Shown: positions 1 through 20,000 of the stretch, piece after piece
Numbering within the stretch: the first letter of the stretch is position 1
Layout: every line of letters starts with the position of its first letter
Virus record (IMG/VR): IMGVR_UViG_3300037153_000351
DNA from: an uncultured virus (IMG/VR IMGVR_UViG_3300037153_000351)
Taxonomy: Duplodnaviria > Heunggongvirae > Uroviricota > Caudoviricetes
Strand: one strand, 5' to 3'
Length of the DNA: 20,000 nt
Position numbers and translations under genes: made by a program
Notes under the pieces: generated by a model
Seen by the model: only the letters and a program-made list of their open reading frames with translations
The model's database searches: none
Told to the model about the DNA's origin: nothing

Positions 1-1786
1 ATAAGATGGCTTGGTCAACTCCACGGGAGTATTGAAGACGAAATTGATTCAATACCGCGAAGATACGTAACTGATTCACAAGATCGGGCGGGTAAAGGAC
101 ATTCAAACGGTTGGGATCATTTGCATCCCTTTCCACTATTAGGTTTGCCTTGAAGTTATTCGCGTCCTCCACAAGACCTATGAATTCGTCGTCGCGGTAT
201 TGCGCCACGAGTTCGGCTTTGACGATCTTCGGTGTGACGATGGCCTGTCCCGCGCCGAACCTCGTCCCGTCGTTGGCGAGTTTATGGCGTGGGAATTTGG
301 TCGTGATGGCGTGGCGTTGATTGCGAATGAGCCTTGCCAGCGTGGCGAGCGTGGTGACGAGCTCGAACGCATCATCGCCAAACCCGTATAGGTTTACTTG
401 ATACGTCGTGGTTTCACGGGCGATCATCGGCACGTTATCGGAGAGCGTGCGTTGCGTCGCGACACCCGAGCTCGACAATGCATTGAGCTCGGCGAGGTTG
501 AATCGATGATGGAACGGCGCGGGCTTGATGCCTTCCATGTGCAGGGTTTGCAGCGGGCGGGCCGGATCATTGATCAGCGCGCGCGCGGCCTTCGCGGTAT
601 AGGCGGCCGCCACTTCATAGGCCGGCGAAAGCACCTTGGGTTCCATCCCCATGGTCGAGAGGATCTTGCCGTTGCGGGTGAGGCCCCACGTGATCAGGTC
701 GGAATAGGATCCGCGCTTGGCCGCGAACAGATGGCCATAGAGTTGGCGCATCCAGCCCCATCGGCCGGTGTCGGAAAAATCCCACTCCCCTTCCCACGCC
801 AGCAACGACGTGGAATCGGTGTAGCCGCCGAGCGAGACAAATTCATATTCCGTTTCGCCGAGGTTACTGATGACGTTGTCGAAATCCGGCACGCCGACGC
901 CGCCGCTCAACGTGTAACCGGAATAGACCAGCGAGAGGCCGACCGGCAATTGCTCGCCGCCGATGCGCCCGAAATAGCTATCGGTCATCGTGATATCGTT
1001 GCCGCTCGTGCCCAACCATTTGCATGTGAGCGTAATGATCGCGGCATTTGCGACCGCCGTGACCGGCAAGTCCTCGTCTTCGTTGATCTCGTCGGCGACC
1101 ATTGATGCGACCTCGTTCACGGTCGCGGTAGCATAAATATTGGTGCGGACATTCACGCCGGCGATATAGAGATGAATTGTCCCGGCTTCGCTCGGCGGTG
1201 TGGCGATCGTGATGGTGCCGTTCGCCGCGGTGCCGCCTTCCGGTTCGGCGACGCCCACCGCCCACACCTCATTCGCGAAATTGTTTCGGTAATAGGCTTT
1301 GAGCGAATTGGCGAGCTCGCTACCTCTGCCGAAATAATGGTCGGCGTCCATCTGGCGATTTACGATCACAGGGACGTCGGGGATCGCGACACCCGTTCCG
1401 GTGCCGGGGATATCCTCCCATGTCACGGTAAACGATGCATTGGTCCCCGTGCCGCTCGTGCTGACTTGCTGCACTGGATTGACCGGCACCGCGCCGACCG
1501 AAACGCTCCCGGGATTGGTGACCGTGACGGTTGCGACCGCGCCCGTTGTGACGGTGTCGACCGTGAGAACGACGCCGTTTCCCAAATCAATCGTATCGGC
1601 GGCGGCATAACCGGATCCGCCGGCGGCGACGACCGCGTTTTGCACGCGCTTCGCTTTGACCGACATGGTGCCGACGACCAGCGAACGCATATGCGAGCGC
1701 GGATATCCGGCTTTCGAGCCGTCGATCTCAACCCAATAAAGGGGTTGCTTCCAATTTGCGGGGATATCTTGGAACGAGATAGGCAT
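1..1786 (-). CDS. Contractile tail sheath protein, Mu gpL-like (stop codon at or just beyond the window edge; at least 595 aa)
   Basis: Not in the ORF track; translated by hand. RBS CAGGAG precedes ATG 1786. MPISFQDIPANWKQPLYWVEIDGSKA...FGRGSELA...DPARPLQTL...TTKFPRHKLANDGTRFGAGQAIVTPKIVKAELVAQY...ERDANDPNRLNVLYPPDLVNQLRIFAVLNQFRLQY carries the typical Mu/P27/SfV sheath N- and C-terminal motifs. Confidence 0.95.
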   Translation of the reverse strand, partial: MPISFQDIPANWKQPLYWVEIDGSKAGYPRSHMRSLVVGTMSVKAKRVQNAVVAAGGSGYAAADTIDLGNGVVLTVDTVTTGAVATVTVTNPGSVSVGAVPVNPVQQVSTSGTGTNASFTVTWEDIPGTGTGVAIPDVPVIVNRQMDADHYFGRGSELANSLKAYYRNNFANEVWAVGVAEPEGGTAANGTITIATPPSEAGTIHLYIAGVNVRTNIYATATVNEVASMVADEINEDEDLPVTAVANAAIITLTCKWLGTSGNDITMTDSYFGRIGGEQLPVGLSLVYSGYTLSGGVGVPDFDNVISNLGETEYEFVSLGGYTDSTSLLAWEGEWDFSDTGRWGWMRQLYGHLFAAKRGSYSDLITWGLTRNGKILSTMGMEPKVLSPAYEVAAAYTAKAARALINDPARPLQTLHMEGIKPAPFHHRFNLAELNALSSSGVATQRTLSDNVPMIARETTTYQVNLYGFGDDAFELVTTLATLARLIRNQRHAITTKFPRHKLANDGTRFGAGQAIVTPKIVKAELVAQYRDDEFIGLVEDANNFKANLIVERDANDPNRLNVLYPPDLVNQLRIFAVLNQFRLQYSRGVDQAIL

Positions 1787-1867
1787 GGGGGTTTCTCCTG
1801 CTTATGAGCGAGAATCGTCGTGCCCCCGAATGGGCGACGCGACGACGGATTAGGCGTTAGCGAGAGG

Positions 1868-2173
1868 TTATTCGGTGGGGCGAGTTTGATCGGCGACGCG
1901 ACGACGACGCGCTTCGGTTTGCTGTTCGGCCGGCCGCGCTTGTTGTTCGGCCGGTTGCTGTTGCTGTTCCGCCGGCTCGTCTTTCACGAGCTCAACGTCG
2001 CCGTCGTTGATACGGCGTTTCGTGAATTGATCGAACGGCCAATGCGAAATGCCGTCCTTATTGAATTTGAAATTCGTCGGCTTGTGGACAAGGTGCTCCC
2101 GCACGTTGTCTTTCAAGGCGCGAACCTTGACGGTCGGCACCCTGTTTTCTTCAACGACGCGAGTTTTTGCCAT
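1868..2173 (-). CDS. Small pre-sheath protein, DUF2635 (Mu gp38)-like, with PAEQQ low-complexity tail
   Basis: RBS GGAGG; motif FTKRRINDGDVEL resembles the xxRRxxxGDV motif of DUF2635; lies immediately upstream of the sheath. Confidence 0.65.
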   Translation of the reverse strand: MAKTRVVEENRVPTVKVRALKDNVREHLVHKPTNFKFNKDGISHWPFDQFTKRRINDGDVELVKDEPAEQQQQPAEQQARPAEQQTEARRRRVADQTRPTE

Positions 2174-2185
2174 TTGGGATTCCTC

Positions 2186-2890
2186 CTATGGTGGCGGTTG
2201 TGGTCCCCAATCGGGCGGAACAACCGGGCCGCTTGGCAAACCATCGTCCGAGGTGAGGTCATAGACGACCGTGAACGGCTCGCGCTCGTTCGGGTCATAC
2301 GGCCACGGGTAGGCAACGGTGATATGCATGAGGTCGAGGTGATCGGGCACGTAGGGCGGAAATTCGATGCGATGCGTGAACGTGAGATCCATCTGTAATT
2401 CCGCCCACGAGGTTTCGTGCTGTTGTCCGGGCGGGCCGAAATTGAATCGGCGGTTGCCGCCGGTGACGGCCTCGATCTTGAGATGTTGTTGAATCACTCT
2501 GCCGCGATAGTCGGTGATCTTCATGAACTCGCCGTCGCACACGCCATAATCCCACCACGCTTGATTCTCGAACAAGCGCATGATGGTCCAGCCGGCGGCG
2601 TCAAGATTGTCCTGCGCGACCTTGTTGTCGTTTGACACGACTTGGATCGAGAATCCGAGGCGCGCGGCGCAGGCGAACCGCGGTTGCCCGTGATTGCCCT
2701 GCCCGTCCTCGGTGAACCGTTCCTCGATCACGTAACAACCGAGATAGGGCAGGTTCTCCGGTTGCACGGGCCCCTTCATCGGATTGTAAGAAAACAGCTT
2801 GACCGATTTGAACGTCGGAACGGCTTTCAAACGATCCACGAACTTGTCGCGGATGATATAGGTCGGCGAGTTTATGTCGGCGTTGTTCAT
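2186..2890 (-). CDS. Putative tail terminator / tail completion protein
   Basis: 234 aa; ATG overlaps the upstream stop; position between head-closure and sheath genes; IRDKFVDRLK...ENLPYLGCYVIEE pattern resembles gpU-like proteins. Confidence 0.55.
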   Translation of the reverse strand: MNNADINSPTYIIRDKFVDRLKAVPTFKSVKLFSYNPMKGPVQPENLPYLGCYVIEERFTEDGQGNHGQPRFACAARLGFSIQVVSNDNKVAQDNLDAAGWTIMRLFENQAWWDYGVCDGEFMKITDYRGRVIQQHLKIEAVTGGNRRFNFGPPGQQHETSWAELQMDLTFTHRIEFPPYVPDHLDLMHITVAYPWPYDPNEREPFTVVYDLTSDDGLPSGPVVPPDWGPQPPP

Positions 2891-3315
2891 GTGAGGACCG
2901 GCATTGCAAAGTCGAGCGCGCCGACAGAGAACCCGATCGCCGCGGCGTCATAGGCGAATAGTTTTGGTTCCTCGAGCCGCTTCAATTGCAGGGTGATTTC
3001 GCCGCCGGCGTTGTTGGGCGAGAGATCGGCGATTTCAAAATCGCCGCCGTCGACGTCCTCATGGAACGGGATCCGCACGATATCTTTCTGCCGCGGCAGA
3101 ATGCCGAACTCGTCCGCCAGAATGTCGAGCTCGATCCGCGCCGACGACACCATGACTTCGGTGAACGCCTCGATATCCATGTCGTTGCTATCGAAGATCC
3201 CGCGCGCGTCATACGCGCCCGCGCCCGGAATGCTTGCGAGCGGTTGAATGGTGATCGGCCGCGCGAACAGGTCGAAACACGGCTCATAGACATTTCGTAG
3301 AAAATTCACCGCCAT
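2887..3315 (-). CDS. Putative head-tail joining / head-closure protein
   Basis: 142 aa; FARPITIQP...YDARGIFD...PRQKDIVRI...FEIAD...GEITLQL fits a gpFII-like beta-barrel pattern; neck-region position. Confidence 0.6.
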   Translation of the reverse strand: MAVNFLRNVYEPCFDLFARPITIQPLASIPGAGAYDARGIFDSNDMDIEAFTEVMVSSARIELDILADEFGILPRQKDIVRIPFHEDVDGGDFEIADLSPNNAGGEITLQLKRLEEPKLFAYDAAAIGFSVGALDFAMPVLT

Positions 3316-3436
3316 GGATATTGACCTTCCCTCTGCCGCCGCGGAATATTCCGGGCATGCGCCGCCGTCCTCTCAGCGTGAGTGTGAAAGCATCAAAGCG
3401 CGCATGGATTGCGCGCAAGCGCAGGTCGCGCGCGAC

Positions 3437-3712
3437 TCACCAATCTCGATCGGGCCGTTCGAAAAACCAGACGAAACGGCGATAAAGAACCTTCTCTTGC
3501 ATGCTCGCGATTTTGGCCGCCGTGACTTGCACCCGCCGGCGGCGTCCGCCGAATGCTCCGCCGCGTCGCCGGCGCACCTCGCGGCCGCCCGCCCACGCGT
3601 AGGAGCGCGCGCGCCGTTCGCCTTCCGCGGCCGCTTGCGGCACGAGATTGTCGGCTCGCCACTCGAACAGGGAAATGAGCTTGTCGAGCTCCCACGTGTC
3701 GACGGTGATCAT
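3437..3712 (-). CDS. Basic hypothetical neck-region protein (possibly HK97 gp10-like)
   Basis: 91 aa, Arg-rich; starts 7 nt after the connector stop; assignment is by synteny only. Confidence 0.45.
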   Translation of the reverse strand: MITVDTWELDKLISLFEWRADNLVPQAAAEGERRARSYAWAGGREVRRRRGGAFGGRRRRVQVTAAKIASMQEKVLYRRFVWFFERPDRDW

Positions 3713-3719
3713 GGATTTT

Positions 3720-4355
3720 TCAAATCCAATGCCGGTAATAATGTTCGAGCACGTTCTTGACCGAATTCCACGTTTGCGTGCTTACGCCCGACGTTGCCGT
3801 GGTCGACCCGCTTTGCGTTGGCGAGTGATATTGCACGCGCGCTTGTTTGTGCGCGATCATGCGCACGCCCGTGAGCGACGGCGGGCGTTGCGATGACGTA
3901 TAGGCTTCGCGCGAGACGGCGGTCACCGCCGCCTTGAGATCGTAGGGGGCCTCGTCGGGCAAGTGGTAACCGCCGGAATAAATCGAGTCGACCACGCCGG
4001 CGAAATCGCCATACAGCGTCCCGGTTTTTTCCTCCAACGTCCAATTCGTATCAAGCAAAATGTCGACGCCGTTCAAGGTCAGCACCTCGATATCGGAGAA
4101 TTTCACCGGCCATTGCGAAAAAAACAATTCCTTCGTGCCGGCCTCGATTTCGAAAAACGTCTCGGTGACTTTCTGATATCCGAATACACGATTGACGAGG
4201 CGGGCGACCGCCGCCGACATTTCGGTGTTGATCAGCGCAAGCGTTGCATCTTTCGTCGTGTCGCCCGGGGTCACGGCAAGCAACAATTTGAGCTCGTCGA
4301 CCGTGACGAGATCAATCGAGTCGGGCTCGATCAGCACGTTCATAATCTGTTTCAT
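3720..4355 (-). CDS. Head-tail connector (HK97 gp6 / phiE125 gp8-like)
   Basis: Start re-called at [26 protein letters not shown] (ATGA overlap with the collagen gene stop). LVTVDELK...D..L..I...SAAV...NRVF and [18 protein letters not shown] are typical connector motifs. Confidence 0.75.
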
Positions 4356-5713
4356 CGCGCCGCCTCGTCGTGGAATTTCCGGAACAGCGCACGCAATTCG
4401 AGTCGCGGGCCCTCGCTCCCGTTGGTCATGATCGGCGTCGCCGTGTAGTTGGCGGCGTCGATATGCCATGCCCGGATGCTCGCTCCGGGCTCGCCGCGAT
4501 CGCCGCGGTCGCCTTTGCGCCCCGACGGGCCGACCCGCCATCCCGGCCCCGGGCAGGGCCCCGGATTATTTTGCACCGCAGCGAACCATGAGCCGTTGAG
4601 GGTGACGACGCTCAACGCCGGATAATTTTCGGCCGCATCATAGGGCCCACGGATCTCCAATCCCCGTCCCGGTTCGCCCGGTTTGCCATCTGCACCGTCA
4701 CGTCCATTCGCGCCCGCTGCGGCGACGAGTTGCCAAGTGTCGCTCGATCCATGTCCCGGCTCGGCCGCAGTGTCGGCGATGGCCTGCCAGCATGAGCCCC
4801 GGTAAACGACCAATTCATTCGCATAAGTGACGCTCCCGGGTTGCCATTCGCCTTTAACCGCCTTGAGGATTCCCATGGGCCCCTGCGGGCCTTGTGGGCC
4901 TTCGGGGCCGCGGCGACCTTGCGGGCCTTCCGGGCCGACGGGCCCGGGGTTGCCTATCGGCCCCTCGGGGCCACGTTCACCCGCGACACCCGCAGGGCCG
5001 GATTGACCCGGTTCGCCTTGGACACCTTGCGGACCAATGGGCCCGGGCGAGCCGTCGTTGCCTTGAACACCTTGCGGGCCCGTTTCACCTTGCTTGCCAT
5101 CGTTGCCTTGCTCCCCTTTTGGGCCCGCCGCTCCGGGCGGGCCCTGTGGTCCTATGGGGCCTTGCGGGCCGGTTTCGCCCATGGGGCCCGGATTTCCGAC
5201 CGGGCCGACGTCGCCCTGTGGGCCCTGTTGCCCGGATGGCCCCTCTTGCCCCTGCGGGCCGATTTCGCCGACGGGGCCCGCAGGACCGGGAGGACCGTTG
5301 GCCCCTTGTGCCCCATCGGCCCCCGCGGGCCCTTGCGGGCCGGCGGGGCCTGCGGGCCCGCTATCGCCGGCGGGACCGCTCGGCCCTTGCGGCCCCTGCG
5401 GCCCCGGCTCGCCGTCCTTGACGGTTGCCAGCTTGGCCGACATCTCGACCCGGAGCGCGGCCTTTAACTCACTGATTTCGTTGCGCAGAGTCGACAATGT
5501 TTCCCGGGAAACACTTTCGAGCTCACGCATGTGCGCCATCGCTGCGCGCAACTCCGCGGCAAAGATCTCGGTTTCCTTGCGCCATTCGCGGCGCAGTTCC
5601 GAAATGACGACGCCGCCAGCCTCGACAAGGCCGTCGTCAAGCTCGTCCTGCATGTTCGCGGCGATCAATTCGCCGTGCCCGTTTAAGGAATTGTTGTCCG
5701 AGGGATCGTCCAT
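4352..5713 (-). CDS. Collagen-like virion protein: coiled coil, 61 Gly-X-Y triplets, two aromatic CBM5/12-like modules
   Basis: Uninterrupted Gly-X-Y from 5413 to 4865. C-terminal modules [22 protein letters not shown]...EPG...W and [22 protein letters not shown]...PGPGW. RBS GGAG. Confidence 0.85.
4865..5413 (-). repeat. Collagen Gly-X-Y coding repeat (61 triplets)
   Basis: Counted from GEP to GIL; 9-bp periodicity in the DNA. Confidence 0.95.
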
Positions 5714-7067
5714 TGGTCTTGCTCCCGGGTGCGGTCGGCCCCGGTTGTTTCGGGGCGGGCGGAGCGGACGGCGAGGCCGGCGGGATTGTTATTTTTCCCG
5801 GCGCACCCGGCGCAGGGATGGCACCCGCAGCACTTAGGGGCACCTGTTGCTGTTGGACCCTAGGCTCGTCTCCGTGCGGAACGTCGTCATAACCTTCTAG
5901 ATTGCGGGCTTCGTTAGGCGCGAGGATTCCGCCGAGCACGGCCTCTTTTAATGAGGTCATTCGATCCTTGAAGGCGGAGCGCAGCAAGGCGGCCGTGTCG
6001 AATTCACAATATTCGTCGGGTTGGCCCTTGAGCTCGAACGTCACGCCAATCGCTTCCTCGACGTGATTCAAACAAAAACCGAGGCCGGTCGAGACCCACA
6101 ATTGCATAAGCGCTTCGGTCGAGGAAAACGGCGAGCCGCCGAGGCCAAGCACCTGCAACGGGATCCGGAACGCCAAGGCGATATCCTGATCGGTCGCCTT
6201 CATGATCTCCGCGAGTTGCGCGTCGCGCGAGGTCATGGTGATCGGATGCGGCTTGAGGCCAGCGGTTAGGATTGGCGTACCGCCTGCGCCCTCGCCGCGG
6301 GTTTGCTCGTTCCATCGCTCGCGCGCGGCCGCGACCTGATCCTTGTCGAGGATCTGATCGGTCGACAACACGAACGACGGTTGCGCGCGGTTGAGAAAAA
6401 ATTTCAATTGCTGTTGCTTCATGGCGTCGCCGGCGCAGATATCCGGCGCGGCCGACAACAGCGGGCTTTCGCCTTTGAGCGGGTCGCGGCCCGTGTGCAA
6501 GCGGATATGCAGCACGTCACGGCGGGGCACGAGTTCGAGCGGCCCGAATTCTTCCTCGATTATAACATTGCCGCGTAATTTGTAAAAAACATCGCCGTTC
6601 TCGGCGACGCGTGCAGCGCATTGTCGTGGATCCATCAAATGCATCTGTTCGATTTCGAACCGTGAATTGCGGATGCAATAGGCATAGGCGTTGCCGTCGA
6701 GATATAAATCGCGGACGGCATTCAACATGAAATCGGAAATTGAATCATATTCATTCGGGTGCCGCAGGATCCGCGACAGGGCCGAGGTCGTGATGCGATC
6801 GCGTCCGCCTTTCTTGTTGCTTTTCCAATGGTCGCCCGGGAGCATGGCGACGGTTTGCGAATAGGCCGACACGCACGCCTCGACGATGGCCGAGCGCGCG
6901 CCGGCGGGAACCGGGTCATATCCGAGTTGCCACCAATTCCAATATTGGCCGACGTCGTGCGAAAGATATCCGCCCGTGACCGGCAAGAGATAGGGGCCGG
7001 GACGATAAGCCCCCTCGGCCGCTTTCGCGGCCGGGGGGACAATCGGAACGGACGTCCGAGCGGTCAT
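5637..7067 (-). CDS. Phage portal protein, HK97 family
   Basis: [37 protein letters not shown]...[27 protein letters not shown] motifs; Pro-rich C-terminal tail. Confidence 0.95.
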
Positions 7068-7372
7068 TCGCGCCGCGTAGTCGCACGCGTATCATGTGGG
7101 GCCGCCGCCGTGGCCTGCCGGGTTTGATAAGTTCCCGGTTTCTTGGCCTCGACGGTACGGCCCGCCCATTTCTCGGCGTGAACATCCGGCCCGCTGCCGT
7201 CATCCTCATGTTCGAGAATGTGCTCGCCGAGCTTGGCGCGATCATTCTCGGCTTGTGTCGGGGTCGGCTTGCCTTGTGCGCGCTCGGCATATTGCCGATT
7301 GGATTCCTCGACAATTTTCTGATCGGCTTCGAGCCTCGCTTTGATGTTTGCTTGATTGGGATCGTCGGCCAT
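7064..7372 (-). CDS. Hypothetical head-module protein (KPTPTQxEND motif)
   Basis: Strong RBS AGGAGG; stop overlaps the portal start (ATGA); lies between capsid and portal. Confidence 0.75.
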   Translation of the reverse strand: MADDPNQANIKARLEADQKIVEESNRQYAERAQGKPTPTQAENDRAKLGEHILEHEDDGSGPDVHAEKWAGRTVEAKKPGTYQTRQATAAAPHDTRATTRRE

Positions 7373-7415
7373 GGGTTGGCCTCCTATGCTAGAGTTTCAG
7401 GTGAGCTTAGAACGA

Positions 7416-7446
7416 TTGCGCAACCATTAAGGTTGCGCAACCATTA
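7416..7446. promoter_or_regulatory. Hairpin / tandem palindrome immediately after the capsid stop
   Basis: TTGCGCAACC-ATTAA-GGTTGCGCAA forms a perfect 10-bp stem; TTGCGCAACCATTA also occurs twice (7416-7429, 7433-7446). Confidence 0.5.
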
Positions 7447-9804
7447 TCACCATGTGATCGCGGAGACGTAGGAAACCATGCCCGTGCGCCGCATGACCCA
7501 ATTCATCCTTTGGATCATTCGCAGTGCAAGGGTATCAGTTTGCCACAGTGACCTAACCGGAGTCGCCGCAGTGCCCGCACCCGTGCCGCCGACAATCGGC
7601 GCGGGATTCGTGTCTTCCTCGTGAATCGTCGCTTGGTCGCTAATGTCAAAAGCGGGGGCTTCTCCGCCGACAGTAACGAAATCCGCCGCGTCGAGTAGGA
7701 TAACCGTTTTCACGGGCACGGTTCCGGAATCGATGACCGGGATATTGAGCAACGTTCCGCGCGCCAACTCGTCACGGAATGGCATGAGGCCTGTGTTCGG
7801 CGGAACGATCATGCTTGCCGAGAGCACGTCGCCCGGGTTCATGAGAAAAACCGGCGAGCGCAGATTGCCCTGTGTCGAGGTAACGAGCGCACCGACGAGA
7901 TTCTTGATATCGCCGATAATCGCGTTGAAGGCATTGCCGCCGAGCGCCGTCGGGGTTTGACCCGAAACGCCGTTGAGCAAGCCCGCGGGACGAATGGTCG
8001 TCGCCGCATTGCTATCGAGCAACACGCTATCGAGCGCGACCGAGGTATCGTCCGAGATAGCTTCACGCAAAAGCCCCTCGATGGCCGGGATAGAGTATTG
8101 ATCGATCTCCTTTGTCCAGCTCGTGATCACGGCCATCTTTTTCGGAGTTAACACTTGACTCGTGAACGCGCCGCGCCGCACGGGGATCGGCATACCCTCG
8201 CCGACGAATGAGCCGGCGATGGTCGGGGTTGCGCTGCGCATCGGGATATTGATGCGACCGGCACGACCGAACGACAATTGCAGGCCCCTCGCCGCGAGCC
8301 GCGGATATACACTTTGAGGCTGGAGGAGTCCGAGGTAATCCGCGTTAATTTGCGTCACGAGTTCGGCCGCCCATCCGGTGACTGTCGTCAAGGCCGGATT
8401 GACCGCCGCGCGCGTGTGCCAATCAACGACGGCGCGCATCTTGTCGTTATTGTAGGGCTCGTATCCCTTGCAGATTTCCTCCGGCGAGCGATTGAAGATC
8501 CGCGCGAGATAGGTCACCACGCCGGTGCGCACGACATAGTCGAGCGGCTTGATTTCTTTCGAACCGGGCGGGGCGAAAAAGCTCTTGCGGCGCTCGCGTT
8601 CGGCCTCGCTCACGTCGTGGCCGTTACCGTTGTGATGGCGCACGACCTGCACATTGCTATCGTGGCCGTCGCCATTGCTCGGCGTTGTGTGGCCGGCGAG
8701 GTTGCGCTCCGACTCTTCGAGCATGGAGAGAGTCTTTTTCGCCTGCGCGATTTTGCCGTTGAGCGTGGTCGTGGTTTGCATTTGCTCGTCGGTGACGTTG
8801 GAATCGTCGAGCCGACCGATATGCTCCCCAAGCTCGTCGGAATATTGGACGAGCCGCTTTTGGATTTCCTGAATTCTAGCAGCAAGGCCGCTCATGGCGG
8901 TGCCCTTTCCTGTAGCGTTTGACGATGTGGCGTGCTTGCCATGGGAGGCGTCGGCGGATCGTTTTGGCGTGCTTGCCCGAGTCCTCGACGAAATGAGACG
9001 CACCACGTTTCTATTGATGGCGTGCTTGCCGAAAACGAGGTGTTCCGTCTCTTGGGAAATGTGCAGCGACTTGACGACCGCCAATGCGTTCGGGTTGGCG
9101 GGGATACTTACGAGCGACGTCTCGACGAGCTCGTGTTTGGTGAACCGTTGCGGCCCGAAAGGATCCTTGTCCTTTTCGTTGAGCGGTTTCGATTCGATCG
9201 GCCGGAAACCGACCGACACCGCGCGCAGGATTCCGGCTTGCACGAGCCGGCGGATCTCGTCGATCCGTTCCGAGGTGCCTTCCGGCGCGAGCATGAGCTC
9301 GCCGCGTAATGAATTCTTGTCGGTGCGCACGTTGCGCCATGTGCCGATCGGAAAATTAGGATTGTGGTTGAAGAGAGCCAAGGGGTTGCGGAGGAAATTT
9401 TTGAAATCCCATCCGGCGACATCGATCACGTCGCCGAACCGATCCGGGGTTGCGTCCGATAAAATGAATTCCGTTCCGCTTCCTTGTGTCGTGGTTTGCT
9501 TGTGCACGAGCTTGGCACCCGCGCGTTCCTCCCACGCGATTTGACATGCGTCCTCGGCCTCGTCCTCGTCGGCCCCCGCGTCGGTGAGCTCGCCAATGCA
9601 GCGATCCATATATTCGCCGTGCGATTCACCGTCCTCCGGGATTGGCACGTCGTCCAATTGCTTATTGCGATTGCGCCAAATGTCGAGGCATGCGGCGACC
9701 GCCTGTTCCTGTGGCCGCTTATCCTCGCCGGTGCCAATCATTTCCGGGACGCATCGCGACATCCATTCCGACTGCGATTCACCTTTGTGCGGTTTGATCG
9801 GCAT
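7447..9804 (-). CDS. Prohead protease (HK97 type) - major capsid protein fusion
   Basis: Protease motifs DRFGDVI, LFNHNPNFPIG, VSVGFRP, ELVETSLVSIPANPNA. These are followed by a coiled-coil delta-like region and an HK97 capsid fold (FVGEGMPIP, LTPKKMAVITSWTKE, RPAGLLNG, SLWQTDTLALRM). RBS AAAGGA. Confidence 0.95.
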   Translation of the reverse strand: MPIKPHKGESQSEWMSRCVPEMIGTGEDKRPQEQAVAACLDIWRNRNKQLDDVPIPEDGESHGEYMDRCIGELTDAGADEDEAEDACQIAWEERAGAKLVHKQTTTQGSGTEFILSDATPDRFGDVIDVAGWDFKNFLRNPLALFNHNPNFPIGTWRNVRTDKNSLRGELMLAPEGTSERIDEIRRLVQAGILRAVSVGFRPIESKPLNEKDKDPFGPQRFTKHELVETSLVSIPANPNALAVVKSLHISQETEHLVFGKHAINRNVVRLISSRTRASTPKRSADASHGKHATSSNATGKGTAMSGLAARIQEIQKRLVQYSDELGEHIGRLDDSNVTDEQMQTTTTLNGKIAQAKKTLSMLEESERNLAGHTTPSNGDGHDSNVQVVRHHNGNGHDVSEAERERRKSFFAPPGSKEIKPLDYVVRTGVVTYLARIFNRSPEEICKGYEPYNNDKMRAVVDWHTRAAVNPALTTVTGWAAELVTQINADYLGLLQPQSVYPRLAARGLQLSFGRAGRINIPMRSATPTIAGSFVGEGMPIPVRRGAFTSQVLTPKKMAVITSWTKEIDQYSIPAIEGLLREAISDDTSVALDSVLLDSNAATTIRPAGLLNGVSGQTPTALGGNAFNAIIGDIKNLVGALVTSTQGNLRSPVFLMNPGDVLSASMIVPPNTGLMPFRDELARGTLLNIPVIDSGTVPVKTVILLDAADFVTVGGEAPAFDISDQATIHEEDTNPAPIVGGTGAGTAATPVRSLWQTDTLALRMIQRMNWVMRRTGMVSYVSAITW

Positions 9805-9817
9805 GGCGGATCCTTTC

Positions 9818-10837
9818 TCACCAACGGCCTATCGTCCAAGCGACGCCGGCTTGCGAGCGCAGCGCCCATGAGACGGGAAGGCGGAGACGAATTGCGACGC
9901 AATCGGTTTGCCACGTGGATTGCGTTGGGCCGGTCATGAGGTCGGTTGGTGCATTTTCCATTTGCAAGGTGTTCTCGCGCCGCGCCGATATTTCCGGCAC
10001 ACCATCGAATGCGGAAACCAGCACGTCGGGCGCAACCGCGATCATGTCATTGGTGCCGCGCAGCGCGCGTGTGCCGATCATGGTGACGGGCTCATAGGCG
10101 TCGAGCGTCAATTGCGCTTTCATCGTGCGCGCCAAGCTTTGCAGATAGATCGGCGGCCGGAACGCGACCTCGGCGACCTCAAGATAGAGGTTCGTCAAGT
10201 CGCTGATCAGCGCGGTGCGCGGATCCGTTGACGGGTCGGCGGCAATTCCGATGACGCCATAGCGCAGGCCGGCGGGGCGCGCCGCGCTCGCGGGTTGGTC
10301 GTCGAGCAACACCGCGTCGAGTGTGAGCGCGACCGACCGCGTGAGCGCGTCCGCGATCAGGGCCTCGGCGTTTGAGGACCGCACCATTTCGCTTGTGAGA
10401 ACGACAATGCAGGCGAGCTTGTGCGGCGTGAGCTTGCACAGTTCGGCCTGCCCCTGCACGACCGGGATCGGAAATCCTTCGGGCACGAATGCCGCCAGCG
10501 TTGGATCTCCGAACAACGTCGGCACAGAGATTTCGCCGGCGTTATCGAATGCGAGTTGCAGGCCGCTCGCGAAGATCCGCGCCGCCGCCGATTGCGGGGC
10601 GAGTGCGACCACGAATTCCGGCATGACCGTATGCACGAGCGCCGGCACGTCGGCCGTCGTCGCCGGCGGCGAGGCCGCGCGCAGCAACCACGGCACAACG
10701 CTATCGTCGCTCCCCCATCGGAGTTGCGCGACCCGATGCGCGGGGACGCCCTCGAATGCGGCGATAGCGGCCGCCGCGCATGCGCGCACGAGGCTCCGCA
10801 CGCCGTGCGGAATTACCAATTCGCGTTTTGAATCCAT
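9818..10837 (-). CDS. Stand-alone HK97-fold capsid paralogue B (339 aa from the probable ATG)
   Basis: LAPQSAAARIFASGLQLAF, AFVPEGFPIPV, LTPHKLACIVVLTSEM, LDAVLLDD...RPAGLRYG, STWQTDCVAIRL...WALRS all align by eye with the capsid part of 7447..9804. Confidence 0.85.
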   Translation of the reverse strand: MDSKRELVIPHGVRSLVRACAAAAIAAFEGVPAHRVAQLRWGSDDSVVPWLLRAASPPATTADVPALVHTVMPEFVVALAPQSAAARIFASGLQLAFDNAGEISVPTLFGDPTLAAFVPEGFPIPVVQGQAELCKLTPHKLACIVVLTSEMVRSSNAEALIADALTRSVALTLDAVLLDDQPASAARPAGLRYGVIGIAADPSTDPRTALISDLTNLYLEVAEVAFRPPIYLQSLARTMKAQLTLDAYEPVTMIGTRALRGTNDMIAVAPDVLVSAFDGVPEISARRENTLQMENAPTDLMTGPTQSTWQTDCVAIRLRLPVSWALRSQAGVAWTIGRW

Positions 10838-11832
10838 GCCGCGCCTTGCGGCGAGCGCAACGCCCACGTCGCGGGCGCGACCATTTTGACGGCAACACTC
10901 GCGGTCTGGAACATGGAGGACACGGGCGGGGCGGGGAACGCCGCCGGCGCGCTATCCATGGTCAAGGTTGCTTGCGTCGAGATCTCGAATTCCGGCACGC
11001 CGGCCGCCGACACGACGGCGTTGACGGCAACCGCAATCACGGTGCCTTCTGGAACGGCGGCCGCCAGCGCGATGATATTGGCGTTCTGCCCTCCCCCTCG
11101 CGTCACAATCGCGGTGATCTGCGCGAGATTGCCGACGAATGCGATTTTGCTCGCGCCCGCGACCGGCGCGATCGCCGCGGCGAGCTTGGCGAGGTCGGCC
11201 ACCATGGCGTCGCTTTTCTGCCCGGTGCCGGGATCCTCCGTGAGCGGCGCAATGCCGTTGAGCAAGCCGGCGGGTTGCGCGGGCGTGGCGGCGGCATTCG
11301 AGAACACCGCGGCGTCGAGCACGGGCCCAAGGCTTTGCGCGAGCATTGCGCGCATGAATGTTTCGGTCGGATCCTGCGCGAACAATTCCGTCGAGGCCAC
11401 GGTAATGCCGGCGACCTTGTGCGGGTCGAGCCGCGCGCCCGCGCTCGTGCCCTGTAGAACCGGCTTTGCGTCGCCTTCGGCGACGAACGCAACCGGCACG
11501 GTAGCGAGGCCCGGGACGGTGACGCCGCCGAACTCGCGTCCGAGCGGCACGGAAAGCCCCATGTCGAACAATTGCGCGGCGGCCGAATACGGTTCGAGCA
11601 TGGGAAACACCGCGGCCGCGATTTGCACGAGCGCGGCGGTGTCGGTCATCGTGTGCGGCGAGGTCGCGGCGCGCACGATCAAATGCGCGTCCTCGTCGAA
11701 CGGCCATGCCTTGGCCGCGTGCTCGTCGGCGGTCATGGAGCGGTCAAGCCGCGAGCGCAGCGTCGCCATGGCGGCGCGCGAGATCGAAAGGATCGGGTCG
11801 CGCTTGAATGTGGAATGGTCGAGCGGTTTCAT
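10813..11832 (-). CDS. Stand-alone HK97-fold capsid paralogue A (339 aa from the probable ATG)
   Basis: Start re-called at MKPLDHS (ATGA overlap with the glycosyltransferase stop; RBS GAGG). LEPYSAAAQLFDMGL, AFVAEGDAKPV, LDPHKVAGITVASTEL, QPAGLLNGI, SMFQTASVAVKM...WALRS. Confidence 0.85.
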   Translation of the reverse strand: MKPLDHSTFKRDPILSISRAAMATLRSRLDRSMTADEHAAKAWPFDEDAHLIVRAATSPHTMTDTAALVQIAAAVFPMLEPYSAAAQLFDMGLSVPLGREFGGVTVPGLATVPVAFVAEGDAKPVLQGTSAGARLDPHKVAGITVASTELFAQDPTETFMRAMLAQSLGPVLDAAVFSNAAATPAQPAGLLNGIAPLTEDPGTGQKSDAMVADLAKLAAAIAPVAGASKIAFVGNLAQITAIVTRGGGQNANIIALAAAVPEGTVIAVAVNAVVSAAGVPEFEISTQATLTMDSAPAAFPAPPVSSMFQTASVAVKMVAPATWALRSPQGAAWIQNANW

Positions 11833-12998
11833 GATGCCTCGCATTGCGCGCTTGCCCAATCGCCGGCGGTTTGCTGGCGACAGATTTTCAGATTGCGATA
11901 CCACGGCGACAGCCATCGCCAGCTTGCCCAATGCGACAACAGCGCCGTGATGTTCGGGTGCCCGATCGCGCCGGCGAGGTGTAGCGCCGCGGTGTCGACG
12001 GTCACGATCTCGTCAAGCAACGACATGAGCGCGGCGCAGTCGGCGAAATCCTCGAAGCGGAAATTCGCGACGCCGAGCGCGTCGGCCTCGGCCGCACCCT
12101 GCTGTTGCACGCTCACGAACGTGCGCTCGCGGCCGATGCGTGAGGTGAGTTCGGCGAGCGAGATCGAGCGCGGGTAATCGCCGTCATAGCGCACGCCGAC
12201 CGACCACGCGACGCCGGTCGCCGGCCGCCCGATCCGCGCGCGCCATTTGTCGACGAGCCCGGGGTCGACCGTGAGATACGGGTCGAGCGGCACAGTGTCG
12301 GGCGAGATCTTCAGCATCGTGAGCAAATGCAGGAACGAGCAAAAGTAATCGGCCTCGATCAGCATGTCGGTGACCTCGCCGCATTGCGCCGCGAGCCGGG
12401 TCAATTCCGGCGGCACCATGAGCGTGACCTCGGCCCCCATGCGGCGCAACATCGGCACGAACCGCAAGCACATGATGGTGTCGCCGAACCCGTGGTCGTG
12501 CGTCAGCAACAGGTGCTTGTGTGCGAGCCGTTGGCCCTGCCACGGTTTGAGCCCGCAGGCGAGCGCGTCGCGGCGGTTCGGCCGCATAAACGGCGGCGTG
12601 CGCTCGCATCGTTCATAGACGTCGAGCCCCTCCCGCCAGCGACCGAGGCCGAGCAATATCATCGCGCGATTGAAATGCGCGCGTGTGGTCGCCGCGAGAT
12701 CCAATGCGCGGTCGATTTCCGGCAATGCCGCCGTGGGATTGTTGGCGAACATCAAATGCCGCGCCCGGTCGAAATGGGCGAGATAGGCGTCGATTGTGCC
12801 GGCGGGCGTGAGCTCTTTCGGTAGCGCGTGATAGCCGACCGGCGCGCCGTGGCGATTGGAGATGCACAGGCGTTCCGGGATGTTTGCCGCATCGACGTTG
12901 TAAAGCTCGCCGTCGGCGGTGAGGCCGCGCCATCCGGCGTCATTGCGCTCGCATAGAACAATGGGCGCGAGCTCGGGGGCGTCGAACAGTGCCGTCAT
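11829..12998 (-). CDS. TPR-containing GT-B glycosyltransferase, GT9 (heptosyltransferase)-like
   Basis: TPR-like segment AHFNRAMILLGLGRWREGLDVYE; PWQGQRLAHKHLLLTHDHGFGDTIMCLRF (the EQGxGD-type motif); C-terminal LDEIVTVDTAALHLAGAIG...WRW...WY. Confidence 0.85.
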   Translation of the reverse strand: MTALFDAPELAPIVLCERNDAGWRGLTADGELYNVDAANIPERLCISNRHGAPVGYHALPKELTPAGTIDAYLAHFDRARHLMFANNPTAALPEIDRALDLAATTRAHFNRAMILLGLGRWREGLDVYERCERTPPFMRPNRRDALACGLKPWQGQRLAHKHLLLTHDHGFGDTIMCLRFVPMLRRMGAEVTLMVPPELTRLAAQCGEVTDMLIEADYFCSFLHLLTMLKISPDTVPLDPYLTVDPGLVDKWRARIGRPATGVAWSVGVRYDGDYPRSISLAELTSRIGRERTFVSVQQQGAAEADALGVANFRFEDFADCAALMSLLDEIVTVDTAALHLAGAIGHPNITALLSHWASWRWLSPWYRNLKICRQQTAGDWASAQCEAS

Positions 12999-13002
12999 GT
13001 TG

Positions 13003-13305
13003 TTATCGCAAGCGCGGCAAGCCGCCGATCGCGCCGAGCAAGCAACTCAACAACGCGAAAATGAGATAAACCACGGCGATCATGATCACGGCCCAAATCA
13101 CGATATTGAGTGCGGCCGCGACAAAGCCGAGCAAACCGGACGGCGAGGGCCCCGACCACGGCGCGCTAACCGGCGGCCAAAATGCACTCCCGGGAGCGCC
13201 GCCGCCGAGCGCCATGATCAGCAATCGCAACAGCGCGACAACGGCGATGATGATGATGACCCATACCGCAATGGCTTCCCAGAATGCGAGTGATAAGCAT
13301 GCCAT
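13003..13305 (-). CDS. Small integral membrane protein (two TM segments, Pro/Gly linker)
   Basis: Two long hydrophobic stretches; RBS GGAGG; tightly packed with both neighbours. Confidence 0.75.
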   Translation of the reverse strand: MACLSLAFWEAIAVWVIIIIAVVALLRLLIMALGGGAPGSAFWPPVSAPWSGPSPSGLLGFVAAALNIVIWAVIMIAVVYLIFALLSCLLGAIGGLPRLR

Positions 13306-13306
13306 G

Positions 13307-13477
13307 TCAGCCTCCGCGCCGGTTCGGATGCGATTGCGCTTTCGCTTCCGGTTTTGCCAGCGTGACCGGGCGCGGCTTGTGCTGTTCGCGCTCGCGCCCG
13401 CCGCTCGTGAATTTGTAGGTCGCTTTCGTGAGTGCGCCGCGCAAGGCGATGCGCGCGCGATCGTCGAGGCGTTTCAT
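13307..13477 (-). CDS. Small basic hypothetical protein (56 aa)
   Basis: Start re-called at MKRLDDRAR with RBS AGAGG; stop lies 1 nt before the next start. Confidence 0.5.
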   Translation of the reverse strand: MKRLDDRARIALRGALTKATYKFTSGGREREQHKPRPVTLAKPEAKAQSHPNRRGG

Positions 13478-13788
13478 GCTCGTGCCTCTTGCAAGGTTGC
13501 CCGGGCCCTCCGACCAACGGTTGCCACGGCGGGGCACCGTCGAGGAGGCCGGAAGGCCCGGGCGTGCCCCGGTCGCGAATCCGGGGAGCGGAATTGAGTC
13601 GCGTCCTTGAGTATCGGAACACGAACGTGCGACACTTGCGCGCAGAAATTCTCAAACGATCACGTTCGAATTGTCCGCTAACCCTTTGAGCATTTCCGGT
13701 TTGAGTCCCGTGTCGCGGCTCAAGATTCGAAAAAATATTCGAGGTGTGATATTATTATTTCACGTCGTCGGAAATGGCGGCGGGTTAT

Positions 13789-13889
13789 TTGACAAGTGAA
13801 CCCCCTGTGCAGAAAAGGCCCGCCCCGGGCCGCCGCGAGTTTTAAGCGACCGGGGGCGGGGAGTTTCTGTCATACCATGACACAAGGAG
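13789..13889 (+). promoter_or_regulatory. Putative promoter/leader of the plus-strand gene
   Basis: TTGACA at 13789-13794 (no convincing -10); GC-rich hairpin at about 13819-13860; palindrome TGTCAT-ACC-ATGACA at 13868-13882; RBS AAGGAG at 13884-13889. Confidence 0.45.
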
Positions 13890-13895
13890 TCTACC

Positions 13896-14402
13896 ATGCC
13901 CAAGAGGGCAAAAGTAAAGCTTACGAAGATCGAAAAGCTCGACCGCGACATTCGGCTCGCCTATCGCAAGCAAGAGCGCGCGATGGACATGCTCAAAAAA
14001 GGCGAGCGGATGTTGAAGACCTCGGCGAGCGACCTCGCGCGGCTTAACAAGAAAAAGGCGAGGCTCGAAAGTGAGCAATTCTTGTGGGCCAAGGCTCACG
14101 AGTCCACACTTGAGACTGCGGCCGGCGGCGTTCGGTTCGGGCCCGACGAAGCGGTCAAGCGACCGCAGGACGTCGAGCCGCCGAAACCCAAGCGCCGGCG
14201 CAAAGCCCCGCCCGGATCCGAGCAAGCGGCGTTGCAGCACACGCCGCCCTCGGCGAACCTGCCGCCGCCGGATTTCGTCAAGCGGCAACTCGACCGCGCG
14301 CGCGAGGCCGAGGCATCGGTCGAGGACCGCGAGGCCCGCATGAAGTCGCTCGGCTTCCGCCAGACCTCGAATCGCCGTAAACCTCCAAGCGTTGGACAGT
14401 GA
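13896..14402 (+). CDS. Basic, coiled-coil hypothetical protein (moron-like, opposite orientation)
   Basis: Strong RBS AAGGAG; helical Lys/Arg-rich N-terminal half; own downstream terminator. Confidence 0.8.
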   Translation: MPKRAKVKLTKIEKLDRDIRLAYRKQERAMDMLKKGERMLKTSASDLARLNKKKARLESEQFLWAKAHESTLETAAGGVRFGPDEAVKRPQDVEPPKPKRRRKAPPGSEQAALQHTPPSANLPPPDFVKRQLDRAREAEASVEDREARMKSLGFRQTSNRRKPPSVGQ

Positions 14403-14420
14403 AGCGCTTGGCCAATCTGT

Positions 14421-14672
14421 TTAACGCCTCAACTCAAGGCCCGCGCCGCGCAAGGTGCGGGCCTTTTTCATTTCGCCGTCCCAACGCGCGATAATATCCT
14501 TGGCGACCTCGGCGGGATTGCGGCCATAGATGGCGGCCGTGAGGCGAACGACTGTCCAGCCGGCGACCTTATCGACGCGTGTGGGCGGCCAACCGTTCGC
14601 GCCGGCGCGCTCGCGGATAATCCACGCGAGTGCGTCGCGATAACTCGCCGCCGGCAATTCCGATGGTGACAT
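14421..14672 (-). CDS. Hypothetical protein (about 83 aa; start uncertain)
   Basis: MSPSELPAASYRDALAWII...VVRLTAAIYGRNPAEVAKDII looks like a folded helical protein; the upstream extension in the ORF track does not. Confidence 0.5.
   Translation of the reverse strand: MSPSELPAASYRDALAWIIRERAGANGWPPTRVDKVAGWTVVRLTAAIYGRNPAEVAKDIIARWDGEMKKARTLRGAGLELRR
14436..14468 (+). terminator. Intrinsic terminator
   Basis: AAGGCCCGCGCC-GCGCAA-GGTGCGGGCC-TTTTT, 33 nt after the stop of 13896..14402. Confidence 0.75.
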
Positions 14673-14731
14673 TTGGTCCGCCGCCGCGGGGCCGTGTCGG
14701 GTGTCATCATCGGCGATGATTCGCTCGACCG

Positions 14732-14947
14732 TCAAGATCCTGTTCCGATTTCGATCCTGCGGGCGTTTGGCGCGGGGGCGTCGGTAAGTTCCACATCCCA
14801 ATTTCGTATTTGGGCGTAGCGGTGCACCTTTGCGCCCGTCCATCCCATCATGTAGCGCAATAGCGGCGCGGTTTTCACCACACGGTCGCCTTCGAGCTCG
14901 ACGCCGGCGGTGAACGCCTTATCCGACAGGCGGATCAATTCGCGCAT
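14732..14947 (-). CDS. Small phage hypothetical protein (71 aa)
   Basis: Start re-called at MRELIRLSDKAFTAGVELEGDRVVKTAPLLRYMMGW (TGATG overlap with the upstream stop). Confidence 0.7.
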   Translation of the reverse strand: MRELIRLSDKAFTAGVELEGDRVVKTAPLLRYMMGWTGAKVHRYAQIRNWDVELTDAPAPNARRIEIGTGS

Positions 14948-15156
14948 CACTTGTGCGACCCGTGCACATGGGCGCGCCGAACGTGGCGACGCCGAGGTTG
15001 CTCGACCTCCAATCCGGAACGATGCACGACATGTCGCAAATGATGCGACATCGAGTGCCACAGATTTTCGTTGTCACGGTCACGTCGCAAGAGTCGAAAA
15101 TCCTCGTGCGCGTGGCAAGCGTGGCGATGAATGGCGTCGTGATTATTCCAACTCAT
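14947..15156 (-). CDS. His-rich small protein (14 His in 69 aa)
   Basis: RBS GAGGT; starts 1 nt after the methyltransferase stop; its stop overlaps the next start. Confidence 0.6.
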   Translation of the reverse strand: MSWNNHDAIHRHACHAHEDFRLLRRDRDNENLWHSMSHHLRHVVHRSGLEVEQPRRRHVRRAHVHGSHK

Positions 15157-15157
15157 G

Positions 15158-15724
15158 TCAATACCTCGCGAACGCTAACCATGTGCCGGCGGCGCGCTGA
15201 ATCGGCCATCCCTCGGCGTGCAGGCGATTGAGCGCCATGGTGACCTCGACGGCCGGGTTCCCGTAATCGTGCCACACGACAATGCCGCCCGGTTTCACGA
15301 GCCGGCGGGCGAGCAGGCTATCGCACACGACGCCGGCCTCGCTGTGATCGCCATCGATAAAGATGGCGTCGGCGGGTTCGAGGTCGGGGGCTTCGAGCGC
15401 GACCGAACCGACCGGGCATTCGACCAACCAGAATCGGCCGTTGTGTTTGCTGGCCTCGTGGCCCGCGTGCTGCGGCACCTCGGTTCGTTGGCACGACAGC
15501 GTTGTCATGAACGTCGACGGCACATCGATTCCGATATAGGTCGAGATTGTCGGCACGTTGTCGAGCACCCGGCAAGCGGTGCGCCCGGTATGGCATCCGA
15601 ACTCGATCATGACCGTCGGGAGCACGGAGCGCACGAGGGCGACGAGCGTCGCGGTTTCGTGTGCGCCGAGGTAATAGCTAAACGGCCCCGGGATCGACGG
15701 CGCGGGGACGTCGACCGCGTCCAT
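15158..15724 (-). CDS. Class I SAM-dependent methyltransferase (Methyltransf_24-like), 188 aa
   Basis: Start re-called at MDAVDVP (TGATG overlap). Motifs MIEFGCHTGRT, YIGID, DAIFIDGDHS, LVKPGGIVVWHDY. Confidence 0.9.
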   Translation of the reverse strand: MDAVDVPAPSIPGPFSYYLGAHETATLVALVRSVLPTVMIEFGCHTGRTACRVLDNVPTISTYIGIDVPSTFMTTLSCQRTEVPQHAGHEASKHNGRFWLVECPVGSVALEAPDLEPADAIFIDGDHSEAGVVCDSLLARRLVKPGGIVVWHDYGNPAVEVTMALNRLHAEGWPIQRAAGTWLAFARY

Positions 15725-16653
15725 CACGTCACCGTCGTCACCGAAAATATGCAGTCGGTTTCCTGCAACGCATCGTCGACGATCTTTTGGCCGGAACGAA
15801 AACGAATAAAGGCATATCCGAGCGGCCATGTGGTCGGCACGATCACGCGCGTGTCGGGCCTTGCGCCGATCAGGAGCTCGCGCCCCGCCTCGTTCATGAG
15901 ATCCATAAATTCGACGTCGTCGATCGAGCAGAGGAAGCTCAAGTTCGCCTTGGGATCCCATTGCGGCGGGACGCTGAAATGCACGATGCGGGCGTTGCGG
16001 GCGTCGAGTGAATTGGACACGCGCGCGCCGGCGGGAATGGTGATCGTCGAGGTTGTGATGATCGGCAATTCTTCCTCGTTCGGATCCCAACTCGTGAGCG
16101 GGGGCGGCGTGCTCGTCGGCGGCCCCAACGAATAGGGCGCGGCGGCGAGCGGGATGTTGATCGTGCCGAGGATTAGCGCCGGTTTGTCGAACAGCGGCGC
16201 GAGCAAGGAATAGGTCGGCGCGATTAGCTGTGCGGTGATCGTAAGCGCCGGCGCGGCGAACGCAAGCGGAGCGAGGGTGTATGCCGCCGCCGAGAGTCGG
16301 ACGGTGAGGCCAAGGCCCGGGGCGGCATACACGGGAGCGCCCAACCAATACGGATTGGCCGCGAGCCCGATTTCGATGATCTCGCTATCGAGCGGGGGCG
16401 TCGCGTAGGTGGGCGAGCCGAGGGCGTAAGTGTTGGCCGCGAGCTCGTGCCGGCCGGCGAGCGGCGGGGCTGCGAAGCTCGGCGAGCCGAGCGTGTAGGG
16501 CGAGGCCGCCAGCACACGCTTGACCGTGAGTGCGGGCGTGGCGAACGCCAATGCTCCAAGCGAATAGGGGCTCGCCGTAAGCGCGTAGGTGACGACCGCT
16601 TGAAAGGCGTCGGGCTGGAACGCGTTGGCCTGAAAGGCCGCGGGCCCTGCCAT
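15724..16653 (-). CDS. Putative virion-associated protein: AFQ x3 leader, seven 23/26-aa repeats, C-terminal beta-rich domain
   Basis: RBS AGAGG; repeats with consensus LxAxxYxLGxxxFAxPxL; C-terminal domain TITIPAGARVS...W...LSFLCSIDD...FIRFRSG. Confidence 0.75.
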   Translation of the reverse strand: MAGPAAFQANAFQPDAFQAVVTYALTASPYSLGALAFATPALTVKRVLAASPYTLGSPSFAAPPLAGRHELAANTYALGSPTYATPPLDSEIIEIGLAANPYWLGAPVYAAPGLGLTVRLSAAAYTLAPLAFAAPALTITAQLIAPTYSLLAPLFDKPALILGTINIPLAAAPYSLGPPTSTPPPLTSWDPNEEELPIITTSTITIPAGARVSNSLDARNARIVHFSVPPQWDPKANLSFLCSIDDVEFMDLMNEAGRELLIGARPDTRVIVPTTWPLGYAFIRFRSGQKIVDDALQETDCIFSVTTVT

Positions 16654-16661
16654 TCATGCCT

Positions 16662-16910
16662 CTATGACCGATCCCAGTGTTCCGCGAGATGTTGCTCATT
16701 CGCGCGGAGTTGCCGAACGATATCCGCAAAGCTCATGCCGTAATGGTGCCACCACTTATAAACCGTTGCCGAGCAAAATTTTATATTGCAGTCGTTGAGC
16801 CGGTCGCGCAATTCCGCAGGCAGCATATCGAAATGCTTGAGGTCGTTGCGGCGCAATTGTAATTGCGTCGGCTCGCGATAGCGGCGGAGTTTCTTGCGCC
16901 GTTGCGTCAT
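16662..16910 (-). CDS. Hypothetical protein (82 aa; weak resemblance to DUF6525-like FDxLPxELR proteins)
   Basis: FDMLPAELRDRL...SATVYKWW; coupled to the upstream ORF by ATGA. Confidence 0.6.
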   Translation of the reverse strand: MTQRRKKLRRYREPTQLQLRRNDLKHFDMLPAELRDRLNDCNIKFCSATVYKWWHHYGMSFADIVRQLRANEQHLAEHWDRS

Positions 16911-17062
16911 TTCCGCCGCCGTCGCTTCGTGCGCCGCTTGGGCCGGATGCGGAGTTGGTTACCCTGCCGTTTAGCATCGAACCACGTCATGCGCGAGATG
17001 ATGACGCCCTCGGCGACGAGCCGCTTGCCGCAATAGACCACGCAATATTCGCCCGGATTCAT
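16907..17062 (-). CDS. Small basic hypothetical protein (51 aa, below the track cutoff)
   Basis: MNPGEYCVVYCGKRLVAEGVIISRMTWFDAKRQGNQLRIRPKRRTKRRRRK; stop overlaps the next ATG. Confidence 0.45.
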   Translation of the reverse strand: MNPGEYCVVYCGKRLVAEGVIISRMTWFDAKRQGNQLRIRPKRRTKRRRRK

Positions 17063-17092
17063 TTCCGCCGCCTCGAAGATAACGCATCAATT

Positions 17093-17308
17093 TCATGACG
17101 GCCACCGCTCCGTCGACGTGCGCTCACGCTGATATTTTTCTTGCCGTTCCGCCCTTGCAAGGACTTGCCGCACGCGGCCCGCCGATATTCCGAATTCCTC
17201 GCCGAGCTTTCTATACGTCGCGCCTTCTGCCCGTCGCGCCCGCATTTTTGCCAAACGCGCTTGCCGTGCCTCCGGATTTCCGTGCAATAGCCAATGGTCC
17301 TCGCCCAT
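17093..17308 (-). CDS. Small HTH DNA-binding protein (sigma70 region 4-like)
   Basis: RRAEGATYRKLGEEFGISAGRVRQVL fits an HTH; RBS GAGG overlaps the terminase stop. Confidence 0.75.
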   Translation of the reverse strand: MGEDHWLLHGNPEARQARLAKMRARRAEGATYRKLGEEFGISAGRVRQVLARAERQEKYQRERTSTERWPS

Positions 17309-17312
17309 GGCC

Positions 17313-18941
17313 TCACCCGATCAGAGTTGTCACGTCGAACTTTGGTTTTGCCAGCGGGGCGATGCCGCACGCCATGGCGAGCGCCACAAGCCCGTCAATG
17401 CGGCCGACCGACCGGCGCTTGCTCGGCTTCCGGTTGCCGGCGTCGTCGAGCGTGATCACCGTGTTCGCGACGCACATGGAAAGAATCGGGTTATTGCCGT
17501 GGCAAAGCGCCTTGTCGCGCAGTGCTTCCTCCAACGCGCGCAGCGCCGGCGACATGCCCTGAAAATTCTGCCCGAACTCCGTGAAATGCTCGGTGACGAA
17601 ATTCTCGCCGAGGCCGGCGTTGATCATCCACGATTTCAGGTGCTCGAACCCCCATTTGTCGAACGCGATTTTGCGGATCCGATAGTGCGCGAATTGCTCG
17701 CGCAGATAATTCGCGACCCATTGGAATTTAACCGCCGCTCCCGGGGTCACGGTGAGATAACCCTCGGCCGCCCATTGGTCATACGGCACCCGGTCGGCGA
17801 CCGCTTTCTCCGCGAGATTTTCCTCCGGTAACCAGAACGTCGGATGCACGCCCCATCGTCCATCCTTGCGCTGGCCTATCAGCACGAACGCCGTGAGGTC
17901 GGCGGTTTGTGAGAGATCCAGCCCCCCGTAAAATTCCATTCCGTCCTCGAACCCGCCCGGGAGTGCGCCGTTCGCCGCCCATAGTTCGGGCGAGCAAAAC
18001 GGGTTCGCAACCTGCACCCGCTGATTCAGAATCAAATTGCGATATTCCGCCTCGCGACTTGGCATGCGCTTGGCGGCCGCCGCCATGGCGATGACCTCTT
18101 GCTCATTCAAGAAATTGCCGAGCGCAGGATTGGCGAGTCGAATGGTTTCGAGGTCGAACGGGTCGAGCGTCTTGTCCGCCGTGTAGAGGCGAACCACCAC
18201 GCGCGGGTCGTGGCCGGCAAGGCCATCGTCGATTAATTGGGATAGCAAATCGGCGTCGGTCGGCGCTTGCGTGCTGATCACAATCGAGAGCGGGTTGGCT
18301 TGCGCGCCGGTCGCCGTTTCCAACGCCTCGTAGAGCGTACTTCGCGGCCCGCGAACCTGTCCCAATTCGTCATGGATACAGAATACCGGCGACAGGCCGA
18401 ACGCCGTGGTCGCCTCGGCGGCGAGCGCCCGGTATTTCGTGCCGAGGTCGGGGCACATGAGTTCCTTGGCCGCCTCACGCACCACGATCGAATCGCGCAG
18501 ATCCGGCGACATGCGTGCAATCTTGGCCGCGAGTTGAAAAATCAACGCCGCCTGTTCACGCGAGGTCGCGGTCGAGAATAGTTGCGAATTTGGAATAAAC
18601 TTCGGCCCGCACAGGTGCACGAGTAGCAACAGCGCCGCGAGACAGGTTTTCCCGTTCTTCCTTCCGAAACTGAGGATCGCTGTGCGCGTGCCGTGCGGAT
18701 TGTCGTAAATCGCCTCCAGCGCCTCGACCTGCCACGGCGCAAGCTTGAACCGCTGCCCGATCATCGCCCCTTCCGGGATGTAGCATTTCCGCTCGATCCA
18801 ATCGACAATCGCCGCCGCCGAGGCCCGTTTGGGGGGCTCGATCGTGACCCGCGGGGCCGGCGTAAGCGGCTTGGGCGGTCGCCCCCGCTTGCGCTTGGGT
18901 TCCGGCGGAAATTGCAGCAAATCAGGGCCAACCATAGGCAA
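17313..18941 (-). CDS. terL: Terminase large subunit (Terminase_1, HK97/P27-like); start may be ATG 18935
   Basis: LAPWQ; Walker A GRKNGKT; Walker B CIHDELG; coupling motif VIST; nuclease GGLDLSQTADLTA and RIDGLVAL. Confidence 0.95.
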   Translation of the reverse strand: MPMVGPDLLQFPPEPKRKRGRPPKPLTPAPRVTIEPPKRASAAAIVDWIERKCYIPEGAMIGQRFKLAPWQVEALEAIYDNPHGTRTAILSFGRKNGKTCLAALLLLVHLCGPKFIPNSQLFSTATSREQAALIFQLAAKIARMSPDLRDSIVVREAAKELMCPDLGTKYRALAAEATTAFGLSPVFCIHDELGQVRGPRSTLYEALETATGAQANPLSIVISTQAPTDADLLSQLIDDGLAGHDPRVVVRLYTADKTLDPFDLETIRLANPALGNFLNEQEVIAMAAAAKRMPSREAEYRNLILNQRVQVANPFCSPELWAANGALPGGFEDGMEFYGGLDLSQTADLTAFVLIGQRKDGRWGVHPTFWLPEENLAEKAVADRVPYDQWAAEGYLTVTPGAAVKFQWVANYLREQFAHYRIRKIAFDKWGFEHLKSWMINAGLGENFVTEHFTEFGQNFQGMSPALRALEEALRDKALCHGNNPILSMCVANTVITLDDAGNRKPSKRRSVGRIDGLVALAMACGIAPLAKPKFDVTTLIG

Positions 18942-18967
18942 ACCCTAGTGCCGCAAAGGTGCCGCGT

Positions 18968-19429
18968 CTAGCTCGCGTGGTGGGTAGGTTCGCGCCAATC
19001 CATCCACGGCTTAATTCCCGGGGCCTCGCGCGCGAGCTTGTTGCCGACGACCTTCGCAACATTCCGGTTTGTGGTCGCCTGTTTCGTGAGGCGGAGCGAC
19101 TTGGCACAGGAAATCATGTGGTCGGTTTCGGTCGCAACCGCCTTCAACATGGCCCGCACGTGCCCCCACTTGGGATCCAACGGGCCCCAATCCACACTCA
19201 CCTCAAGCAACCGGGAAAGCACCGCGTTCAAATGGTCGGCGACCTTCACATGCCGCACATATTGCCGCAACAATGGCACATGCTCCGGTTGGATCCAGCC
19301 GGGAGGCAGCCCCGACACGATTTGTTCCCATTGCTCCCGCTCGAACTCGTCGAGATCTTCCGGGGGCGCAATCCGCTGCCCCGGAATCACGGGATGACGG
19401 CTCGCCGCCGACGGCCGACCGCGCTGCAT
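18968..19429 (-). CDS. terS: Terminase small subunit (P27-like)
   Basis: ATG 19429 with RBS GGAGG; MQRGRPSA...APPEDLDEFEREQWEQIV...LLRQY...LRLT; directly upstream of terL. Confidence 0.85.
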   Translation of the reverse strand: MQRGRPSAASRHPVIPGQRIAPPEDLDEFEREQWEQIVSGLPPGWIQPEHVPLLRQYVRHVKVADHLNAVLSRLLEVSVDWGPLDPKWGHVRAMLKAVATETDHMISCAKSLRLTKQATTNRNVAKVVGNKLAREAPGIKPWMDWREPTHHAS

Positions 19430-20000
19430 TACAACCTCCAAGTTGTGCCGTTTTCGTTGTAGTCACCCCCGCCGCTACAGCCTGTCGCGTAGTTACCGGA
19501 ACCGAGGGGCAAAAACCCCAATGATATCAAGGGCACCCCACGAGGGCCCGATCAGGCCCTTTGTTTCGTCCCGGTTCCCTCGCCCCCATTGATTTTGCTC
19601 GGCTTTTCAGGCAGGCGGAGCCGCCAAAGGGGAGAAATTTTCTCTCCGGAGGCCGTTTTGACCCGGTCGGAGAGAAGAATTTTCTCGCCCCAAAATCGGT
19701 TTCAATCGAACTCATTCGTCATGCGAATTGCGCATAGCAAGAACGGGCAGAATTCGAGCGAGTTCCGCGTGTTCCATCTTTTTTCTCAACGAATCTCGCC
19801 GATTTTGACGGTAGCGCGCTGTTCTGGCAAGAACATTTCAAAACGCATAGCTCCGAGGTAAGAAAAACGGCCCGATTCCGAGCAAAACTCCGTAGAAAAT
19901 TTTTTGGGCCCCACTTGGGCAAACAAATGGATGCATTTTGTATTTTTCAGATCTCGGCGCGGGGGTGTGGCGGGTGCGGTGGCCGGTCGGGCCCGGGGGT

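Follow-up and report, generated by a model that had tools for sequence, protein, structure and literature searches.

Two stand-alone HK97-fold capsid paralogues beside a protease-fused main capsid gene in an uncultured phage, and their candidacy as specialised shell subunits

Capsid genes of the window

The window, by which we mean the whole 20,000-nucleotide stretch of DNA analysed here, comes from an uncultured soil phage of the Caudoviricetes and contains a late head operon in which two stand-alone capsid paralogues, P0002 and P0003, lie on the same strand between the terminase and the main capsid gene. The stand-alone family that holds these two proteins is named MCP' in the present study. 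The features considered are as follows:

4352..5713, minus strand: collagen-repeat gene within the head module (Pfam Collagen 4e-31), a possible capsid fibre
5637..7067, minus strand: portal protein (Phage_portal 6e-69), downstream of the capsid fusion
7447..9804, minus strand: P0001, main capsid fusion, 785 aa (phrog_617, phrog_80, Pfam Peptidase_S78 and Phage_capsid)
9818..10837, minus strand: P0002 (MCP'-A), stand-alone HK97-fold capsid paralogue of subclade A, 339 aa
10813..11832, minus strand: P0003 (MCP'-C), stand-alone capsid paralogue of subclade C, 339 aa
11829..12998, minus strand: P0004, TPR and GT9-like glycosyltransferase-fold protein, 389 aa, translationally coupled to MCP'-C
15158..16348, minus strand: ORF with a Methyltransf_24 domain (approximately 15262-15607; Pfam 6.5e-12)
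17313..18941, minus strand: large terminase (phrog_9 1e-114; TerL_ATPase and TerL_nuclease), the upstream border of the module interval

Profile searches also identified a sheath gene in this phage. The position of the portal gene downstream of the capsid fusion is the usual arrangement in this phage group, and the order is repeated in relatives. P0001 is composed of a twice-repeated Cys motif (approximately residues 1-100; internal repeat with 43% identity over 35 aa, E 4e-9), an S78 prohead protease (approximately 111-300; phrog_80 6e-25, Peptidase_S78 3e-11), a scaffold-like (delta-like) region (approximately 301-420), and an HK97 capsid domain (approximately 421-785), with scores of 8e-80 for phrog_617 and 5e-7 for Phage_capsid.

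A preliminary description of this locus reported two intact 339-aa reading frames that overlap by 25 nt, and an ORF check confirmed both: the ORFs span 9818-10867 for P0002 and 10813-11931 for P0003, and the 339 residues are counted from the ATG codons at 10837 and 11832. The stop codon of P0002 is followed after 13 nt by the start of P0001, which is preceded by an AAAGGA motif, while the start codon of P0003 and the stop codon of the gene at 11829-12998 overlap in the sequence ATGA. This last gene, which is glycosyltransferase-like and had been missed previously, is part of the same module as P0002 and P0003. GC3 is 0.77-0.83 in the module versus 0.68-0.72 in the fusion, portal, and sheath genes, with other head genes reaching 0.75, which hints at a different history for the module.

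The likeness among the three capsid proteins is far beyond chance. BLASTP aligned P0002 with P0003 at 34% identity over 289 aa (E 7e-28), P0001 with P0002 at 31% over 322 aa (E 2e-31), and P0001 with P0003 at 30% over 233 aa (E 6e-17), and the capsid motifs listed in the preliminary description recurred in the same order in a three-way alignment. Both stand-alone proteins matched phrog_617, "major head protein" (P0002, 9.2e-13; P0003, 4.6e-11). Neither matched Pfam Phage_capsid (PF05065) at E<=0.01; a precomputed match to this family is present in several of their homologues. The AlphaFold2 model of P0002 (pLDDT 86.7, pTM 0.82) was matched by Foldseek to 333 chains at E<=0.001, including solved HK97-fold capsid proteins with a probability of 1.0 (8gta, 9d9x, SaPI1 8vd4, and HK97 1ohg). 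P0002 is thus predicted to adopt the full HK97 fold, as had been proposed, and P0003 presumably shares it in view of its 34% identity to P0002.

Alignment with P0001 showed that neither the protease nor the long scaffold-like part is present in P0002 and P0003. The earlier statement that the copies lack the delta-like region holds for this long part, but approximately 50-60 N-terminal helical residues are retained, which align with fusion residues of approximately 418-460; the N-terminus of P0003, MKPLD, aligns with IKPLD at fusion residues 417-421. Conservation between MCP' and the main capsid protein is highest in the N-arm (RAAsaPAMTtVxGWAAEL), the base of the E-loop (FVxEGxPIPV), RPAGLxNG, and the C-terminal strands of the P-domain, and lowest in the axial domain and over the first 50 residues. 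Because HK97 proteins in general vary most in the axial domain, its low conservation is weak evidence, and its shortening counts for more. Measured between the RPAG and QTD anchors, the axial segment comprises 147 residues (146-156) in 33 fusion capsid domains, versus a median of 124 over the 13 rows of clade A, a median of 128 over the 43 rows of clade B, and 123 in the single row of clade C. Single MCP' rows range from 120 to 130, apart from one short clade B row of 84, and the segment has 122-124 residues in P0002 and 123 in P0003. In every clade, therefore, the MCP' axial domain is approximately 20-27 residues shorter than that of the main capsid protein, and deletions of 15 and 8 residues are visible there in the three-way alignment of P0001, P0002, and P0003. 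A stand-alone copy from another locus, L003_S2, has an axial segment of 120 residues and nests within the fusion clade, which suggests a separate origin for this copy.

The MCP' family and its genomic partners

MCP' genes belong to the head operons of a large clade of uncultured myoviruses. The family profile matched 1415 cluster representatives at E<=1e-30; among the best 150 of these 1415 matches, nearly all proteins have 320-380 aa, and the family is nearly always stand-alone. Clusters at 90% identity that are homologous to P0002 and P0003 number 52 and 77, respectively. The main fusion protein of the MCP' clade is encoded by at least 553 viral contigs; no cultured relative was found, the best phage record matching P0001 at 27-30% identity. 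MCP' lies beside the main capsid gene with the same synteny in more than 100 loci. Three capsid genes per phage, two of them MCP' copies, are rare and were found in 5 of approximately 113 phages, or 6 when distinct loci, 114 in all, are counted. Some genomes hold two or three MCP' types, and stand-alone copies range from one to three.

P0002 and P0003 were considered as recent tandem duplicates, and this was rejected: they fall into two old subclades, A (support 98-99) and C (support 99). The preliminary description had treated them as paralogues of the phage's own capsid gene. They are homologous to it, but the trees place them in an old separate family and fit both ancient duplication and acquisition.

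In the tree of 96 fusion capsid domains, MCP' was present in all 51 loci of known status within a 74-row clade, and all seven MCP'-less loci fell inside one 18-row subtree, so that two changes suffice to explain the distribution. Identities of MCP' and the main capsid protein were correlated across 52 phages (Mantel r 0.71, reached by 0 of 999 permutations). Judging by these sequence comparisons, MCP' has been inherited vertically alongside the main capsid gene over long spans.

MCP' is under purifying selection. The median dN/dS was 0.13 (range 0.034-0.22, 20 pairs), compared with 0.116 for the main capsid domain (102 pairs), and none of 120 copies had an internal stop; 112 of them were full-length, five were cut by contig ends, and three were shorter matches. 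Pseudogenisation or neutral evolution, which had been named as findings that would speak against a function, was therefore not seen. In most matched pairs, dN/dS of MCP' was approximately 1.5-2 times that of the main capsid protein, and MCP' was the more diverged of the two in 99.3% of 1326 pairs. Such faster evolution would also fit a conflict-driven, non-structural role.

Complete relatives with MCP' have genomes of 76.8 and 84.0 kb. Those that carry the fusion gene only measure 74,661 bp (G410), 77,254 bp (G411), and 53,009 bp (G413, with terminal repeats), which indicates that the main protein can build a whole head and that MCP' is dispensable for this architecture. The MCP'-less sister lineage equals MCP' bearers in genome size (complete relatives of 75-84 kb), a value that is only a proxy for the head.

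Regarding P0004, the AlphaFold2 model (pLDDT 93.8) shows an N-terminal beta domain, TPR helices at residues 68-147, and a GT-B-like domain. The TPR matches (TPR_16 3.5e-5, TPR_2 5.9e-5) are both under Pfam's own cut-offs, and the family profile matched TPR proteins in the PDB (best 3.9e-5). Glyco_transf_9 was matched at 1.6e-4, with 21.5 bits against a cut-off of 22, and by 20 of 24 homologues (best 6e-6). Foldseek returned the GT9 structures 3tov (7e-6) and 1psw, bacterial and human OGT, and TibC, although these matches were modest (best E 7e-6, TM 0.41-0.45). The stretch D335-T336...H340...G343 is invariant among homologues and may resemble the GT9 sugar-nucleotide motif.

The TPR-GT9 gene was found in none of nine MCP'-less loci that include the terminase, versus 15 of the 19 MCP'-bearing ones; of 30 well-flanked clade B cases, 27 have it less than 400 nt from MCP', and no TPR-GT9 gene without MCP' was seen among the loci examined. 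This gene linkage makes MCP' a candidate substrate of the enzyme. Clade C, including P0003, is mostly without a TPR-GT9 neighbour, and the partner of P0004 in this window is therefore uncertain. The Methyltransf_24 gene is probably only the 3' third of its ORF because the 5' part overlaps the ORF at 15724-16653; homologues have approximately 170 aa and adjoin TPR-GT9 in many loci, usually after the TPR-GT9 gene. In two relatives (L282 and L331), an MCP' gene directly follows a homologue of the collagen-repeat gene, and in L331 and L332/L333 the MCP' at the equivalent gene position carries a tail-fibre-like module fused to its C-terminus. The fibre-fused proteins P0259 and P0271, which share 56% identity, matched phrog_4209 (3e-17 and 5.5e-18), and their architecture fits a subunit that is exposed on the shell.

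MCP' was also found directly downstream of a primase/helicase gene in seven loci (L005, L006, L196, L198, L204, L273, and L274), the satellite nature of five of which rests on short contigs. No protease or portal was detected in these seven loci, nor was a terminase large subunit or fusion capsid found by tblastn; a small terminase gene is present in L005 and L204. L005 is an island of approximately 8 kb flanked by host genes, and neither of the two bacterial assemblies containing L005 and L006 has a fusion capsid gene. In the tree, MCP' of the satellite type and of the phage type intermingle, with at least six changes, and L005 branches as the sister of clade A, the clade of P0002 (support 86). 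The primase-bearing islands look like pirates in the manner of the SaPIbov5 protein Ccm.

Possible roles of the stand-alone copies

We hold with moderate confidence that P0002 and P0003 are specialised shell subunits, probably vertex (penton) proteins, and possibly glycosylated. The two proteins would enter the virion, be processed at the R-A-A site that they share with the fusion, and co-assemble with the protease-scaffold-capsid fusion in special positions, most likely the five-fold vertices. The fusion protein would make the hexons and be the source of the internal scaffold and protease, with the stand-alone paralogues bringing neither protease nor long scaffold. Their shortened axial domain would suit the tighter five-fold capsomer, and their outward C-terminus or surface could take additions, as in the fused fibre of some relatives; in this phage, the additions would probably be sugars attached by the TPR-GT9 enzyme of the neighbouring gene, and a methyltransferase is encoded nearby. 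The A and C proteins may each have their own kind of special position or form mixed vertices together; one vertex protein would suffice, which leaves the second copy unexplained here. The hetero-oligomeric capsid raised in the preliminary description is accordingly narrowed to a vertex-type one, favoured by conservation, co-divergence, selection, the short axial domain, and fibre fusions, whereas a size-modulating role is weakened because complete relatives with and without MCP' have similar genome sizes.

Operon position, fold, family size, inheritance, selection, shared surfaces, fibre fusions, and the linked enzyme apply equally to shell subunits that are not vertex-specific and that, as a few copies in hexons or mixed capsomers, would display sugars or fibres or dilute the internal protease-scaffold load of the fusion. 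This load amounts to approximately 420 internal residues on each subunit, relatives make heads without MCP', and two or three MCP' types per genome are easier to understand as display variants than as one vertex role. We nevertheless consider such a function unlikely, since axial shortening in all clades and in the L003 stand-alone copy matches the penton trait of phage Jabs, and since the portions of the reports on Jabs and Ccm considered below, both of which are solved, put the second paralogue at pentons. Quite unlikely, in our judgement, is a Ccm-type conflict gene that redirects capsids, the phage copies of which would be captures from satellites or protect the assembly of the phage itself against them and would not be needed for the head. 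The late head operon position of the phage copies and their vertical inheritance with the main capsid gene argue against it, as do the similar genome sizes with and without MCP' and the short contigs underlying five of the seven satellite loci; in its favour are these primase/helicase-linked loci with the L005 island, assemblies of L005 and L006 that hold no fusion capsid, the interleaved tree with L005 beside clade A, fast evolution, the GC3 of the module, and the precedent of Ccm. Of the satellite interference suggested previously, what stands is that the family is shared with satellite-like islands; these islands, however, look like pirates, and the phage copies belong to the late head operon.

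Non-virion decoys against host capsid sensors had also been suggested. A protein that soaks up or misleads such sensors, perhaps after modification by TPR-GT9, would be consistent with genes that are dispensable in the sister lineage, diverge fast, and are linked to a modifying enzyme. We regard this role as very improbable: the entire fold and the assembly surfaces are retained, the genes are located in the late operon and coupled there, fibre fusions occur in relatives, and a sensor would more likely be triggered than blunted by a copy of the protein that it senses. The analyses run gave no positive sign of a link to defence, and the suggestion is not supported.

Heads made from more than one HK97 protein are known from T4, and this design has so far been seen in few phages. 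If the vertex interpretation is correct, the design is common in nature, not rare, in view of the at least 553 contigs and 1415 cluster representatives, and it includes new elements, namely, the pairing of a protease-fused main protein with a partner that has neither scaffold nor protease, a dedicated glycosyltransferase-like gene, and fibre-bearing versions. The occurrence of MCP' in satellite-like islands also makes capsid piracy testable in Gram-negative soil bacteria, which appear to be the hosts of these phages. As a more speculative and tentative extension, we envisage a clade of soil myoviruses with heads of two or three HK97 proteins, in which the fusion forms the faces, fast-evolving vertex subunits are sugar-coated by TPR-GT9 or fused to a fibre like the adenovirus penton, and primase-bearing satellites have repeatedly taken over the vertex gene, as the sole capsid gene that they carry, for piracy. 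On that view, a Ccm-like strategy would exist outside staphylococci, and capsid paralogy, capsid glycosylation, and satellite piracy would be linked for the first time. For annotation, MCP' genes are not to be labelled "the" major capsid protein.

Comparison with known systems

The closest arrangement is that of Jabs, a siphophage of Mycobacterium abscessus. In the sections of the report considered here, MCPh (594 aa, HK97 part 252-594) forms the hexons, and the adjacent MCPp (257 aa, 18% identical to MCPh, with a reduced axial domain) occupies the 11 pentons of a T=9 head; this two-protein head, reported in 2026, was termed "unprecedented" among icosahedral phages by its authors (bioRxiv 10.64898/2026.07.24.740622). 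Both systems combine a long capsid protein that has a large N-terminal extension with an adjacent short stand-alone HK97 paralogue, and in both the paralogues have low identity (18% in Jabs, 30-31% here) and the short protein has a reduced axial domain. Going by general capacity figures, the genomes of the relatives (approximately 75-84 kb) could suit a Jabs-like (T=9) head. In contrast, Jabs infects an actinobacterium and is a siphovirus, whereas the phages described here are sheath-bearing and of the myovirus type. The short protein is longer here (339 aa versus 257), and one to three stand-alone copies, the linked TPR-GT9, fibre fusions, and satellite copies set the present system apart. 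The main protein here is fused to a protease; the same sections on Jabs mention none for MCPh.

Phage T4 likewise encodes two HK97-fold paralogues, the major capsid protein gp23 in hexons and the vertex protein gp24 at vertices. The T4 vertex protein is dispensable in evolution, and bypass mutants of gp23 that no longer need gp24 exist. Unlike the phages described here, T4 has a prolate head and a separate protease that processes both proteins, with no protease fusion and no linked glycosyltransferase. The gp23/gp24 precedent is mentioned in the consulted part of the Jabs report (10.64898/2026.07.24.740622).

Ccm of SaPIbov5 is described, in the passages of the report used here, as a stand-alone homologue of the helper HK97 capsid protein (24% identity) that is located at pentons, has its own 87-residue delta domain, and alters head size and shape (Hawkins et al., 2021; PMC8569155). 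Ccm is satellite-encoded without other capsid genes, as is MCP' in L005 and six similar loci. In contrast, P0002 and P0003 are encoded not by a satellite but by a full phage that has its own terminase, portal, and sheath genes besides the fusion capsid gene, and genome sizes here are similar with and without MCP'.

Regarding P0004, the excerpt consulted on FlmG describes a TPR part that binds flagellin substrates and a C-terminal part that transfers the sugar (PMC7591256). P0004 resembles FlmG and OGT/SPY in having TPR helices ahead of a predicted GT-B-like domain, and TibC, one of its Foldseek matches, is a glycosylating enzyme of the GT9 type with a protein substrate. Unlike FlmG and OGT, P0004 is far smaller (389 aa), with approximately four TPR-like helix pairs, an extra N-terminal beta domain, and a GT9 Pfam match just below the cut-off. 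Mycobacteriophage-encoded glycosyltransferases are said, in the 2023 work of Freeman et al., to modify capsid subunits, and these ordinary glycosyltransferases reportedly act on the C-terminus of the single main capsid protein. In the phages described here, by contrast, the TPR-GT9 gene is linked to a capsid paralogue distinct from the main protein.

Head operon and its three capsid genes

The minus strand of the window carries a phage packaging and head operon with the following features.

Features of the packaging and head operon
17313-18941, minus strand: large terminase
between the terminase and P0004, minus strand: small ORFs and a Methyltransf_24 gene (domain at approximately 15262-15607)
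11829-12998, minus strand: TPR and GT9-like gene P0004
10813-11832, minus strand: stand-alone capsid-like gene P0003
9818-10837, minus strand: stand-alone capsid-like gene P0002
7447-9804, minus strand: P0001, a 785-aa fusion that joins a prohead protease to a scaffold-like region and an HK97 capsid domain
between P0001 and the portal, minus strand: 102-aa ORF
5637-7067, minus strand: portal
4352-5713, minus strand: collagen-repeat fiber gene, in the head module and flanked by portal and adaptor
beyond the fiber gene, minus strand: head-tail adaptor, head closure protein, and tail sheath

The order of terminase, capsid fusion, and portal is normal among phages with this fusion. P0002 and P0003 belong to a family of stand-alone HK97-fold capsid paralogues, designated here as MCP'. 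The three capsid sequences are 30-34% identical in pairwise comparisons (E 6e-17 to 2e-31), which bears out the relationship proposed in the preliminary description; the motifs listed there were all found, in order, across the three, and the predicted structure of P0002 shows the expected HK97 fold. Both stand-alone genes are indeed intact, share 25 nt with each other, and are coupled to neighboring genes. The proposed absence of a delta-like region held in part: the protease and the long scaffold-like part are missing, but approximately 50-60 N-terminal residues are kept and align with residues 418-460 of the fusion. The first residues of P0003, MKPLD, coincide with IKPLD of the fusion.

As listed, the collagen fiber ORF (4352-5713) has 77 nt in common with the portal ORF and 190 nt with the adaptor ORF; the gene was found in relatives both with and without MCP', and it may encode a head fiber. 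The N terminus of P0001 (9505-9804, minus strand) carries, ahead of the protease domain, two copies of a Cys motif of approximately 45 aa, GESxxEWMxRCxxE...AC, which are 43% alike over 35 aa and had no match in Pfam; relatives have one or two copies. At 15158-16653 (minus strand), the methyltransferase domain falls in a 396-aa ORF that shares 625 nt with a 309-aa ORF in a different frame; since homologues of each part are separate in relatives, these are probably two shorter genes. GC3 is 0.77-0.83 in the inserted module 9818-16653 (P0002, P0003, P0004, the methyltransferase, and ORF 15724-16653) versus 0.68-0.72 in the fusion, portal, and sheath and up to 0.75 in other head genes, which suggests that the module has a history distinct from the rest of the operon. 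Among phages whose head genes are similar (portal 57-63% identical to that of the window), two kinds of terminase occur, 35-41% or 54-66% identical to that of the window, which points to module exchange at the terminase.

Distribution and evolution of the MCP' family

Orthologues of approximately 340 aa fell into 52 clusters for P0002 and 77 for P0003, a separate set for each. The MCP' family profile matched 6932 cluster representatives at E<=1e-3, of which 1415 remained at the stricter E<=1e-30; the best 150 matches were almost all 320-380 aa. Trees divided the capsid sequences into the fusion capsid domains of the clade, distant PAJU2/Stx-type fusions, which have no second capsid copy, and a superclade of stand-alone MCP', which has good support and in which subclades A (P0002), B (the most frequent), C (P0003), and others were distinguished. 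Regarding the question of duplication versus acquisition, MCP' is thus a separate family and not the product of a local duplication; the branching among the three groups fits either an ancient duplication or an acquisition. In L003 (6377-13027), a phage of a subclade lacking MCP', the fusion gene is succeeded by a stand-alone capsid copy of 391 aa and then by two IPT/TIG-domain genes. This copy nests inside the fusion clade, a placement that is unsure because its branch is long; it seems to have arisen from the fusion lineage, and the nesting would suggest a second, separate origin of the stand-alone design.

The MCP'-anchored scans yielded 68 and 51 viral loci; with the fusion capsid domain as the anchor, at least 553 relatives were obtained, 80 of which were kept for analysis. 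Typically, the terminase is followed in turn by MCP', TPR-GT9, methyltransferase, fusion, small ORF, portal, collagen fiber, and adaptor through to sheath; the module is sited after the fusion in L013, L014, and L074, between the fiber gene and adaptor in L282 and L331, and ahead of the terminase in L291. Among 114 distinct MCP'-bearing phage loci, a count that leaves out distant fusion genes, 108 have one stand-alone copy and six have two. The latter represent five phages: the window (C with A) and L008, L009=L010, L032, and L048=L324 (B with A). L331 has three HK97 genes in another arrangement: apart from the fusion, it carries a fiber-fused MCP' and a second MCP', the latter sited between the collagen fiber gene and adaptor. 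The three-gene state of the window, which the preliminary description had proposed to look for in viral metagenomes, therefore occurs elsewhere and is rare. The idea that a clade A copy is always a second copy was dropped because in the complete record G005 the fusion is accompanied by a clade A copy and no other. A profile search of genome contigs with a narrow alignment recovered only three loci, and none of 400 further genomes drawn from the class to which one MAG belongs was matched by the MCP' profile at 1e-20, which thus gives no lead to a cultured host.

MCP' is not, as first supposed, universal in the clade: of 26 fusion-anchored loci spanning terminase to portal, which include repeats of the same phage (L019/L152/L155/L156; L150/L151), 19 have one MCP' and seven have none. 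These seven all lie in one 18-row subtree of the fusion tree; in the other, 74-row clade, MCP' was found in 51/51 loci of known status. In whole-record searches, complete genomes without MCP' were G410 (74.7 kb), G411 (77.3 kb), and G413 (53.0 kb, with terminal repeats), and those with MCP' were G005 (76.8 kb) and G414 (84.0 kb); G410 and G414 are recorded as proviruses. MCP' is therefore stably inherited where present and unnecessary for this head type; since genome sizes with and without it are alike, it is untied from genome size, which weakens the size-modulating role raised earlier.

Neither pseudogenization nor neutral evolution was seen: none of 120 MCP' copies has an internal stop, 112 are full-length, and median dN/dS (NG86) is 0.13 over 20 pairs, a set that leaves out 118 pairs from distant fusion genes. 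The corresponding values are 0.116 for the main capsid domain (102 pairs), 0.099 for the portal (57 pairs), and 0.136 for TPR-GT9 (seven pairs), and in eight of 10 matched pairs the MCP' value is approximately 1.4-2.6 times that of the main capsid. Identities of MCP' and the main capsid over 52 phages are correlated (Mantel r 0.71, reached by 0/999 permutations), with MCP' more diverged in 99.3% of pairs.

Neighboring glycosyltransferase-like gene and satellite-like elements

P0004 is modeled with high confidence (pLDDT 93.8), its beta domain being followed by TPR helices and a GT-B-like domain. Among solved structures, the model lies closest to GT9 enzymes, the OGT of bacteria and of humans, and TibC, and 20 of 24 homologues were matched by GT9. 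TPR-GT9 is present in 15/19 MCP'-bearing loci and in none of nine MCP'-less loci that include the terminase. It adjoins MCP' in 27/30 well-flanked clade B cases, is present in all five clade A cases, and is mostly absent near clade C. This gene linkage suggests that P0004 may glycosylate MCP'. P0004 resembles FlmG in joining a TPR part to a glycosyltransferase-like domain, and FlmG, the TPR part of which holds the protein substrate (PMC7591256), offers a model for how such an enzyme works.

In seven loci (L005, L006, L196, L198, L204, L273, and L274), MCP' lies just downstream of a primase/helicase gene and is the only recognizable capsid gene of a small element (L005:5000-13500 and L006:5900-11800 among them). 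No protease or portal was detected in the seven; a small terminase gene is also present in L005 and L204. The L005 island is short and flanked by host genes in a 318-kb MAG contig, and no fusion capsid gene was found in the two MAGs holding L005 and L006. The satellite-like copies are scattered among phage copies in the tree. In L005 and L006, MCP' is preceded by ORFs of 120 aa, which are unlike each other and show no resemblance to the scaffold region. SaPIbov5 Ccm, a satellite-borne capsid homologue that these loci recall, takes the penton positions of the helper's head (PMC8569155); the elements look like Ccm-like phage satellites in Gram-negative soil bacteria.

Possible role of MCP' in the shell

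MCP' and the main capsid share best the N-arm motif, E-loop base, RPAGLxNG, and C-terminal P-domain strands, and have least in common in the axial domain and first 50 residues. Measured by alignment columns, the axial segment is approximately 20-27 residues shorter in every MCP' clade (120-130 versus 147 in fusions), and is also shortened in the satellite copies and in the L003 copy. A tail-fiber-like module is fused to the C terminus of MCP' in two representatives, which are 819 and 894 aa long and 56% alike, and in three viral loci (L331:1524-4262, L332:7987-11022, and L333:9794-12829; proteins P0259 and P0271); the fused gene keeps the usual site between terminase and capsid fusion. A reading of the P0259 and P0271 extensions as TPR-GT9 was rejected, as they are fiber-like. 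These fusions argue for an MCP' C terminus directed outward from the shell.

The classic capsid of two paralogues is that of T4, with gp23 and gp24. In Jabs, hexons are formed by a long capsid protein and pentons by a short paralogue encoded next to it, in which the axial domain is reduced (bioRxiv 10.64898/2026.07.24.740622). On these precedents, P0002 and P0003 are read as specialized subunits of the shell, probably at its vertices and with surface additions, a reading to which we give an even chance. Display subunits located away from the vertices, for which an outward C terminus would be equally suitable, are an unlikely alternative given the shortened axial segment. A role in phage-satellite conflict, in keeping with the primase-linked copies and less so with inheritance in 51/51 loci of one phage clade, is somewhat less probable again, and the non-virion decoys suggested in the preliminary description, which the absence of MCP' from some complete genomes would allow, are highly improbable. 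Some other role makes up the remainder.

In our literature search, which covered mostly non-subscription journals, T4, Jabs, and Ccm were the only dual-capsid cases found, and we found no account of this phage clade, no protease-fused main capsid with a scaffold-less partner, and no capsid paralogue tied to a TPR glycosyltransferase. Jabs is the closest solved case to the putative pairing of P0001 with MCP'.
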